NCBI GenBank assembly: GCA_023267555.1
Contig: JAHFMZ010000003.1
Span: 1 to 48,786, forward strand
Source of the DNA: a bacterium
Lineage (GTDB): Bacteria > Patescibacteriota > Minisyncoccia > Phycocordibacterales > UBA5272
Reading direction: 5' to 3'
DNA: 48,786 bases
Below the pieces are notes generated by a model. The model was not told the DNA's origin. It made no database searches and was given only the letters and a program-made list of their open reading frames with translations. The position numbers were made by a program, and so were the translations under genes. Below are positions 1-48,786 of this stretch, piece after piece (position 1 is the stretch's first letter; the number at the start of each line of letters is the position of its first letter).

Positions 1-2
1 TC

Positions 3-93
3 TTCAAATCCCAACGAATGACACGCAGGTGTCATTCTTCGATTGCGCAAAATTAAAATACCCAAGGCTTTCGCTTTGGGTATTTTAATTTTG
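3..93 (-). mobile_element. 3'-type target-antisense mini-element after tRNA-Asp (cut by window edge)
   Basis: Minus strand: trailer hairpin, then TGCGCAATCGA-[AGAATGACA CCTGCG TGTCATTCGT]-TGGGATTTGAA, a split antisense copy of the tRNA 3' end; same layout as the elements at 27.0, 30.4, 35.0 and 36.5 kb. Confidence 0.65.
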
Positions 94-167
94 CGCAGTC
101 GATGGGATTTGAACCCACGACCCCCGCCGTGACAGGGCGGTGCTCTAACCAGCTGAGCTACGACTGC
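94..167 (-). tRNA. tRNA-Asp(GTC)
   Basis: Cloverleaf GCAGTCG/CGACTGC, anticodon loop CTGTCAC, T-loop TTCAAAT. Confidence 0.96.
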
Positions 168-174
168 ATATTTA

Positions 175-276
175 CATTTTAACACTTACAAACGTTTCTC
201 ATTTCTTTTAGATTTAGCACCGCCTTTGGGCGGACTCGCTATATTCTAATTGAGCTGAGCTACGACTGCATATTTA
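175..276 (-). repeat. Upstream duplication of the tRNA-Asp 5' end with anti-tRNA hairpin
   Basis: 24-bp direct repeat 151-174 / 253-276; inverted copy AGCACCGCC at 216-224. Confidence 0.8.
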
Positions 277-339
277 TATTTTACTAAACTTAACCATTCT
301 AGCAAAATACTAGAATCCGTCCACAAAATTGTTTACGGG

Positions 340-413
340 TGTCGGCGGGTGGGAACGATCCACCGACCTTGGGCTTATGAGTCCCACGCTCTAACCAACT
401 GAGCTACGCCGAC
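340..413 (-). tRNA. tRNA-Met(CAT), elongator or Ile2
   Basis: GTCGGCG/CGCCGAC acceptor stem, CTCATAA anticodon loop; atypical T-loop ATCGTTC. Confidence 0.88.
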
Positions 414-415
414 AT

Positions 416-517
416 ATGTTTATTTTACAAACTCAATCTATATCTAACAACTCATAAGCCTATGGAGTAATTGCGCTTATGAATATCCGCGCCAAGCCAA
501 CTGAGCTACGCCGACAT
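416..517 (-). repeat. Upstream duplication of the tRNA(CAT) 5' end with anti-anticodon hairpin
   Basis: 21-bp direct repeat 395-415 / 497-517; ACTCATAAGCC...GCTTATGA hairpin between the copies. Confidence 0.8.
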
Positions 518-518
518 T

Positions 519-563
519 TTTGAAAGAAGCGCCCGCCACTATGTGGCGGGCGCTTCTTTCAAA
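519..563. terminator. Perfect 21-bp inverted repeat, probable terminator
   Basis: TTTGAAAGAAGCGCCCGCCAC-TAT-GTGGCGGGCGCTTCTTTCAAA. Confidence 0.75.
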
Positions 564-590
564 GCTTAAATGTCACATAGTCTTTGCTTG

Positions 591-661
591 TTGCGGGAAC
601 AGGAATCGAACCTGTGTCCCGAGGTTATGAGCCTCGTGAGTTACCTCTACTCTATCCCGCT
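591..661 (-). tRNA. tRNA-fMet(CAT), initiator
   Basis: A1xA72 mismatch, A11:U24 pair, CTCATAA loop, TTCGATT T-loop. Confidence 0.88.
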
Positions 662-763
662 ATATATTTTACAAACTAATATTACCATTATTTACATAAC
701 CTCGTCAGGTTATGAGAGCTATTGATTCCTCTTGTGAGTTACCTCTACTCTATCCCACTATAT
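662..763 (-). repeat. Upstream duplication of the tRNA-fMet 5' end with anti-anticodon hairpin
   Basis: 23-bp direct repeat 636-658 / 734-756; CATAACCT-CGTC-AGGTTATG hairpin. Confidence 0.8.
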
Positions 764-861
764 ACTTATATTATTAAGTTTAAATATAATAACACATTTT
801 TTAAAAATATGAAAGTTAATTTGTAGTTTTTTTTATTAACAAACTGATATAATATGATTAT

Positions 862-1311
862 ATGGAAAAGCAAGACCCAATTTTCTTTTATGAGCACGAT
901 TATTATATTTTTTCTAATTTCTCATCTTTTACTCTTGAGTGGAAAGGTCATCTTTATATGACATCAGAACACGCATATCACACAGAAAAATTTGAGAATG
1001 AAGAAATGAAAGAAGCAATACGAAATACACGCTCAGCACACGAAGCTTTTAAATATGCAGAAGTTAATAAAGACAAAAGACGAAAAGATTGGGATGATAT
1101 AAAACTCGGAATAATGAAAGAAATTCTTCATAAAAAAGTCGAACAACATCCTTATGTAAAAAAGAAACTTCTAGCATCTGGCGATAGACAACTCATAGAA
1201 GATTCTTGGCGAGATGATTTTTGGGGATGGGGACCAAATAAAAATGGAGCAAATCATTTAGGAAAACTTTGGATGGAAGTTAGAGAAGAAGTAAAAGAGC
1301 AAAAGATATGA
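862..1311 (+). CDS. NADAR family (YbiA/RibX-like) protein
   Basis: FSNF, SEHAY...KF, L+EDS..D.FWG.G..G.N.LG..WM.VR motifs. Confidence 0.9.
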   Translation: MEKQDPIFFYEHDYYIFSNFSSFTLEWKGHLYMTSEHAYHTEKFENEEMKEAIRNTRSAHEAFKYAEVNKDKRRKDWDDIKLGIMKEILHKKVEQHPYVKKKLLASGDRQLIEDSWRDDFWGWGPNKNGANHLGKLWMEVREEVKEQKI

Positions 1312-2063
1312 TAAATGGGGAAAGTTCCCTCATCGGCATCTTCGATTCTGGTATCGGGGGCTTCTCGGTCCTCAAAGAAATAAAGAAAACAAGTAACGCT
1401 GATATTTTTTATTTTGGCGACTGCGCTCGTGCACCATATGGAAATAGAGACATAGAAGAGATTGCTTTGTTTATTAAAGAAATAATTTTATATTTGAAAT
1501 CAAAAGGAGTGATACATTTTGTGAGTGCTTGTAATAGTATGTCTGTATTGATGACGAATAAGTTATTACAGGAATGTAATATTGAAGATTTTTTGTATGT
1601 GGATATGATTCGGGCTTTTAAAAAATATTATGATTTGCCATCATCTGCAAAAGTATTATTGATTGGTACTCAAGCAACTATCCATAGTAACGTTTACCAA
1701 AATTTTTTGAAAGAAAAGACAGATACAATTTTTGAGTATATACCAGCAACTTTAGCAGGTGATATTGAATTAAATATTGGAGAAGAAAAATTAAAAGAAA
1801 TTATTATTCCCATAATTTCAGAAGCAAAAAATAAAGGAGCATCACATATAGTTTATGGTTGCACTCATTATCCACTCGTTCATAATGTATTTCAGAAATG
1901 TGCAGATGAAATCGGTTGGTTTGGTATATTTATTGATCCAGCAATATATGTTGCACAAGCTGTATCTGAGTGGGATATTCCAGGCAACAATATTTTGACT
2001 TTTGAAACAAGTAAAGAAACAAAAGCTTTTAAAAGGGAACGTGATAGTCTATTAAATGTATGA
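1308..2063 (+). CDS. murI: Glutamate racemase
   Basis: IGIFDSGIGG, D..RAPYG, ACN, GCTHYP motifs. Confidence 0.9.
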   Translation: MINGESSLIGIFDSGIGGFSVLKEIKKTSNADIFYFGDCARAPYGNRDIEEIALFIKEIILYLKSKGVIHFVSACNSMSVLMTNKLLQECNIEDFLYVDMIRAFKKYYDLPSSAKVLLIGTQATIHSNVYQNFLKEKTDTIFEYIPATLAGDIELNIGEEKLKEIIIPIISEAKNKGASHIVYGCTHYPLVHNVFQKCADEIGWFGIFIDPAIYVAQAVSEWDIPGNNILTFETSKETKAFKRERDSLLNV

Positions 2064-2114
2064 AATGTGAGGGTTGTTTAATATTGAAAATAGGAATAAC
2101 ATATATAGCATATT

Positions 2115-2711
2115 ATGAATGAATATCTTAAAAGTTTCCGTTTGGAATCTATACTCACAGAAGTTATTTATTTTATATTTGGAGCTATGGCAAATGCGTG
2201 GTTTCAAAGTCTCCGCTCATCTTCTTTTTGGTGGTATGATACTAGCTTTATAGATAAGTATAAAGATAATTCTTTTATATATACTATTTTATTTTTTGGA
2301 CTATCATATATTATTGGAATTTCTTTAAAAGAGATTGGTAATTTTGCGCATAATTTTTTGTATACGATAGTTAGCAAGATTGGATATCTAAATATATTTG
2401 CTAAATATTATTTAAAAGATTCATATAATTTATCGCAAGAAGACAAAGAAGAGATAATTCGTAAGTTCGAACAAAAGTCTGGTAAAAATATTTTCTATTC
2501 AATTTTTGAAAAAAATCGTGTTAGATATATTGGTTACAAAATAATTACGGGATTCTCTGCAATAAATTTTTTGTTTGCAGTTTATGCTTTATTTTTGGGT
2601 AGAACACAAGACTGGTCTCCAAGTATTCTATTTTTTATCTTATTTATTATATCAGCCTATTGCGTAGCTAAAACCTCAAAACTATTGTCCAAATTTGTTA
2701 GTGGGTTATAG
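2115..2711 (+). CDS. Hypothetical membrane protein
   Basis: 198 aa ORF with about 4 hydrophobic segments. Confidence 0.7.
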   Translation: MNEYLKSFRLESILTEVIYFIFGAMANAWFQSLRSSSFWWYDTSFIDKYKDNSFIYTILFFGLSYIIGISLKEIGNFAHNFLYTIVSKIGYLNIFAKYYLKDSYNLSQEDKEEIIRKFEQKSGKNIFYSIFEKNRVRYIGYKIITGFSAINFLFAVYALFLGRTQDWSPSILFFILFIISAYCVAKTSKLLSKFVSGL

Positions 2712-2715
2712 ATAG

Positions 2716-2744
2716 TTGACAAATTTCGTACTTTCTGCTACAAT
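2716..2744 (+). promoter_or_regulatory. Sigma70 promoter of the DEAD-box helicase
   Basis: TTGACA-17 bp-TACAAT with extended TG. Confidence 0.7.
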
Positions 2745-2936
2745 AGGTGTATTATTTCCTTATGGATATCCATTTGTAGTCAGGCAAAGGTTTAAGTTGA
2801 TTTGACGCGTTGTGGCTAACCATAAATCTATCCTCTAGATAGACGAGTATTCTTCGAAAGAATCAGCGCGCAAATAATTTAATCTAATCGGGATTTATAT
2901 AACTAAGTTATATGAAGTCCTATAATCAAATTGCAT

Positions 2937-4283
2937 ATGTATACCATAACAACTGGTGGGTCATCTACTGACTCACGTTCTCGTTCGCCATCGCCTCGTT
3001 CTAAAGGCTATTCGTCACGTTCACGCTCTTCTTCTTCAAATGAAGGAGGTTATTCTCGACCTTCATCACGTTCGGGTTATTCTTCTCGCTCCACATCACG
3101 CGGTGGATATTCACGCGGTGGTAATAGAGAAGGAGCTCCTCGTTCTTTCAATGCAAAGCGTAGTTTTAAGAAAGATTATATAGATGAAAAACTTTTTATT
3201 AATAAAGAAGCTGGTATTACTGAAACAGATCACTACACAGCTAAACACGCATTTACAGATTTCGGTATTAATGAAACACTTTCTGCTAACTTAACTGCAA
3301 AAGGATTAGTTACTCCATCTCCAATTCAAGATCAGTCAATTCCTGTGGTACTTAAGGGTGGTGATGTTATCGGTATTGCGTCTACTGGAACAGGTAAGAC
3401 TGCAGCGTTTTTGATTCCTTTAATCAATAAACTCGTAGCCGATAAAGACCATAAAATGATGGTCCTTACGCCAACGCGTGAACTTGCTATGCAAGTGGAA
3501 GCAGAATTTGTGGCTTTTACTCGTGGTATGAAACTTTTCTCTGTTTCTTGTGTTGGAGGTTCTCCGATTATGCGTCAGATAAAAGAACTTGAACTTGGTG
3601 TGAATGCGGTTATTGGTACACCGGGTCGTGTGAAAGATTTGATTGAGCGTGGAAAAATAAATATGAGTTATTTTGATAGTATTGTACTCGATGAAGCTGA
3701 CAGAATGCTTGATATGGGATTTATTGATGATATGCGTTCTATTTTGGGTGCTATGCCAAAAACAAAACAAGGGCTATTTTTCTCGGCGACATTTTCTCCA
3801 GAAATAAAAAGACTTTGTACAGACTTTTTGAAAGACCCAATTACTGTGTCTGTAAAATCACGCGATACTGCAGCTTCGGTTATGCAAGATGTGGTACGTG
3901 TAAATACTGATGCTGAAAAAGTAGAAGCTCTTCACGAAATTCTTATTAAGCCAGAATATTCTAAAGTACTTATTTTTCGTGAGATGAAGCGTCACGTGGA
4001 TGGTTTGGCTTCAGAACTTACAAAGCGTGGTTTCAAAGCTCTCGCTCTTCACGGTGATATGCATAATCGTGAACGTGAACGTGCAGTAAAAGCACTTGAA
4101 GCTGGAAAAGTTCAAGTGGTGATTGCAACCGATGTGGCGGCTCGTGGTTTGGATATTTCAGATATTAATCTAGTTATTAATTATGATATTCCAAATAACT
4201 ACGAGACTTATATACACCGTATCGGTCGTACTGGACGCGCTAAAAAATTAGGAAGTGCGTTGACCTTTGTGCCAAAAAGATAA
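2937..4283 (+). CDS. DEAD-box RNA helicase with RS/RGG-rich N-terminus
   Basis: Q motif, TGTGKT, PTRELA, DEAD, SAT, HRIGRTGR; start moved to ATG 2937. Confidence 0.95.
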   Translation: MYTITTGGSSTDSRSRSPSPRSKGYSSRSRSSSSNEGGYSRPSSRSGYSSRSTSRGGYSRGGNREGAPRSFNAKRSFKKDYIDEKLFINKEAGITETDHYTAKHAFTDFGINETLSANLTAKGLVTPSPIQDQSIPVVLKGGDVIGIASTGTGKTAAFLIPLINKLVADKDHKMMVLTPTRELAMQVEAEFVAFTRGMKLFSVSCVGGSPIMRQIKELELGVNAVIGTPGRVKDLIERGKINMSYFDSIVLDEADRMLDMGFIDDMRSILGAMPKTKQGLFFSATFSPEIKRLCTDFLKDPITVSVKSRDTAASVMQDVVRVNTDAEKVEALHEILIKPEYSKVLIFREMKRHVDGLASELTKRGFKALALHGDMHNRERERAVKALEAGKVQVVIATDVAARGLDISDINLVINYDIPNNYETYIHRIGRTGRAKKLGSALTFVPKR

Positions 4284-4290
4284 ATATATT

Positions 4291-4319
4291 TAAAAAGCGA
4301 CCTGAAGGGTCGCTTTTTT
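4291..4319 (+). terminator. Intrinsic terminator, GCGAC/GTCGC family
   Basis: AAAAAGCGACCT-GAA-GGGTCGCTTTTT. Confidence 0.75.
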
Positions 4320-4413
4320 ATATATAGACAAATAAATTAAAAACTTGTAGTGTTTATATTGTATAGGCATTTTGTTTTGCCTAATTGTTCAGTAAATTTT
4401 AATGGGAGGTAAT

Positions 4414-4716
4414 ATGTATTTAGCTATATTGAACGTGCCTTATATAGATAAGTCAGACGACGATGAGATTCATTGGGAAAGCAGGCTTCTCGTCATTGAT
4501 GTGTTCACGAAAAACGAGGCGATGATATTCATCGGAAAGGTCTGTCCTCCAAGAGAAAAACAAATAGAGGAAGATCTTGTTCGTTATCATCAACATAAAC
4601 CGGGAGAGTATTTCATAGCACGTTTGTATGCGGTTCCTGTTACCCAAAAAATTGTCGCTCTAGGGACGGGGAGAGATGTGGTTTTCCCCGGAGTTTCTGA
4701 ATCAATAAAGTTTTGA
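4414..4716 (+). CDS. Orphan hypothetical protein
   Basis: GGGAGGT SD before ATG 4414; hairpin and T-tract downstream. Confidence 0.65.
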   Translation: MYLAILNVPYIDKSDDDEIHWESRLLVIDVFTKNEAMIFIGKVCPPREKQIEEDLVRYHQHKPGEYFIARLYAVPVTQKIVALGTGRDVVFPGVSESIKF

Positions 4717-4873
4717 GTCAAAATATGTTTGCAATTAAGCCCTTCTATGATGTTGGGCTTTTTGTTTGCATATTTATTTTCACGAGTTATAGTGAATATA
4801 TACGGAAAAACAGTAATGGTTGTATTTCTTTAATGTATTTTTAAAATTTATAAATTATTAACTTATCAAATAT

Positions 4874-5413
4874 ATGACACATATAACAGAAAATAATAAA
4901 GTTCCACAAGTAGTATTCAAAACTCGTGTGCGTGATGAAAAAGTTACAGTGGAAAATCCATTCCGCTGGCAGGATTTAACTACAGATGATGTATTCAAGG
5001 GAAAGAAAATTGTTTTATTCGGACTACCCGGAGCATTCACTCCGACGTGCTCATCCACACACGCTCCGGGATATGAAGCGAAGTATGATGAATTCAAAGC
5101 ATTAGGTATTGATGAAGTTATTTGTCTTGCGGTGAATGATGCTTTTGTTATGTTTAATTGGAAGAAAAATCTCGGTATTGAAAAAGTATTTATGCTTCCA
5201 GATGGAAATGCAGATTTTACAAGAGGTATGGGGATGTTGGTCAAGAAAACAAATCTTGGCTTTGGTGAACGTTCTTGGAGATATTCTATGTTTGTGGAAG
5301 ATGGAATGATTAAGAAGATGTTTGTTGAGACAGGTTTTTCTGATAATTGTCCCGATGATCCATTTGAAGTTTCTGATGCTGACACAATGTTAAAATATTT
5401 GAAAGAAAACTGA
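4874..5413 (+). CDS. Peroxiredoxin, Prx5-like
   Basis: LPGAFTPTCS..H.PGY, VNDAFVM..W, DGN.DFT, RSWRYSM motifs. Confidence 0.93.
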   Translation: MTHITENNKVPQVVFKTRVRDEKVTVENPFRWQDLTTDDVFKGKKIVLFGLPGAFTPTCSSTHAPGYEAKYDEFKALGIDEVICLAVNDAFVMFNWKKNLGIEKVFMLPDGNADFTRGMGMLVKKTNLGFGERSWRYSMFVEDGMIKKMFVETGFSDNCPDDPFEVSDADTMLKYLKEN

Positions 5414-5432
5414 TGTTATACTATCTTTTTAT

Positions 5433-5633
5433 ATGAGAAATATTAGAAAGTTTTTAGCAAAGTTTGATATTGTAAGTGTAATTGTGGGTGGTTTTTTGGG
5501 AATGTTTATTGCTTTGGCGATATTTTCGGCTCTTGTTCCAAGTGGGTTGGATATGATTAAGTTATATTATCCTGAAAGAGCTGGACTAAATAGAGTTTCT
5601 ACATCCACGAAAGATTTTGAAATAAGTAGATAA
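5433..5633 (+). CDS. Small membrane protein
   Basis: 66 aa with one TM helix. Confidence 0.55.
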   Translation: MRNIRKFLAKFDIVSVIVGGFLGMFIALAIFSALVPSGLDMIKLYYPERAGLNRVSTSTKDFEISR

Positions 5634-5635
5634 TT

Positions 5636-5689
5636 ATTTCAACATAAATAAAACACTCCTTTTAAAGAGTGTTTTATTTATGTTGAAAT
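5636..5689. terminator. Long AT-rich inverted repeat
   Basis: ATTTCAACATAAATAAAACACTC...GAGTGTTTTATTTATGTTGAAAT. Confidence 0.65.
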
Positions 5690-5750
5690 TTATTATGATT
5701 GATGTAAGATTGGAATTGAGTAGTACATTTGTTGTTATCAAGGAGGCATT

Positions 5751-6086
5751 ATGCCGATTGCAAAAATTGTAAAATGGGATGGTAAAGGGGTTATGATTGG
5801 AATCAGAAGAGTTTTTAATGAAACAAAAGGCATCTATGAGTATTTGGAGAAACCAATACCGAAAGATGGCTATTGGAAAGTTGTATGGTCAAGGAAGCCT
5901 CGGGATAGCGAAAAAGATATAACTGGCTTTGTTTCAAAAAAAGAAGCGGAATGGATAGAAGATGTTTTGAATAGCTTATCAATGCCAGTTGCTCGCAGTC
6001 TTGTAGTTAAGCTACAGTCTCAAGGAAAAACTTTAGAAAGAGATCATAATATGAAAAAACCTAGAATTGCTAGACTCAGGTATTAG
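5751..6086 (+). CDS. Orphan hypothetical protein
   Basis: AAGGAGG SD; terminator at 6113-6135. Confidence 0.7.
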   Translation: MPIAKIVKWDGKGVMIGIRRVFNETKGIYEYLEKPIPKDGYWKVVWSRKPRDSEKDITGFVSKKEAEWIEDVLNSLSMPVARSLVVKLQSQGKTLERDHNMKKPRIARLRY

Positions 6087-6112
6087 AACCAGGGTGTGGG
6101 GTCGTTTTGTCT

Positions 6113-6140
6113 AAGTCACGGGTAACCCGTGACTTTTTGT
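6113..6140 (+). terminator. Intrinsic terminator
   Basis: AAGTCACGGG-TAA-CCCGTGACTT then T-tract. Confidence 0.7.
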
Positions 6141-6323
6141 TATTCACATTTGCATATTAAATAGTCTTCTGATATAATGCTCGGACTATTGACCACTGAT
6201 TGAGTAACGAGCAAGGACAATAAAGACAGTTTTACTTAAGTAATTATCAGGGTTTCTCTATTTTAATAAAGTAAGTCCGTACCACTCATTTTTTATTTGG
6301 GTGTGCGGGCGACATTTGTCGTT

Positions 6324-9300
6324 ATGCCAAAAACACACCAGTCCTCAAATGTGCGTCCTCAGAAAATGTTTGCGAAATATCGCGAACCGCTTACTAAGCT
6401 TCCCAATCTTGTTGAAAATCAGATTCTTTCATACAAAGACCTTACCGAAAAAGGTATTGTTGAAATCTTTCGAGAGTTTTCACCACTTCGTGACTATTCA
6501 GAGAAAAAATTTGATCTCGAGTTTATTTCTTTTGAACTTTCGGCTCCAAAATATGACGAAGTGTATGCTAAGGAAAATAAACTTACATACGAAGCTCCAC
6601 TTCGTGCTCGTGTAAAACTTACAAATAAAATTTTAAACACTGTTAAAGAGCAGGAGATTTTTATGGCTGATTTTCCGTTGATGACTATACACGGAACATT
6701 TATCATAAACGGTGTTGAACGTGTGGTTGTACCACAACTCGCCCGATCATTCGGTGTTTTCTTTGATTCTGAAGAAACAAAAGGCAAGCGTTACTTCGGT
6801 GCAAAAATAATTCCTTCACGTGGTGTGTGGATTGAATTGGGTACCGAAGCTGATGGTGGCATATATGTACGTATTGATAAGAAGCGTAAATTTTCAGTAA
6901 TTGCACTTCTTCGTGTGCTTGGTTTTGCAACAGATGATCAAATCAAAAATGCCTTCAAAGATAATCCTATTTCTGGACCACTTTTGGCCACTCTTGTAGA
7001 AAGAGATGAAATAAAAACAATTCACGATGCTTATATTGAGATTTATAAGCGTCTTCGTGATGGCGATTTGGCTACTCCAGAAAATGCAAAGGAACACATT
7101 GATTCTATTGTTTCGGCGGATAGATATGACCTTTCTCCAGTTGGACGTTTTCGTTTCAACAAGCGTTTTGGTAAATCAACTGATATGAAAGATAAGGAAG
7201 CAGGACGCAGAACTCTTTCAAAGGAAGATATGGTGGATATTATCAATCATATTGTTGAATTAAATAATAATGTTAATGCTGAAGAGGACGATATCGATCA
7301 CCTTGGTTCTCGTCGTGTGCGTTATGTTGGTGAAATGATGGCACAAAAAATCCGTACAGGTATGATGCAGATGAAGCGTAACATTCAAGATAAGATGTCA
7401 GTTATTGATACAGACACCACTCTTCCGATTGCGATTATCAATCAGCGTCCACTTCAAGCTCGTATTAAAGAATTCTTTACCACAAACCAGCTTTCACAGT
7501 TTATGAACCAAGAAAATCTCTTGGCAGAAGTTGAGCATTTGCGTACTCTTTCAGCACTCGGTCCCGGTGGTCTTACTCGTGAACGCGCTGGATTTGAAGT
7601 TCGTGATGTGCATACTTCACATTATGGTCGTGTATGTCCTATTCACACTCCAGAAGGTCCAAACATTGGTCTTATTTTGCGTCTTTCTAATTATGCGCGT
7701 ATCAATGATTTCGGAATTATCGAAACACCGTATGTAAAAGTAATAAAAGGAAAAATTACGAAAGAAATTGTTTATATGAACGCTTTGGAAGAAGAACGTT
7801 ATGTTATTGCTCACGCCGGAAATGAATATGATAAAGATGGTAAATTTGTCAAAGCAGAAATCGAAGTCCGTAGAGCTGGTCAACCAGGACTTGCACTTTG
7901 TGACGAAGTTGAATTTATTGATGTAGCTACAAATCAAGCTTTTTCTGTTGCAACGTCTATGATTCCATTCCTAGAACACGATGAAGCGACTCGCGCACTG
8001 ATGGGTTCAAATATGCAGAAACAAGCGGTACCACTTATGTGCCCAGAAGCTCCTTTGGTTGCAACTGGTATGGAAGGCGAGGCTGCAAAACATATTGGAC
8101 GTCTTGTTATCGCTGAAGAAGCTGGAGAAGTTAAATATGTTGATGCAAAAAAGATTATTGTTAAATCTGAAAAGAAAGAAAAGGAATATACTCTTATTAA
8201 TTTTGCACGTACAAACGCCTTCAATCTTTTCCATCAAAGACCGATAGTATCTCTTGGAGACAAAGTAAAGAAAGGTGAAGTGTTGGCAGATGCTGCCACA
8301 TCTGATAATGGTCAAATCGCACTTGGGCATAATATTCGTGTAGCTTTTATGGCTTGGAATGGTGCGAATTACGAAGATGCTATTATTCTTTCAGAAAGAC
8401 TTGTAAAAGAAAGTAAGTTTTCTTCAATACACATTGAAGAATTCGTATGTAATGTGCGTGATACAAAATTAGGGGCAGAAGTGACTACTCACGATATTCC
8501 AAATGTGGGTGAAAATAAATTGAAGAACTTGGATGAAGATGGAATCATTAGAATCGGAGCAGAAATTCGCCCTGGAGATATTATGGTTGGTAAAATTACT
8601 CCAAAAGGAGAAACAGAACTTACCCCAGAAGAAAGATTGCTTCGTTCTATTTTCGGTGAAAAGGTGCGTGATGTGAAAGATTCATCACTTCGACTTGATC
8701 ACGGAAAGCGTGGACGTGTTATCGGGGTAAAAGTATTCTCACGTGAACGTGGGGATCATTTGGAAAGTGGAATTATCAAGCGTGTTCATATTGAAGTTGC
8801 TCAAGTGCGTAATATTTCTGTTGGAGACAAGCTTGCTGGTCGTCACGGAAACAAAGGTGTTATTTCAACAATTCTTCCAGTAGAAGAAATGCCGTTTGCT
8901 GCAGATGGGACTCCAATTGATATTATTCTTACACCACTTGGTGTGCCATCACGTATGAACTTGGGACAAATTCTCGAAATGCATTTGGGTCTTGCCGCAG
9001 AAACTTTGGGATATCAAGCTATTGTACCTTCATTCCAAGGAGCAAGTGATGCAGAAATTAAAGAAGAACTTGTTAAAGCAGGATATAAAGAATCTGGAAC
9101 CGTGCAGTTATATGACGGTCGTACGGGTGAGGCTTTCAACAAAGAAACTGCTGTCGGTGTGATGTATATAATGAAACTTCATCATATGGTAGAAGACAAG
9201 ATACATATGCGTTCTATCGGTCCTTACTCACTTATCACACAGCAACCACTTGGTGGAAAGGCTCAAGGTGGAGGTCAGAGATTCGGGGAAATGGAAGTGT

Positions 9301-9542
9301 GGGCTCTCGAAGGTTATGGTGCAGCGCATATTCTACGCGAAATGCTCACAGTGAAGTCTGACGATATTGTCGGTCGTTCACAGGCGTTTGACAGTATTAT
9401 AAAAGGGGAAGATGTGAAAGAACCAAATACTCCAGCTTCGTTTACGGTGATGCTAAACACACTTCGTGGACTCTCACTCGATGTTATTCCACGTAAGATT
9501 GAGGGCAAGGAAGAAAAACTTATTGGCGAATCATCTCTATAA
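6324..9542 (+). CDS. rpoB: RNA polymerase beta subunit
   Basis: GDKLAGRHGNKG, GQRFGEME, SALGPGGL motifs; start probably ATG 6324. Confidence 0.99.
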   Translation: MPKTHQSSNVRPQKMFAKYREPLTKLPNLVENQILSYKDLTEKGIVEIFREFSPLRDYSEKKFDLEFISFELSAPKYDEVYAKENKLTYEAPLRARVKLTNKILNTVKEQEIFMADFPLMTIHGTFIINGVERVVVPQLARSFGVFFDSEETKGKRYFGAKIIPSRGVWIELGTEADGGIYVRIDKKRKFSVIALLRVLGFATDDQIKNAFKDNPISGPLLATLVERDEIKTIHDAYIEIYKRLRDGDLATPENAKEHIDSIVSADRYDLSPVGRFRFNKRFGKSTDMKDKEAGRRTLSKEDMVDIINHIVELNNNVNAEEDDIDHLGSRRVRYVGEMMAQKIRTGMMQMKRNIQDKMSVIDTDTTLPIAIINQRPLQARIKEFFTTNQLSQFMNQENLLAEVEHLRTLSALGPGGLTRERAGFEVRDVHTSHYGRVCPIHTPEGPNIGLILRLSNYARINDFGIIETPYVKVIKGKITKEIVYMNALEEERYVIAHAGNEYDKDGKFVKAEIEVRRAGQPGLALCDEVEFIDVATNQAFSVATSMIPFLEHDEATRALMGSNMQKQAVPLMCPEAPLVATGMEGEAAKHIGRLVIAEEAGEVKYVDAKKIIVKSEKKEKEYTLINFARTNAFNLFHQRPIVSLGDKVKKGEVLADAATSDNGQIALGHNIRVAFMAWNGANYEDAIILSERLVKESKFSSIHIEEFVCNVRDTKLGAEVTTHDIPNVGENKLKNLDEDGIIRIGAEIRPGDIMVGKITPKGETELTPEERLLRSIFGEKVRDVKDSSLRLDHGKRGRVIGVKVFSRERGDHLESGIIKRVHIEVAQVRNISVGDKLAGRHGNKGVISTILPVEEMPFAADGTPIDIILTPLGVPSRMNLGQILEMHLGLAAETLGYQAIVPSFQGASDAEIKEELVKAGYKESGTVQLYDGRTGEAFNKETAVGVMYIMKLHHMVEDKIHMRSIGPYSLITQQPLGGKAQGGGQRFGEMEVWALEGYGAAHILREMLTVKSDDIVGRSQAFDSIIKGEDVKEPNTPASFTVMLNTLRGLSLDVIPRKIEGKEEKLIGESSL

Positions 9543-9563
9543 AAGTTAACTTCAAAAAATACT

Positions 9564-12500
9564 ATGAAAACAATTGATACAAACAATTTCGATGGTCTTG
9601 GAATCAAAATTGCTTCTCCAGAAGCAGTTCGTTCTTGGTCATTTGGTGAAGTAACAAAACCAGAGACGATTAACTATCGTACAGGGCGTAGTGAACGTTA
9701 CGGATTATTTGATGAACGTATATTTGGTCCAGAAAAAGATTATGAATGTTATTGCGGAAAATATCGTCGTATTCGTTTTAAGGATATTATTTGTGAAAAA
9801 TGTGGAGTTGAAGTAACTAAGTCTATTGTTCGTCGTGAAAGAATGGGACATATTGAACTCGCTTCTCCTGTGGCTCATATTTGGTTCCTTCGCACAGTTC
9901 CATCACGTATTTCTCTTATACTTGCGCAACCAGTAAGTGATGTGGAAAAAGTTGTGTACTTTGCTGGTTATGTTGTGATGTCTGTAAATCAAACAGCAAA
10001 AGCAGAAATTTTGGCTAATCTTGATAGTGAGTTTAAAGCAAAAGTAAAATCAGCAAGTGATGAAAAGACACAAGACAAACTTCGTGAGCTTTTGACTGCA
10101 ACGAAAAAAGAAATTGAAGAAATTAAGCCGAATAAAATCTTTGATGAACTTACATATCATCGTTATGCGATGAAATATGGTACTTGTTTTGAGGCTGGAA
10201 TTGGAGCAGACGCTCTCTATGAAATCTTCAAGAAAATGGATCTCAAGGAAATTGAGGAACAAATTGTTGTTCAGCTTACAAAAGCAGGAGCTTTGGAACG
10301 TGAAAAAGCCGAAAAGCGTCTTTCCCTTATTCGTGCTTTCCAAAACGCTGGCATTCGCCCAGAATGGATGTTTATGACGGTTATTCCGGTTATTCCTCCA
10401 GGTATTCGTCCAATGGTGGCGCTTGAAGGTGGACGTTATGCAGCGTCAGATGTGAATGATTTGTATCGTCGTGTAATCAATCGTAATAATCGTTTGAAGA
10501 AATTGATGGAAATTGGTGCGCCAGATGTTATTTTACGAAATGAAAAACGTATTTTGCAAGAAGCGGTTGATGCTCTTATTGATAACTCTGCACGTCACGG
10601 ACAAGATGCTGTGATGAGTCAATCACAAAAGAGACAATTGAAATCTCTTTCAGATAATCTAAAAGGAAAGCAAGGACTTCTTCGTGGAAATCTTCTTGGT
10701 AAACGTGTGGATTATTCTGCTCGTTCAGTTATTGTGGTTGGTCCATCACTTGCACTTAATGAATGTGGTCTTCCAAAACATATGGCCCTTGAATTATTTA
10801 AGCCGTTTATTATTTCCAAGATTCTTGAACGTGAACTTGCATTCAATATCCGTGGTGCGAATAAATTAATAGAAGATAGTCTTCCAGAAGTGTGGGCAAT
10901 ATTGGAAGAATGTATTGAAGGAAAATATGTATTGCTCAACCGTGCGCCGACACTTCACCGTTTGGGTATACAAGCTTTCAATCCAAAACTTATTGAAGGT
11001 AATGCTATACAACTTCATCCACTAGTTTGTCAGGCTTTCAACGCCGACTTTGACGGTGACCAAATGGCGGTGCATCTTCCACTTTCGGTGGCGGCTCAAG
11101 ATGAAGCTCGTACACTTATGGCGGCGAATCGTAACTTGCTTCGTCCTGGATCAGGAGATTCTATTGTGAATCCACGTATGGATATGGTGCTCGGTACTTA
11201 TTGGATGACAAGAGTTATTGAAGGAGAAAAAGGTGAAGGAAAATATTTCGCGGCTCCAAACGAGGCTATTACTGCTTATGATTTTGACATTGTATCTTTC
11301 CGCGCCAAGATTTGGGTTATGCCAACAACTAGTCCGAGATATGCAAAGTTTGAAGGTAAGCGTTTTGAAACAACAGTAGGACGTCTTCTTTTCAACTCTG
11401 TTTTCCCAAGTGACTTCCCATATATGAATGACGAAGTGAATGGAAAGAAAATGAATGCCATTATTGATGAAGTTATTTTGACTTATGGTCTAGAAACTGC
11501 ACCATCAGTGATTGATAAAATAAAAGCATTCGGTTATAAGTATGCAACAGTTTCTGGTACAACTTGGAATATTGATGCAGTAAAAGTTCCAACACAAAAG
11601 CCGGAATTGGTTAAAGAAGGATGGGAACAAGCAGGTAGAGTAGACAATGACTATGAAGAAGGTCTTCTTTCAGACGAAGAACGTTATGAAAAAACAATTG
11701 AAGTTTGGCAAGCTGTAAGATCAAAAATTGAAAAACTTATTCCGGAATCACTTCCAAAGAATGGTTCAGTAGATGACTTGATTACTTCTGGTGCTAGAGG
11801 TTCTATTGCTCAGATTATTCAAATGTCAGGTATGAAGGGTATTATTGTGAATAACTCAGGACGTAACTTTGATTTCCCAGTGATTTCATCTTACAAAGAA
11901 GGACTTACACCGCTCGAATACTTCATCACAACTTACGGTGCTCGTAAAGGAAACTCTGACACCGCGCTTAAAACTGCTCAGGCTGGATATTTGACTCGAC
12001 GTCTAGTGGATGTGGCTCAAGATGCTATTATCACAGAGATTGATTGTGGAACAAAAGATAGTAAAGTGGTTCACAAAGAAAATGCACTCGGTATTTTGGT
12101 TCCAATTTCAAAAAATATTCGTGGGCGTGTTTTGGCAGAAGATATTGTAGCAAATGGAAGTGTTCTCTTTAAGAAAAATCATTTAATAAATAAAGATGAC
12201 GCTCTTATAGTTGAAAATGCTGGAGTGGAAGAAGTGCGTGTCTTTTCACCACTTATGTGTCAGTCACTGCACGGTATTTGCCAAAAATGTTATGGACTAG
12301 ATATGGGACGTAATAAACAAGTAGATCTAGGTGAAGCTGTTGGTATTGTGGCTGCTCAAGCTATTGGTGAACCAGGAACACAGCTTACTATGCGTACATT
12401 CCACGCTGGAGGTGTGGCAGGAACAGACATCACTCAAGGTCTTCCTCGTGTTGAAGAAATATTCGAACGTCGTATGCCAAAGAATCCTTCTATAATTTCT

Positions 12501-13157
12501 CACGAATCTGGTGAAGTCATTGGTATGCGTGATGAAGGAAAAGAAAAGATTATTGTTCTTCTTATGGATGATGATGGATCAAAGGGAAATAAAGGTGGCA
12601 AGCAAGTAGAATATACAGTTCCATTCCGTCGTCAGCCGATTGTAAAAGTTGGAGATCAAGTAAAGAAAGGTCAAATGATGACAGATGGTTCTTGTGATAT
12701 CGACGAGCTCTTCAATTATGCAAGTAAAGAAGTTGCTGAAGAATATATTGTAAGTGAAATTAACAAAGTGTATGAATTGCAAGGTGCAAGTATTTCTCGT
12801 AAGCACGTAGAAGTTATTATCAAACAAATGTTTGGACGTATCAAAATTACTTCTCCGGGAGATACACGCTTCACTCAAAGTGATGTCGTAGAAATTTCAA
12901 AGTTCCGTGGAGAAAATGCTCGTGTAAAAGCAGAAGGTGGAGTTGAATCCAAAGGTAAATATTTGGTATTAGGTATTACTGATGTTGCTTTATCTACATC
13001 ATCTTGGTTATCAAGTGCTTCATTCCAAAATACTACGCGTGTGCTTATCACCGCATCTACTCGTGGGCAAATGGATGAATTACGAGGATTAAAAGAGAAT
13101 GTTATCATTGGACGATTAATTCCAGCCGGTACTGGTTTACGAGGTAAAAAGGCATAA
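9564..13157 (+). CDS. rpoC: RNA polymerase beta' subunit
   Basis: NADFDGDQM catalytic motif, N-terminal Zn finger, [13 protein letters not shown]. Confidence 0.99.
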
Positions 13158-13268
13158 ATCATCTTATCTACTTTATCGCTACGGAATTTTTCTCAGTCGC
13201 CGTACTAGTATGTACGCCTTCTTCCAAAAATTCCTAAGCTCCTCGTATCTAAAATAATTTCTGATTTT
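13156..13268. repeat. REP-like imperfect hairpin after rpoC
   Basis: Nested arms AAATCA/TGATTT, GGAATTTTT/AAAAATTCC, CGTAC/GTACG. Confidence 0.5.
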
Positions 13269-13296
13269 TTTTAAAATGTGGTCATAGGATAATATC

Positions 13297-13335
13297 AAAT
13301 ACAAAAGCGACGCCTTTGGCGTCGCTTTTGTATTT
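13297..13335. terminator. Perfect 18-bp palindrome, GCGAC/GTCGC family
   Basis: AAATACAAAAGCGACGCC-TTT-GGCGTCGCTTTTGTATTT. Confidence 0.75.
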
Positions 13336-13442
13336 ATTGCTTAAATAAATTTTTATAGTAGTATTACTTTTGGACAGTACAATTTTGTGCGTTCTATATT
13401 TGGTTGACCCAAATATACAAATCCGTTTACCGGAGGTTGAAA

Positions 13443-13796
13443 ATGAATACATATGTGAATGATGTTGCAACAAAAAAGCCGGTAGTAAAAGATTTTTCTT
13501 TTCTTTGGCAAGATAGTTTTGAATTTGGTTTTAGTGTGATAACTGCAATAAAGCATATTATTTTACATCAGGCTGCAACTTGTGACGACAGTGAAATTGA
13601 GAGAGTGGTGGTTGCGGTCACAAAATCAAATGAATTCAAATCTTGGCGAGTAATTCGTTTTGATTATAATCAGTATTACCGGTTTGTTTTCCTTTGCAAA
13701 CCTCATCAATCTGATTGGTATGTCGTTGGAAGAAGTGAAAGGTTTACAGGTTTAATAGAAGAACCAAAAATGGAAGATATTACGTGGTTTCAGTAA
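13443..13796 (+). CDS. Orphan hypothetical protein
   Basis: GGAGGT SD before ATG 13443; terminator at 13821-13845. Confidence 0.65.
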   Translation: MNTYVNDVATKKPVVKDFSFLWQDSFEFGFSVITAIKHIILHQAATCDDSEIERVVVAVTKSNEFKSWRVIRFDYNQYYRFVFLCKPHQSDWYVVGRSERFTGLIEEPKMEDITWFQ

Positions 13797-13911
13797 TATT
13801 TGTCTTAAAAATACTTGAACAAGTCGCCTAATTAATGGGCGACTTTATATTTTTTGGGGATAACCTGTGGATAGCTGCTATTAACATATTGGCAATATAG
13901 GAATACTATTA

Positions 13912-14099
13912 AGATGTAGGTCGACCAAAAGTCTTTAGATTTTTTCGAGACCAGCAGTGTAGTCTTCAAGAAAAAACCCGTGGGTGGTTAGTGGGCGTCT
14001 GAGGCCTTACTTGATGGATTATGCGGAAGGGTTTCAACTAAACATCTTGTTTCGCGGACAAGATGGAACGACACCAATGATGTTTGGTGCCGTTTTTTG
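13912..14099 (+). ncRNA. Candidate structured ncRNA (rod-like, possibly 6S-like)
   Basis: Promoter TTAACA-17-TACTAT at 13881-13909, nested stems read by eye, terminal hairpin plus T-tract. Confidence 0.4.
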
Positions 14100-14402
14100 T
14101 TGTAGAAGTTTTATAAAGGACATATATTTATATAGGACAAAAAGTAATATTACAAATATTGTCTTTTATAAAATGTTCTTTATTCATCTTTTAATATTTT
14201 TTTGTTTAGTTATCCACAGGTTTCGTATATTTTGTATTGAATTATAAGAAGAATTAATTTTATACGTGATAAAATTATATTGGTGTACTCATATGAATAC
14301 CATATGGGGACTGAGTTGTTTTTGGTTGTTTTGATGAGGTGGTTTTATTTATTAAAATTAAAAATTAAAAAAGTTTTAAAGTTTTTTATAAAAACAAAAA
14401 GT

Positions 14403-15308
14403 ATGACATTCTTAAAAAATATTAAAGGTAAGAGTTCTTCCTCTGTAGGATTAACAGCACTTTTATCTGTTCTTGTTGTAACTGCAATGGTAAATGCAGC
14501 AACAACAATTAGTACAGATATTACTACTGGTGGAGCCTTGTCTGTCACTGGCGCAAGTACTCTTGCTTCTACGACAGGTACTGGTCTTTTTATTAATACT
14601 GGAGCAGGTTACTTTACTTCAGCAAGTTCTACTGCTTTTTCAGTAGGTCTTACTGGAAATGCTAATCCAGCTTTCTGGGTTGACGCTTCAACAGCATCAC
14701 AAGTAGCTGGTCTTAAAGTTACAGGAGCAGCAACAGGTGGAACAGTTGCTTTGGTTACCACAGATACTGGTTCAGCAACTAATCTTACTATTAATGCTAA
14801 GGGTACAGGAACAATAGGTATCGGTACTGTTTCAACAGGAGCTGTTACTATTACTCCTGCGACAACGATTGGTGGTACTTTGGGTGTTTCGGGTGTAACT
14901 ACTCTTGCTACAACAACAATAAACGGCACACTGGTTTCAAAAAGAGGTGTGTCGATTGTTCCATTAGTAGGATCAACAACTTTAACTACTGCTTTGTCAG
15001 ACACAGTCTATATTGCAGCTTCTACTACACAAGAACAAACATTTACTCTTCCGTCAGCTCTTAATGCAGGTCTTGTGTTTACATTCATTGCAGCTAGTGC
15101 TGGTGGAGCAATTTCTGTTGTCCCAGCAGGCTCAGACACCATTAGTATCAAAGCTTCAGAAGGTGGTGCTAGTGTCGTAACAGCGGGTGGCATAGGTATT
15201 ACGAATACAGCAGCTACAAATGTTGTTGGTGACCATATTACTCTTGTATCGGATGGTGTGAGTCAATGGCATATGATTTCTCAATCAGGTATTTGGGCTT
15301 CTCGATAA
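14403..15308 (+). CDS. Secreted Thr/Gly/Ser-rich surface protein
   Basis: Signal peptide ending VNA-A; beta-rich low-complexity body; start moved to 14403. Confidence 0.8.
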   Translation: MTFLKNIKGKSSSSVGLTALLSVLVVTAMVNAATTISTDITTGGALSVTGASTLASTTGTGLFINTGAGYFTSASSTAFSVGLTGNANPAFWVDASTASQVAGLKVTGAATGGTVALVTTDTGSATNLTINAKGTGTIGIGTVSTGAVTITPATTIGGTLGVSGVTTLATTTINGTLVSKRGVSIVPLVGSTTLTTALSDTVYIAASTTQEQTFTLPSALNAGLVFTFIAASAGGAISVVPAGSDTISIKASEGGASVVTAGGIGITNTAATNVVGDHITLVSDGVSQWHMISQSGIWASR

Positions 15309-15335
15309 TTCTCCAATCCTTATTAATTAATCACT

Positions 15336-16451
15336 ATGCCTATGTATAAAAAAACAAAGGTTCTACTTGGAACATTGGTGTTAGGATTGGGCATAAGCTT
15401 GATTCCAAATATCGCTCTTGCCACAAATAATGTGACTCTTACGACGAGTACTATTATTCGTGTGGGCGGTCTCAACTTCAATATATCCGGAGCTAGTGCA
15501 GTCATAAATAGTCTTACGGTCAATGCGTCAAGTTTCGCATTGACTTTAGATTCTGGACAGACAGCTCAAATAACTTCATCGGATAGAAAAGTTTTAACTG
15601 ATAATATCAGTGCAACAAATATTTCTCAGGATACTTGTTCTGATTCATCGGAAATATTAGGATTAAAGTCTTCATCAGATGGTACTGTTATTACAGTCAC
15701 TCCATCAAGTGTGACTTGTACAATAATTGGTGGAGGTGGTGGAGGCGGAAGTAGTAGCAGTGGTAGCAGTGGAGGTGGAAGCTCTTATTCAGCACCGGCC
15801 GCTACTCCAGCAACACCGGCAACACCAGCTACTCCAGCGACACAGACTACCCCCGCTGTCCCAGCAACGCCTGCTACTCCAGCAACTCCATCTTTGATGT
15901 CAGCTTCTTTCTCTCGTGACTTAGAACTTGGTGTTACAGGAGACGATGTTATAAATCTTCAGAAATTTTTAAACAGTAAAGGTTACACTGTTTCTAGTTC
16001 TGGGGCTGGTTCGGTTGGTAATGAAACAAGTAAATTTGGTCCAGCTACAAAAAATGCTTTAGCACGATTCCAAAAAGCCAACGGTTTAACTGCGCAAGGG
16101 TATTTTGGAGCAAAGACTAGAGCGTTGATTGCAAGTATGGATAATAACGCAGCCTCATCAGAAACAACAAACTCAATTCTTATAACAACTCCTTCGACCA
16201 ATGTACAAACTTCTTTTGCTCGTAACCTTGATGTGGGTTCGAAAGGGGAAGATGTACGTGCGCTTCAAGAATTCCTTATTGCTCGTAATGTTGGACAAGC
16301 AGCGGCAGCCCTAGCGGCAAATGGACTTACAAATAATATGGGTAAGTTAACAAAAGCAGCGCTCGCAGAATATCAAGCATCGGTAGGTATTAAACCGGCT
16401 TCTGGATATTTTGGTCCACTTACAAGATCTTATATTGAATCAAATAGATAA
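15336..16451 (+). CDS. Secreted protein with two peptidoglycan-binding domains
   Basis: Signal peptide, Gly/Ser and PAT-repeat linker, two copies of R.L..G..G.DV..LQ.FL...G.FG..TR. Confidence 0.88.
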   Translation: MPMYKKTKVLLGTLVLGLGISLIPNIALATNNVTLTTSTIIRVGGLNFNISGASAVINSLTVNASSFALTLDSGQTAQITSSDRKVLTDNISATNISQDTCSDSSEILGLKSSSDGTVITVTPSSVTCTIIGGGGGGGSSSSGSSGGGSSYSAPAATPATPATPATPATQTTPAVPATPATPATPSLMSASFSRDLELGVTGDDVINLQKFLNSKGYTVSSSGAGSVGNETSKFGPATKNALARFQKANGLTAQGYFGAKTRALIASMDNNAASSETTNSILITTPSTNVQTSFARNLDVGSKGEDVRALQEFLIARNVGQAAAALAANGLTNNMGKLTKAALAEYQASVGIKPASGYFGPLTRSYIESNR

Positions 16452-16485
16452 TTAATATATAAGTTAATTACTGTTTGGATCAGAT

Positions 16486-16530
16486 AAAATACAATAAAGC
16501 GACGCCGTAGGCGTCGCTTTATTGTATTTT
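16486..16530. terminator. Perfect 21-bp palindrome, bidirectional terminator
   Basis: AAAATACAATAAAGCGACGCC-GTA-GGCGTCGCTTTATTGTATTTT between convergent genes. Confidence 0.8.
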
Positions 16531-16573
16531 ACACAAAATAAAACTCCCTTCGCAGGGAGTTAACCAACAAAAT

Positions 16574-17080
16574 TCATATATTTTTTATGTGAACAAATAA
16601 GTCTATCGTAGTAACTATAAACATTGTTGTGTACCACGTCCAAAAGAGAATGGTTATCATACTTAAAAATCTTAAATACGATATCCCTGACATTTGGAAA
16701 CACAAGAAGACTAGGGTGGTTATTGCCATAAGAAATGCATAGGAGATAAATTTATAGAAAATAATACCTCCAGCCTCGATGCATCCTTTTAGAAAGCGCC
16801 TTTTTATCTCCTTGATGAGTGGCACAATGGTTTTAACGATCAAGAACGATGACCAAATATATAAGAAAAACAACAGGCCTCCAAATAGAATTGATGGTTG
16901 ATAGTTGGGGTATTTTATTTCAATTAATGAAACAATAATCCAAATTATGGTAAGAAGAAAGAAAATCAAAAGATGAATAAACAGTCTAATTGCCATAAAA
17001 CCCATCGGGACTTCTCCGACCCACTTCAGAGTGAAGATGTCGTAGAGGTCAGAAGGTATTCTGATTTTTATTTCGCTCAT
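16574..17080 (-). CDS. Orphan membrane protein
   Basis: About 4 TM segments; own TTGACA/TATAAT promoter and AGGAG SD. Confidence 0.7.
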   Translation of the reverse strand: MSEIKIRIPSDLYDIFTLKWVGEVPMGFMAIRLFIHLLIFFLLTIIWIIVSLIEIKYPNYQPSILFGGLLFFLYIWSSFLIVKTIVPLIKEIKRRFLKGCIEAGGIIFYKFISYAFLMAITTLVFLCFQMSGISYLRFLSMITILFWTWYTTMFIVTTIDLFVHIKNI

Positions 17081-17192
17081 ATCCAGCTCCTATGTAATTT
17101 TTTACAACGAATAGTTCAGTTCGTATGCATTATAACAACATAATGACAAGTGTGTCAAGTTGGATACTTCAGCATATGATACAATAGACGTT

Positions 17193-18830
17193 ATGAATCC
17201 GAAAGATCAAATAAAAGAAAATCTTTCTATTACTGATGTGGTTTCAACGTATATACGATTGGAAAAATCGGGTGCACAATTTCGTGCGCGTTGTCCGTTC
17301 CATAATGAGCGCACACCTTCTTTTTATGTTTCACCCGAGAGAAAATCATTTCATTGTTTTGGTTGCCAAGCACACGGTGATATTTTTACATTCGTAGAAA
17401 AAATAGAAAATATTCCATTTTATGAAGCACTCAAAATTTTGGCCGACAGAGCGGGTGTACAACTTACCGATTCTCAAAAAAATAAAGAAGACACACGTTT
17501 AATTTCTCTTCTTAAAGAGGCTACTATACATTTTGAAAAAAATTTAGAAACTAACCCTGAATCAAAAAAATATTTAATGGATCGTGGTTTGAGCGAAGAA
17601 ACCATCAAAACTTTTCACATCGGATATGCAAAAAATGAATGGCGTGATCTTTTTATTTTTCTTGCATCTTCTGGATATCAACCAGAAGAAATAGAACAGT
17701 CAGGATTGGCGATAAAAGCTCAAGATGAAAATGGAAATGTAAAAGGCTGGTATGATCGTTTCCGTGGACGAGTTATGTTTCCTATTAGAAATGTTTCTGG
17801 GGCAACGGTTGGTTATTCTGGACGAATACTTCCATCGCTCGTTGATCCATCTGTTGCTCAGGGAAAATATGTTAATACTCCAGAGACAGCTCTTTATCAT
17901 AAATCAAAAATTTTATTTGGTTATGATACTGCCAAAAAGAAAATGCAAGAAACAAAAGCTGTTATTGTTGTAGAAGGACAAATGGATTTGTGTATGAGTT
18001 ATCAATCAGGAATACATAATACCGTCGCGGTTTCGGGTACAGCTTTTACGGATGAACATATACATTTAATAAAAAGATTTTGTGGTACAGTTATTCTTTC
18101 TTTTGATACAGATACAGCAGGACAAAACGCGCTCAAGAAAACAGCGTTACTTTGTTTGCTTGGCGGGTTAGATGTGTACGTTGTTGGTGATATTGGTAAA
18201 AAAGATCCGGCAGATTTAATTAAAGAAAATGCTGAGGCCTGGATACAAGCGATAGAAAAAAAGAAACATATAGTTGAGGTTATGCTTGCACGAATAATAG
18301 AAGAGGAAAAAGATGATAGAAAACAAGGACAAAGAATAGTTACAGAAGTATTACCGTTTTTGAGAGCTATACAGTCTCCAATTGATAGAGCTCATTTTAT
18401 AAAAGTTATTTCTGGAAAAGCACATATACCAGAGGCGACTTTAGCGGAAGAGCTTTCTCGTGGAGTAATTTTGGAATCAAATGTTGTGGAAGATGTCGTG
18501 ATTACACTTCCAAGTAAGGAGCGTCTTACTCGTGAGATTATTGCTTATGCTACCCTTACAGGAAAATTGACTGATGAAAAGTTACTTACACTTTCTTTGG
18601 ATATGAATCAATTTCCAGAAGCAATTATTCAGGAAGAGATGTTTAAACTTGAAGAAAAAGTTGTTGGTAATAAAGAAAAATATTTGGACGATTTAATTTC
18701 AACTTATAAAAGAGAAATTCACAAGGAGGATTTGATAAAATTACAACAGAGATTGCGTGAAGATGGTTCTGATCACGAAGCTATTATGAAAGAGATAAAT
18801 GACCACATAAAAAAAGGACAAGGGAAATAA
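17193..18830 (+). CDS. dnaG: DNA primase
   Basis: CPFH.E.TPSF Zn finger, DRFRGRVMFPI, KYVNTPET, TOPRIM VEGQMD. Confidence 0.97.
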   Translation: MNPKDQIKENLSITDVVSTYIRLEKSGAQFRARCPFHNERTPSFYVSPERKSFHCFGCQAHGDIFTFVEKIENIPFYEALKILADRAGVQLTDSQKNKEDTRLISLLKEATIHFEKNLETNPESKKYLMDRGLSEETIKTFHIGYAKNEWRDLFIFLASSGYQPEEIEQSGLAIKAQDENGNVKGWYDRFRGRVMFPIRNVSGATVGYSGRILPSLVDPSVAQGKYVNTPETALYHKSKILFGYDTAKKKMQETKAVIVVEGQMDLCMSYQSGIHNTVAVSGTAFTDEHIHLIKRFCGTVILSFDTDTAGQNALKKTALLCLLGGLDVYVVGDIGKKDPADLIKENAEAWIQAIEKKKHIVEVMLARIIEEEKDDRKQGQRIVTEVLPFLRAIQSPIDRAHFIKVISGKAHIPEATLAEELSRGVILESNVVEDVVITLPSKERLTREIIAYATLTGKLTDEKLLTLSLDMNQFPEAIIQEEMFKLEEKVVGNKEKYLDDLISTYKREIHKEDLIKLQQRLREDGSDHEAIMKEINDHIKKGQGK

Positions 18831-18912
18831 TTAATAGGCTATCAACAACTAGCATAGAATCTTCACTACACAAAGTGGATAAAATATGATAGAGTATCGG
18901 GTACACGTCAAT

Positions 18913-20343
18913 ATGGCGAAAAAAGTTACTTCACAAAAAAAGAGTGTACAGAAAAAAACTACGACAAAAACCGTAGGAAAACACGCGAAAGCTAAAAAGG
19001 TTGTTTCAAAGAAAAAGGCACCTAGTACCAAAAAGTCTATTGCAAAGACATCAAAGAAGAAAGTAAAGAAAGTCATATCTAAATCTCGAAATGTAAAAAC
19101 ATCACGAGGAACAAAGAAATCGGTAAAAAAGATTTCGAAATCAATATCAAAAAAGTCATCTACTAAAAAATCAATATCAAAAAATAAAAATACTAAAGTA
19201 GAGACAAAGCCGAAATATAAACCAAAGGCTTTTACTATAAAAACTGGCCCATCAAAGCCGAAAGCTGCTGAAAAACCAAAGAAAATAATTACCCGTGAAG
19301 GTAATGAATTAGAACTTCTGACTAAAGGTAAGGAGCGTGGTTTTATCACATATGACGAAATCATCAGATATTTCCCAACAATAGAATTGGATATTTTATA
19401 TTTGGAAGAATTATATGAGAAAATGGCTGCCGCCGGGATTGACGTACTTGAAGGTGGAAATCTTCTTGATATGGATGATGATTTGGCAAAATTCGAAGGG
19501 AGAGACAGTACTCACGATAGTATTCAAATGTATTTGCGAGAAATTGGTCAGTACCCACTTATTTCTGGTGATGAAGAAAGAACTCTCGCACAACGCATAG
19601 AAAAAGGTGATATGGAGGCAGGAGGATTATTGGCAAAAGCCAATCTTCGTCTTGTGGTTTCTATTGCCAAAAAATATGTTGGTCGTTCGTCTGATTTGAC
19701 TCTTCTTGATTTGATACAAGAAGGAAATATTGGACTTTTTAAAGCTGTTGAAAAATTTGATTGGAATAAAGGTTATAAATTTTCTACTTATGCTACGTGG
19801 TGGATTCGCCAAGCCATAACTCGCGCGCTAGCCGATCAGTCTCGCACAATTCGTATACCAGTGCATATGGTAGAAACAATTGCCAAGTATAAACAAGTTG
19901 TGCGTCGATTATCGCAAGATCTAGGGCGTGATCCACTTGCTGAAGAAATTGCTATGGAAATGGGAGTTGATGTTAGTAAAATTCACATCATTGAAAATAT
20001 AAACCAAGATACTGTTTCACTTGAAAAACCAATAGGAGACGATGACGACAAATCCACACTCGGTGAATTTATTGCTGATGATAAAATACTTTCTCCAGAT
20101 GCAGAAGCGTCACACAGAATTCTTGCGGATCAAATTAATGAAATTTTGGACGATCTTTCACCAAAGGAAAGAAAGATTGTTGAAATGAGAAATGGTCTCG
20201 GTGAATATGATGGTGTGATGCATACATTGGAAGAAGTGGGAGCAGAGTTTGGTGTGACCCGTGAACGTATTCGTCAAATCGAAGCGAAAGTACACGAGAA
20301 GATACGTTCTCACGATAAATCAGAACGTCTTCGCAACTATTAA
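18913..20343 (+). CDS. rpoD: Primary sigma factor with Lys-rich N-terminal extension
   Basis: [39 protein letters not shown]; follows dnaG. Confidence 0.96.
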
Positions 20344-20345
20344 TG

Positions 20346-20388
20346 ATTAGATAAAAGAGCGACCCGAAGGGTCGCTCTTTTATCTAAT
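20346..20388. terminator. Perfect 20-bp palindrome, bidirectional terminator
   Basis: ATTAGATAAAAGAGCGACCC-GAA-GGGTCGCTCTTTTATCTAAT. Confidence 0.8.
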
Positions 20389-20890
20389 ACCCATAGTAAT
20401 AATTTGTAGGAGTATACATCGGAGTGTAATTCATCATATTATTATAATTCATATATGGATAATATGAGTTATAGTTATACGAACCACACATATAGTCTCC
20501 ATCCATATCATAGTAATAATAAGCGCAGGTATTATTGTATGAAGGATAGTAATTATTTTGATAACCGCTATTTGAATAGTTTGAATAATAGTTTGAATTA
20601 CAATTATTGTTCATATATGGATAAGTTTGTATTTGTACGCAAGGGGATGAATAATAATTAGAATAATTATAGTTGTTACAAGTATTTATAGTTTCTATTA
20701 TTTGCCCATAGTAATTATATTTGTAAGATAAACAAGGAGAAATTTGTCTTATTGTATATGATGTGTTTTGGTTATATGTGTATGGATAATAATATTGACT
20801 ATTATTAGAATAATACTGTGCAGAGGCCGTTCCTATTAGGCCTGTCGCCATAACTAGTCCAACGATACCTGATAGTAGTATTTTTTTCAT
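20384..20890 (-). CDS. Secreted Tyr/Asn-rich low-complexity protein
   Basis: Signal peptide MKKILL...TASA-Q followed by a Y/N/S/C-rich region. Confidence 0.8.
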   Translation of the reverse strand: MKKILLSGIVGLVMATGLIGTASAQYYSNNSQYYYPYTYNQNTSYTIRQISPCLSYKYNYYGQIIETINTCNNYNYSNYYSSPCVQIQTYPYMNNNCNSNYYSNYSNSGYQNNYYPSYNNTCAYYYYDMDGDYMCGSYNYNSYYPYMNYNNMMNYTPMYTPTNYYYGY

Positions 20891-21009
20891 ATTAGACGTC
20901 TGTTCCTGTTTAATTAATATTTTAGGAATAGGCTTATCTTCGTTATATTCCTTTTGCATTCTTTCGTCAATACCTTGAAAAATAAAGGAAAATGTGTTAT
21001 TATACAAAA

Positions 21010-21981
21010 ATGTTAATCGATCACGTAACGTTACAAATAGAAGCTGGAAAGGGTGGTGATGGTGTAGTTCGTTGGCGCCGTGAAAAAGGAATTCCTTATG
21101 GAGGCCCAGCTGGTGGTGATGGAGGAAAAGGTGGAGATGTTTATTTCCGCGTTATTCGTGATATTCAAGCTTTGTCTATTTATAAACATAAAAAAGAATG
21201 GGCAGCGAATGCTGGTGAAGCAGGACAAAAGCGTAGTATGCACGGAAGTAGTGCAGAAGATTTATATCTTCAAGTGCCATTAGGTTCTGTAATACACAAT
21301 CGTGAATATGACAAGACTTATGAATTTATGGAAGAAGGAGATTTTATTGTCCTTCGTGGAGGAAAAGGTGGACTTGGAAATGAACAATTTAAATCAGCGA
21401 CAAATCGTACTCCAGAAGAATTTACAAAAGGTGAACGCGGGGAATTTGCTACTTTTGATATTGAACTTAAATTAATTGCTGATGTTGGTTTTGTTGGTTT
21501 ACCAAATGCTGGCAAGTCATCACTCTTGAATGCTCTTACACGTGCTGGAGCAAAAATTGGTGACTATCCATTTACTACTCTTGAACCAAACTTGGGTGCA
21601 TATTTCGGCTATGTGCTTGCAGATATTCCAGGATTAATTGAAGGAGCTAGTGAAGGAAAAGGTTTGGGACACAAATTTTTAAGACATATAACTCGCACAC
21701 GTGTGTTGGTGCATTTGGTATCTGCTGAAAACGAAAATGTAGGAGAAGTATATAAAACGATTAGAAATGAACTTGCTAAATATGATGAAAGTCTTTTGAA
21801 AAAAGATGAAATAATTGTTTTATCGAAGTCTGATACAGTAGATGAACAAGCTATAAAAGATAAAATAAAAGAACTTGAAAAAGTAAGTAAAAGAGAAGTA
21901 ATTGTTATTTCTTTGTATGAAAATGATTCTGTAAAGAAATTTGGTGATTATTTGATTAATAAATTAAAAGAAAATAAATAG
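21010..21981 (+). CDS. obgE: GTPase Obg
   Basis: Gly-rich Obg fold, GLPNAGKSS, YPFTTL, DIPGLIEGA. Confidence 0.97.
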   Translation: MLIDHVTLQIEAGKGGDGVVRWRREKGIPYGGPAGGDGGKGGDVYFRVIRDIQALSIYKHKKEWAANAGEAGQKRSMHGSSAEDLYLQVPLGSVIHNREYDKTYEFMEEGDFIVLRGGKGGLGNEQFKSATNRTPEEFTKGERGEFATFDIELKLIADVGFVGLPNAGKSSLLNALTRAGAKIGDYPFTTLEPNLGAYFGYVLADIPGLIEGASEGKGLGHKFLRHITRTRVLVHLVSAENENVGEVYKTIRNELAKYDESLLKKDEIIVLSKSDTVDEQAIKDKIKELEKVSKREVIVISLYENDSVKKFGDYLINKLKENK

Positions 21982-21982
21982 T

Positions 21983-22564
21983 TTATTTAGCTAGTAAATT
22001 TATTCCTTCTCCTGGTGTAAAAAGTCCTATGTGTTTTGCATTCGTCCCCATACAAATAGCCAAAGTATAAGCCACAGAGTTTGAGTTTTCCGAATCACCG
22101 TGTAAATTCAAACCAAAAGGAGGGTATGGAAGACGTTTTTCATTAATTGGTTTTTTGCAAGCGGTGGCTTTGTTCCATTTTGAAATAATATCATCATATT
22201 TCCCTTCACTTAAAATAATTCCTGGGTATGACTTTTCTGCCAAGTATGACCGTGGACCATTAAATTCCCATACTTGAAGAATGTCAGAAGAATCATTCCC
22301 GATATATTTCCACGCACCGGTTATAGTGTTTGTCGCTAGACCGTGTAATTCGCTGACTATTTCACTATCTGGGTCACGAAGAATAATATAATTATGTCCC
22401 GTAATTCCAAAAATAAGAGGATGCTGCATAATCTGTATGCTCCAATTTCCTGGCAGAGGTTGTGGCATAGGACGAATAATATGATTGTGAGTTAGACCAT
22501 ACCAAGAGGCAATAAAGATGAGACTCCAAAATAAATCTTTGATAAATTGCTGAGTGAAAAACAT
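21983..22564 (-). CDS. Hypothetical membrane-anchored protein
   Basis: 193 aa ORF with N-terminal hydrophobic segment. Confidence 0.7.
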   Translation of the reverse strand: MFFTQQFIKDLFWSLIFIASWYGLTHNHIIRPMPQPLPGNWSIQIMQHPLIFGITGHNYIILRDPDSEIVSELHGLATNTITGAWKYIGNDSSDILQVWEFNGPRSYLAEKSYPGIILSEGKYDDIISKWNKATACKKPINEKRLPYPPFGLNLHGDSENSNSVAYTLAICMGTNAKHIGLFTPGEGINLLAK

Positions 22565-22701
22565 TTGTTAAGTATAACAAGAAATAATTATTAAAAGCTA
22601 GATGTTGTAAGTGTTTTTGATTTTTTAAAATACTTATGTTAGTGTACGACTTGAGATATGCATAGTTTGTGCATATATTAAGAAAAAAGGAGAAGACAAA
22701 T

Positions 22702-23025
22702 ATGTGGTCAGGCTCGATTTCATTTAGAGATTTAGCTAGCCTTATTCAGAAAAGTTTTGAGGATGGGACAGTTCCTATCCCAAAAGAGTTTTTGAATGAA
22801 GGCCAAACCATTCGCGCTAGTTGCCGGGAAGAAAACATTTTTATTTCCAAATTCTCCGGTATCACAGCCAAAGTATTTTTCTACGAAGGGGAAGAAGTAA
22901 AAGGGACTTCGGATTTCCGACTTGCTCTTGTTCCAATGGGAAGTGGTCGGATGTATCCCGATTTTCATATGGGGTATACCGCAGCTGTTCCTCAAACAGA
23001 AAAAAATATAGAAGAAGTATATTGA
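22702..23025 (+). CDS. Orphan hypothetical protein
   Basis: AAGGAG SD before ATG 22702; palindrome at 23042-23067. Confidence 0.65.
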   Translation: MWSGSISFRDLASLIQKSFEDGTVPIPKEFLNEGQTIRASCREENIFISKFSGITAKVFFYEGEEVKGTSDFRLALVPMGSGRMYPDFHMGYTAAVPQTEKNIEEVY

Positions 23026-23069
23026 TTCAAAGAAGAATACGAAACGGTCGCCCTTGGGCGACCGTTTTT

Positions 23070-24491
23070 TTATTTTTTCAATTCTTCTTTTAATAATTCC
23101 TGAAAGAGTTGCGGGTTACCACTTCCTTTACTTTTTTTCATACAAGCACCGACGAAAAACATTAACATAGCTTCTTTGCCCGATTTATAATCAGCAACTT
23201 GGGCAGGATTTTCTGTTAATACTTCGTCAATAATTTTCTTCAATGCTTTAACGTCATTTTTTTGTATGTAGCCTTTTTCTTCAGCAAATTTTATGACATC
23301 TATATTTTTATTACTTAACATTTCTGGTAATATATCTTTTGCTCCACGAGAAGAAAGCTCATTTGCTTGTATCATTTCAATCAAAGTACGGAATGAGGAA
23401 GATTTTGGAAGGGTCTTTTCTTCAATTTCTTTTCCGTCTTTTTTGAGTAAACCAATAATATCCGAAGCAAGATAATTTGCAGATAATTGTATGAAGGTGG
23501 CCTCTTTTTCTGAAATAACAGAGTCAAAATAATTAGCTAGATTTGGATTATCTATAAGAATTTCTATTATTTCATTTTTGATTCCTATTTTGGATAAACG
23601 TTCACGCTTTTCTTTTGGTAATTCTGGAAGTGACTTTTTGATTTCATTAACATCAAAAAGTTCATTCAAATATAATTTTGGTAAATCAGGATCTGGGAAA
23701 TAACGATAATCGTGAGCATTTTCTTTTTTGCGTTGACTAAAAGTGATTTGTTTATTTTCATCCCAACCACGAGTTTCTTGTATTACAGATTCTCCTTTTT
23801 CTAATAATTCTATATGTCTTTTTATTTCAAAATCTATGGCTTCCAAAACAGAACGGAATGAATTAAGATTTTTTACTTCTACTTTTGTTCCGAATTTATT
23901 TTTATCTTTTGAAACAGAGATATTTGCTTCCACACGCATTTGTCCCATTTCCATATTAGCTTCGGATGCCCCGACATAACGAAGTATGCGTTGCAGTTCG
24001 CGCGCAAAATCTACCGCTTGTTCTGCCGAATGAATCACTGGTTCAGTGACGAGCTCCATCAAAGGTACACCAGCACGATTGTAATCAACCAAAGTGTAAC
24101 CTTCATTATCGTGTGATGATTTCGCAGTATCTTCTTCGAGATGTATACGAGTGAGCTCTACATCATTAATTGAACCACCAGACACAATAGGAAATTTGTA
24201 TTGAGTAATTTGATAACCTTTTGGAATATCAGGATAAAAATAATTCTTGCGATCAAATTCGGTAAAGTCGGCAATTTTACTATTTGTAGCACAACCAACA
24301 GTGATTACTTTTTTTATCGCTTCTTTATTTGGAACAGGGAGAGTACCGGGGTGGGCCATACAAATTTCGCAGACGTTTTGATTCGGTCTTTTTTCGTAGG
24401 GGTCATTTTTACAACCACACCACATTTTTGAGTTGGTATGTAATTCGGCGTGAACTTCAAGACCGATAGTTGTGAGATATTCATTAGACAT
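23070..24491 (-). CDS. gatB: Asp/Glu-tRNA amidotransferase subunit B
   Basis: IGLEVHAEL, FDRKNYFYPD.PKGYQITQ, DYNRAGVPLMELVTEP. Confidence 0.97.
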   Translation of the reverse strand: MSNEYLTTIGLEVHAELHTNSKMWCGCKNDPYEKRPNQNVCEICMAHPGTLPVPNKEAIKKVITVGCATNSKIADFTEFDRKNYFYPDIPKGYQITQYKFPIVSGGSINDVELTRIHLEEDTAKSSHDNEGYTLVDYNRAGVPLMELVTEPVIHSAEQAVDFARELQRILRYVGASEANMEMGQMRVEANISVSKDKNKFGTKVEVKNLNSFRSVLEAIDFEIKRHIELLEKGESVIQETRGWDENKQITFSQRKKENAHDYRYFPDPDLPKLYLNELFDVNEIKKSLPELPKEKRERLSKIGIKNEIIEILIDNPNLANYFDSVISEKEATFIQLSANYLASDIIGLLKKDGKEIEEKTLPKSSSFRTLIEMIQANELSSRGAKDILPEMLSNKNIDVIKFAEEKGYIQKNDVKALKKIIDEVLTENPAQVADYKSGKEAMLMFFVGACMKKSKGSGNPQLFQELLKEELKK

Positions 24492-24648
24492 TTGTAAATT
24501 ATAGCAAAAAAGTTGTTGATATTAAAGGAAGAAATAAAAATTAACAACGTTGACTTTTTGGTCAAAATGTGCTATAATTTGTTTAAGTTTTTGTTGGAAT
24601 TTTATTCCACAAAAAATTGAACATTCAATCAACTTGGTAGGAGGGAAT

Positions 24649-25347
24649 ATGGAATCCAAAAAAGGAAATTATGCGGAGCAAGACGAAATCAGCAAAAAGA
24701 TCTGGAACGCGGAGCATTTTGGAAGAGCGGGAACCATCGCGCTTGCGTTTCGAAACTACGAGCTGTCTCTCAAGAAAAGCGAACTTGAGAGAAGCTTGGC
24801 AACTCTCGAATATGCCTGTGCGCTTTATAGCGCTATCGGGAATTGTTTCGCGCAACTGAAAAAGTTTCATCTGGTGTATTTTTTTATTGGAATTTATTAC
24901 TTGCTTGAGCTGGATACCGTCGTATTTGAAATCATCGACGACAAGATGCATAAGAATTTTAATGCATCTCAAAAAGAAGCGTTGATGGCATATATGTTAA
25001 TGTGCCGTTTTACATCTCCTTTTTCTGGCTATCGCAAGATGGTGATAAAATTGGGAAAGGAAATCATTTCCTCTTTTAATCCAACAGGGTTGCTGTCTGA
25101 GCTAAATGAAATAATTGATCCCACTTTTTACCTTGTTTGTGGCAGGCTTTCGAGATTGTGTAGTCACCCAGCTTCTGCACTTTATGAATCTTTGGTTAGT
25201 CGTGCCATTCATTACGAAGAAATAAGAAAATATTTGGATTGGCGTACAGTCAATCGTCTCGCCCGCCTGATAGGTGACAAGAAAATGGTTCAAAAATCGG
25301 CATTGCTTGCGGATTCGCAGGATGTGCTTATCAAGTCGGGAATGTGA
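24649..25347 (+). CDS. Orphan helical hypothetical protein
   Basis: TTGACT/TATAAT promoter, AGGAGG SD, terminator near 25363-25395. Confidence 0.7.
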   Translation: MESKKGNYAEQDEISKKIWNAEHFGRAGTIALAFRNYELSLKKSELERSLATLEYACALYSAIGNCFAQLKKFHLVYFFIGIYYLLELDTVVFEIIDDKMHKNFNASQKEALMAYMLMCRFTSPFSGYRKMVIKLGKEIISSFNPTGLLSELNEIIDPTFYLVCGRLSRLCSHPASALYESLVSRAIHYEEIRKYLDWRTVNRLARLIGDKKMVQKSALLADSQDVLIKSGM

Positions 25348-25396
25348 TATGAAGAAGGTTAAGACGGACAAGCGAGAGCTAGTCCGTCTTTTTTAT

Positions 25397-26245
25397 TTAT
25401 ATAACTTCTACAATTGGAATATATTTTTTATTCCAAGTTTGTTGACGTTTTGCATATTGCATACTTTTGGTAATTATTTCTTCCATCATTTCTGCAATAT
25501 TAATCTTATTTTTTAAATATTTATTCATTGAAATATATTCAATACCAAGTTTTTTTATTTGTATATCAGAAAAATTCATAGCAGATATTTTTTCGCCTTC
25601 TTCTAACATTCCGAGTTCTAATCTTTTTATCAATCTTTTTTGTATTCTCTCCCGTAATATTTCTCGAGATGGATTTAGTAAAAATATTTTTGTATCAAAT
25701 CGTAATTTTGATTTTTTAATTGTGGGGACTTTTCCAAGTGAAGCAATTATCTCAAGTGCACGAATTAATCGTACACGATTATGTTTATCAATAGTCTTTG
25801 CGCGACGAGAATCTTTTTTTAATAACTCTTTATATAACTCTGCTGTAGTTTTTTTATCTAATTCATTACGAAGTTTCATATTTGGTTCAACACGTGGAAT
25901 TTCTTGGTTAAAAATAAGCGCATCAATATATTGTCCTGTACCACCACAAATTATGGGAGTCTTGCCACGGGCAAGAATATCTTCAAGTATTGGCATAGCT
26001 AAACTTTTATATTCAGCAACAGAGAAATTGTTGCCAATATCGCAAACATCAAGCATATAATGAGGCACACCCTGTTCTTCTTCTTTTGTAATTTTCCCAG
26101 TACCCAAATTAAGATTTTTGAATATTTGTCGGCTATCTGCACTTATTATTTCGCCATTATTTTTCAAAGCAAAATCAACCGCGAAATCTGATTTTCCGCT
26201 GGCGGTGGGGCCGACAATAACTATAACTTTGGGTTTTTCTTTCAT
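25397..26245 (-). CDS. miaA: tRNA dimethylallyltransferase
   Basis: GPTASGKS, IISADSRQ, GGTGQY, YAKRQ.TW. Confidence 0.96.
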   Translation of the reverse strand: MKEKPKVIVIVGPTASGKSDFAVDFALKNNGEIISADSRQIFKNLNLGTGKITKEEEQGVPHYMLDVCDIGNNFSVAEYKSLAMPILEDILARGKTPIICGGTGQYIDALIFNQEIPRVEPNMKLRNELDKKTTAELYKELLKKDSRRAKTIDKHNRVRLIRALEIIASLGKVPTIKKSKLRFDTKIFLLNPSREILRERIQKRLIKRLELGMLEEGEKISAMNFSDIQIKKLGIEYISMNKYLKNKINIAEMMEEIITKSMQYAKRQQTWNKKYIPIVEVI

Positions 26246-26291
26246 TGTTTGTGCCTTTACTATAAACTAGTAACAACTAACTATCAACTAT

Positions 26292-26528
26292 ATGTTAATT
26301 TTGTATACAAGTAATAATTGTCCATTTTGTGAAAAAGTTAAGGATTCTTTTTTAGGAAAAATGTCTAGTTATGAAGAAAGAAATATTTCAGAAAGTGAGG
26401 AATATAAAAAAGAATTGATAAAAAAGGGAGGTAAACAACAGGTTCCATTTTTGATAGATACATCTGCAAATGTAATGATGTATGAGTCAGATGATATTCT
26501 TGATTATTTAAACGAGGGAGTATTTTAG
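26292..26528 (+). CDS. Glutaredoxin-like protein
   Basis: CPFC, QVPFL, YESDDI. Confidence 0.88.
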   Translation: MLILYTSNNCPFCEKVKDSFLGKMSSYEERNISESEEYKKELIKKGGKQQVPFLIDTSANVMMYESDDILDYLNEGVF

Positions 26529-26587
26529 AAATTAAAAAGGACGACTATGGTCGTCCTTTTTCGTTTCGGTTTTTTTGAGAGAAACTT

Positions 26588-26833
26588 TTAGAGTTGTTGT
26601 GGGGTGTGTTCGAAAAATTTGGCGTGTATTACCGGCTTTCTCTTGATATCTGGGTGCTTGATTAGAAGTTGCCCGTCGTCGCAAACTCTGACAACGGTTA
26701 TTCTGCCACTGATCAGCAGGTGCTCGGGGAATTGCGTCCGGCCGACTATTTGTCTCCGATGTTCAGCCGAATCAAAAATTTCTGGCTTCACACGGATGGT
26801 GTCTTCGGGTTTGAACTCGGATTTTTTGGACAC
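26588..26833 (-). CDS. Orphan small protein
   Basis: GTG start with GGGAG SD, raised GC. Confidence 0.55.
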   Translation of the reverse strand: MSKKSEFKPEDTIRVKPEIFDSAEHRRQIVGRTQFPEHLLISGRITVVRVCDDGQLLIKHPDIKRKPVIHAKFFEHTPQQL

Positions 26834-26942
26834 TTGTTGACTCCCATAGTAACAACGTTAACAAAAGAACAAACTGAAACTTCATACTAGCATATATTTT
26901 TAAAATGTAAACTTATGGTATAATCATATAGTTCAACTCTAA

Positions 26943-27023
26943 GCCGGAGTGGCGGAATGGTAGACGCGCACGACTCAAAATCGTGTATCGCAAGGTGTGT
27001 GGGTTCAACTCCCACCTCCGGCA
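26943..27023 (+). tRNA. tRNA-Leu(CAA)
   Basis: GCCGGAG/CTCCGGC, CTCAAAA loop, long variable arm. Confidence 0.95.
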
Positions 27024-27127
27024 CATATAGAAAAAATACCAACTGCTTGGCTTACGGGGAGTTGAATAGGGGTCGCGAAACTAATTATGACGAACGCAGT
27101 GAGGAATTAGTTTTGTGACCGAGTCTC
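27024..27127 (+). mobile_element. 3'-type target-antisense mini-element, partly decayed
   Basis: CCA-ACTGCT-TGG hairpin, GGGAGTTGAA (antisense to T-arm), TAGGGGTCGCGAAACT...AGTTTTGTGACC, then GAGTC. Confidence 0.65.
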
Positions 27128-27202
27128 TCTTACTTCGTATCTTACTTTATTATCTACACCCAGTATTTCTCTCGTGATATACTTACCCCATAAACATACT
27201 TT

Positions 27203-28282
27203 ATGGGACAAACAGAGAATTCAATTTTTTGGATAGAATTAGAGAAAATCGTACCAAACCCATTTCAACCGAGACGGGAATTTGATCAGGATAGATTGAA
27301 AGAACTTTCAGATAGTATCCGTCAATACGGTGTGCTTCAGCCACTTGTGGTATCTCGCCAAGAAACTGTATTGGAAGATGGTGGTGTAAAAGTGGAATAT
27401 GAACTTATCGCTGGTGAGCGTCGTTTACGTGCTTCTAAGCTCGCAGGATTGATTCAGGTGCCTGTTGTTGTGCGTACAGGTGATGATAGTCGTGCCAAGC
27501 TAGAACTTGCTATTATAGAGAATTTACAACGTGAAGATTTGAATTCTGTCGAACGCGCTCAATCTTTCCAGAGACTTGCTGAAGAGTTTAAACTTTCTTG
27601 GGCAGAAGTTGGGCGTAAAATGGGGAAAAGTCGTGAATATGTTTCAAATACTGTGCGTATTTTGATGCTTCCACAAGATATACTTGATGCTATTTCAAAA
27701 AGGCAAATTACTGAAGGTCATACTCGTCCACTTTTAATGTTAATAGATAGACCAGCAGAGCAAATGACTCTTTTTAAGGAAATGATGGTACGCAAAATGA
27801 CTGTGCGTGAAGCTGAACAAATCGCTCGTCGTATCGCTTTTGAAAAAGTTCGCAAGAAGGATTTGTTTATGACACCAGAAGTTGTAGATATGGAAGAAAA
27901 GCTCGCCGAGACCCTCGGGACTAGAGTGCAAATAGAACCACGTGAACGTGGAGGTCGTATTTGGATTGATTATTTTTCACACGAAGAATTACTTGCACTT
28001 TCTGTTGCTATTCGTAAAGCAGGGGAAGAAAAAACACATAAAGGAATGTTTGATACTCTCAAAGAAGAAGATATGGAGACGCTACAAGCAGTACCAGATA
28101 CCGAGAGATATATAAAGCCAGTTACAGAATTTACTCATCTAGGACAAGAGGAAACGTCACCAGAAGAAAAGTTGGAAATTTATGAACCTACAGATGTTGC
28201 GGTTGATGATCGTTCAATAGAAGAAGTAAAAGCGGAAGAGCAAAGTGAAGACTTATATAACGTAAAAAATTTTAGTATTTAG
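27203..28282 (+). CDS. parB: ParB/Spo0J family partition protein
   Basis: NPFQPRR.F, GVLQPL, IAGERR.RA, IENLQREDL, HTH; acidic C-tail. Confidence 0.92.
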   Translation: MGQTENSIFWIELEKIVPNPFQPRREFDQDRLKELSDSIRQYGVLQPLVVSRQETVLEDGGVKVEYELIAGERRLRASKLAGLIQVPVVVRTGDDSRAKLELAIIENLQREDLNSVERAQSFQRLAEEFKLSWAEVGRKMGKSREYVSNTVRILMLPQDILDAISKRQITEGHTRPLLMLIDRPAEQMTLFKEMMVRKMTVREAEQIARRIAFEKVRKKDLFMTPEVVDMEEKLAETLGTRVQIEPRERGGRIWIDYFSHEELLALSVAIRKAGEEKTHKGMFDTLKEEDMETLQAVPDTERYIKPVTEFTHLGQEETSPEEKLEIYEPTDVAVDDRSIEEVKAEEQSEDLYNVKNFSI

Positions 28283-28319
28283 TTTTTTTAAATTTTTAAA
28301 CTAAATGATGAGAATATAA

Positions 28320-29804
28320 TTATCTTGTTAAGAATTTATCAAGCGGACCTCCGTGTTCTTTAATATAAACTCTTACGTGTCTTTTTGCCAAAGCTGTGCG
28401 CGACATATCTATCCATTTTCGTTTTGGTGAGGCACTTTCTTTTACTTCTATTTCCACTACATCTTGATTTTTTAATGTAGTATCTAGTGGTACCAATTTT
28501 CCATTTACTTTTGCACCAGCGGTATGATCACCAATATCTGAATGGACAGCATAAGCGAAATCAATAGTCGTTGAACCTTCCGGTAAATCTATAACATCTC
28601 CTTTTGGTGTAAAAACGAATACTCGCGTTTCAAAAAAATCTGTCTTTAAATTATTTATAAATTCTTGGTGCTTGTCTACATTTTTTTGCCATTCCAAAAG
28701 CTCTCTAGTCCAACCAGTCTTTTTGATTATCTCTTCTTTACTTGCTTTCTTACCAAGCTCTTTATATGAAAGGTGATTGGCAATACCATATTCGGCCTCA
28801 CGATGCATTTCTTTTGTTCTAATTTGTATTTCCAAAGTATTTCCTTCTCCAGAAAAAATAGTCGTATGAAGTGAACGATATCCGTTTGGTTTTGGTAAAG
28901 CAATATAATCTTTGAATCTACTAGGAACAGGACGGTACAGTCCGTGTATTACACCAAGGGCTTGATAGCAATCGGGAACAGCAGGAACAATAATACGCAA
29001 AGCTACGACATCGTGAACTTTAGAAATATCCATTTTGTAACGTTTCAATTTTTGCCACAAAGAATATAAATGTTTAACACGATAGTCTATGCGCTCGATT
29101 TCTACATCAAATATAGCAAGTTCTTCTTTTAATTTTGATACCACAATTTCTAATTGTTCATCAGAAATTGGGCGCATACTTTTGAAAAATTCTACTGTTT
29201 TTATATATTCTTCTGGGTAAACATATGGAAAAGCTGCATCTTCAAGTTGGGCTTTTAATCTTCCCATTCCCAATCTGTCTGCGAGGCGTGCGTGAATTTC
29301 CAAAGTTTCAAGAGCGATACGTTTTTGTTTTTCGGGAGAAACATATTTAAGAGTTTGAATATTATGTAGTCTGTCGCAAAGTTTTATGACGACCACACGA
29401 ATATCATCTGCCATCGCGACGAAAAATTTACGTAGTGATTCCACGTGACGCTCGGTACCAGAATATTTTAATTTACCGAGTTTTGTGACTCCTTCCACAA
29501 GGGTAACTATTTTGTCATTAAATTCGCTTCGTAATTCTTCAGCAGTTACTGGAGTGTCTTCCAAGATGTCGTGCATAAGTCCAGCCGCAATTGTTTCAGC
29601 GTCCATTTTGAGTGTGGCCAAGTTTATACCAGTGGCAAAAAGGTGAGTGTAATATGGTTCACCAGATTTACGAAGTTGACCGGTATGCGCTTTTTCTGAA
29701 AACTTACAGGCGCGAAGAATTAATTCTTTGTCAGATTCTTTAATATCAGGAAGTAGCGCAAAAATACGCGAAGGGTCTGTGTCAGAAAAAGTCTTCAAGT
29801 CCAT
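28320..29804 (-). CDS. rel: (p)ppGpp synthetase/hydrolase (HD-SYNTH-TGS)
   Basis: RKSGEPY, HDILED, DRLHN, KPNGYRSLHT, EIQIRT, TGS domain; no ACT domain. Confidence 0.93.
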   Translation of the reverse strand: MDLKTFSDTDPSRIFALLPDIKESDKELILRACKFSEKAHTGQLRKSGEPYYTHLFATGINLATLKMDAETIAAGLMHDILEDTPVTAEELRSEFNDKIVTLVEGVTKLGKLKYSGTERHVESLRKFFVAMADDIRVVVIKLCDRLHNIQTLKYVSPEKQKRIALETLEIHARLADRLGMGRLKAQLEDAAFPYVYPEEYIKTVEFFKSMRPISDEQLEIVVSKLKEELAIFDVEIERIDYRVKHLYSLWQKLKRYKMDISKVHDVVALRIIVPAVPDCYQALGVIHGLYRPVPSRFKDYIALPKPNGYRSLHTTIFSGEGNTLEIQIRTKEMHREAEYGIANHLSYKELGKKASKEEIIKKTGWTRELLEWQKNVDKHQEFINNLKTDFFETRVFVFTPKGDVIDLPEGSTTIDFAYAVHSDIGDHTAGAKVNGKLVPLDTTLKNQDVVEIEVKESASPKRKWIDMSRTALAKRHVRVYIKEHGGPLDKFLTR

Positions 29805-29888
29805 AGGTTTAACAATATCAAAAAATTTGGAAAAGGCAAAGAAAAACCCCCAACGTTTTACTGTTGGGTGGTTGTTGCCAAAGAGTCT

Positions 29889-30227
29889 TTATTCTTTTGG
29901 TAAAATGGAAGAGAGTCGGTCTTCATATCCTAGCTTGTGCGCCAAATAAGTTCGCCTGAAGGTTTTCTTTGAAGTATCGTTCACTTTGGTTAAATGTTCC
30001 TTAATTTCTCTAAAGATGCTTTTTTTGTTATACGTATGATCGCAACTATCAAAATCCACAGGTAATTCTTGAGCAATAAATGCAAGACGCCCCATTGCAT
30101 ATACTGAGGTCATATTTTTCTTCATCATTTCTCTTGCTATTTGTGCCAATCTATTCCAGTAAGATCCTTGAGTTTCGTGTCCTATATGTCTAAGGGCGGA
30201 GTATTTACTTATTATGATTTTAGACAT
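29889..30227 (-). CDS. Orphan hypothetical protein
   Basis: TTGACT promoter, AAAGGA SD, terminator near 29843-29873. Confidence 0.6.
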   Translation of the reverse strand: MSKIIISKYSALRHIGHETQGSYWNRLAQIAREMMKKNMTSVYAMGRLAFIAQELPVDFDSCDHTYNKKSIFREIKEHLTKVNDTSKKTFRRTYLAHKLGYEDRLSSILPKE

Positions 30228-30292
30228 TTCTGTATTCCTTTTCTGTGAATGAGCCTACGTAAATACTAACTTTATTTATATAAAAGTCAAAC

Positions 30293-30329
30293 ATACAAAA
30301 GAGCGACCCGAAGGGTCGCTCTTTTGTAT
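30293..30329. terminator. Palindromic terminator directly after the displaced topA end
   Basis: ATACAAAAGAGCGACCC-GAA-GGGTCGCTCTTTTGTAT. Confidence 0.8.
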
Positions 30330-30407
30330 TTATTTTTTAACTTCCAATTTATGTGGGTTGTGGTTTGGACAGAGTTTGTCGCTACATCTCTCGGGTATGG
30401 TTTTGGT
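30330..30407 (-). pseudogene. Displaced alternative 3' end of topA (25 codons plus stop)
   Basis: Translates TKTIPERCSDKLCPNHNPHKLEVKK* versus the live end TKTIPERCSDKGCPMHNPHKLNKEEK*. Confidence 0.85.
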
Positions 30408-30623
30408 CACAGATAATTTATCGCCGTCGCTCGAAATTTCCGCGACCCCGGCTCACTTGTTTTTCTTGCTAGAAAAACATAGTTCCGCCAGACAAAGACC
30501 ACCGCAGGCAACGCAGGATGCCTGCTTACCCGAGATATTAATTATTTCTCTTCTTTGTTTAGTTTATGAGGGTTATGCATCGGGCAACCTTTATCTGAAC
30601 ATCTCTCGGGTATGGTCTTTGTC
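30405..30623 (-). mobile_element. 3'-type target-antisense mini-element in the topA 3' end
   Basis: ATCTCGGGTA-[AGCAGGCAT CCTGCG TTGCCTGCGG]-TGGTCTTTGTC antisense to topA 30601-30623; GGGGTCGCGG...CTGTGACC hairpin abuts the displaced end. Confidence 0.75.
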
Positions 30624-32755
30624 CCTTCCATCATCAACTCTCCACATTCTGTCCCGTCATCTTTTTTATAAGTACAACGATTACCAGTTGGGCGAGTTTT
30701 GATTATATGTTTACAATCTGGATAATTTGAACAAGCGTAAAATATTCCAAAGCGTCCTTTGCGCTCCTCCATATATCCGTCTTTACATTTATTACAAGAG
30801 ACACCAGTTGAATTTGCTTTACGCATCTCTTCATCCTGTTCAATATATTTACATTTTGGATAATTCGAACAGGCGATAAATTTACCATATTTTCCTTCAC
30901 GTTCCATTAATTCTCCTTTTTCGCATTTCGGACATTTTTTGCCAAGTAATTTTGGACCTTCCATAACATCACCGTCCATTTTTCTTGCACCCATACATTC
31001 TGGATAACGAATACAAGAATAAAATTTTCCATTTTTTGCAAGCTTGATGACCATCTTGGCGTTACAAAGTGGGCACTTCATTCCTTCTGGAGCATCACCC
31101 ATACTTGTAGCTTTCTCTAAATTTTCTTTTGATTTTACATCTTTAAGAAATGGTCCGTAAAAATCTTTCAATGTTTTTAAATAGGTAGCCTTACCTTCAG
31201 CGATTAAGTCTAGCTTGTCTTCCATATCTGCTGTGAATGTATCACTTATGTATGACGCAAAATGATCTTCCAAAAATGAAATCACAACTTCACCAGTATC
31301 TGTTGGGTGAAGTGCTTTGTTTATTTTTTCAACATAACCGCGCGCTTCGATGGTCGTCATAATAGACGCATAGGTTGATGGACGGCCAATACCTCTTTTC
31401 TCAAGCTCTTTGATTAAACCAGCTTCACTATATCTGTTTGGTGGCTCAGTTTGTTTTTCAATTGATTGTAATGTTTTTAAATTAAGCGTGTCATTTGGTT
31501 TTAGCTCTGGCAAAATTACATCATCACTTTTTGCATCTTCTGATGCCAAAAGCCATCCTGGAGAAAGAAGTATAGAACCTGTCACAGAAAAATCAGGAAT
31601 ACTTTTTGATGGAATATTTGCAGTAACTTTGCTGCGTTTTAATTTTGCATCTTTCATTTGACTGGATACGGCGCGTTCCCAGATGAGTGAATAAAGACGT
31701 TTTTCATCGTCATTTGTACCACCACTTCTTTGCGTAGCGTGAGTTGGACGTATTGCTTCGTGAGCCTCCTGAGCATTTTTTGATTTGGTTTTATATTGGC
31801 GAATTTCTAGATTTTCTTTGCCAAAGTTTTTTTCAATTACAGAAGCAATTTCTGCAACAGCAGTAGCTGACAATGTTGTACTATCTGTACGCATATAAGT
31901 GATGAGACCTTTTTCATATAATTTTTGGGCGATACCCATAGTGCGAGACGGAGAATATCCAAGGCGTGAACTTGCCGCTTGTTGCAAAGTAGAAGTTGTG
32001 AATGGAGCTTTTGGTGAACGAGAAACTTCTGTGCTTTCTATTGAGACGACTTCCCAATTTGAATTTTTACCTTCACGCACAATACGTTCGGCTTCCGCTT
32101 TGTCATTTGGTTGTTTTTCACATTCAAGAATGAGAGTGTAAGTTTTACTTTCTTTCATTCGGCCGACAGTTGAAAATTCGCCAGCAATTACATAATAGGT
32201 GACAGGAATAAATGCACGTATTTCGCGTTCGCGTTCCATAATGATGCGAAGTGCAGGGGATTGCACGCGGCCAGCAGAAAGTCCGTAGCGAACTTTTTTC
32301 CAAATAATTCCTGACAAATCATATCCTACAAGACGATCAAGTACGCGACGAGCCTCCTGAGCTTCTTTTAAATTAATATCAATTTCACGTGGATGTTGTA
32401 TGGCTTCCAAAATAGCTTCTTTGGTGATTTCGTGGAAAGCTACTCGTTTCGCAGTTTTAAGTCCACAAGCTTCTTGTATATGCCAAGCTATCGCTTCTCC
32501 TTCACGGTCGGGGTCGGTTGCGAGTAATATTTCATTTGATTTTTTGGCAAGAGATTTTATTTCAGAAATAACTTTTTCTTTACCAGCACTTACTTCGTAA
32601 TGCGGAATAAAACCACCTTCTATGTCGACAGCTTTTTTATTGCTCTTTGGCAAATCACGAATATGACCAACAGACGCACGCACTTCATATGCGCCGTCTA
32701 AATATTTTGCAATAGTTTTTGCCTTGGAAGGACTTTCTACAATTAATAGTTTCAT
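30542..32755 (-). CDS. topA: DNA topoisomerase I
   Basis: LIVESPSKAKTI, DPDREGE, SAGRVQS, ITYMRTD, C-terminal Zn ribbons. Confidence 0.98.
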   Translation of the reverse strand: MKLLIVESPSKAKTIAKYLDGAYEVRASVGHIRDLPKSNKKAVDIEGGFIPHYEVSAGKEKVISEIKSLAKKSNEILLATDPDREGEAIAWHIQEACGLKTAKRVAFHEITKEAILEAIQHPREIDINLKEAQEARRVLDRLVGYDLSGIIWKKVRYGLSAGRVQSPALRIIMEREREIRAFIPVTYYVIAGEFSTVGRMKESKTYTLILECEKQPNDKAEAERIVREGKNSNWEVVSIESTEVSRSPKAPFTTSTLQQAASSRLGYSPSRTMGIAQKLYEKGLITYMRTDSTTLSATAVAEIASVIEKNFGKENLEIRQYKTKSKNAQEAHEAIRPTHATQRSGGTNDDEKRLYSLIWERAVSSQMKDAKLKRSKVTANIPSKSIPDFSVTGSILLSPGWLLASEDAKSDDVILPELKPNDTLNLKTLQSIEKQTEPPNRYSEAGLIKELEKRGIGRPSTYASIMTTIEARGYVEKINKALHPTDTGEVVISFLEDHFASYISDTFTADMEDKLDLIAEGKATYLKTLKDFYGPFLKDVKSKENLEKATSMGDAPEGMKCPLCNAKMVIKLAKNGKFYSCIRYPECMGARKMDGDVMEGPKLLGKKCPKCEKGELMEREGKYGKFIACSNYPKCKYIEQDEEMRKANSTGVSCNKCKDGYMEERKGRFGIFYACSNYPDCKHIIKTRPTGNRCTYKKDDGTECGELMMEGTKTIPERCSDKGCPMHNPHKLNKEEK

Positions 32756-32773
32756 TGGGAGTTAGGATGTACT

Positions 32774-33670
32774 TTACACTATCTTTGTTACTTCGCCAAA
32801 TGTTTCTTGTATTACACCTTTCATTTCGAGTGAAGAAAGTGTAATTAGAAAATCTGTTGGAGAGAGTTTACTGTTAATTAATAATAAATCCTTTTCTATT
32901 GGTTCGGATAATAAATTTAATATAAGTTGTTCGTTGGGAGAATAATCGCGAATAATTTCTTTGCTCTCTCTTTTTGAAAGATGAAGCAACGCAAATAAGT
33001 CATCTTCATTTGCTATTGTGTATGCTCCATCACGTATGAGTATATTTGTTCCAATAGATGTTGGCGAAAATATATCTCCAGGAACAGCGCCAATATCACG
33101 ACCAAGTTCAAGAGCTTGTCTTGCGGTAATTAATGTACCCGACTTTTCTTCGGCCTCTACAACTAATAAAGCATCTGATAAGGCTGCCATAATACGATTA
33201 CGTGAAGGGAATGTCCATTGTGCAGCAGGTGTTTCTGGCGGAAGTTCAGATAATAATGTTCCACCGGAATTGACTATATCTTCGGCTAATCCGAGATGAG
33301 TTCTGGGATAAATTACTTTGGTATCAAGTCCACTGCCGGGAATTGCAATAGTAATTATTTTATTTTTTAATGCAGTATTGTGAGCCAGACTGTCTATACC
33401 ATAAGCAAGACCAGAAAGAATTATAATATTTTCATTTGCAAGAGAATTTATTAATTTCTCTACACAATTTTTTCCGTAATTTGTATTTTTACGTGAACCA
33501 ATTACAGTTAATATGCGTGGAGTGGCACGACCGTATTCATCAAGAGTTATTTCTGGTAGTGTGCCAGCGACATATAACATCTCGGGGACATCGTGTAGTT
33601 CTAATAATCGTGCTAAGAGTGGATGTTCAGAAAATTTTTCGCGAGGGATTATAGAAAGCGGAAAGGGCAT
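32774..33670 (-). CDS. dprA: DNA-processing protein DprA
   Basis: IGSR, SGLAYGIDS.AH, FP.RNRI, VEA.EKSGTLITA; next to topA. Confidence 0.94.
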   Translation of the reverse strand: MPFPLSIIPREKFSEHPLLARLLELHDVPEMLYVAGTLPEITLDEYGRATPRILTVIGSRKNTNYGKNCVEKLINSLANENIIILSGLAYGIDSLAHNTALKNKIITIAIPGSGLDTKVIYPRTHLGLAEDIVNSGGTLLSELPPETPAAQWTFPSRNRIMAALSDALLVVEAEEKSGTLITARQALELGRDIGAVPGDIFSPTSIGTNILIRDGAYTIANEDDLFALLHLSKRESKEIIRDYSPNEQLILNLLSEPIEKDLLLINSKLSPTDFLITLSSLEMKGVIQETFGEVTKIV

Positions 33671-33774
33671 ATAAATAGTTTACATTTTTCATTTTGTAGT
33701 GACAACGGATACAAACAAAAAAGACGCCCACGAATTTTTATTTTCGTAGCCGTCTTTAAATCTGGCTACATTGT

Positions 33775-34860
33775 TTAAAAGCAAATGAATCCGCCAGTAA
33801 CACCATCAGGTATGTCTTCCAAATCTTTTGCTGTTGCAACTACAGCATAACCTTCAAAATCAATTTTATCCCAAAACGTTTGCGCGTATTTCCAAGCTTT
33901 TGTTTCTGGATATCCAAATTGGACGGGCTTGTTGGCAAACATATTTGCAGTGAAGTTGTAAGTTTTACTGAGAATTTTTCCTAACAAGGAAGCATATTGC
34001 TCCTTAGCAACATACTCGGCATTCCTTGTCATATTGATGACAAGCTTTGGTGGTTTTTTTGATTCGAATGCAAGTCTTTTCCCAGCGGGAATAATCAAGC
34101 AAACAGGTGAATCCACCAAAACAAAAGGTTTTTTACCGTTGATTGTTTTTTGATAATGGAGAAAACGGAAACCATCGAGGTCGGTATATTTTTTAACCAC
34201 ATCTTCCTCAAACATCTCCTTATTCGGAAGTGGTGGTTGTATGGTACCGTCATCGAGTTGTGCATAGACTATGTGTGAAGTTTTCTTTTGTTGGTTGAAA
34301 GGTAGATTTATCCAAGAATTCGCAATGAATCCGTAGATGACTGCGAGAAGAATAATCTTGAACCCGATTCTTTGATAAACAAGCTCAGGATGACTTCTGT
34401 CTATAGAGAAAAACCAATTACCTAGATTTGCAAAGATGCGATATATTGTCATAGACAAAAGTGACGCATCTGTTTTTATTTTGTATTCAGGAAGTCTTTG
34501 ATCCCGGAAATGCGTGTGCTCAATCTTAATGTTTGGATTGAAGAGTTGAAGCTCCTCGTAAGTTTCTTTTTTCAGATTCCACAACAAATAAATACCAATG
34601 TTATGTAATGCTGGAAAAAGTGAGGGGACTAAACAAAACCCGTCGCTCCAAAAATAATTCGTGGACTTTTCGAAAAACAAAAGTTCTGCTGTTGTTCCGG
34701 CTTCGATCTTTCGAAGAAAGTGAAGAAATATTCCAAGAAAGAAAAAACAGGTGAGTTGAAATGAATAAGGTAAATTTTTTATCCATTTTTGATAATAATA
34801 CACATACACCGACATTATGAGCAGGGAAATAATTGCCCCAGCTAGTTTACCGATTCTCAT
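33775..34860 (-). CDS. Orphan membrane protein
   Basis: GGAGG SD before ATG 34860; about 3 TM segments and a soluble C-domain. Confidence 0.72.
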   Translation of the reverse strand: MRIGKLAGAIISLLIMSVYVYYYQKWIKNLPYSFQLTCFFFLGIFLHFLRKIEAGTTAELLFFEKSTNYFWSDGFCLVPSLFPALHNIGIYLLWNLKKETYEELQLFNPNIKIEHTHFRDQRLPEYKIKTDASLLSMTIYRIFANLGNWFFSIDRSHPELVYQRIGFKIILLAVIYGFIANSWINLPFNQQKKTSHIVYAQLDDGTIQPPLPNKEMFEEDVVKKYTDLDGFRFLHYQKTINGKKPFVLVDSPVCLIIPAGKRLAFESKKPPKLVINMTRNAEYVAKEQYASLLGKILSKTYNFTANMFANKPVQFGYPETKAWKYAQTFWDKIDFEGYAVVATAKDLEDIPDGVTGGFICF

Positions 34861-34944
34861 TATGGAATCCTCCAAAAAGTTAAAGAGCCGATATTTGATA
34901 TCAAAACTGGTTTTATCCTGTCATACGGAAAAAGAAAATGCAAA

Positions 34945-35093
34945 TTTGTGCCCAGGGCGGGACTCGGTCACAAAATCAGCTCCTTCGTCGCAGATGATTT
35001 TCCGACCCGTATTCGAGTCCCGATAAAAGCCAAGCAGTTGGCTTTCTCCCTGTCACAAAATGAAAAAGCTGGCAAAAGCCAGTTTTCATTTTG
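34945..35093 (-). mobile_element. 3'-type target-antisense mini-element after tRNA-Leu(TAA)
   Basis: 22-bp direct repeat 34945-34966 / 35090-35111; split antisense TGTGACAGGG-[AGAAAGCCA ACTGCT TGGCTTTTAT]-CGGGACTCGAA; GGGTCGGAAAATCA...TGATTTTGTGACC. Confidence 0.8.
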
Positions 35094-35176
35094 TGCCCAG
35101 GGCGGGACTCGAACCCGCACGCTGTAACCAGCCAAGGATTTTAAGTCCTTTATGTCTACCATTCCATCACCCGGGC
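35094..35176 (-). tRNA. tRNA-Leu(TAA)
   Basis: GCCCGGG/CCTGGGC, CTTAAAA loop, long variable arm. Confidence 0.95.
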
Positions 35177-35259
35177 AGGTGTTTAGCTATTCTAACAAAT
35201 TTTCACTACTAAAGAAATTACTCAATACTTCTTTTAAAAAAGTTTGTTAGATATTGTTG

Positions 35260-35332
35260 TGCCCCCAGTAGGGATCGAACCTACGACCTGCGGATTAAGA
35301 GTCCGATGCTCTACCAGCTGAGCTATAGGGGC
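35260..35332 (-). tRNA. tRNA-Lys(CTT)
   Basis: GCCCCTA/TGGGGGC, CTCTTAA loop. Confidence 0.94.
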
Positions 35333-35414
35333 TTATAGTGAAATACTATAACACGACTCATAGAAATTCTCTAGAGCATAAAGCATAAATATGTTAGAAT
35401 GAGAAAGTTTAAAA

Positions 35415-35531
35415 GACAAGATGCAGTGGTGAGTGGTCCAAGAGCATAGCGAAATATATGAATAGATCTGCGGTTAAACCGCAGCGTCAAAATATAAATC
35501 GAAGGTAAACCATTATAATTGTTTACAGAAT
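35415..35531 (+). repeat. Upstream duplication of the tRNA-Cys 5' end with anti-tRNA hairpin
   Basis: GACAAGATGCAGTGG at 35415 and 35532; AAACCGCAGCGT antisense to tRNA ACGCTGCGGTTT. Confidence 0.78.
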
Positions 35532-35536
35532 GACAA

Positions 35537-35610
35537 GATGCAGTGGCGAAGTGGCCTAACGCTGCGGTTTGCAAAACCGCCATTCGCGGGTTCGACTCCC
35601 GCCTGCATCT
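35537..35610 (+). tRNA. tRNA-Cys(GCA)
   Basis: GATGCAG/CTGCATC, U73, TTGCAAA loop. Confidence 0.95.
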
Positions 35611-36293
35611 CACTTATTAAAAAATTCTTTTGGCATTTCGCTTTTAAAAGTGTTTTCCTCTCTATCAAGATCAAAACTTAAACTCTCGGCGTGAAGCATA
35701 ATATGTGGTGAATCAATTTTACTTCCATATATTTTATCCCCAACTATCGGATGACCAATTGATGACATATGTGCACGCAATTGATGAGTGCGCCCAGTTT
35801 TCGGTAAAAGTTTTACGAGGGTTGTATTTGCCCTACGTTCTATTACTTCTACTTCTGTTATTGCCTCACGTAATTCTCCTCGCAAATTTACTGGATTGGT
35901 TGATTGCTTATAATCTTTTTTATTACGACCAAGAGGTGAATCAATGATAAATTTATTTTGTTCAATAATTCCTTCAACAACCGCTACGTATGTTTTTTTG
36001 ATTATATGATTTCTAAATTGTGATTTTAATTCATCAAAAACTTCTTGGGTTTTCGCAATAACTAATATTCCCGAAGTGTCTCGGTCTAATTTATGAACAA
36101 TACCACCCAATTCTATCGTTCTTTTATCTTGTAGTGTCACACTATTATCTATGTAAAACATTTTAGAATAATTTTCGTGCAAAAAATCCACAAGGGTATA
36201 TTCCGTGGAATAATCAAACGGATGAATTACAATACCTGAAGGTTTGTCTATAACTAGAAAGTTTTCATTTTCAAAAATTATCTTGATATTCAT
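35610..36293 (-). CDS. RluA/RluD family pseudouridine synthase
   Basis: DKPSG, VHKLDRDTSG, TGRTHQLR.H, HPIVGD..YG. Confidence 0.93.
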   Translation of the reverse strand: MNIKIIFENENFLVIDKPSGIVIHPFDYSTEYTLVDFLHENYSKMFYIDNSVTLQDKRTIELGGIVHKLDRDTSGILVIAKTQEVFDELKSQFRNHIIKKTYVAVVEGIIEQNKFIIDSPLGRNKKDYKQSTNPVNLRGELREAITEVEVIERRANTTLVKLLPKTGRTHQLRAHMSSIGHPIVGDKIYGSKIDSPHIMLHAESLSFDLDREENTFKSEMPKEFFNK

Positions 36294-36340
36294 ATTCGCA
36301 ATCTAACATATTTTTATGTATAATACACAGACAATTATAA

Positions 36341-36422
36341 GCCCGGGTGGCGAAATTGGTAGACGCACTTGCCTTAGGAGCAAGCGCCGCAAGGCATGAA
36401 GGTTCAAGTCCTTTCCCGGGCA
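36341..36422 (+). tRNA. tRNA-Leu(TAG)
   Basis: GCCCGGG/CCCGGGC, CTTAGGA loop, long variable arm. Confidence 0.95.
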
Positions 36423-36575
36423 CAACATAAAAAATGAGACCGCGTAAGCTGTCCATTTTTTAGTTGTGCCCGAGAAGCAAGTGATCTGCACCACTTGCGT
36501 AAGGACTTGAATAGGGGTCGCGAAGTCTTCTATTTTTGATTACAAAAATAGACTTTGTGACCAAGTCCTTTCCCG
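36423..36575 (+). mobile_element. 3'-type target-antisense mini-element after tRNA-Leu(TAG)
   Basis: GTTGTGCCCGAGA-[AGCAAGTG ATCTGCAC CACTTGCGT]-AAGGACTTGAA, TAGGGGTCGCGAAGTC...GACTTTGTGACC, direct repeat AAGTCCTTTCCCG. Confidence 0.8.
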
Positions 36576-36656
36576 CATTAAAAACATATGCGAGGTGACC
36601 AAACCCTTTCTTATCCTTGCTTTCACCTCATCTTTGTGGTATTACGAAACTACGTA

Positions 36657-36684
36657 TGTAAGAAAAAATGGTCCTGTGCGTCTA
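36657..36684 (+). promoter_or_regulatory. Putative ECF autoregulatory promoter
   Basis: TGTAAG-N16-CGTCTA. Confidence 0.6.
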
Positions 36685-36689
36685 TAACT

Positions 36690-37184
36690 ATGGATCAACA
36701 TAAACAAAAATTAACAGAGGCCTATAACGAGTATTCAGATGCTATATTTCGATATTGTTTTTTCAAAATATCAGACAGAGAAAAAGCTATTGATTTTGTC
36801 CAAGAAACATTTGTTCGCACTTGGCAGTATCTTGTTAATGGCAATGAAATTGAAAACATTAAAACATTTTTGTATACCACGGCTCGTCATATAATTATTG
36901 ATGAGTATCGTAAGAAAAAAACATTGTCACTGGATGATATTGTTGATCAAGGTGTTGGGCCATACATAGAAATCGAAGAAGCTTTGTATACATCTATTGA
37001 TGCCAATCGTGTGATGGAACACGTGCGAAAGCTTCCCGAGATTTATAGTTCGGTAATTATTATGCGTTATACCAATGACTTATCTGTAAAAGATATAGCA
37101 CAAATTATTAATGAATCAGAAGATGTTGTTTCTGTTAGACTACACAGAGGCATTATTAAATTGCGAGAAATTATTTTATTATGA
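36690..37184 (+). CDS. ECF RNA polymerase sigma factor
   Basis: D.VQETF...W, FLY..ARH..ID.YRK, region 4 HTH VRLHRG; start moved to 36690. Confidence 0.92.
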   Translation: MDQHKQKLTEAYNEYSDAIFRYCFFKISDREKAIDFVQETFVRTWQYLVNGNEIENIKTFLYTTARHIIIDEYRKKKTLSLDDIVDQGVGPYIEIEEALYTSIDANRVMEHVRKLPEIYSSVIIMRYTNDLSVKDIAQIINESEDVVSVRLHRGIIKLREIILL

Positions 37185-38098
37185 AAAACATTTTTTCATT
37201 ATTTGAACAACATAAAGAAACAAAAATGACTCCAGAAGAAAAGAAATTTGCCTGGGAGGCTATTTCAGCGCAAACTTTTTTTCTTGATACGGATATATCA
37301 GTCAAGAAACCCATATTATCAAGTTTTTATTTTAAAGAGTTATTGCCAGTTATAAATCGACAAACTATTTTTTTAAAAAGGAAAAAATATGCTCTCGGAA
37401 TTATCGCGAGTACTTTAATTATATCTGGTGGTGTTTCAGCCTTTGCCCAAGTGTCGTTACCTGGAGATTTTTTATATAGAGTGAAAACAGATGTGAATGA
37501 AAAGATACAAGTTGCTTTTTCTCTTACTCCACAATCAAAAGCAAACACAGAAGCTGTTTTGGCTACGAGGCGTCTTGAAGAAGTGGAAGGATTAGCTTTA
37601 CGAGGGAAATTAGATTCAGGTTTAGAATTAAAAACCAATAATGCTTTTAATGCTCACGTTCGTGAGCTTGATTCACATATTGCAGAGCTTGAGAGTAGAT
37701 CAGAGTTTGGTGAGATTGCAAAAGTGGGTGTATCTTTTCAGACTAAAATAGCAGTGCACGCAGCAGTTCTTAAGGATATGGAAGTTAATAATGAGTTTCT
37801 TTCTTCTGCTAGTACGACAAAGACTAATACTAGTATGATTCTAAATCTTGAACAAAAAGTTTTGTCAGCCACCATTCCGACAATTATCGCAACTAAAAAT
37901 GCTCTTATAAAAACATCTGTCAGCACATCAACTAAAGTTGAAGTTTATAAAAATAAAAATAATAAAAATAATTTAGCTCTATATATTGACCCTCAAGAAG
38001 CGAGAGAATATTTAATAAGACTTCATCAAGAAATTGGAACACCTTCAACAATTTTGGAAATCCCTAATCCTTCGGTTGTCCCAACATTTATACCATAA
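37181..38098 (+). CDS. Putative membrane anti-sigma factor (DUF5667-like)
   Basis: Overlaps the sigma stop codon; single TM followed by SLPGD.LY.VK..NE. Confidence 0.75.
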   Translation: MKNIFSLFEQHKETKMTPEEKKFAWEAISAQTFFLDTDISVKKPILSSFYFKELLPVINRQTIFLKRKKYALGIIASTLIISGGVSAFAQVSLPGDFLYRVKTDVNEKIQVAFSLTPQSKANTEAVLATRRLEEVEGLALRGKLDSGLELKTNNAFNAHVRELDSHIAELESRSEFGEIAKVGVSFQTKIAVHAAVLKDMEVNNEFLSSASTTKTNTSMILNLEQKVLSATIPTIIATKNALIKTSVSTSTKVEVYKNKNNKNNLALYIDPQEAREYLIRLHQEIGTPSTILEIPNPSVVPTFIP

Positions 38099-38134
38099 AA
38101 ATAGTCCGTCATTTTTTGTAGATGTATTTTAACT

Positions 38135-38162
38135 TGTAAGAAAATAAATCCTGTAGCGTCTT
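38135..38162 (+). promoter_or_regulatory. Putative ECF promoter
   Basis: TGTAAG-N16-CGTCTT. Confidence 0.55.
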
Positions 38163-38256
38163 TATATATAGGGTCACTGACTAACCCTAGAAATTAGGTG
38201 TTTAGTTAAGTCCAATTATGTTTCCTTTATTAATCTTAATGAAAATATACATTATT

Positions 38257-38907
38257 ATGAAAAAAATTATTCAAGGTTCTATTATAGCCATTTTGGCTTC
38301 AGTCGGACTTAGTACACAAGCATTTGCTTTTAATCAAATAAATCAGCAACTTGATTTTGGTGAAAGAAATTCAGATGTTACTAGTCTTCAGGAATTTCTT
38401 GCAGGAGATCCAAGTGTATATCCGCAAGGACTTGTTACTGGTTACTTTGGTGTTCTCACTCGTTCAGCGGTTATGAATTTCCAAGCAAAATACGGTATTG
38501 CACAAGCTGGGCGTGTTGGCCCACTTACATTAGCAAAGATGAATGAACTTATAGGTTCTGGTGTTGCAAATACATCAGGTCCAGCAATTGTTATGCAATC
38601 TGGTCCACAAGTCACAAGTACAACTGCTGTCTTTAATTGGATGACTACAAATAGAGTAGCTCTTGGTCGCGTGTATTACAGTACATCACCATTACAAATG
38701 AATGAGGGAGATATAAATTCAAATGGTTTTGCTGTGACAACCGGTCAACTTGGAAGTTATGATGGTGTGGCTCGTTCTTCACAATCATCAACTCTTACAG
38801 GTTTGCAACCAAATACAACCTATTACTACACAATTGTGGCAACAGATTTGGGTGGTAATGTAAGTGTGATTGGTCCAAACAATACATTCCGAACATCTAA
38901 TAATTAA
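38257..38907 (+). CDS. Secreted peptidoglycan-binding and FN3-like domain protein
   Basis: Signal peptide, DV.SLQ.FL..GYFG.LT, LTGLQPNTTYYY. Confidence 0.85.
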   Translation: MKKIIQGSIIAILASVGLSTQAFAFNQINQQLDFGERNSDVTSLQEFLAGDPSVYPQGLVTGYFGVLTRSAVMNFQAKYGIAQAGRVGPLTLAKMNELIGSGVANTSGPAIVMQSGPQVTSTTAVFNWMTTNRVALGRVYYSTSPLQMNEGDINSNGFAVTTGQLGSYDGVARSSQSSTLTGLQPNTTYYYTIVATDLGGNVSVIGPNNTFRTSNN

Positions 38908-38999
38908 AATGCTATAAAAGGGGATAGAGTAGAAAAGAAAAAAGGCAAACATCACTGATGTTCGCCTTTTGTTGTGGTGCATTGCACACCACAAATTGA

Positions 39000-40646
39000 T
39001 TAGGCCGAAGCCTGTTTCGTTTGTTCTGAGTTATCCGGTAGTTCGCCGATTTCGCGCAGCTTTACGCGAAGATACTCGCGCAATTCCTTGCCGGGGAAAC
39101 CGACTTCGGAGGTTTGCAGGTGACCCAGCTTGATGAAGGGTTTGAAATTGTAGAGAACGTGACCTTCCGGTGCTGATATCACTTTGGCATACCATTGGCC
39201 TTCGTTTGACCAAGAGCGGAATGTGATTCCGTCATTGGTCCTCCAATAACCGTGGCTGTCGGATAGAAATCCCTTTGCCAAAGGATTTGGGGTGGAAGAA
39301 GTCTGACCTCCTCCACCAACGACTTGGCCGTCGCTGGTCGCGAGACAAATACGACTTTTTTCTCTTCCGAATTGCGGAGCGGTAATACCGTTACGCGGCT
39401 TTTCGGTGGAGATCATCACCTTCGCTTGTTGTTGTTCTGCTTTCTTGAATGACTTAATGATGCCATTCTTGATAAGCACACCGCGAATGTAATTGACCAA
39501 TGCCACAATTTGGCCGTAGTCTTTACTGCTATGAAGCAGACTGGTATCATCGGCGACCCACTTTGCCAAAATGGTGAAGCCGATTTCGATGCCGTGTTTG
39601 CTGAGGTCGTTTCCTTCCCCAATTTTCACGACTTCAATCTGTTGACCGATTGCCGGACCGAACAACTTCACCAACACGCCGTCTAGGTCGTAAAACCCGA
39701 GATGACTTTGAATCATTTCAAACAGCGGACGAGTCTTGAACTCGGCGGGTGGGGTTGTCTTGGCAGGACGCAAGGGTCTGGGTCCGCTCGGCTTTTTGGC
39801 CACAAGCAAACCTTCCTCTTCCATCACCTTCCGAAGAAACGTCCACAGTGAGCACTTGTTATTCTTGGTTTTTTCCAAAGCGTGCTCGGGCTCACTGTTT
39901 CGATGAAGTTCGTTGATTGAAATTGTTACGCCGGCGATCTCCACATCAGTGAGACCACTTTCCTGCGGAGCACTTCGTACACCAATCATTGTGCTCTCGA
40001 CCTTCCCAAGTTTTTTCTGGGAGATTTCGAAAGTCACACCACGCGTTTCAATGAGGCCGACACGGGTGCCATCCCAAATGATTTTCGCGGCACTCGATGC
40101 TTCGTGTTCGATTACTTCTTCGGTCGTGTCGGTTGGTTCTTCCGCAGAATCTTCCACCTGAGGAAGGACTACTTCGTTGGCGAGGTTGTTGTATTTCGCA
40201 TTCCGCAAAAACCTCCACAACTCTTCCACGGCCTTTCGGACACCCTCGTCCTTCATCTTCGTAGCGAAGTAGGCTCGCTCGAGATGAAAGAAAGGAATTC
40301 TCGTTCCGGGTTGAACACCGGCCAAAGCAAGAGGGTGATAGTTGGGTATATAGTCGGCGACGATGAAGAGAATTTCTTGTTCGGCATCCTTGTACAGCGG
40401 AAACATTGCTTTCAAAAACTGGACGCCATTGATGAGATAGATTTCTTTGCTGTAGACACCGTCCAAAAGCTGATTGATGTCATAACAAGTGTGCTCCTCC
40501 GCGTACTTTCTGGCTTCTTGTTCAGCACGGGGAGTGTAGTCCGGTTTGGGACCACGAACCTTTGGTGCCTTCTCCTTCTTGACTTGAGGCTTCACTTTGC
40601 TCGGCCTCGGGTTGTCTTCGCCGTTCTTTTTCCAGGTTTTTCCCAT
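39000..40646 (-). CDS. Large orphan protein with four divergent internal repeats
   Basis: 548 aa, GC-richer than flanks, TTGACA/TATAAT promoter, AGGAGG SD. Confidence 0.8.
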   Translation of the reverse strand: MGKTWKKNGEDNPRPSKVKPQVKKEKAPKVRGPKPDYTPRAEQEARKYAEEHTCYDINQLLDGVYSKEIYLINGVQFLKAMFPLYKDAEQEILFIVADYIPNYHPLALAGVQPGTRIPFFHLERAYFATKMKDEGVRKAVEELWRFLRNAKYNNLANEVVLPQVEDSAEEPTDTTEEVIEHEASSAAKIIWDGTRVGLIETRGVTFEISQKKLGKVESTMIGVRSAPQESGLTDVEIAGVTISINELHRNSEPEHALEKTKNNKCSLWTFLRKVMEEEGLLVAKKPSGPRPLRPAKTTPPAEFKTRPLFEMIQSHLGFYDLDGVLVKLFGPAIGQQIEVVKIGEGNDLSKHGIEIGFTILAKWVADDTSLLHSSKDYGQIVALVNYIRGVLIKNGIIKSFKKAEQQQAKVMISTEKPRNGITAPQFGREKSRICLATSDGQVVGGGGQTSSTPNPLAKGFLSDSHGYWRTNDGITFRSWSNEGQWYAKVISAPEGHVLYNFKPFIKLGHLQTSEVGFPGKELREYLRVKLREIGELPDNSEQTKQASA

Positions 40647-40822
40647 TTTAATTATCCTCCTAAAAGATGGGTAACTACGGTTTTGTTACAAAGGACTACA
40701 GTCTTTATCGTGAGGAAATGATAAAAATCAATAGCTCACGAAAGATGATATATATTATACACCTTTTACCTATTTTGTCAAGGTAAATATACTATTAAAA
40801 TAAAGGTTTTTTTGTGGCTGTA

Positions 40823-41185
40823 TTATTTTTGTTCTGTTTCAGCTTTTGCTTTTCTTAATAAAGAATCAATATGTTGTCGGTTTTTTTCTCCATAATCAAT
40901 TTCAACTTCAAAGAATGGAATAACTTTCACAGGAAGTCTTTTCATCACTGTGTGACGAAGTTCACTTCGCATACGCTTGGCAAAATCTAAAGCAGCAGCT
41001 TCTTTGCTTTCTGGTAGCACAGTTATAAAAATAGTTCCGTGTTTCATATCAGCAGACACTTCTGCGCGAGTGACAGTTATGAGTGATGCACCGGATGATT
41101 CACGTTGAAAAAAATCTTGAGCGATTGCCAGAACTTCAAGAGATATTTGAGTTTGTCGTTTTGTCGGTGGTTTATTTGCGTCCAT
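40823..41185 (-). CDS. rbfA: Ribosome-binding factor A
   Basis: ITVTRAEVSADMK...P...F..D pattern, downstream of infB. Confidence 0.85.
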   Translation of the reverse strand: MDANKPPTKRQTQISLEVLAIAQDFFQRESSGASLITVTRAEVSADMKHGTIFITVLPESKEAAALDFAKRMRSELRHTVMKRLPVKVIPFFEVEIDYGEKNRQHIDSLLRKAKAETEQK

Positions 41186-41198
41186 ATTAATAAGAAAA

Positions 41199-42713
41199 TT
41201 AAATTTTCAATTTTTCTACAAGAACTGCCTCGAGAATATCAGAAGGAATCATCTCAACTTTACTTTCCACCATCAATCCACATTCATTTCCTTCGTTTAC
41301 TTCTTGTGTTTTTATTTTTTGTGATTGAAGTTCAACAATTTTTCCACGCCCAAGTTCGACTCCACGACGAATTATTTTTACTATGCCATTATTTTGTATT
41401 TTCCCAGTTTCCACTTTTCCTCCGATAACGTGTTTGTCTTTTTGAGAACTAAATGTACGAATGATTTTTAATGTTCCAATGATTGTTTCTTTTTCTTCGT
41501 ATGGAAGGCGACTTTCTACAATGGTATCAAACCACTCTGAAAGTTTGTAAATAATATCAAAGAGTTCTGGTTTGATATTAAATCTGTCTGCTTGATCGCG
41601 AGCTTTTGTTTCCATTTTTACAGTAAAGCCTATAATAATAGTTTTTTCATCAGATGAAGCGAGCATAATATCTCCTTCAGAAATATTTCCGACACCTTCA
41701 GCAATTATTTTTATTTTTATGTCTTCAGTTTCTCTTTTTTTCAATTCGAGTTTGACTGCGTCTAATGTGCCAAGAGAGTCAGCTTTGATAACTACTGGAA
41801 TAACTACTTTTGCGTTTCTATAAATACGAGGATCAAGCACATTGTTTATTGTATTTGATTTTGTTTCTGATTGAAGCGCTTCCATAGATTTTTTATCAGA
41901 TGATGATATGAAAATCGCACCCGAAGCAGGGATTTCATCAAAACCCGTAACTTTGATTGGTTGTCCAGCGTGGGGCGACTTGATTGTTCGTCCAGCAAAG
42001 TCTTCTATAATACGAATAGGAGAAAGGGCAGTACCAGCGACAATAGCACCAGAAGTAGCCAAAGTACCATCTTTGATGATAAGAGAGGCAGAGATGCCAC
42101 GTTTTGGGTCTACAAAGCTCTCTAGGACATAACCGGTTGCGTCTGTGCTTATATCTGTGGTTAATTCATTCATATCCACAAGCAAGAGAAGTGTCTCAAG
42201 AAGGAAATCAATTCCTTGCCCAGTTTTGGCACTAATTTCTACACAAGGCACATCTCCTCCGTAACCTTCAATATAAATAGCATTTTCTACGAGAGAGTTT
42301 TTGGTTTTTTGTATATCTGCACCTGGTTTATCAATTTTGTTAATAGCTACAACATATGGAAGTTTGCGTGCGTCAATTGCTTTCCAAGCTTCAATAGTTT
42401 GAGTTTTCACTCCATCATCAGCTGAGACAATTAAAATCGCGATATCGGCAATTTCTACACCACGTTCGCGCATACTTTGAAATGCGGCGTGTCCCGGCGT
42501 GTCCAAGAAAGTTATAGGTTTGATAGTTCCATCAGCGAGCTTGTGCTGTACTTCATAAGCTGAAATACGTTGAGTGATACCACCAGCTTCACCTTCCACA
42601 ACATTTGATTTGCGAATGAAATCAAGGAGTGAAGATTTACCGTGATCAACATGCCCAAGTACCGCAATGACAGGTTGACGAGAAATCCGCTTCAATTCCT
42701 GAGTTTTTGACAT
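41199..42713 (-). CDS. infB: Translation initiation factor IF-2, short form
   Basis: GHVDHGKSS, EAGGITQ, DTPGHAAF, NKID; no N-terminal domain. Confidence 0.96.
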   Translation of the reverse strand: MSKTQELKRISRQPVIAVLGHVDHGKSSLLDFIRKSNVVEGEAGGITQRISAYEVQHKLADGTIKPITFLDTPGHAAFQSMRERGVEIADIAILIVSADDGVKTQTIEAWKAIDARKLPYVVAINKIDKPGADIQKTKNSLVENAIYIEGYGGDVPCVEISAKTGQGIDFLLETLLLLVDMNELTTDISTDATGYVLESFVDPKRGISASLIIKDGTLATSGAIVAGTALSPIRIIEDFAGRTIKSPHAGQPIKVTGFDEIPASGAIFISSSDKKSMEALQSETKSNTINNVLDPRIYRNAKVVIPVVIKADSLGTLDAVKLELKKRETEDIKIKIIAEGVGNISEGDIMLASSDEKTIIIGFTVKMETKARDQADRFNIKPELFDIIYKLSEWFDTIVESRLPYEEKETIIGTLKIIRTFSSQKDKHVIGGKVETGKIQNNGIVKIIRRGVELGRGKIVELQSQKIKTQEVNEGNECGLMVESKVEMIPSDILEAVLVEKLKI

Positions 42714-42763
42714 AATATTAAAAGCAATTCTAACACAGAATGTCAATAAATGACAGCAATTTA

Positions 42764-43249
42764 TTAGAGATTACTCTTGTGAGCTTTTTTACTTTCTTCC
42801 AATACGCTTAATTCTTCTTCGGTCAAATCATAAGTAGATGTATATTTAACTAATGGTTTTGCAAAAATACTTACACGATCACGATGATGTAGCGAAGAAA
42901 GAAGAACCCCGTCTCCTTTTTCGTTTACAAGCGCAATGGCAAATGATTGATTACTACTATTTTGATCAAAAGCTTTATAGCGCACAGTAGACACGTTGCG
43001 AATACATTGTGCGAGACGATTGTCTAAATCAAATGCGTGTTTTGCAATTATTTCATCGTGTTTTTTTAATTCATCTACTTTATCAAGATATGCACGTACA
43101 GTACTTTCTAAACTTTTACCATTTTTGCCACGAGTAAATATATAAATTTTGTGATAAAGAAAGAGGACGACAATCAAAAGAAAGAGAACAGCGACGATAA
43201 GTGCAGGAATTATATATGGAGATGTTGTGGCGGTGAGAAGAATGCTCAT
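42764..43249 (-). CDS. DUF4446-like membrane-anchored protein
   Basis: N-terminal TM, VRY.AF...NQSF.IAL...GDG, AKP, LTEEE. Confidence 0.75.
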   Translation of the reverse strand: MSILLTATTSPYIIPALIVAVLFLLIVVLFLYHKIYIFTRGKNGKSLESTVRAYLDKVDELKKHDEIIAKHAFDLDNRLAQCIRNVSTVRYKAFDQNSSNQSFAIALVNEKGDGVLLSSLHHRDRVSIFAKPLVKYTSTYDLTEEELSVLEESKKAHKSNL

Positions 43250-43451
43250 ATTATAAACGAGTGTAACATAAGCTTTTTTATCAAGTGTGTATATGGTTTT
43301 ATAATTCCCCTAGGCAAGGCCTAGGGGAATAAATAGGTATTTTTTTAAGAACACATAAATTACCACTTGACAAATATTTTATATCTGCTATGCTATATTT
43401 TGTAACACAAACCGTGTTGCGCTCGTTGTACATTAAAAGGAGAACAGCCAA

Positions 43452-43800
43452 ATGAAGAAGAAACCGCTTGCCACTCTGGATATCCATATCTCGATCAAGA
43501 CGTTCATCACCGCGGCCACCGACATCGACGCCAAGGCCTCCGGCACCCGCCGTCACACCTGACCATCGGCGCCGGGCCAGCAGTATGTTTTTCATCTTCA
43601 TCGTCAGGTCCATCGCAGATGTCCTGCGTAGCGCAAGCTTCGCAATGCCCGCAAGCGTAATCGCCCTTCGGCACGAGCAATCGTCGCCGGCCGGCATCGC
43701 ATCTGGGCCCGAGGAATCTGTGGGGACCACAACCGCCGCTTTGTGGCGCAGGCACACCGAAAAGGCCGGTGTAAGCCTGCGTTTCGGGACGGTCTCTTGA
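43452..43800 (+). pseudogene. GC-rich orphan gene, apparently frameshifted
   Basis: TTGACA/TATGCT promoter, AAGGAG SD, 36-aa ORF 43452-43562; GC3-rich codons continue in other frames to TGA at 43800; terminator near 43838-43880. Confidence 0.45.
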
Positions 43801-43897
43801 ATCTGTCCTTCTTCTGATAAAACTTTCGGTACCAAAGTCCCCCGCCAGACGCACAGCGCCTGCCGGGGGATTTCATTTTTTATGTTAGAGTATTTAT

Positions 43898-45103
43898 ATG
43901 TTTAATTTTTTGAATAAAAGAATATATTTGGATAATGCTGGGGCAACTCCAATTAGTAAGAACGCAAAAAAAGAATTTTTGCGTGTTTTGGAAATTTTTG
44001 GAAATCCATCGGCAATTTATAAAGAAGGAGTAGAAGCAAAAAAGATTTTAAATGATGCTAAAGAAAAAATTGGAAAAATAATAAATGCACGAGCTTACGA
44101 AATATATTTCACGGGTTCGGGAACTGAAAGTTGCAATTTAGCAATACTCGGAACTTATTATGCTTGGAGAAAAGAAAATGAACATTCAAATAAACTTCCG
44201 CATATAATTATTTCTTCTATTGAACATCCGGCAATTATGGAAGCGGTTAACTATTTATCAATAAATAGTTTGGCTAATGTAACTTATCTTTCGGTTTATG
44301 AAGATGGTTTAGTAAAAGTGGAAGATGTCAGAAAAGCAATTACCGAAGATACAATTTTAATTTCTGTAATGTATGCCAATAATGAAATTGGAAGCATAGA
44401 ACCAATAAAAGAAATCGGAAGAATGATACAAGAAATTAAAAGTAAAAAAATAAATAATAAAAATTATCCATACTTTCATACTGATGCTTGTCAGGCGGGG
44501 AATTATTTGAATCTCGATGTTTTTCGTTTGAAAGTAGATATGATGACTATAAATAGCAGTAAAGTTTATGGTCCAAAAGGAATAGCTATTTTATACAAAA
44601 AGGAAGGGATAAATATTGAGCCAGTTTCTTTTGGTGGTGGACAAGAAAGAGGAATGAGAAGTGGAACAGAAAATGTTGCCGGTGCTTTTGCATTTGCTGT
44701 GGCGCTTTTGGAAGCTCAAGAATTAAAAAATAAAGAAATAGAAAGATTAACAGAAATTCGTGATGATTTTAAAAATAAATTGGAAAAGAAAATTCCTGAT
44801 GTAACTTTTTACGGAGCTTGGGGGGAAGATAGACTTCCAAATAATATAAATTGTCGTATACCAAATATTGGAAGTGATGAAATGATTATCAGATTAGATC
44901 AAAAAGGATTTTCAGTTTCCCATAAATCAGCTTGTTCTTCGCAAGTTGATGATGGGAGTTATGTTATCAAAGCTCTTGGGGCAACAGACAAAGAAGCTAA
45001 AGAAAATATTAGAATTACTCTTGGTAGAGATACAACAAAAAAAGATATGAACAAATTAGTTGAAGCTATTTTTGAAATAAAATCTTCTTTTGCTGGAAAA
45101 TAA
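43898..45103 (+). CDS. iscS: Cysteine desulfurase (IscS/NifS family)
   Basis: YLDNAGATP, HTDACQ, SSK.YGPKG, GGGQE, SACSS. Confidence 0.9.
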   Translation: MFNFLNKRIYLDNAGATPISKNAKKEFLRVLEIFGNPSAIYKEGVEAKKILNDAKEKIGKIINARAYEIYFTGSGTESCNLAILGTYYAWRKENEHSNKLPHIIISSIEHPAIMEAVNYLSINSLANVTYLSVYEDGLVKVEDVRKAITEDTILISVMYANNEIGSIEPIKEIGRMIQEIKSKKINNKNYPYFHTDACQAGNYLNLDVFRLKVDMMTINSSKVYGPKGIAILYKKEGINIEPVSFGGGQERGMRSGTENVAGAFAFAVALLEAQELKNKEIERLTEIRDDFKNKLEKKIPDVTFYGAWGEDRLPNNINCRIPNIGSDEMIIRLDQKGFSVSHKSACSSQVDDGSYVIKALGATDKEAKENIRITLGRDTTKKDMNKLVEAIFEIKSSFAGK

Positions 45104-45158
45104 AAAATGTACAGGCAAGACCTGTACATCGGATTTCATAATAAATGATTGGACTGTT

Positions 45159-45548
45159 TTATTCTTCGCAGAGGAATCTTTGTCCCTTGAGTGCTCCGAG
45201 ATGAAAAAAAGGAAGGCCGATTTTGTTTACAACTTCGATTACTTCAATTACGACGCCACCTTCTTTTTCTTCGTATGAGGCGTAAAAGACTGCATAAGAT
45301 AACAGTCCACCATATTTGAAGACTAGAATATCTCTCTCGACACCTATCACACCAATGAAAGTTATGTCCTTTCTTTTTGGCACAATTTCTTTTCGAGCGA
45401 GTTTCTCTTTCATTATCATCAATATGGCTTCGGGGGCCACATCTTCCATCCTTCTCATCAATTCATTGTGTTCTTTTTGCAGGAGCAATTTCTGGCGCAA
45501 ATCTTCAAGAGTGGGAAGGGGATTAACAAGAACAAGAGATGCTCGCAC
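45159..45548 (-). CDS. Orphan hypothetical protein
   Basis: GTG start with AAGGAG SD and own promoter. Confidence 0.6.
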   Translation of the reverse strand: MRASLVLVNPLPTLEDLRQKLLLQKEHNELMRRMEDVAPEAILMIMKEKLARKEIVPKRKDITFIGVIGVERDILVFKYGGLLSYAVFYASYEEKEGGVVIEVIEVVNKIGLPFFHLGALKGQRFLCEE

Positions 45549-45649
45549 AATCTTCTCCTTTTTGTTGTTGAAGCTTATTGTTATAATAACATATTATAAT
45601 GATATTGTCCAGTCTTTCTATTTTTTAACTTAAATATAAACTGAGTAAT

Positions 45650-46219
45650 ATGTACGAAACAAAAGATTTTTCAGACTTATTAGGACTTGAAGGTTTTAGT
45701 GATATTTTATTAAATAATCATTTTACTTTGTATCAAGGTTATGTGACCAATACAAATAAATTGGTCGATTTTATGAAGGTAAAAGAAATTGGTACTCCAG
45801 AGTATGCCGAACTTCATCGTCGTTTTGGATGGGAATGGAACGGAATGAGATTACACGAACTTTATTTTGAGAATATGGTAAAAGGCGGTTCGGTTCTTAC
45901 AAGTGGTTCTGAGTTAGAAAAAGTTATCAATTATGTTTGGGGTTCATTTGAAAATTGGCAAAAAGATTTTGTTGGTATCGGAGCGATGCGTGGAATTGGT
46001 TGGGTTGTGCTTGCATATGATCCAATCAAGAAAATGGTATTTAATACTTGGATTAACGAACATAACGAAGGAAATTTGGTGGGAGCAACACCACTTCTTG
46101 TGATGGATGTTTTTGAGCACGCATATATTACTGATTATGGAATCAAACGTGCAGATTATATTTCAGCGTTTATGAAAAATATCAATTGGAGTGCGGTAGA
46201 AAAAAGGTTTGGGTTTTAG
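45650..46219 (+). CDS. sod: Fe/Mn superoxide dismutase family protein
   Basis: H..LY.GYV, LHELYF, G.GW, DVFEHAY..DY. Confidence 0.9.
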   Translation: MYETKDFSDLLGLEGFSDILLNNHFTLYQGYVTNTNKLVDFMKVKEIGTPEYAELHRRFGWEWNGMRLHELYFENMVKGGSVLTSGSELEKVINYVWGSFENWQKDFVGIGAMRGIGWVVLAYDPIKKMVFNTWINEHNEGNLVGATPLLVMDVFEHAYITDYGIKRADYISAFMKNINWSAVEKRFGF

Positions 46220-46301
46220 ATGTTTATGAAACAATGGGCGATATGCTATGCATATCGCCCATTTGACTTGTATGTTTATTTTATATATAAACAATATATA
46301 C

Positions 46302-46329
46302 TGTAATTATCCGAATGCTGTTACGTCTG
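46302..46329 (+). promoter_or_regulatory. Putative ECF promoter upstream of clpB
   Basis: TGTAAT-N16-CGTCTG. Confidence 0.5.
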
Positions 46330-46413
46330 TATAGATGTGAATCCCTGAATTAATTAAATTTATTTGAATTTACTGTAAGTTGTTGATATTTATTAGCTAA
46401 TTAAATATCCTAT

Positions 46414-48786
46414 ATGCCTCCATCATTTAATAATTTCACCACAAAAGCCAAAGAAGTAATTCGTCGTGCACACGAGCTTGCTGTTGAACGTGGGCAGAAT
46501 CAGGTAAATCCCATTCATTTAATGGGAGCTCTTCTCACACAAGAAGAATCTCTTGTACACGCGATTTTGGAAAGATTAGAAGTTGATGTTCTTCATTTAA
46601 CTGACAGTATTGTGGACGCAATAGAAGTACCAGGAGCGTCAGCAACAGCCAGCCAAACATATCAAATGTATTTGACCCCAGAACTTGCTCAAGTACTCGA
46701 AAATTCTCTTAATATTGCCCAAACACTAGGAGATGAATTTGTTTCTACTGAGCATCTTTTCCTAGCACTTTTGGAATCAACCGGACAAGTTCGTGAATTA
46801 CTCGCACGTTTTCGTATTGATAGAGATCAAGCTTATCATATTTTGGAAGAACTTCGTGCCCAAAATATTACCGAGGCAAGTAATCCAAAGAAAAATAAAG
46901 CTCTTGCAAAATATACTCGCAATTTTACAGACCTTGCTCGTGCAGACAAATTAGATCCAGTTATTGGTCGTGATACCGAAATTATGCGTCTGATGCAAAT
47001 ACTTTCTCGCCGCACCAAAAATAATCCGATTTTAATTGGTGAAGCCGGAACAGGAAAAACTGCCGTGGTAGAAGGTTTGGCAATTCGTATGGCCCGTGGT
47101 GATGTGCCAGAAAGCTTGAAAGATAAAGAATTAGTATCACTTGATTTGGGTACACTTATTGCTGGTACAAAATTCCGTGGAGAATTTGAAGAGCGTTTGA
47201 AAGCTATTATGAAAGAAATTGAACGTTCGGAAGGCGGAATTATTTTGTTTATTGATGAAATACATACAATTGTTGGTGCCGGTTCGGCAGAAGGTTCGGC
47301 AGACGCAGCAAATTTACTCAAACCCGCACTTTCACGTGGAGAACTTCGTGCTATCGGTGCCACAACTCTCAAAGAATATCAAAAGCATATTGAAAAAGAT
47401 CCAGCGCTTGCTCGACGTTTTCAACCAGTATTTATTGAAGAACCATCCGAAGCAGATGCTTTGGCAATTATGCGTGGGCTAAAAGAAAAATATGAATTAT
47501 TTCACGGCGTGCGTATTACAGATGATGCTTTAATTTCCGCAGTCAATCTTTCGACCCGTTATATTACGAATCGTTTTCTTCCAGATAAAGCAATTGACTT
47601 GATGGATGAAGCCGCATCGTCACTTCGTATGGCGCTTGAAAATAAGCCACCAGTTTTGGATGAAGCTCATAGAAAAATTATGCGCCTTGAAATTGAAAAA
47701 GAAGCGCTTACCAAAGAACTCATTGCACACAGTGATGATGATATTACTTCTACCAAAAAACGCATTAATGCGATTGATGAAGAGATTGCAAATGTTAAGG
47801 AACGTACTCACGAACTTGAACTCAAATGGAAAAATGAAAAGAAAACTTTGACAGCAATCGGTGAAATAAAAAAGTCGCTTGAGTCTCTTCGTTCGGAAAG
47901 TGAAAATGCAGAAATCCGAGCAGACCTTACTCGTGTGGCGGAAATTCGTTATGGACAAATACCAGACCTCACTCGCGAATTAAATTCATTACTTGAAAAA
48001 TTAAAGAAGTTGCAAAAGACACGTAGAATTTTGAAAGAAGAAGTAACCGAAGAAGACATCGCTGGTGTTGTTGCGCGTTGGACGGGGATTCCAGTTTCAA
48101 GAATGCTTGAAGAAGAGCAAGAAAAACTTTCTCGTATGGAAGATGAGCTTGGCAAGAGAGTTATAGGACAACGTGAAGCAATTTCAAAAATAAGTGGAGC
48201 AGTGCGTCGCTCTCGTGCGGGTGTGAATGATCCAGAACGACCAATCGGTTCGTTTATGTTTCTTGGTCCAACGGGTGTAGGAAAGACAGAAATCACAAAA
48301 GCGCTCGCCGAGTTTAGGTTTAATGATGAAAAAGCACTCATCAAAGTTGATATGAGTGAATATATGGAAAAGCACAGTACGAGCAAGTTGATCGGTTCGC
48401 CTCCAGGATATGTTGGCTATGATGAATCAGGGCAATTGACCGAAGCAGTACGTCATCGACCATACGCTGTGATTTTGTTCGATGAAGTTGAAAAGGCTCA
48501 CCCAGAAGTGTTTAACTTGCTCCTTCAAGTTCTTGATGAAGGAAGACTGACTGACAGTAAGGGGAGAATCGTTAATTTCAAAAACACAATTATTGTGATG
48601 ACTTCAAATATTGGTAGTCAGTATATTCAGAAGATGGAACAGATTGGTTTTTCTACACAAGAAGTTGGTTCGGAATATACGCAAGTAAAAGAAAGAGTGA
48701 TGACAGCGCTCAAAGATTTCTTCAAGCCAGAGTTTTTGAATCGCTTGGATGATACAATTATTTTTGATGTATTATCAAAAGAAGAA
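46414..48786 (+). CDS. clpB: AAA+ chaperone ClpB (runs off the window; absent from ORF track)
   Basis: Open frame from [12 protein letters not shown]; [23 protein letters not shown], long coiled-coil M-domain, [20 protein letters not shown]. Confidence 0.95.

What the first reader, a model, noticed from the sequence alone, without database searches (positions are those of the whole stretch)
151..763. Second family: tRNA 5'-end duplications about 100 bp upstream with an anti-tRNA hairpin
Three consecutive tRNAs (Asp, CAT, fMet) each have a copy of their 5' 21-24 bp placed 102, 102 and 98 bp upstream. Between the copies is a hairpin whose 3' arm is antisense to the same tRNA just beyond the duplicated part (GGCGGTGCT, GGCTTATGAGT, CGAGGTTATG). 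All three share GTTTGTAA shortly before the intact gene. Known tRNA-targeting islands usually duplicate the 3' end, so repeated 5' duplication with target-matched hairpins is unusual. Inference: a mirror-image insertion family, or leaders acting as anticodon decoys or regulators.
Basis: partly seen in the sequence, partly recalled or inferred. Interest (0 to 1): 0.75.

Follow-up and report, generated by a model that had tools for sequence, protein, structure and literature searches.

The report
Broken tRNA copies upstream of tRNAs
Three neighbouring tRNA genes each lie about 100 bases behind a broken copy of their own first part that ends in a small hairpin; such local duplication scars are common in this group of tiny bacteria and keep changing in step with the working gene.

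Summary
tRNA-Asp, tRNA-Met(CAT) and tRNA-fMet (minus strand) each have a direct copy of leader plus 5' end 102, 102 and 98 nt upstream. Each also has a hairpin whose 3' arm is a perfect 9-11 nt complement of the same tRNA.

It is not limited to these three genes. 8 of 40 tRNAs in this genome carry such a copy, 7 of 32 and 3 of 31 in two congeners, 0 of 34 in a third, and 1 of 67 in other Patescibacteria families.

Relatives hold filled and empty alleles. In empty alleles the promoter and leader abut the tRNA.

The upstream pieces are truncated 5' tRNA parts (position 1 to about 33-46), not a dispersed repeat. They evolve in concert with the working gene, and the hairpin arms follow compensatory changes in the tRNA.

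Best reading (0.5): decayed local tandem duplications of promoter-leader-5' part with a fold-back junction, often lost and otherwise homogenised. Main rival (0.25): a functional anti-tRNA leader.

I found no published description. New variant of a known kind; interest 0.55.

The parts
93..167 (-). intact tRNA-Asp(GTC)
   Evidence: ARAGORN; Rfam tRNA 71.4 bits
176..193 (-). proximal promoter-like stretch before tRNA-Asp: a -10-like hexamer with TG two bases upstream (176-181) and the shared 8-mer (186-193)
   Evidence: read; 8-mer positions; part of the direct repeat
215..241 (-). Asp leader hairpin. The 3' arm (216-224) is an exact complement of tRNA-Asp positions 23-31. The 5' arm carries the sense copy of the anticodon-stem strand (229-233).
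   Evidence: -12.6 kcal/mol, z -3.0
253..292 (-). upstream copy of tRNA-Asp positions 1-17 (253-269) plus about 21 nt of leader
296..323 (-). promoter-like site with TG-extended -10 upstream of the Asp copy. In empty alleles of relatives the same promoter sits directly before tRNA-Asp.
337..414 (-). intact tRNA-Met(CAT), elongator or Ile2 type
   Evidence: Rfam 340-413, 61.1 bits
422..450 (-). promoter-like site between hairpin and tRNA-Met; its -10 overlaps the shared 8-mer at 425-432
450..484 (-). Met hairpin. The 3' arm (450-460) is an exact complement of the anticodon loop and 3' stem strand of tRNA-Met. The 5' arm (475-484) is the degraded sense copy.
   Evidence: I4; -10.8 kcal/mol, z -1.8
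471..517 (-). upstream truncated copy of tRNA-Met positions 1-46 (first 20 nt exact, 77% overall, no gaps)
   Evidence: (D1)
519..563 (.). perfect 21-bp inverted repeat (terminator-like) between tRNA-fMet and the Met copy
   Evidence: I2; kept in relatives
590..661 (-). intact tRNA-fMet(CAT)
669..676 (-). shared 8-mer before tRNA-fMet, inside a 13-nt stretch identical to the one before tRNA-Met
   Evidence: D4
695..716 (-). fMet hairpin. The 3' arm (695-704) is an exact complement of tRNA-fMet positions 33-42. The 5' arm (707-716) is an exact sense copy of positions 31-40.
   Evidence: I5, D6; -9.6 kcal/mol, z -3.7
731..767 (-). upstream copy of tRNA-fMet positions 1-26 plus 8 nt of leader
   Evidence: (D3)
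786..813 (-). promoter-like site with TG-extended -10 upstream of the fMet copy. It is homologous to the promoter that directly precedes tRNA-fMet in empty alleles.

Best explanation
Each of the three loci is a decayed local tandem duplication. The unit 'promoter or leader plus the first 33-46 nt of the tRNA gene' was copied once. The upstream copy is the displaced, truncated original. Its broken end is capped by a short fold-back: an inverted copy of 9-13 nt of the tRNA, made at one of the tRNA's own stem-loops. The downstream copy is the working gene with a short new promoter-proximal stretch.

The likeliest origin (inferred) is template switching or hairpin-primed repair at a stalled fork or a break inside the heavily transcribed tRNA gene, followed by restart further upstream.

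After birth the elements have three fates:
(a) They are lost again and again by deletion between the direct repeats.
(b) Their tRNA-derived parts are kept like the working gene by gene conversion or templated correction.
(c) The rest decays.

The original promoter still reads through the fragment, so the pre-tRNA probably carries a leader of 100-130 nt that RNase P removes.

Shown: the anatomy, the alleles, the turnover and the concerted evolution. Inferred: the mutational mechanism, transcription, and the absence of a function.
For: 1. The repeat includes leader sequence. It runs 1 to 40 nt upstream of tRNA position 1 in the 8 elements of this genome. In tRNA-Thr(TGT) it covers the promoter-like -10 at about 70% identity.
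2. In empty alleles of relatives the same promoter and leader abut the tRNA. In filled alleles they abut the upstream copy.
3. The upstream copy is a contiguous truncated 5' part. For Met it aligns without gaps over 46 nt. For Val and fMet it reaches positions 36 and 41.
4. The interiors are unique in the genome, so this is not a dispersed mobile element. The two-hairpin repeat module of relatives is absent from the window.
5. The elements are dispensable and turn over:
- 8 of 40 tRNAs carry a copy here, 7 of 32 in G008, 3 of 31 in G012 and 0 of 34 in G017. The sets of tRNAs differ.
- The fMet element is filled in 8 of 18 genus genomes.
- On a one-protein tree the fMet state needs at least 5 changes among 16 labelled genomes.
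- Decayed remnants exist in G010 and G016.
6. The fold-back point varies (anticodon loop, end of the anticodon stem, variable region). It is missing or ambiguous in 2 of 8 elements, Val and Thr.
7. No recombinase tracks the elements. There is one PF00589 gene in each of G000, G008, G002 and G017.
8. RNase P RNA is present, so a long leader can be removed.
Against: 1. Persistence is long for neutral DNA that direct repeats should delete. Homologous fMet and Asp elements, with shared filler sequence, occur in genomes whose neighbouring protein is only 60-66% identical (L132, L135).
2. In the fMet family the tRNA-derived parts are about twice as conserved as the rest. Upstream copy 0.78, sense arm 0.80 and antisense arm 0.80, against filler 0.47 and spacer 0.38.
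3. The upstream copy scores best with its own genome's tRNA in 9 of 9 genomes.
4. Both hairpin arms follow a compensatory change of an anticodon-stem pair in L066 (Asp) and in L132 (fMet). The arms are too short for ordinary RecA-type conversion (recalled).
5. The antisense arm matches the working tRNA at least as well as the sense arm does in 6 of 7 tRNA-derived hairpins. This is a tendency, not a significant result.
6. A full inverted middle copy, as a classical tandem inversion duplication would leave, is not detectable.
7. No read-level or experimental evidence for the mutational mechanism exists.
Confidence: 0.5

Rival explanations
1. Functional leader. The upstream fragment and hairpin are a selected cis-acting part of the pre-tRNA. 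The antisense arm can pair either with the local sense copy or with the body of the tRNA made just after it. The upstream copy of the acceptor strand can compete for the 3' acceptor strand. Together they would form a folding or processing switch, or a released leader RNA that binds the tRNA.
For: - Antisense arms are exact complements of the working tRNA over 9-13 nt in Asp, Met, fMet, Ala, Cys, Asn and L132 fMet.
- The antisense arm matches at least as well as the sense arm in 6 of 7 hairpins.
- Both arms follow tRNA stem changes.
- tRNA-derived parts are conserved at 0.78-0.80 against 0.38-0.47 for the rest.
- The upstream promoter is kept in filled alleles, so the fragment is probably transcribed with the tRNA.
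- Minimum-energy folds of the long Asp and Met precursors pair the upstream copy, not the real 5' strand, with the 3' acceptor strand.
Against: - The elements are dispensable. There are none in G017 (0 of 34), empty alleles are common, and different tRNAs carry them in different genomes.
- No element-wide conserved motif or Rfam family was found.
- The target of the antisense arm differs between tRNAs (D and anticodon stem strands, or the anticodon loop).
- For Met a promoter-like site lies after the hairpin and a strong terminator-like repeat lies before the copy. That fragment may not be part of the main transcript.
- RNAalifold finds almost no covariation inside the family: 1 of 10 pairs.
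- No expression data. The RNA run that was laid holds only tRNA-like parts.
Confidence: 0.25
2. Footprint of an incoming element that targets the 5' part of tRNA genes and rebuilds it. This would be the mirror image of integrase-type islands, or the work of a hairpin-loving transposase. The proximal promoter, leader and 5' end would come with the element, and the native 5' end would be pushed upstream.
For: - Filled and empty alleles exist.
- The exact repeat ends in the D loop (positions 17-20) in 7 of the 8 elements of this genome.
- The same genome has a 3' family with a shared structured core at many tRNAs.
- In relatives the upstream copies are interrupted, mostly right after positions 13-14, by a ~48-nt two-hairpin repeat. 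That repeat has about 27 copies in G008.
- The repeat goes with Y1 transposase genes: both present in 17 genomes, repeat only in 10, gene only in 2, neither in 12 of 41. Related genomes are not independent.
Against: - The window's three elements and the other five of this genome have unique interiors and no copy of that module.
- G000, G012 and G013 have elements but neither the module nor a Y1 gene.
- The repeat includes locus-specific leader sequence.
- An insert of about 100 nt holds no gene, and only one tyrosine recombinase is present per genome whatever the element load.
- No IS110-type gene was found.
- The module also lies far from tRNAs, so it may simply settle in dispensable DNA.
Confidence: 0.15
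3. Chance similarity or assembly artefact.
For: - The contig starts inside this tRNA cluster, and tRNAs often lie at contig ends here.
- The Asp element (177-308) was not covered by the contigs that were laid.
Against: - Exact copies of 17-23 nt together with exact inverted copies of 9-11 nt at three neighbouring genes cannot be chance. The blast E-values are 1e-6 to 1e-10 in a search space of 800 nt.
- Homologous structures occur in at least 9 separately assembled genomes.
- Contigs of other runs cover the Met and fMet elements without a difference.
Confidence: 0.02

Closest known systems
Direct repeats of tRNA 3' ends left by integrase-type islands and prophages (attL/attR; recalled, Williams 2002, not read here)
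   Same: A partial tRNA copy flanks inserted DNA while an intact gene is kept. Filled and empty alleles exist. The repeat ends inside a tRNA loop.
   Different: Here the 5' end is repeated. The insert is only about 100 nt, holds no gene and is unique to each locus. The repeat includes leader sequence, and a fold-back copy caps the fragment. No extra integrase was found.
Tandem inversion duplications and quasi-palindrome template switching in bacteria (recalled: Kugelberg et al. 2010; Dutra and Lovett 2006; only related titles seen in the listing)
   Same: The order is direct copy, short inverted piece, direct copy. The junction lies at a natural short palindrome (a tRNA stem). Palindrome arms can be corrected against each other.
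   Different: No full inverted middle copy is detectable. The events recur at many tRNA genes of a clade and persist over long divergence. The arms also track the working gene.
Non-canonical tRNA gene fragments in prokaryotes (PMC9897764; outline and abstract seen)
   Same: [quoted passage not shown]
   Different: By its abstract that work treats archaeal and general annotation errors. It does not describe 5' fragments about 100 nt upstream with fold-back hairpins. The main text was not read.
Regulatory RNAs made from tRNA precursor spacers, such as the 3' external spacer of the glyW-cysT-leuZ operon (recalled, not read here)
   Same: If the leader is functional, a by-product of tRNA processing would act through base pairing.
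   Different: The known cases pair with sRNAs or mRNAs, not with the tRNA of their own transcript, and are not copies of the tRNA.
Split tRNA genes of Nanoarchaeum (recalled)
   Same: A free-standing 5' tRNA part followed by a sequence able to pair with another piece.
   Different: An intact gene follows here. The fragment ends before or in the anticodon arm at varying points, and no matching 3' half gene is involved.

Membership tests
Integrase-type tRNA integration scar (attL/attR) | Direct repeat of part of the tRNA gene on both sides of inserted DNA, with an intact gene kept | tested here: met
   but the 5' part is repeated, not the 3' part
Integrase-type tRNA integration scar (attL/attR) | A tyrosine or serine recombinase gene in or beside the insert, or extra copies in genomes that carry the scars | tested here: not met
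   The insert of about 100 nt holds no gene. One PF00589 match in each of G000, G008, G002 and G017, whatever the load. Serine recombinases were not searched.
Integrase-type tRNA integration scar (attL/attR) | Inserted DNA is foreign: no homology to the native flank | tested here: not met
   The repeat runs 7-40 nt into the native leader in 7 of 8 elements
Tandem inversion duplication / fold-back junction duplication | Direct copy, inverted copy, direct copy, with junctions at short natural palindromes | tested here: inconclusive
   A short inverted piece of 9-13 nt lies at a tRNA stem in 6 of 8 elements. The rest of the spacer is not an inverted copy of leader or tRNA: p>0.05 in 7 of 8, and the eighth is a self-palindrome.
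Dispersed repeat (MITE, REP or PATE type) | Many similar copies in the genome with a shared body | tested here: not met
   The interiors of the 8 elements hit only themselves. The covariance model of the module of relatives finds nothing significant in G000 or in window 1-900.
T-box or other described tRNA-sensing leader | Match to a curated RNA family | tested here: not met
   In window 1-900 Rfam passes the gathering score only for tRNA; no leader match passes it
Split or permuted tRNA gene | No intact gene for that tRNA; halves joined at RNA level | tested here: not met
   An intact, high-scoring tRNA gene follows each fragment
Functional structured leader RNA | Base pairs kept through compensatory changes across relatives | tested here: inconclusive
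   Hairpin pairs are nearly invariant in 8 fMet elements; 1 of 10 pairs has a double change. Two cases of double change follow the tRNA.
Functional structured leader RNA | Transcribed as part of a stable or processed RNA | not testable with these tools
   No RNA run holds the locus beyond tRNA-like parts

The most novel reading that the evidence does not exclude
The upstream fragment and its antisense arm are a selected 'anti-tRNA' leader. It would be a self-made RNA switch, born by partial duplication of the gene it controls. It would hold the nascent tRNA, or its acceptor strand, in an alternative pairing until processing, or yield a leader RNA that titrates the mature tRNA. Patescibacteria with minimal regulation would keep it at some tRNAs.
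Probability: 0.2. Interest if true: 0.8.

Novelty: new variant of a known kind. Interest (0 to 1): 0.55.

Why it matters
tRNA genes are among the most stable sequences known, yet in this genus up to a fifth of them carry a broken copy of their own start.

If the copies are scars, they mark tRNA genes as hot spots of template switching in minimal genomes. They also give a natural record of birth, homogenisation and loss of small duplications.

If they are kept by selection, they would be a new kind of pre-tRNA leader that pairs with its own tRNA.

There is a practical side. Such fragments break assemblies at tRNAs, and the abstract of PMC9897764 describes tRNA gene fragments being mis-annotated as canonical genes.

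Tried and rejected
- Rfam at gathering score and at E up to 5 gives nothing but tRNAs and chance hairpin hits for the leaders.
- Spacer as a decayed inverted copy of the rest of the tRNA and leader: not supported.
- Filler between the exact repeat and the hairpin as a copy of another tRNA part: not supported. The best of 14 tests is p=0.025, uncorrected.
- By eye, some fillers of this genome looked like decayed copies of the two-hairpin module of relatives. The covariance model does not support this, and nhmmer listed no hit.
- Box C/D-like guide, hammerhead-like core and bulge-helix-bulge readings were considered by eye only and dropped for lack of the defining motifs.
- An invertible switch between the antisense arm and the tRNA was considered and dropped, because inversion would break the gene without restoring another.
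- Reads: the Asp element (177-308) had no cover. The RNA run X13 held only tRNA-like parts, probably of other organisms. Joints that skip 98 nt (425 to 524) and 163-166 nt (168-170 to 334-335) come from contigs 86-95% alike, so they are probably relatives with empty alleles and do not show variation within this population.
- Six literature searches gave no description of 5' tRNA duplications with fold-back hairpins in Patescibacteria or elsewhere. Only listings were seen, apart from the outline and abstract of PMC9897764. Most subscription journals are not in that library.
The analysis was redone from coordinates.

Full report
THE OBSERVATION

The window starts inside a cluster of three minus-strand tRNA genes: Asp(GTC) at 93-167, Met(CAT) at 337-414 and an initiator-like Met(CAT) at 590-661. 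Each has a direct copy of its start further upstream:
- Asp: 31 nt at 97%, spacing 102.
- Met: 47 nt at 77%, spacing 102.
- fMet: 37 nt at 92%, spacing 98.

The exact tRNA part is 17, 20 and 23 nt. The repeat also runs 21, 1 and 8 nt into the leader.

Between copy and gene lies a hairpin. Its 3' arm is an exact complement of the cognate tRNA over 9, 11 and 10 nt. The hairpins fold at -12.6, -10.8 and -9.6 kcal/mol, with z-scores of -3.0, -1.8 and -3.7.

The shared 8-mer GTTTGTAA is not enriched in the window: 4 found against 3.3 expected. Three of the four copies, however, lie 8-26 nt before the three genes. Before Met and fMet it overlaps a -10-like hexamer, and for Met the consensus scan calls a promoter-like site there.

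WHAT THE UPSTREAM PIECE IS

It is more than the first 21-24 nt. For Met the copy aligns without gaps to tRNA positions 1-46. For fMet a sense copy of positions 31-40 lies just before the antisense arm (D6). For Asp the sense strand of the anticodon stem is there too.

So each piece is a truncated 5' tRNA part. It is exact up to the D loop and scrambled or interrupted by filler in the 3' half of the D arm. It becomes recognisable again in the anticodon arm and then folds back on itself.

THE WHOLE GENOME

The genome is 513,749 bases in 24 contigs with 40 tRNAs. Eight of the 40 tRNAs have such an upstream copy: Ala, Thr(TGT), Val(TAC), Asp, Met, fMet, Cys and Asn. Six of these eight have an exact antisense arm of 9-12 nt.

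tRNAs without the element have a TG-extended -10 about 12-17 nt before position 1 (read).

The interiors of the eight elements are unique in the genome. Neither the spacers nor the fillers derive from the rest of the tRNA.

A mirror-image 3' family is more common. Twelve of 40 tRNAs have a direct copy of 13 nt or more of their 3' end 118-194 nt downstream, and 17 of 40 at E<0.05. Unlike the 5' family, it has a shared structured core.

RELATIVES

Record titles place the genome among Patescibacteria MAGs labelled Paceibacterota or Nomurabacteria. The fMet-Met-Asp cluster is conserved, and each element is present or absent independently.
- Asp: filled in G000, G012, G013, L066 and L135. Empty in G024, G016, G017 and G022, with 52-62 nt between the genes.
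- Met: filled in G000, G024 and G013. A remnant in G016. Empty in G012 and G017.
- fMet: filled in 8 of 18 genus genomes, and also in the distant L132.

In empty alleles the promoter and leader stand directly before the tRNA. In filled alleles the same promoter and leader stand before the upstream copy. On a tree of one neighbouring protein the fMet state needs at least 5 changes among 16 labelled genomes. That is one gene only, and the tree is unrooted.

Upstream copies in surveys of near-complete tRNA sets (up to 30 loci fetched per genome):
- G008: 7 of 32 tRNAs.
- G002: hits at 7 of 32, of which 3 start at position 1.
- G012: 3 of 31.
- G017: 0 of 34.

The tRNAs affected differ between genomes. 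Further out, 9 of 102 tRNAs carry a copy in 80 Paceibacterota loci, and 1 of 67 in 29 genomes of other Patescibacteria families.

CONCERTED EVOLUTION

The upstream fMet copy scores best, or ties for best, with the tRNA of its own genome in 9 of 9 genomes. It follows changes in the acceptor stem and the D arm.

In L066 the second pair of the tRNA-Asp anticodon stem differs from that of G000, and both arms of the upstream hairpin carry the matching change. The same holds for a pair of the fMet anticodon stem in L132.

Mean pairwise identity in the fMet family:
- Upstream copy: 0.78.
- Sense arm: 0.80.
- Antisense arm: 0.80.
- Filler: 0.47.
- Spacer: 0.38.

When hairpins are defined by folding alone, the 3' arm matches the working tRNA at least as well as the 5' arm does in 6 of 7 tRNA-derived hairpins. 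That is a tendency, not a significant result.

READING

The copied unit contains native leader, and in one case promoter. The interiors are unique. The elements are dispensable and often lost. The fold-back point varies. No recombinase tracks them.

This fits local partial tandem duplication with a fold-back junction, followed by loss, homogenisation and decay. I put it at 0.5.

The long persistence, the tracking of tRNA changes by arms too short for ordinary conversion, and the well-kept antisense arm keep a functional anti-tRNA leader alive. I put that at 0.25.

Folding of the long precursors shows what such a leader could do. In the minimum-energy folds of Asp and Met the upstream copy takes the 3' acceptor strand. 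RNase P RNA is present.

An incoming-element origin gets 0.15, because of what relatives show. There the upstream copies are interrupted, mostly right after positions 13-14, by a ~48-nt two-hairpin module with covarying stems. The module is a dispersed repeat:
- About 27 copies in G008.
- Present in 27 of 41 genus genomes at E of 1e-4 or better.
- Found away from tRNAs too.

It goes with Y1 transposase genes (module and gene both present in 17 genomes, module only in 10, gene only in 2, neither in 12). Related genomes are not independent.

The module is absent from this genome, which nevertheless has eight elements. I therefore take it as a later settler in dispensable DNA with a target in the D stem, not as the cause.

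LIMITS

- There are no expression data.
- The tree rests on one protein.
- The surveys of relatives rest on up to 30 loci per genome and on blast thresholds.
- Literature was searched in an open-access library only.
- Statements on MEPS, tandem inversion duplication, att-site sublocations and spacer-derived regulators are recalled, not read here.

Noticed in passing
window 1-92; 34900-35092; 36424-36620; other contigs of G000: A 3' family. After many tRNAs comes a terminator hairpin that draws in an inverted copy of the acceptor 3' strand. Next come a hairpin with a conserved loop and variable stem, an inverted T-arm copy, and a conserved core around a long variable hairpin. Last is a direct copy of tRNA positions 55-74, 118-194 nt downstream. 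12 of 40 tRNAs have a copy of 13 nt or more. Near-identical cores occur at seven different tRNAs.
   Followed up: partly
L177 1321-1368; L182 1396-1442; L185 1626-1676; L178 1623-1748; L249 1402-1449 (relatives G008, G002): A ~48-nt two-hairpin module interrupts the upstream tRNA copies, mostly right after tRNA positions 13-14. It has covarying stems, matches no Rfam family, and has about 27 copies in G008. It is found in 27 of 41 genus genomes and is absent from G000.
   Followed up: partly
genus genomes G001-G056: Y1 transposase (PF01797) matches occur in 19 of 41 genomes and go with the two-hairpin module: both present in 17, module only in 10, gene only in 2, neither in 12. This suggests an IS200/IS605-type or REP-associated enzyme moves the module. 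Related genomes are not independent.
   Followed up: partly
L182 1190-1500 (G008, before tRNA-Thr GGT): Two tandem units of module, a D-loop-like 10-mer and a conserved stretch with -35 and -10-like boxes lie before one tRNA. Only the proximal unit begins with the tRNA's acceptor strand. The conserved promoter-like stretch recurs before other tRNAs of G008, G002 and G017.
   Followed up: no
L114 and L117, about 71 nt before tRNA-Thr(GGT): A 26-nt hairpin made of the tRNA's acceptor 5' strand, the start of the D arm and the acceptor 3' strand, like a minihelix. It is identical in two distant genomes while the spacer after it differs.
   Followed up: no
L058 (G012), 115-170 nt before tRNA-Gln(TTG): Two successive upstream copies of the tRNA start. 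The distal one is split after position 10 by an 18-nt perfect palindrome whose centre resembles the conserved loop of the 3'-family hairpin.
   Followed up: no
window 3-20 against 96-113: The contig begins with an inverted copy of the T arm and acceptor 3' strand of tRNA-Asp, split by a 25-nt hairpin. It belongs to the 3' family and is cut by the contig end.
   Followed up: partly
G000 C8:47-120, C2:315-399, C19:93-167; G012 C25, C26, C16, C42: tRNA genes often lie within 100-300 nt of contig ends, as expected if the repeated flanks break assemblies.
   Followed up: no
G000 C12:1340-1412: ARAGORN calls a tRNA with an odd anticodon loop (two-letter anticodon) just before a 5S rRNA-like stretch.
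   Followed up: no
L266, L268, L272 (G008): Long runs of 7- to 8-nt tandem repeats lie right beside copies of the two-hairpin module, away from tRNAs.
   Followed up: no
window 337-414: tRNA-Met(CAT) has an unusual T loop, and its gene is followed by ACCC rather than an encoded CCA. Whether it is an elongator Met or a lysidine-type Ile tRNA was not settled.
   Followed up: no
L306 (G060, another Patescibacteria family), before tRNA-Lys(TTT): The same split pattern outside the family: tRNA positions 1-13 at -104 and 14-29 at -61, plus a 3' direct copy.
   Followed up: no

Follow-up and report, generated by a model that had tools for sequence, protein, structure and literature searches.

Five loci in the window, i.e. 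the whole stretch of 48,786 nucleotides that was analysed, consist of a gene followed by a short non-coding module: the genes of tRNA-Asp, tRNA-Leu-CAA, tRNA-Leu-TAA and tRNA-Leu-TAG (located with ARAGORN and Rfam), and topA (recognised by its Pfam domains). The window belongs to a genome of 514 kb with 93% completeness (G000). The arrangement of the five loci (Table 1) is as an earlier note on this DNA had described it, including the truncation of the Asp copy by the window edge and the absence of half A, one of two segments antisense to the gene end, from the Leu-CAA copy, which also lacks a terminator. However, the displaced gene end which the same note had placed after the Leu-CAA copy was not recovered, as the flank 3' of this module (27121-27137) differs from a Leu-CAA end. 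The topA module, which has orthologous copies in genomes G007 and G015, gave a weak match to the covariance model at 30493-30541 (E 0.06).

Table 1. Target genes, modules and displaced gene ends in the window
Feature	Position	Strand	Evidence or content
Module behind tRNA-Asp	1-92	-	terminator, half A, CTGC-loop stem (16-37), half B
Covariance-model match to Asp module	1-53	-	cut by window edge before the GTGACC hairpin (3' side)
tRNA-Asp	93-167	-	ARAGORN, Rfam
tRNA-Leu-CAA	26943-27024	+	ARAGORN, Rfam
Module behind tRNA-Leu-CAA	27025-27120	+	short CTGC stem, half B, GGGGTCGCG...GTGACC hairpin; 78.5 bits
Displaced original topA 3' end	30330-30404	-	...TIPERCSDKLCPNHNPHKLEVKK, stop
topA module	30405-30541	-	half A, stem GCAGGCA/TGCCTGC with CTGC-containing loop, half B, extra hairpin cassette, GGGGTCGCG...GTGACC hairpin
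Replacement topA 3' end, element-borne	30542-30620	-	encodes ...KTIPERCSDKGCPMHNPHKLNKEEK, stop
topA ORF	30542-32755	-	Pfam Topoisom_bac, Toprim, Zn_ribbon_Top1
Displaced old 3' end, tRNA-Leu-TAA	34945-34965	-	21 nt, identical to the gene's end
Terminator and module behind tRNA-Leu-TAA	34966-35092	-	terminator 35063-35092, module 34966-35062; 98.8 bits
tRNA-Leu-TAA	35093-35176	-	ARAGORN, Rfam
tRNA-Leu-TAG	36341-36423	+	ARAGORN, Rfam
Terminator-like hairpin and module behind tRNA-Leu-TAG	36424-36562	+	module 36461-36562; 90.3 bits
Displaced old end, tRNA-Leu-TAG	36563-36577	+	without GG
Second, older right-end remnant behind tRNA-Leu-TAG	36594-36600	+	GGTGACC; decayed end 36601-36612; by eye

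Anatomy and covariation of the module

In gene orientation, the gene end is followed by a terminator-like hairpin, half A, a 9-bp stem with a CTGC tetraloop, half B, the dinucleotide TA, a terminal hairpin of the form GGGGTCGCG/GGGTCGG...GTGACC, and the displaced old end. Halves A and B are both antisense to one strand and together cover one contiguous segment; they follow the variable bases of the T-loop and contain a GAA facing the TTC left of the junction. Right ends, as read from the sequence alone, are GTGAC[CG] at T-loops with TT[CG]AA and GTGAC[CA] at those with TT[CA]AA. The junction, which had been placed directly after the TTC of the T-loop, is uncertain by one base and compatible with a 2-nt core C[G/A], at which the crossover would take place. 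A strong terminator precedes half A, a bidirectional terminator lies within the module, and no promoter-like site was found between the terminator and half A. Modules of different subtypes may stand in tandem behind one tRNA gene (L046-L048).

In a pairing alignment of 49 copies (48 of them distinct, from many genomes), fitted to the covariance model, 96.6% of the cells pair; shuffled versions reach 74%, slid controls 33-46%. Changes on both sides were seen in 22 of the 24 pairs of this alignment. Both helices covary strongly, and G-U pairs occur on the gene-sense strand only; as the earlier note had proposed from G-T wobbles, this favours folding of the gene-sense strand as a single strand. 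The module is predicted to fold in a tRNA-like manner, the z-scores of the folding energy being -9 to -10. Contigs from sequencing runs (Logan), which are broken at repeats, yielded no usable joints, circles or transcripts, and RNA runs contained tRNA-like pieces only.

The halves match the gene beside which they lie. Among 19 tRNA-linked copies, the longest run complementary to the cognate tRNA end averaged 8.8 nt for half A and 11.4 nt for half B, versus 5.5 and 7.2 nt, respectively, with non-cognate tRNAs. In three species, the halves of the topA modules change in step with synonymous codon changes, and in G007 they match the new rather than the old topA end. Old ends were identical to the gene's end in 7 of 18 modules, with 250 of 330 bases alike; in the larger islands described below, half B fits the tRNA even though the neighbouring pseudo-end does not. 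Half A is degenerate in several copies, and degenerate halves were noted at Pro, L022 and L121. A reading of the halves as primer-binding sites was rejected because pairing extends past the mature tRNA end and because topA is also a target.

In L046 and L137, the new end, the terminator and an unsplit inverted copy form one long palindrome. This, together with the decay of some halves, would fit a functionless by-product of the origin of the element end, for instance by fold-back copying at the terminator hairpin, which concerted evolution of the palindrome has kept. We consider such an origin decidedly improbable, as the architecture is conserved in distant lineages with unrelated hairpins and the halves are still matched where old ends have decayed or become shorter.

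Abundance and distribution

The observation is real and much larger than first reported. With the covariance model (R1), by which a scan for further copies had been suggested, 26 matches were obtained in the window's genome, where the module follows 22 of 40 tRNA genes as well as topA. It is present in all 24 other genomes of the genus. Of 16 families sampled from the order, 10 have it, as does one of 150 genomes sampled across the phylum, this last match being weak. Of 23 genomic stems of at least 6 bp that close a CTGC loop, 19 fall inside modules; among control tetraloops, the reverse complement GCAG mirrors the CTGC count, and four others occur 5-9 times. The modules thus are not chance structures. 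Rfam searches, in which gathering thresholds were applied to the window and E-value thresholds to 14 loci, matched tRNA and tmRNA alone, and a search of abstracts and article texts found no description of such modules. A 16-mer scan of viral contigs returned 17 stretches, which were dismissed as chance matches because none fitted the covariance model.

Replaced gene ends, empty and occupied sites

The element restores the target gene, and a displaced fragment of the target lies at its far end. New and old topA ends differ mainly at synonymous positions; a model of target-site duplication was rejected because of these differences. The topA end is uninterrupted in G041 and G045, the module is present in G000, G007 and G015, and of 30 other genomes in the genus 10 have the insertion; likewise, tRNA-Leu-TAG lacks a module in 4 of 11 loci, so that occupied and empty sites coexist among relatives. 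Insertion at gene 3' ends with supply of a replacement end, as had been postulated, is borne out by the synonymous differences in topA and by the empty alleles.

Association with serine-recombinase islands

The module also closes seven islands of 2.8-16 kb in tRNA genes. Islands in tRNA-Asn, Ala, Tyr, Ser and Glu each end with a module and the cognate old end, and two islands in tRNA-Leu-TAG (4.2 kb, L121, and 2.8 kb, L133) are likewise closed by it. A gene for a large serine recombinase is present in all seven, and no other class of recombinase was found in them. Pfam searches on five of the proteins identified Resolvase, Recombinase and Zn_ribbon_recom domains, the Tyr copy being a remnant with the zinc ribbon only; the genes of the two Leu-TAG islands were detected by a Resolvase search and tblastn. 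The common recombinase emerged only from comparison of whole islands; an all-against-all comparison of the ORFs just upstream of 12 modules not adjacent to tRNA genes revealed no common protein.

In four of the seven, namely the Asn, the Ala and the two Leu-TAG islands, the recombinase gene runs into the tRNA 3' end; it is internal in the Ser and Glu islands. Throughout the genus, the 3' end of the recombinase ORF overlaps a convergent tRNA end at 14 of 30 serine-recombinase loci, and among 38 relatives from across the Patescibacteria, a convergent tRNA lies at the end of the recombinase gene in 30. Recombinase ORFs that read through the left junction into the tRNA, the bidirectional terminator and the tRNA-like fold would agree with a role of the module after integration, as insulator or terminator, as processing signal, or as regulator of the convergent recombinase gene crossing the junction. 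Termination, however, does not require complementarity to unpaired T-loop bases, and the halves are located 3' of the terminator, which makes such a role quite improbable.

Inverted copies and hairpins, the latter of other sequence, also occur in the distant islands L137, L140 and L158. L145, an island with a related recombinase, has a plain right end without inverted halves, and a recombinase family with 87% identical members beside tRNA-Ala and tRNA-Val (L077-L079) has neither a displaced end nor an R1 module within reach, for which reason it was left aside as evidence on programmability.

Since a recombinase gene is absent from the copies in the window and present only in the 2.8-16 kb relatives with the same right end, the small copies ("minis") are classed as non-autonomous derivatives. 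This agrees with the earlier description of non-coding, non-autonomous elements served by an enzyme encoded elsewhere; the longer, ORF-bearing copies it predicted do exist, the ORF being that of the large serine recombinase. The search of the window's genome, at its 93% completeness, detected one tyrosine recombinase, and no serine recombinase, IS110 (DEDD, PF01548) or Y1 HUH (PF01797) protein. Three island-bearing genomes have only one tyrosine recombinase each, and its gene is either on a different contig or separated from the islands by more than 50 kb. A folded strand, as known for CTX phage and integron attC, might also be processed by the sole tyrosine recombinase of the host or by an unrecognised HUH enzyme, and the strand-specific fold, the junction at the foot of a hairpin, the pairing segment 5' of the junction and the retention of one tyrosine recombinase would suit such a pathway. 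Nevertheless, we consider it highly improbable: a Y1 enzyme was not found in this genome, a dif-like site was not recognised by eye, and the islands carry serine, not tyrosine, recombinases.

The loci are best read as insertions of site-specific integrative elements that belong to one patescibacterial family. More specifically, and with about even confidence, we regard them as cargo-less and recombinase-less derivatives (~100-220 bp) of serine-recombinase islands, with a crossover in the T-loop and a replacement end brought by the element. Recombination, probably catalysed by the serine recombinase, would occur inside the T-loop of tRNA or tmRNA genes at the core TT[C G/A]AA; in topA, a comparable site close to the gene end would be used. 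The gene stays intact because the element brings its own copy of the 3' end, the old end being displaced downstream. Full-size members are the 2.8-16 kb islands encoding the recombinase; the minis, which probably arose through loss of the island interior, keep both junctions and would be incapable of moving by themselves in the window's genome. The supposed "guide" is an inverted copy of the replaced 3' end near the right end, with at least one hairpin between it and the crossover. When the gene-sense strand folds, this copy can pair with the 3' end across the junction, giving a branched, tRNA-like hairpin, and it presumably belongs to the right attachment arm as a structured component, not as a free guide.

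Several features fit poorly with an origin from serine-recombinase islands. A serine integrase half-site spans roughly 25 bp, whereas the distance between crossover and inverted copy is 50-150 bp. Folding as a single strand, to which the conserved G-U pairs on one strand point, is not known to be used by serine recombinases. At its base, the terminal hairpin shows no symmetry with the tRNA side, and the plain end of L145 and the lack of a module in L077-L079 likewise go against it. The precise loss of the interior in 22 or more minis has no explanation. Moreover, the terminal hairpin is 100% identical in six minis at different tRNAs, the stems and halves of which differ, and simple vertical decay does not predict such identity.

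Role of the inverted copy

The inverted copy would be a programmable guide if the gene-sense strand, as RNA or single-stranded DNA, paired through the halves with the 3' segment of the target across the crossover and thereby directed or proof-read insertion by a large serine recombinase or by an unrecognised partner. Entry would be confined to genes whose end the element can replace, and retargeting would need new halves and a new end. This would account for the cognate fit of the halves in the 19 tRNA-linked copies, for their agreement with the variable T-loop bases, including the GAA opposite TTC, for the topA halves that track synonymous changes in three species and fit the new end in G007, and for the fit of half B to the tRNA in islands with an aberrant pseudo-end. 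Covarying helices with G-U on one strand, and different halves on identical scaffolds, are also compatible with it, as is the occurrence of recombinases of ~70% identity at both tRNA-Leu-TAG and tRNA-Val-TAC. However, these two tRNAs have the T-loop TTCAAGTC in common, and the tRNA beside relatives of one recombinase mostly follows relatedness, so that recognition by the protein can explain targeting. Cis pairing with the element's own end accounts for the same covariation, half A follows a strong terminator without an intervening promoter-like site, and the halves are missing (L145) or degenerate (Pro, L022, L121) in some elements. Serine recombinases are not known to use an RNA or DNA guide. 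A choice of the target by the antisense halves, as the earlier note had supposed, is in our view possible but unlikely.

If the inverted copy does act in site choice, it would represent a new way to program serine integrases, which are already used for large DNA insertions; a true guide would turn the family into a naturally re-programmable integrase system, of which a single 0.5-Mb genome would contain 20-odd copies, each programmed differently. If it has no such role, a large share of the intergenic DNA and of the variation of tRNA flanks in these genomes is nonetheless explained by the family, and the R1 model provides a marker for mapping islands in Patescibacteria.

Comparison with known systems

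The likeness to IS110 or IS200/IS605 elements which had been noted does not extend to the enzymes found in the window's genome. With IS110 bridge RNA and seekRNA, the module has in common a bipartite pairing segment that flanks a stem, beside a second structured module at the element end. The guide segments of bridge RNA pair with opposite target strands, whereas both halves of the present module pair with one strand; moreover, the elements bring a replacement gene end, have no Rfam match, and no DEDD recombinase was found in the window's genome. IS200/IS605 elements choose their target by pairing of 4 nt beside a hairpin, and CTX phage and integron attC use folded single-strand sites. These systems resemble the module in the end hairpin, the pairing segment 5' of its foot and the strand-specific folding. 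The pairing of ~20 nt instead of 4, the displaced target copy, the associated serine recombinase and the negative search for Y1 in the window's genome distinguish the module from IS200/IS605.

Tycheposons of Prochlorococcus reportedly target tRNA genes and form tandem arrays. According to their description, they are mostly tyrosine-recombinase elements, with a minority carrying a large serine recombinase, and, as here, site-specific integrases operate in a streamlined genome; in that text "hairpin" does not appear, and "inverted repeat" appears once, in the title of a reference (10.1101/2020.12.28.424599).

What goes beyond the textbook is that, in a minimal genome, more than half of all tRNA genes bear derivatives devoid of genes, that the associated enzyme is a large serine recombinase, and that a structured, covarying inverted copy of the element's own target is kept beside the crossover. 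Insertion into tRNA genes with supply of a replacement end is textbook knowledge as such. In PMC4383910, tyrosine integrases are named as the usual enzymes of islands in tRNA and tmRNA genes. Islander-type islands and prophages share with the present elements the insertion inside the gene, the replacement 3' end, the displaced fragment at the far end and the T-loop sublocation. They differ in the enzyme, here a large serine recombinase, and in that most copies here are gene-less, 100-220 bp in length, and equipped with an inverted target copy and hairpins.

The phage integrases phiC31 and Bxb1 are large serine integrases with the same Resolvase, Recombinase and zinc-ribbon domains, and the junctions observed here would fit a shared 2-nt core as in these systems. 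In contrast to them, element and target share long identity in the right arm, the T-loop of a tRNA serves as target, the crossover is accompanied by hairpins and an inverted copy, and small non-autonomous derivatives are common. CIMEs, which retain both junctions after loss of the recombinase and accrete in tandem at att sites, resemble the minis in the flanking junctions, the lost recombinase and the tandem arrays at one site; the minis, however, are far smaller and far more numerous, occupying over half of the tRNA genes, and carry a conserved structured module.

Module layout and distribution

The window corresponds to contig C19 of genome G000 (513,749 bp in 24 contigs, G+C about 36%, estimated completeness 93%), and the five loci described in an earlier note are all present with the layout it gave. 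In host-gene orientation, the gene 3' end is followed first by a terminator-like hairpin with A/T flanks (behind tRNA-Leu-TAA it was detected on both strands) and then by half A, which is complementary to the acceptor 3' strand, to the discriminator and to a few bases of the trailer. Next come a 9-bp stem with a CTGC tetraloop, GT, half B (antisense to the 3' strand of the T-stem and to the entire T-loop, TTC included), TA, and a terminal hairpin that starts with GGGGTCGCG or GGGTCGG and finishes with (T)GTGACC. This hairpin is followed by a repeat of the gene end that starts with the base after TTC. The flank beyond the Leu-CAA module (window 27121–27137, GAGTCTCTC...) contains no Leu-CAA end and is like tRNA-Val-TAC ends seen elsewhere; this copy looks chimeric.

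A search with R1, a covariance model trained on 17 copies of the module, returned 26 matches in G000, which include sites behind 22 different tRNA genes and topA (E 0.06 for topA); one weak match, overlapping a tRNA, is probably spurious. When the sequences downstream of all 40 tRNA genes of G000 were read, most showed the module layout, and two extra variant copies (Gly-TCC, Arg-CCT) and a remnant at the tmRNA were recognized by eye. Further copies, which the earlier note suggested seeking, also occur beyond this genome: R1 matched every one of the 24 other genus genomes sampled (1–22 copies per genome) and 10 of 16 sampled from other families of the order; a phylum-wide sample of 150 other genomes gave 1 weak match.

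Positions of islands, hairpin cassettes and topA pairings
Feature	Locus or position	Size or pairing
tRNA-Asn island	L072	12.2 kb
tRNA-Ala island	L073	about 5 kb
tRNA-Tyr island	L070	8 kb
tRNA-Ser island	L074	8.4 kb
tRNA-Glu island	L075	16 kb
tRNA-Leu-TAG island	L121 (same stretch as L130)	4.2 kb
tRNA-Leu-TAG island	L133	2.8 kb
Extra hairpin cassette	window 30449–30490	
Extra hairpin cassette	G000 C16:1460–1510	
Extra hairpin cassette	G000 C24:3925–3965	
topA pairing	G000	TACCCGAGA with TCTCGGGTA
topA pairing	G007	TTCCCGAAA with TTTCGGGAA
topA pairing	G015	TTCCAGAA with TTCTGGAA

Replacement of gene ends

The window's topA, identified by Pfam, has the new end ...CSDKGCPMHNPHKLNKEEK (stop) in G000, with ...CSDKLCPNHNPHKLEVKK (stop) beyond the module; the first ~20 nt are identical, and the differences that follow are mostly synonymous. 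The insertion is present at topA in 10 of 30 other genus genomes. Empty alleles, which the earlier note proposed looking for in relatives, were found at topA in G041 and G045, where the uninterrupted end resembles the displaced one, and at 4 of 11 tRNA-Leu-TAG loci. Of 18 copies in G000, 7 have an old end identical to the new one; in the rest the old end is decayed or shortened. At three loci (L046–L048), two or three modules that differ in subtype stand in tandem, the inverted copy being unsplit in some.

Among the tRNA-Leu-TAG loci (L045–L055, L022), CCA is encoded in 3 of 4 module-free genes and absent from 6 of 7 module-bearing ones; element-borne ends thus usually lack an encoded CCA. On the minus strand of the window (170–330, 420–590), partial 5' copies of tRNA-Asp and tRNA-Met were seen by eye directly upstream of the intact genes, the latter with a sequence complementary to the anticodon arm (GGCTTATGAG) after it; they may represent a second insertion type that replaces 5' parts.

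Islands with a large serine recombinase

R1 matches distant from tRNAs proved to be right ends of tRNA-gene islands, and the cognate old end follows every one of the seven islands. The sole protein family common to the Asn, Ala, Tyr, Ser and Glu islands is a large serine recombinase, relatives of which are encoded in both Leu-TAG islands; longer, ORF-bearing copies, as envisaged in the earlier note, therefore exist. The recombinase gene extends into the tRNA 3' end in the Asn, Ala and both Leu-TAG islands, is internal in the Ser and Glu islands and is a remnant in the Tyr island. Cargo includes type I restriction-modification-like genes (named by eye), AbiEii and T5orf172. Our preferred reading, to which we give about even odds, is that the loci are recombinase-less, cargo-less derivatives of such islands, with crossover at a 2-nt T-loop core and a replacement end supplied.

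Resolvase-domain genes occur in 32 of 40 other genus genomes, and the ORF 3' end overlaps a convergent tRNA end at 14 of 30 such loci. Resolvase, IS110 and Y1 gave no match in G000 (estimated 93% complete), which encodes one tyrosine recombinase; three island-bearing genomes have one apiece, away from the islands. Of 38 proteins across Patescibacteria that are related to the Leu-TAG recombinase, 30 are encoded by genes with a convergent tRNA at their end, and the adjoining tRNA mostly tracks relatedness (Leu-TAG 53–100% identity, Val-TAC or Arg 45–47%, Pro about 31–34%), with one Val-TAC neighbour at 72%. Relatives of one element-linked protein occur in MAGs labelled Nomurabacteria, Parcubacteria, Paceibacteria and Saccharibacteria; the earlier note's mention of Patescibacteria therefore looks reasonable.

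At L077–L102, recombinase ORFs reach 10–62 nt into the convergent tRNA, sometimes beyond the T-loop, so the C-terminal tail would differ between the integrated and excised states. Several islands (L060–L063, L058, L121, L137, L140) carry before the terminator a 'pseudo-end' (GGTTCTAACTTCG... or AAAAAGTTCRAGTG...) and then an acceptor-like segment complementary to half A; the pseudo-end is kept between islands of different tRNAs. The Tyr island (G023 C8) has terminator and module copies at both sides, differing at 1 of 106 bases, one after the real tRNA end and the other after the pseudo-end. A separate recombinase family (L116–L118), 87% identical beside tRNA-Ala and tRNA-Val, is followed by a common trailer (AGCAGTAGAATCC..hairpin..GGATTTTAC), found also after tRNA-Ala in G000 (C8:1–46); no displaced end lay within reach of the fetched flanks.

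Fold and match to the target

Both module helices are supported by RNAalifold. In an alignment of 49 copies (48 distinct, many genomes) that was fitted to R1 itself, 96.6% of cells pair, versus 74% in shuffles and 33–46% with partners slid, and in 22 of 24 pairs both partners vary. At two positions of the terminal hairpin base, G-U occurs in 40 and 23 copies, alternating with A-U or G-C; since G-U pairs become C-A mismatches on the other strand, the gene-sense strand is the likelier one to fold, whether as RNA or as single-stranded DNA. Together with the 3' end past the junction, the module is predicted to form a branched, tRNA-like hairpin (energy z-scores −10.2 and −8.9), in which half A pairs to the acceptor strand and half B to the T-arm strand, topped by the terminal hairpin.

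The halves track their hosts, as the earlier note had claimed for guide and target. In 19 copies, the longest complementary run averages 8.8 nt to cognate versus 5.5 nt to non-cognate tRNAs for half A, and 11.4 versus 7.2 nt for half B; the sole best match is the cognate tRNA in 10 copies (2 ties) and 9 copies (7 ties), respectively. Half B mirrors variable T-loop bases (TTCGAGT/ACTCGAA, TTCAAGT/ACTTGAA, TTCGACT/AGTCGAA), and the topA halves change along with synonymous codon differences between species, half B alternating between GGTCTTTGTC and CGTCTTTGTC; in G007 it is the new end that they fit, and not the old. Three properties of the halves would be accounted for by a true guide or proof-reader: their reach across the crossover, their complementarity to T-loop bases that are unpaired, and the persistence of their match as old ends deteriorate. 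However, pairing in cis predicts identical covariation, the terminator stands directly before half A with no promoter-like site in between, and no guided serine recombinase is known; we consider this role improbable. Degeneration of half A in several copies (Pro, Thr, L022, L121) and its absence at Leu-CAA speak against a strict need for the halves.

Generality of the inverted copy

Six recombinase relatives had a displaced end inside the fetched flank. In five (L130, L133, L137, L140, L158), the tRNA end recurs as an inverted copy, with hairpins and then the junction after it; the copy in L137 is unsplit (18/18 nt), and neither the hairpins nor the end sequences of L137 and L158 are related to the window's. 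By this comparison of sequences, the conserved property is architecture rather than sequence. The sixth, L145, has a plain end, ...GAATTC adjoining GAATCC.

Serine integrase sites are normally quasi-palindromic. If the loci derive from serine-recombinase islands, the inverted copy would be a piece of the element's right arm, probably acting through a folded or extruded structure that sets the right half of the target, in mirror image, beside the crossover, and the plain L145 end would be a short version of this arrangement. Against this derivation stand the distance of the inverted copy from the crossover, the G-U pattern on one strand and the terminal hairpin, identical in six minis at different tRNAs whose stems and halves differ; this identity implies exchange between loci, which the derivation leaves unexplained.

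Titles and abstract openings in the literature searched contain no description of such modules; passages of 10.64898/2026.10.21.760802 offer nothing relevant to them, and tycheposons are the subject of 10.1101/2020.12.28.424599.

In many terminal hairpin loops (e.g. G000 C3:12639–12689, L058, L057), a T-loop-like TTCGA(A/G)C or GACGAA precedes AGTGAGG-like bases. An extra hairpin (...ATGTTTTTCTAGCAAGAAAAACA...) is common to the topA, Lys-TTT, Val-GAC and Ile-TAT modules and to topA modules of other species; such sub-hairpins appear to behave as exchangeable cassettes.

Follow-up and report, generated by a model that had tools for sequence, protein, structure and literature searches.

A small structured non-coding element, carrying a split antisense segment matched to its target, that appears to have replaced the 3' end of topA in a Patescibacteria genome

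Insertion of foreign DNA into the 3' end of a gene, with repair of that gene, is long-known prophage behaviour, and T-loop integration sites are a known class for both islands and prophages. In filamentous phages that use the Xer system, like CTX phage, a folded single strand mimics the chromosomal site and the host recombinase acts upon it. Insertion can also be specified by RNA, and a bridge RNA possesses two loops (one for the target and one for the donor), each reading both DNA strands; tigRNAs likewise read both strands. For a protein-coding gene, e14 is described as integrating into the 3' end of Escherichia coli icd, where the element supplies a new gene end, leaves a displaced fragment of 163 bp and keeps the gene functional (PMC6379469). 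Two papers on IS200/IS605 describe cleavage and target sites that are recognised through pairing with a short guide lying just 5' of the hairpin foot, the target being open to reprogramming through this guide (PMC3201880; PMC5934647), while two others describe the bridge RNAs themselves (PMC11208160) and tigRNAs whose dual spacers pair with opposite strands (10.64898/2026.09.09.750476).

The locus discussed here lies in a window of 48,786 nucleotides, namely positions 1 to 48,786 of the forward strand of contig JAHFMZ010000003.1 (assembly GCA_023267555.1, Patescibacteriota), and the genome to which it belongs (G000 below) measures 514 kb and is 93% complete. Its features are given one per line, with bit scores from R1, a covariance model built from 8 tRNA-linked copies of the element.

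30542-32755, minus strand: topA, topoisomerase I, 737 aa (from the list of open reading frames and its translation), intact as it stands
30621-30625, minus strand: left flank GGGAC, the junction falling just after GGGAC, within Gly-Thr codons
30542-30620, minus strand: live tail and stop codon, which very probably arrived with the element; partner of the antisense segment
30527-30536, minus strand: antisense half A, pairing with the IPER codons of the live tail, in agreement with the minimum free energy (MFE) fold
30504-30525, minus strand: hairpin 1, 22 nt with a conserved CUGC loop, separating the antisense halves
30491-30501, minus strand: antisense half B, pairing with GACAAAGACCA across the junction, at 11 of 11 positions with the live copy
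30450-30490, minus strand: middle domain, GGC/GCC closing pairs around an AGCA-loop hairpin, which defines one subtype of the family
30405-30449, minus strand: P2, the terminal hairpin, which has GGUCGCG/UGUGACC as its conserved base and whose last nucleotide is the right end of the element
30330-30404, minus strand: displaced topA tail and stop, very probably the resident one; a gene fragment without a start that abuts the terminator
30293-30329, no strand assigned: bidirectional intrinsic terminator with a 17-bp stem (8 G-C pairs), very probably that of the original topA 3' end
27021-27120, plus strand: family member behind tRNA-Leu(CAA), R1, 84.9 bits
36464-36562, plus strand: family member behind tRNA-Leu(UAG), followed by a displaced T-arm fragment, R1, 97.6 bits
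34966-35058, minus strand: family member behind tRNA-Leu(UAA), R1, 64.6 bits
1-50, minus strand: family member behind tRNA-Asp, clipped by the window edge, R1 model positions 1-50, 37.7 bits, the match being truncated at the 3' end

In the translation of the 737-aa reading frame the live C-terminus of TopA reads ...GTKTIPERCSDKGCPMHNPHKLNKEEK up to its stop, and a second copy of the tail, reading ...VTKTIPERCSDKLCPNHNPHKLEVKK and also ending in a stop, is translated from the minus strand of 30330-30419. An initial annotation, made from the letters of the window, had reported this second version of the last 25 topA codons downstream of the gene; it is real and its positions were exact, the displaced copy being recovered by a six-frame search of the whole genome with TopA (E = 2.2e-7) and the live/displaced pair being listed by a repeat finder as repeat D8 (61 nt, 75% identical, spacing 215). 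The displaced copy corresponds in frame to the last ~25 codons, starts directly 3' of GTGACC and has the terminator, with its T runs on both strands, directly 3' of its stop codon. A spacer of 8 nt separates the topA stop from the non-coding module on the same strand, ~130 nt of structured non-coding DNA lie between the live and displaced tails, and the unit as a whole (30405-30620) spans ~215-216 nt without any open reading frame, with the motifs GGGGTCGCG at 30441-30449 and GTGACC at 30405-30410.

Set against the described systems, the unit resembles e14 and phage 21 in icd in that the incoming DNA gives a protein-coding gene its new 3' end and the displaced end sits at the other junction, but those are prophages of tens of kb with their own integrase, whereas here the element is ~216 nt, non-coding, structured and equipped with an antisense of its target. 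It resembles the islands in tRNA and tmRNA 3' halves in T-loop integration, in regeneration of the 3' end, in the fragment left at the far junction and in the additional use of tmRNA; unlike these islands, it has no adjacent integrase, occurs in tens of copies per 0.5-Mb genome and serves at least 29 anticodons as one family with matching antisense segments. With IS200/IS605 elements (IS608) and their miniatures it shares a strand-specific, imperfect end hairpin, a fixed orientation and a position 3' of a short flank motif, yet the pairing covers ~20 nt rather than 4 nt, the element carries a copy of the target 3' end, the conserved hairpin P2 is found at the right end only (the left end being the target copy) and no Y1 transposase was found in this genome. 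The IS110/IS1111 bridge (seek) RNAs also are structured non-coding modules in which a guide split by a stem specifies the insertion site; here, however, there is no DEDD recombinase and no donor loop, the donor carrying a copy of the target instead, and there is one split segment, both halves of which read the same strand. This reading of one strand, together with the lack of a Nop-domain protein, also separates the element from TIGR-Tas as that system is described (10.64898/2026.09.09.750476). A scheme like that of CTX phage would fit a genome with a Xer-like enzyme as its only recombinase, although dif is a fixed Xer site, whereas the site mimicked here differs with each target. By their defining features, then, the element belongs to none of IS200/IS605, IS110, the integrase islands or TIGR-Tas, and what appears to be undescribed is the vehicle, that is, a tiny structured unit with a target-matched split antisense, present in dozens of copies per genome and with no recognisable enzyme. 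A search of the full texts of papers returned no description of such an element; Rfam 15 matched only the 8 tRNAs in the whole window, with no match to the family at gathering score, and a permissive Rfam 15 scan of 30280-30660 returned only terminator-like chance matches.

My main reading, to which I would assign a probability of roughly 0.6 as a whole statement, is that this is a non-autonomous, site-specific integrative element that regenerates the 3' end of its target, acts in single-stranded form and chooses the target by base pairing. That an integrative element replaced the tail of topA, leaving the resident end as the displaced copy, is the part that I hold most firmly and consider highly likely. 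Insertion very probably took place after GGGAC, in the Gly-Thr codons ~25 codons before the topA stop, by a unit that comprises, from its left end, a replacement copy of the target 3' end including the stop codon, then an antisense segment that a conserved hairpin splits in two and that matches the first ~20 nt of this replacement together with 3-4 nt of the left flank, and finally an optional middle hairpin and the terminal hairpin, whose last base forms the right junction. The resident tail and its terminator remain downstream as a dead fragment, and with a replacement supplied, topA is left intact. The manner of movement is a more tentative matter, for which I would offer slightly less than even odds: the element would move as a single strand, its antisense segment would pair with the target strand and present the cut site beside the foot of P2, and a trans-acting enzyme would exchange strands between the target site (GGGAC in topA, GGTTC in tRNAs) and the element end (GTGACC). 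Because the end of half B pairs with the flank beside the P2 foot and GACC is itself paired in the stem, the two cut sites would come to lie next to each other; and because each insertion would regenerate an intact target, further copies could land upstream of older ones. Judging from the copies compared, insertion evidently occurs at one fixed point relative to the guide and in one orientation. The enzyme is not recognisable in this genome, and neither is any transposase.

The case for replacement begins with the codons of the two tails. Over 17 aligned codons the topA tails here differ at 8 (6 synonymous and 2 non-synonymous), and a serine shared by both is encoded by TCA in one and AGC in the other; similarly, 12 of the 15 live/displaced pairs compared in 14 genomes are 63-86% identical over 51 nt, with differences that are almost all synonymous (synonymous/non-synonymous codons of 14/0, 12/0, 11/1, 11/1, 11/2, 11/2, 10/2, 9/3, 6/2, 5/2, 5/2 and 4/3). 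Divergence of this kind, TCA/AGC included, argues that both copies were once real TopA ends in separate lineages and thus that, in these 12 pairs, one copy originated in another lineage. As to which copy is the resident, the displaced copy ends in LEVKK and a stop and then runs into the terminator, much as do LEIKK and LEPKK, the only tails of the nearest relatives without the element; this came out of comparing the topA 3' regions of relatives, a check along lines that the initial annotation had proposed. Moreover, residues that are otherwise invariant are broken in 4 of the 15 displaced copies (E>G and P>S; N>S; P>S and H>Y; P>L), and a frameshift lies close to the end of one of these copies. 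No live tail of the genus has a broken invariant residue, and five live tails end in ...SKK or ...LKK with displaced partners that end like native tails. In low-depth contigs of a relative, position 30371 is fused to 30591; the net loss is 215 nt, and the 3' part of the one tail that is left aligns to the displaced copy. Two earlier proposals, that the displaced copy, contiguous with the terminator, is the ancestral end and that the element brought in a foreign tail, hold up well against these observations, the second also through the antisense segment, whose partner is the live tail.

Placing both tails phylogenetically, as had also been suggested, gave no stable grouping, since 51 nt do not suffice for a tree: nearest neighbours are a mixture of live, displaced and native tails (the live tail here being nearest to the displaced tail of genome G021, 84% identical), a mixture that would fit the passing of tails between species. 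At the junction, the displaced copy resumes after GTGACC at the third base of a Thr codon in 12 of 13 genomes, while the displaced copy here is 1 base short compared with the other 12 genomes, so the exact cut is uncertain by 1 nt. The motif GGGAC is present in 11 of 13 element-bearing loci versus 3 of 14 element-free loci of related genomes (a count rather than a statistical test), and this could reflect preferred targets, a restriction set by the guide, or a crossover lying further left than it has been placed. DGR-type mutagenesis was rejected, since the tail differences are not restricted to adenines, and RNA splicing of the element is not supported in this window, since joining GGGAC to the displaced copy would shift the frame by one base.

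The double tail is not an assembly artefact. A chimeric assembly was the objection that the initial annotation raised against its own proposal, and it falls away because the junctions are bridged by contigs of two studies and the layout recurs in 12 other genomes: a public contig of 461 nt from a groundwater run, possibly the window's own source sample, matches 30265-30725 with no difference, and contigs from a landfill run of a separate study cover 30268-30413 (0 differences) and 30384-30623 (3 differences). TopA was found in 40 of the 41 related genomes searched (59-87% identity), and 14 of these 40 have a second short match, to residues ~709-735, just downstream. When topA 3' regions were read at 30 related loci, 13 possessed the element between a live and a displaced tail (11 within the genus and 2 in other families of the order), 2 possessed a different hairpin insert of ~40 nt with a displaced tail or part of one, 14 were single-tailed and 1 was cut off where its contig ends. 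Ordered by TopA identity, close relatives with and without the element alternate (87% with, 87% without, 85% with, 84% without), and topA of genome G010 is followed by two elements and three tails in tandem; this scattered presence and the tandem arrangement require repeated gain and probably loss as well. Among the assembled public contigs, neither an excised circle nor an empty site of the same strain was found.

The split antisense segment had been noted at this one locus to match the live tail and not the displaced one, and the relation extends to other genomes. Here, 20 of 20 scored positions pair with the live copy and 18 of 20 with the displaced copy, while over the antisense halves of 10 genomes 193 of 200 positions pair with the live tail versus 153 of 200 with the displaced tail, the latter scored at its best register. 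Compensatory changes accompany these counts, as in genome G018, where the target has AAA instead of AAG and the guide UUU instead of CUU, and half A likewise tracks the tail variant ATT CCA GAA versus ATA CCC GAG. Half B extends 3-4 nt beyond the junction into the left flank (GUUC in tRNAs, GAC in topA), and between its flank-pairing end and the P2 foot there are 2-4 nt or else the middle hairpin, so that the flank appears to be read by pairing with a guide 5' of a hairpin foot, a feature of IS200/IS605. Since the stretches matched by the two halves adjoin each other on a single strand, a three-way junction of target, guide and hairpin 1 would result. And since the antisense segment covaries with each target, a rule of site choice by base pairing is directly testable; if the rule is true, this would be a small natural system that inserts DNA at gene ends programmably and without a scar.

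The MFE fold of the 223-nt sense strand has -80.6 kcal/mol against -53.6 +/- 4.6 for shuffles (z = -5.8), a stability that 0 of 200 shuffles match, and it reproduces both the tail-guide pairing and the structure of hairpin 1. Over 149 distinct copies 96.7% of the cells are paired, compared with 75.3% in shuffles and 33-45% when the partners are slid, and 19 of 22 pairs change on both sides in an alignment that was fitted to the model; independent MAFFT alignments give compensatory pairs at 12 of 22 and 22 of 38. By element part, all nine covarying pairs of hairpin 1 (9/9) and 10 of the thirteen pairs of P2 changed on both sides among the 149 copies, and the middle domain has covarying pairs in 10 genomes.

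These same features might be taken to suggest RNA-guided recombination after the manner of the IS110 bridge RNAs, in which the module would be transcribed by read-through from topA or a tRNA and the RNA would direct a recombinase. The topA module does lie within the 3' UTR, ahead of the only terminator, its order of guide, hairpin and guide recalls an internal-loop guide, and two conserved wobbles at the P2 base (G.U, retained in 143 of 149 copies at one position and in 115 of 149 at the other) are possible on the sense strand only. I nevertheless think this unlikely, for the genome has no IS110-type gene, the two halves are contiguous and antisense to one strand with no separate donor loop, the tRNA copies of this genome that were read have, after the tRNA and ahead of the guide, a terminator-like hairpin that belongs to the tail-guide helix, and G.U is not enriched over A.C in the variable stems (38 versus 25 among 2901 cells). 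Among the runs listed as containing the locus, none is an RNA run. For the single strand of the main reading, the hairpin ahead of the guide and the G.U count lean slightly, if weakly, toward DNA rather than RNA.

The topA unit is one member of a family with the architecture of guide half, hairpin, guide half and long hairpin with the base GGUCGCG/UGUGACC. R1 has 23 matches in this genome, which with 2 variants found by pattern make 25 copies; a copy lies behind 24 of the 41 tRNA/tmRNA genes, its guide matching the tRNA in question and a displaced 3' fragment following it, and the remaining one of the 25 is that of topA, which the tRNA-trained model recovers at 24.8 bits. The shared P2 base, hairpin 1 and the R1 match place the topA element in the same family as the tRNA copies, and all 10 further copies with the topA-type subtype of the middle domain, found in other genomes, are located behind tRNA or tmRNA genes. 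The suggestion that the system can target protein genes as well as tRNAs stands, with the qualification that topA is the only protein target found: no other was seen among the 25 copies here, and none was recognised among 111 copies of other genomes, of which 22 lack a co-oriented upstream tRNA and 8 of these 22 were read. Those 8 have tRNA-like 3' ends and no protein gene, and many of the 22 are at locus edges. In 83 of the 111 low-GC copies a co-oriented tRNA ends 30-321 nt upstream, with at least 29 anticodons represented. Guides match their own targets here too, with a run of at least 10 nt of half B complementary to the own tRNA in 83 of 94 copies (159 of 837 in the other-tRNA control) and a run of at least 8 nt of half A in 42 of 94 (31 of 837 in the control). 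The displaced tRNA fragment, judged by its first 8 nt, starts directly after GGTTC or AGTTC in 45 of 45 locatable cases, which sets the tRNA junction right after T-loop C56, and tandem copies occur behind tRNAs as well.

An identical 45-nt P2 is common to seven copies of this genome whose hairpin 1 stems and guides differ, which calls for either exchange between copies or a way of making a new guide from a new target; simple copying and moving of the whole unit would not explain the combination. More than half of the tRNA loci in this 0.5-Mb genome are occupied by a non-coding unit of ~200 nt, which has turned up in an essential protein gene as well; if the pairing rule holds, it would provide a route for exchanging the C-termini of essential proteins between Patescibacteria species. 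The exact P2 pattern is present in 33 of 41 relatives, including 25 of 25 genomes of the genus (0 for a reversed-pattern control), and a scan of species representatives gave at least 115 loci with the pattern; among the matches listed, the low-GC loci all have Patescibacteria labels (Paceibacterota, Parcubacteria, Nomurabacteria, Gracilibacteria, 'Saccharibacteria'). A model search in 150 further genomes, sampled evenly across the phylum, found 0 at E <= 1e-5 (strict filters, 26 candidates scored per genome), which points to a lineage-restricted family, and viral contigs contributed, among the matches listed, 8 and 2 candidates after filtering, chance matches of which none has the element layout.

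The search for an enzyme covered IS110 DEDD, serine recombinase, TnpB, Y1 HUH, rve, DDE_Tnp_1 and Nop domains, none of which has a match in G000. PF01548 (DEDD) gave 0 matches there, with the control search positive in 6 of 14 reference genomes, PF01798 (Nop) gave 0 at E <= 0.1, and neither PF01797 (Y1) nor a RAYT-like protein of a relative used as the query gave any; the sole recombinase found in G000 is a Xer-like tyrosine recombinase beside rpsO, on another contig. Y1-type genes (RAYT-like or IS200-like) are present in 22 of 41 relatives, RAYT-like genes of 220-250 aa in many of them, but the four Y1 loci compared have no significant match to the element model (best E = 0.013) and one RAYT-like locus (L418) is without a model copy. 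REP elements, as a class, are high-copy hairpin repeats that accompany or flank a RAYT gene; over 16 order-level genomes, RAYT and element are both present in 5, RAYT alone in 5, the element alone in 3 and neither in 3. Islands with a G2P-type Rep and a large serine recombinase exist in 4 of 41 genomes, and by these distributions neither the Y1 genes nor the islands appear to track the element. As motors, the islands were rejected with the module at the far end in only 1 of 4 and no firm link, and a retron-like reverse transcriptase (one in G000, 382 aa) was dropped because it is present in just 1 of 41 relatives. Clustering 682 ORFs around 98 loci yielded housekeeping genes only as enriched neighbours, and two uncharacterised neighbour clusters have no recombinase domain. 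Beyond the main reading, it is conceivable, though I would not yet bet on it, that the ~100-nt module is the targeting part of an undescribed, naturally reprogrammable integration system that pairs over ~20 nt, brings along a repair copy of the gene end and relies either on a host enzyme (e.g., Xer-like) or on an unrecognised or RAYT-like HUH enzyme; retargeting would then have reached tRNAs of at least 29 anticodons as well as tmRNA and one essential protein gene.

Without a guide, the enzyme could be a tyrosine or large serine integrase working in trans by protein recognition only, in which case the units would be cis-mobilisable or deleted remnants of islands and the antisense merely structural. 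Repair of the 3' end in a tRNA, tmRNA or protein gene is after all what integrases classically do, e14 leaving its 163-bp pseudo-icd (PMC6379469). In some copies, cargo genes also sit between tRNA and module (a methyltransferase, YecM, GNAT/ASCH proteins, an S51 peptidase or a truncated Rep), so the module can bound larger islands, and in genome G015 tRNA-Gln is separated from the module by a 6.7-kb island that encodes a large serine recombinase, a G2P-type Rep, a methylase and a nuclease and has the module at its far end. However, one protein would be unable to read at least 29 tRNA tails and topA, the stems covary where a double-stranded binding site would not need them to, guides track their own targets, the far end lacks a module in 3 of the 4 Rep/serine-recombinase islands, no serine recombinase was found in G000, and the uniform, compact layout of the units is unlike what random deletion would leave, all of which make this explanation improbable in my view.

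The remaining 3 of the 15 tail pairs (genomes G018, G023 and G036) are 98-100% identical, and here the donor may have been nearly the same, the copies may have been homogenised, or the tail may have been copied from the target. The claim that the second tail is no recent local duplication is therefore sound for this locus and for the 12 divergent pairs but does not carry over to these three, which invite another explanation: that the tail is duplicated from the target at insertion, through a long duplication or fold-back synthesis, and becomes foreign later when topA and the element are replaced together by homologous recombination. In some copies the duplication extends 15-20 nt beyond the tRNA end, live tails are often similar to displaced or native tails of other species (as with the live tail of G000 and the displaced tail of G021, at 84%), and the conserved parts of the element would offer a right-hand homology arm. 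Yet this would demand duplications of anything from ~17 to 80 nt and leave both hairpin 1 and the antisense copy to be explained separately, and the older element in the tandem array of G010 retains its own tail; I consider this scenario quite unlikely. Least credible of all, and close to dismissible, is the view that topA and tRNA transcripts share a conserved, immobile structure acting in cis at their 3' ends, the second tail being a relic of one old event, a view which would suit the very stable fold (z = -5.8) and the members behind 24 of 41 tRNA/tmRNA genes here but is contradicted by the patchiness behind topA among close relatives, by the tandem copies, by displaced tails that stay open with synonymous differences (unlike one old relic), by the decay of old copies and by the 0 of 150 other phylum genomes with a model match.

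That decay has a pattern of its own, since in old copies, such as C1:2120, the guide, the P2 end and the displaced fragment deteriorate jointly, which favours a selfish element over a host RNA function. Under the main reading, the element would also account for many of the stray tRNA 3' fragments and gene-end fragments met in the annotation of these genomes.

The main element, a non-coding mobile unit (about 216 nt at topA) that carries a split guide and hairpins, lies behind tRNA genes and topA, and in one related genome (L401, on contig C5 of G029) a copy also follows a tmRNA-like sequence close downstream of the end of an smpB-like ORF, from which it follows that tmRNA is a target as well. 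Furthermore, at four loci from public contigs (L291, L296, L323 and L390) ARAGORN did not call the upstream partner, which should be the live gene, as a tRNA; the displaced fragment beyond the element is nonetheless a normal-looking tRNA 3' end. In several of these GGTTCTAAC... stands upstream of the element, and the partners are perhaps unusual tRNA genes or ones with an interruption.

The region behind topA also holds a different insert in two relatives (L003 in G011 and L006 in G008), where about 40 nt made up of one short hairpin directly follow the stop codon, with junctions unlike those of the main element. This insert lies between the live and the displaced topA tail in G011, and in G008 the displaced tail is partial.

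Duplications of the other end of tRNA genes were also seen, both in the window and elsewhere in the same genome (G000):
Window 93-800, minus strand: genes for tRNA-Asp (one) and tRNA-Met (two); ahead of each lies a displaced copy of its own 5' part.
G000 contig C12, 18250-18400: a tRNA-Thr gene with the same arrangement ahead of it.
The displaced tRNA-Asp and tRNA-Met copies include a promoter-like upstream stretch, and behind each comes a short hairpin similar or antisense to the anticodon arm. Such displaced 5' copies may represent a mirror-image type of element, one that supplies tRNA genes with a new 5' half.

RAYT-like HUH/Y1 proteins (220-250 aa, motifs HWHLVL and YQGRYKSF) are common in the order, as in G038 (L418) and many relatives, and 22 of 41 genomes have either these or IS200-like genes; no RAYT-like protein was found in G000. 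That genome encodes a retron-like reverse transcriptase of 382 aa (L032, contig C6:12434-13579), found in 1 of 41 related genomes. Its gene has RNase R and SMC as neighbours, and upstream of it come about 390 nt of non-coding DNA that is richer in GC and has an inverted repeat at its boundaries. In addition, islands in G001, G015 and G008 (L411, L413 and L414) combine a G2P-type rolling-circle Rep with a large serine recombinase. The 3' ends of the recombinase ORF and of a tRNA gene (for Ile, Gln and Leu) overlap there in antisense orientation, and the G015 island additionally encodes an EcoRI-like methylase, a GmrSD/HNH nuclease and an FtsK-gamma protein. Within the window, a 9-nt unit is repeated nine times in tandem at 15784-15895 with 60-75% identity, probably as a coding repeat.

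Follow-up and report, generated by a model that had tools for sequence, protein, structure and literature searches.

A duplicated tRNA tail encloses a structured, gene-less insert

What is the short stretch of DNA that lies behind the tRNA-Leu(TAA) gene of this bacterium, bracketed by two copies of the end of that gene? The locus belongs to the window, i.e. the whole stretch of 48,786 nucleotides analysed here, which is contig C19 of a CPR-type genome (513,749 bp in 24 contigs, ~36% G+C, rated 93% complete). The initial annotation had described an exact 22-bp duplication of the tRNA tail around a 123-bp insert, resembling an attL/attR pair without an enclosed gene, and the sequence bears this out. 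A repeat search finds TTTGTGCCCAGGGCGGGACTCG at 34945-34966 and again at 35090-35111 with 100% identity, 145 nt apart from start to start and with 123 bp between them. By our own arithmetic, the chance expectation for such a 22-nt pair in 700 bp is ~6e-8. The right-hand copy consists of positions 56-74 of tRNA-Leu(TAA) plus 3 trailer bases, and the element proper runs from 34945 to ~35092. The 123 bp contain no credible ORF; the mechanically called ORFs, of 64-69 aa, overlap each other.

The three hairpins and the split antisense copy of the tail that had been noticed in the insert are all present at tRNA-Leu(TAA) (Table 1). The order of the module is as follows: tRNA, palindromic terminator, A' (antisense of the acceptor strand), hp1 with its CTGC loop, T' (antisense of T-loop and T-stem), a conserved joint, hp2, GTGACC, and a direct copy of tRNA positions 56-74. 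The cassette brings a bidirectional terminator, since the terminator-like hairpin at 35065-35086 scores as a terminator on both strands. The antisense tail is split by the CTGC hairpin exactly at the acceptor/T-stem boundary, hp1 standing at the 65/66 junction. In two relatives, L028 and L030, the A' site, imperfect in the window, reads GTTGTGCCCAGGG.

Table 1. Parts of the tRNA-Leu(TAA) cassette and further copies in the window
Feature	Position	Strand	Evidence
tRNA-Leu(TAA) gene, intact	35093..35176	-	ARAGORN; Rfam tRNA 57 bits
Direct repeat copy 1: tRNA 56-74 (19 nt) and 3 trailer bases, within the working tRNA	35090..35111	-	repeat search
Palindrome round the terminator-like hairpin (stem-loop 35065-35086); arms reach into the tRNA trailer	35054..35095	.	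inverted pair, 13-nt arms, 100%
A': antisense of acceptor 3' strand and trailer, TTTTGTGACAGGG, imperfect at tRNA-Leu(TAA)	35048..35060	-	read from sequence
hp1: 8-bp hairpin, CTGC loop at 35034-35037	35026..35045	-	covariation over 90 distinct copies
T': CGGGACTCGAA, antisense of tRNA 54-64 (T-loop and T-stem 3' strand), 11/11	35012..35022	-	perfect inverted match
Joint TAC and hp2 block GGGTCGG...TTTTGTGACC, G:U-rich helix	34967..35011	-	43-nt block, 7 identical copies in genome
Direct repeat copy 2: tRNA tail (56-74 plus 3), displaced or duplicated	34945..34966	-	repeat search
Leu-CAA copy, behind tRNA-Leu(CAA) 26943-27024; T' GGGGAGTTGAA at 27056-27066; without terminator, without A'; direct repeat decayed	27033..27129	+	R1 76.9 bits
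Leu-TAG copy, behind tRNA-Leu(TAG) 36341-36423: terminator, A' 36463-36472, hp1, T' 36502-36512, hp2, 14-nt direct repeat 36562-36575	36424..36575	+	R1 89.1 bits
Orphan copy, same architecture, no upstream tRNA; begins right past the stop of ORF 30542-32755(-)	30386..30536	-	motif match

Related cassettes stand behind most tRNA genes of the genome

ARAGORN predicts 40 tRNA genes in this genome. When up to 260 nt downstream of each were scanned for antisense sequence, 24 of the 40 proved to carry a module, their own positions 54-64 being matched at 9/11 or better, and the remaining 16 reached at most 8/11. The module is not leucine-specific: it is spread over the tRNA isotypes, including Tyr, His, Gly, Pro, Thr, Ser, Arg, Lys, Val, Asp, Ile, Asn, Glu and four Leu. 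At the six tRNA-specific bases of T', the mean match is 5.54/6 to the own tRNA vs 3.03/6 to other tRNAs. A covariance model of the family, R1, gives 20 matches in this genome. The orphan copy of the window, which has hp1 (CTGC loop), a further hairpin and hp2, and whose two arms form a 19-nt tRNA-tail-like sequence, was missed by R1 at E<=0.01.

The copies share their scaffold and differ in their arms. The CTGC hairpin said to be common to the Leu-TAA and Leu-CAA copies is indeed so, its core CCAACTGCTTGG being found exactly at 35030-35041(-) and 27039-27050(+), and the antisense sequence differs to suit each tRNA as had been reported, the T' of either copy matching its own. Across the genome, 7 copies have the same 43-nt hp2 block to the letter, each with different T'/A' arms. 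One hp1 stem is common to three of these 7 copies and to one copy with a different hp2. The hp1 and hp2 types are mixed among the copies, a pattern not expected from simple copy-and-paste. The direct repeat extends over 19 nt at most, starting at C56 and stopping one base past the discriminator, in 6 copies of the genome. Moreover, trailer and terminator travel with the cassette: a frame AACATAAAAA...TTTTTAGTTGTGCCC is common to the Leu-TAG copy of the window and to the Leu-TAA copies of three relatives.

At the beginning of the window, a 78-nt tRNA-Met call at 337-414 (-) displays an unusual T-loop, GGATCGTTCCCACC. It belongs to a Met-Met-Asp cluster that has a module behind its last tRNA only, the tRNA-Asp at the contig end.

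The antisense arms follow the resident tRNA

Arms and direct repeat were compared with the tRNA in 87 copies. The mean identity to the tRNA is 10.5/11 for T' and 6.8/9 for A', and 14.4/19 for the whole direct repeat, with 7.8/9 in its T part and 5.7/9 in its acceptor part. Where tRNA and repeat disagree, T' sides with the tRNA in 70 cases, with the repeat in 2 and with neither in 3, while A' sides with the tRNA in 98 cases and with the repeat in 3; this tally is biased toward the tRNA because the arms were located by their tRNA match, a filter to which few copies were lost. The direct repeat decays, but the antisense arms keep their match to the tRNA they accompany.

Point mutation cannot place identical scaffolds beside wholly different arms; either the arms would have to be rewritten from a template or the scaffold spread by gene conversion. 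Behind tRNA-Ser(GGA) and tRNA-Ser(GCT) stands nearly the same cassette, whose T' fits Ser-GGA and mismatches Ser-GCT at the single base by which they differ, yet the two sense tail copies at Ser-GCT both have the Ser-GCT type. This is the picture expected if the cassette had recently moved from one tRNA to a similar one and its arm had not yet been corrected. The initial annotation had gone further and proposed a common scaffold that is retargeted by its guide. The scaffold and the tRNA-matched antisense are confirmed throughout the genome; the role as guide is not, since copying or correction against the adjacent tRNA tail could explain the matching equally well.

Covariation supports two hairpins with different constraints

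An alignment of 17 short copies gives a fold made of hp1, a T':repeat helix and hp2, with compensatory change in 22 of 31 pairs. The R1 collection was then used, which holds 93 copies (90 distinct) from 69 loci. Among the 90 distinct copies, 95.3% of the cells are paired, a share that drops to 76.3% in shuffles and to 37-45% with a slid partner, and 579 cells are changed on both sides vs 184 in shuffles. For hp1, 98.3% of the cells are paired and 8 of 9 pairs show compensatory change. Because both strands of the T':repeat helix derive from the tRNA, this helix covaries by construction; hp1 and hp2 are the independent covariation evidence.

The three palindromic parts differ in their wobble pairs. 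Read on the tRNA-sense strand, the structure has 189 G:U vs 33 A:C, mostly in hp2, one pair of which takes the G:U form in 84 of 89 copies. If the two G:U-dominant pairs are set aside, 64 G:U remain vs 33 A:C, and the excess is almost wholly in hp2. No strand bias appears in hp1 (4 G:U, 6 A:C), nor in the terminator/A' palindrome (1002 Watson-Crick, 9 G:U and 9 A:C in 41 copies). Consequently hp2 looks constrained in one strand only, that of the tRNA polarity, for which RNA is the simplest explanation, whereas hp1 and the terminator/A' palindrome behave as symmetric DNA palindromes. In many copies the long palindrome is near-perfect over 25-32 bp and takes in locus-specific trailer sequence.

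The predicted fold of tRNA plus element has -113.4 kcal/mol (z = -9.1); in it the true tail pairs with A'/T', and the 5' strand of the tRNA with the repeat. For the element alone, the predicted fold has z = -6.7.

Occurrence and turnover in related bacteria

All 24 genomes of the same genus that were searched have R1 matches, with 1-19 copies each, the single copy of G017 being that of a genome rated 100% complete. Of 16 other families of the order, 9 have matches. A degenerate 18-nt pattern was also scanned over one genome per species. R1 confirms 44 of the 80 loci listed, all of them with CPR-type labels (Saccharibacteria, Nomurabacteria, Paceibacterota, Parcubacteria, Gracilibacteria) or unlabelled. 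Of the other 36 listed loci, with other phylum labels, R1 confirms none, which fits the chance rate, and the 8 pattern matches in viral contigs are likewise without R1 confirmation. The scaffold (hp1 loop, joint, hp2 and GTGACC) is foreign to the tRNA, is kept across genera and always lies at the same two insertion points. In metagenome contigs, the 43-nt hp2 block was found exactly in 3 ordinary copies, behind tRNA-Asp, tRNA-Ser(TGA) and tRNA-Leu(TAA).

At tRNA-Leu(TAA) of the relatives, the element is absent from about 9 of 26 readable loci (L026, L029, L031, L032, L036, L039, L041, L046 and L049). Eight of these empty loci have the terminator alone or unrelated sequence, and L032 has an unrelated hairpin-rich tract; at L026 the downstream gene is the same as in the window. 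The occupied loci carry diverse variants, with two units in tandem at L045 and L028. Many occupied loci have a second terminator past the repeat, presumably the original one. Being present or absent at the same tRNA between species, and at times in tandem, the cassette behaves as a small non-autonomous insertion.

The case for mobility is drawn from this comparison between species, because neither an excised allele, a circle nor a fresh insertion with alignable flanks was seen in the metagenome scan or in the contigs of four sequencing runs, which break inside repeats. A 27-nt stretch of flank plus repeat had no match in the metagenome scan, and no clean joint skipping the 145 bp was listed among those same broken contigs. 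One record bridges 34966 to 35125 with 15 other letters, for which the simplest explanation is a tRNA from a relative that aligned to the repeat.

Candidate enzymes and serine-recombinase islands

Whole-genome family searches of this 93% complete genome returned no match for Y1 (PF01797), IS110, TnpB, resolvase, rve or DDE_Tnp_1, and Pfam identified no mobile-element enzyme among the first 150 of the 500 mechanically called ORFs. Several known kinds of element can be set aside on these grounds. A MITE is disfavoured by the lack of any DDE_Tnp_1, rve, Y1, IS110 or TnpB match and by repeats that are the 19-nt tRNA tail; a REP/REPIN with its RAYT, by the absence of Y1 (HUH) transposase matches; and an IS110 bridge RNA or a TnpB omega RNA, as neither enzyme was found in the genome. 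The genome does contain one reverse transcriptase. Homologues occur in just 5 of the 53 genomes of the genus, which rules it out as the driver. A retroelement with the tRNA as primer or template is excluded for the same reason, and by arms that copy genomic trailer bases and not CCA. The gene itself (G000 contig C6:12434-13579, L022 and L053) stands alone, encodes 382 aa and lies between RNase R-like and SMC genes, with ~400 bp of non-coding DNA upstream.

The only recombinase of this genome is a housekeeping-type Xer, a tyrosine recombinase with the Xer-type domain pair, which adjoins rpsO on another contig than the window. In integrons, by comparison, attC sites with R''/R' boxes go with an IntI integrase. 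An Xer-like gene is found in 51 of the 53 genomes of the genus. A single tyrosine recombinase is encoded in 45 of the 53, two or three in six, and none was detected in the other two. One of the eight such extra matches, in these six genomes, is a 277-aa tyrosine recombinase gene of G057 (L133, G057:C6) beside tRNA-Glu(TTC) and tRNA-Val(GAC), where an ordinary module stands behind Val.

Serine recombinases are also common in the genus. Resolvase-domain genes, mostly open frames of 440-600 aa, occur in 41 of 53 genomes, with up to 6 per genome. At 11 of 20 serine-recombinase loci the tRNA is convergent with the recombinase gene, and at all 11 junctions the recombinase frame remains open across the 260 nt that follow the tRNA, its end lying within ~110 nt of the tRNA 3' end. 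In G052 such a gene lies beside tRNA-Leu(TAA). Examples of recombinases at tRNA ends are L289, L293, L294 (tRNA-Ala), L300/L319 (tRNA-Asn), L301, L302, L313 (tRNA-Gln) and L316 (tRNA-Leu-TAA). Within 1.5 kb on either side of the catalytic domain, R1 finds nothing at E<=1 in the 20 recombinase loci.

Three islands could be read at both ends, in G009 (L309, tRNA-Ala, ~5 kb), G015 (L313, tRNA-Gln, ~6.6 kb) and G016 (L319, tRNA-Asn, ~12 kb). Each has the order tRNA, recombinase and cargo, complete module with the T'/A' of that tRNA, and repeat, the direct repeat after the module matching at 19/19, 17/19 and 18/19 positions, respectively. A third copy of the tRNA end, of 5-7 nt, stands just before the module palindrome and is preceded by a conserved island end. 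We read these three islands as having inserted, through a different junction, at the very 3' terminus of a tRNA with a module already in place. T-loop crossovers are not supported at the far ends, where the last 5-7 nt alone align cleanly. At L308, L310 and L312, with no tRNA nearby, the conserved motifs TGTCACTTTTGTCACTTTTT and GGTTCTAA... lie ~100-200 nt upstream of the module palindrome and are probably right ends of serine-recombinase islands.

Module number and recombinase number are uncorrelated in 25 genomes (Spearman 0.10, p = 0.62). The present genome has 24 modules and no serine recombinase, and five recombinase-free genomes that were scanned have 5-18 modules each, four of the five being just 70-81% complete. 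The initial annotation had named a remnant of an integrase-bearing island as the finding that would overturn its view. For a tyrosine-integrase island this is not supported, given the single Xer-like tyrosine recombinase found nearly throughout the genus, and no full-size version of the insert was seen. Islands with serine recombinases (LSR islands) do occupy tRNA 3' ends in relatives, but the three read at both ends are nested beside an intact module and share 5-7 nt with the tRNA end vs the 19 nt of the cassette repeat; on these three islands, descent of the insert from them appears doubtful.

Nature of the cassette

We consider it somewhat better than an even chance that the Leu-TAA feature belongs to a family of structured, non-autonomous insertion cassettes, 100-150 nt long and without genes, whose place is the 3' end of tRNA genes in CPR/Patescibacteria. 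Such a cassette would enter by recombination at T-loop position 55/56. The tRNA would retain a working tail and gain a terminator, and the second tail copy downstream would become the decaying direct repeat. The cassette would be moved by a host or visiting enzyme. Its arms would most likely be kept complementary by palindrome-templated correction together with selection on the tRNA; alternatively, pairing with the target may require the arms. In hp2 the constraint would act on a single strand of tRNA sense, most simply an RNA from terminator read-through. If this is true, most tRNA genes of a large and poorly known bacterial radiation bear a small hitch-hiking cassette, which would account for many unexplained "tRNA fragments" in CPR annotation, and mobile DNA of these genomes, serine-recombinase islands included, would land mainly in the tRNA tail. 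The question then posed is how identical scaffolds acquire target-matched arms with no dedicated enzyme in the genome.

Other readings share part of this evidence. The antisense arms could be working guides, the cassette being a protein-less programmable homing unit, of RNA or ss DNA, that pairs with the stretch from T-loop to 3' end, relies on a host enzyme for insertion and takes new arm sequences from each new target. We regard this as distinctly unlikely; were it true, the cassette would be a new minimal targeting system and a guide-bearing mobile element of an undescribed kind, confined to CPR bacteria. Somewhat less unlikely, though still improbable, is an RNA useful to the host in cis or in trans: the read-through trailer RNA would pair with its own tRNA tail, or arms and repeat would mimic an acceptor/T-arm minihelix, and so steer processing, quality control or degradation. 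The strand-specific, RNA-like G:U excess with its one nearly invariant hp2 wobble pair would suit such an RNA, as would the recurrence of a tandem G.A variant of T', the status of T' as the best-kept segment, which follows the tRNA and not the repeat, the position of hp1 exactly at the acceptor/T-stem junction, and the z-scores of the predicted folds. However, copy number ranges from 1 to 19 within one genus, and a complete genome manages with one copy; orthologous sites are often empty; the cassette stands behind its own terminator without a promoter-like site; and modules persist 5-12 kb away from their tRNA.

The preferred reading of an independent insertion cassette must also be weighed against two ways of deriving the module from other processes. 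One makes it a derivative or passenger of the LSR islands, either the att-end module that remained after an internal deletion or a cis-mobilisable mini-element on which their recombinases act in trans. The abundance of resolvase-domain genes, their convergence on tRNAs, the order seen in L309, L313 and L319 with a repeat matching the tRNA, and the recombinase gene adjoining tRNA-Leu(TAA) in G052 speak for it. We nevertheless find it rather doubtful: this genome has no resolvase match yet 24 modules, the two numbers do not correlate across genomes, R1 is empty at the recombinase loci, and the short copy of the tRNA end before a complete module points to an island that settled beside a pre-existing module by a different junction. 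In the other, nothing moves at all. Replication template switching at the terminator palindrome would produce the inverted and direct tail copies at each tRNA locus separately, with gene conversion spreading the hairpins that the copies share. This agrees with the long palindromes that include locus-specific trailer and with arms that follow the local tRNA, but a scaffold foreign to the tRNA, conserved across genera and always placed at the same two points makes it very improbable, and tandem stacking and the shared trailer-terminator units favour a ready-made unit.

Relation to known systems and variant architectures

Mobile elements that bear guides are known from IS200/IS605 ends, REP/RAYT, IS110 bridge RNA and the EBS of group II introns. 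Like them, the cassette has a conserved scaffold with a short segment complementary to the flanking target. In contrast, Y1, IS110 and TnpB enzymes were not found in this genome, the reverse transcriptase occurs in only 5 of the 53 genomes of the genus, and the arms of the cassette, of 10-20 nt, pair with a sequence that is also duplicated. CIMEs and MITE-like elements are short, gene-less and multi-copy, and are presumed to be moved in trans. These properties are echoed by the cassette, which is also short, gene-less and present in many copies with mobilisation presumed in trans, whereas no parent element sharing its ends came to light and there are no conventional terminal inverted repeats. 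Moreover, unlike the target duplication of a MITE, which is short and variable, that of the cassette is the fixed 19-nt tRNA tail, and its arms vary to match the neighbouring tRNA.

Genomic islands and prophages in tRNA and tmRNA genes come close in another way, and a T-loop sublocation for some of them was reportedly described by Williams in 2002. As in the cassette, a tail repeat brackets the insert and begins in the T-loop, the tRNA is left intact, copies stack in tandem, and sites are found occupied or empty. Unlike these islands, the cassette has 123 bp without an integrase, and it adds an antisense tail copy and conserved hairpins. The LSR islands of the genus also target tRNA 3' ends and sit beside modules, whereas they share 5-7 nt with the tRNA end, have their own recombinase and lack the R1 scaffold near its catalytic domain.

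A further parallel is RtT of the E. coli tyrT operon (Rfam RF00391), whose repeat units end in the 3' end of tRNA-Tyr. Both RtT and the cassette form repeated units after a tRNA gene, each ending in a tail copy; RtT is transcribed with its tRNA, as the cassette would be on terminator read-through. On the other hand, the cassette has no match to it in Rfam even at E<=10, and RtT is known from one locus while the cassette stands behind most tRNAs and has an antisense tail. When Rfam was searched at gathering thresholds and at E<=10, tRNA alone passed, the next best family scoring 19.9 bits vs a gathering score of 84. One preprint mentions rttR (10.1101/2024.07.17.603846), and the current version of PMC10542128 has no RtT passage. 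A full-text literature search returned no paper describing such tRNA-tail cassettes. The combination of a restored tRNA, a supplied terminator and a kept mirror of the host tail is absent from Rfam and from the searched literature.

Some variants were met in the course of these comparisons. In five relatives (L024, L025, L027, L034 and L051), the direct repeat at tRNA-Leu(TAA) is split by the same ~26-nt insert, TGCCAAGCTTCGAATCTGCTGATTCG, between its T-stem and acceptor parts, and L024, L027 and L034 also display a second architecture, in which the antisense tail is contiguous, with no hp1 between A' and T'. Finally, the related metagenome contig L285 and positions 1-170 of the window carry orthologous tRNA-Asp modules. 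Their flanks are ~90% alike by eye and their terminator and hp1 stems differ by fully compensated changes, while the hp2 of L285 is exactly the Leu-TAA hp2 block of the window.
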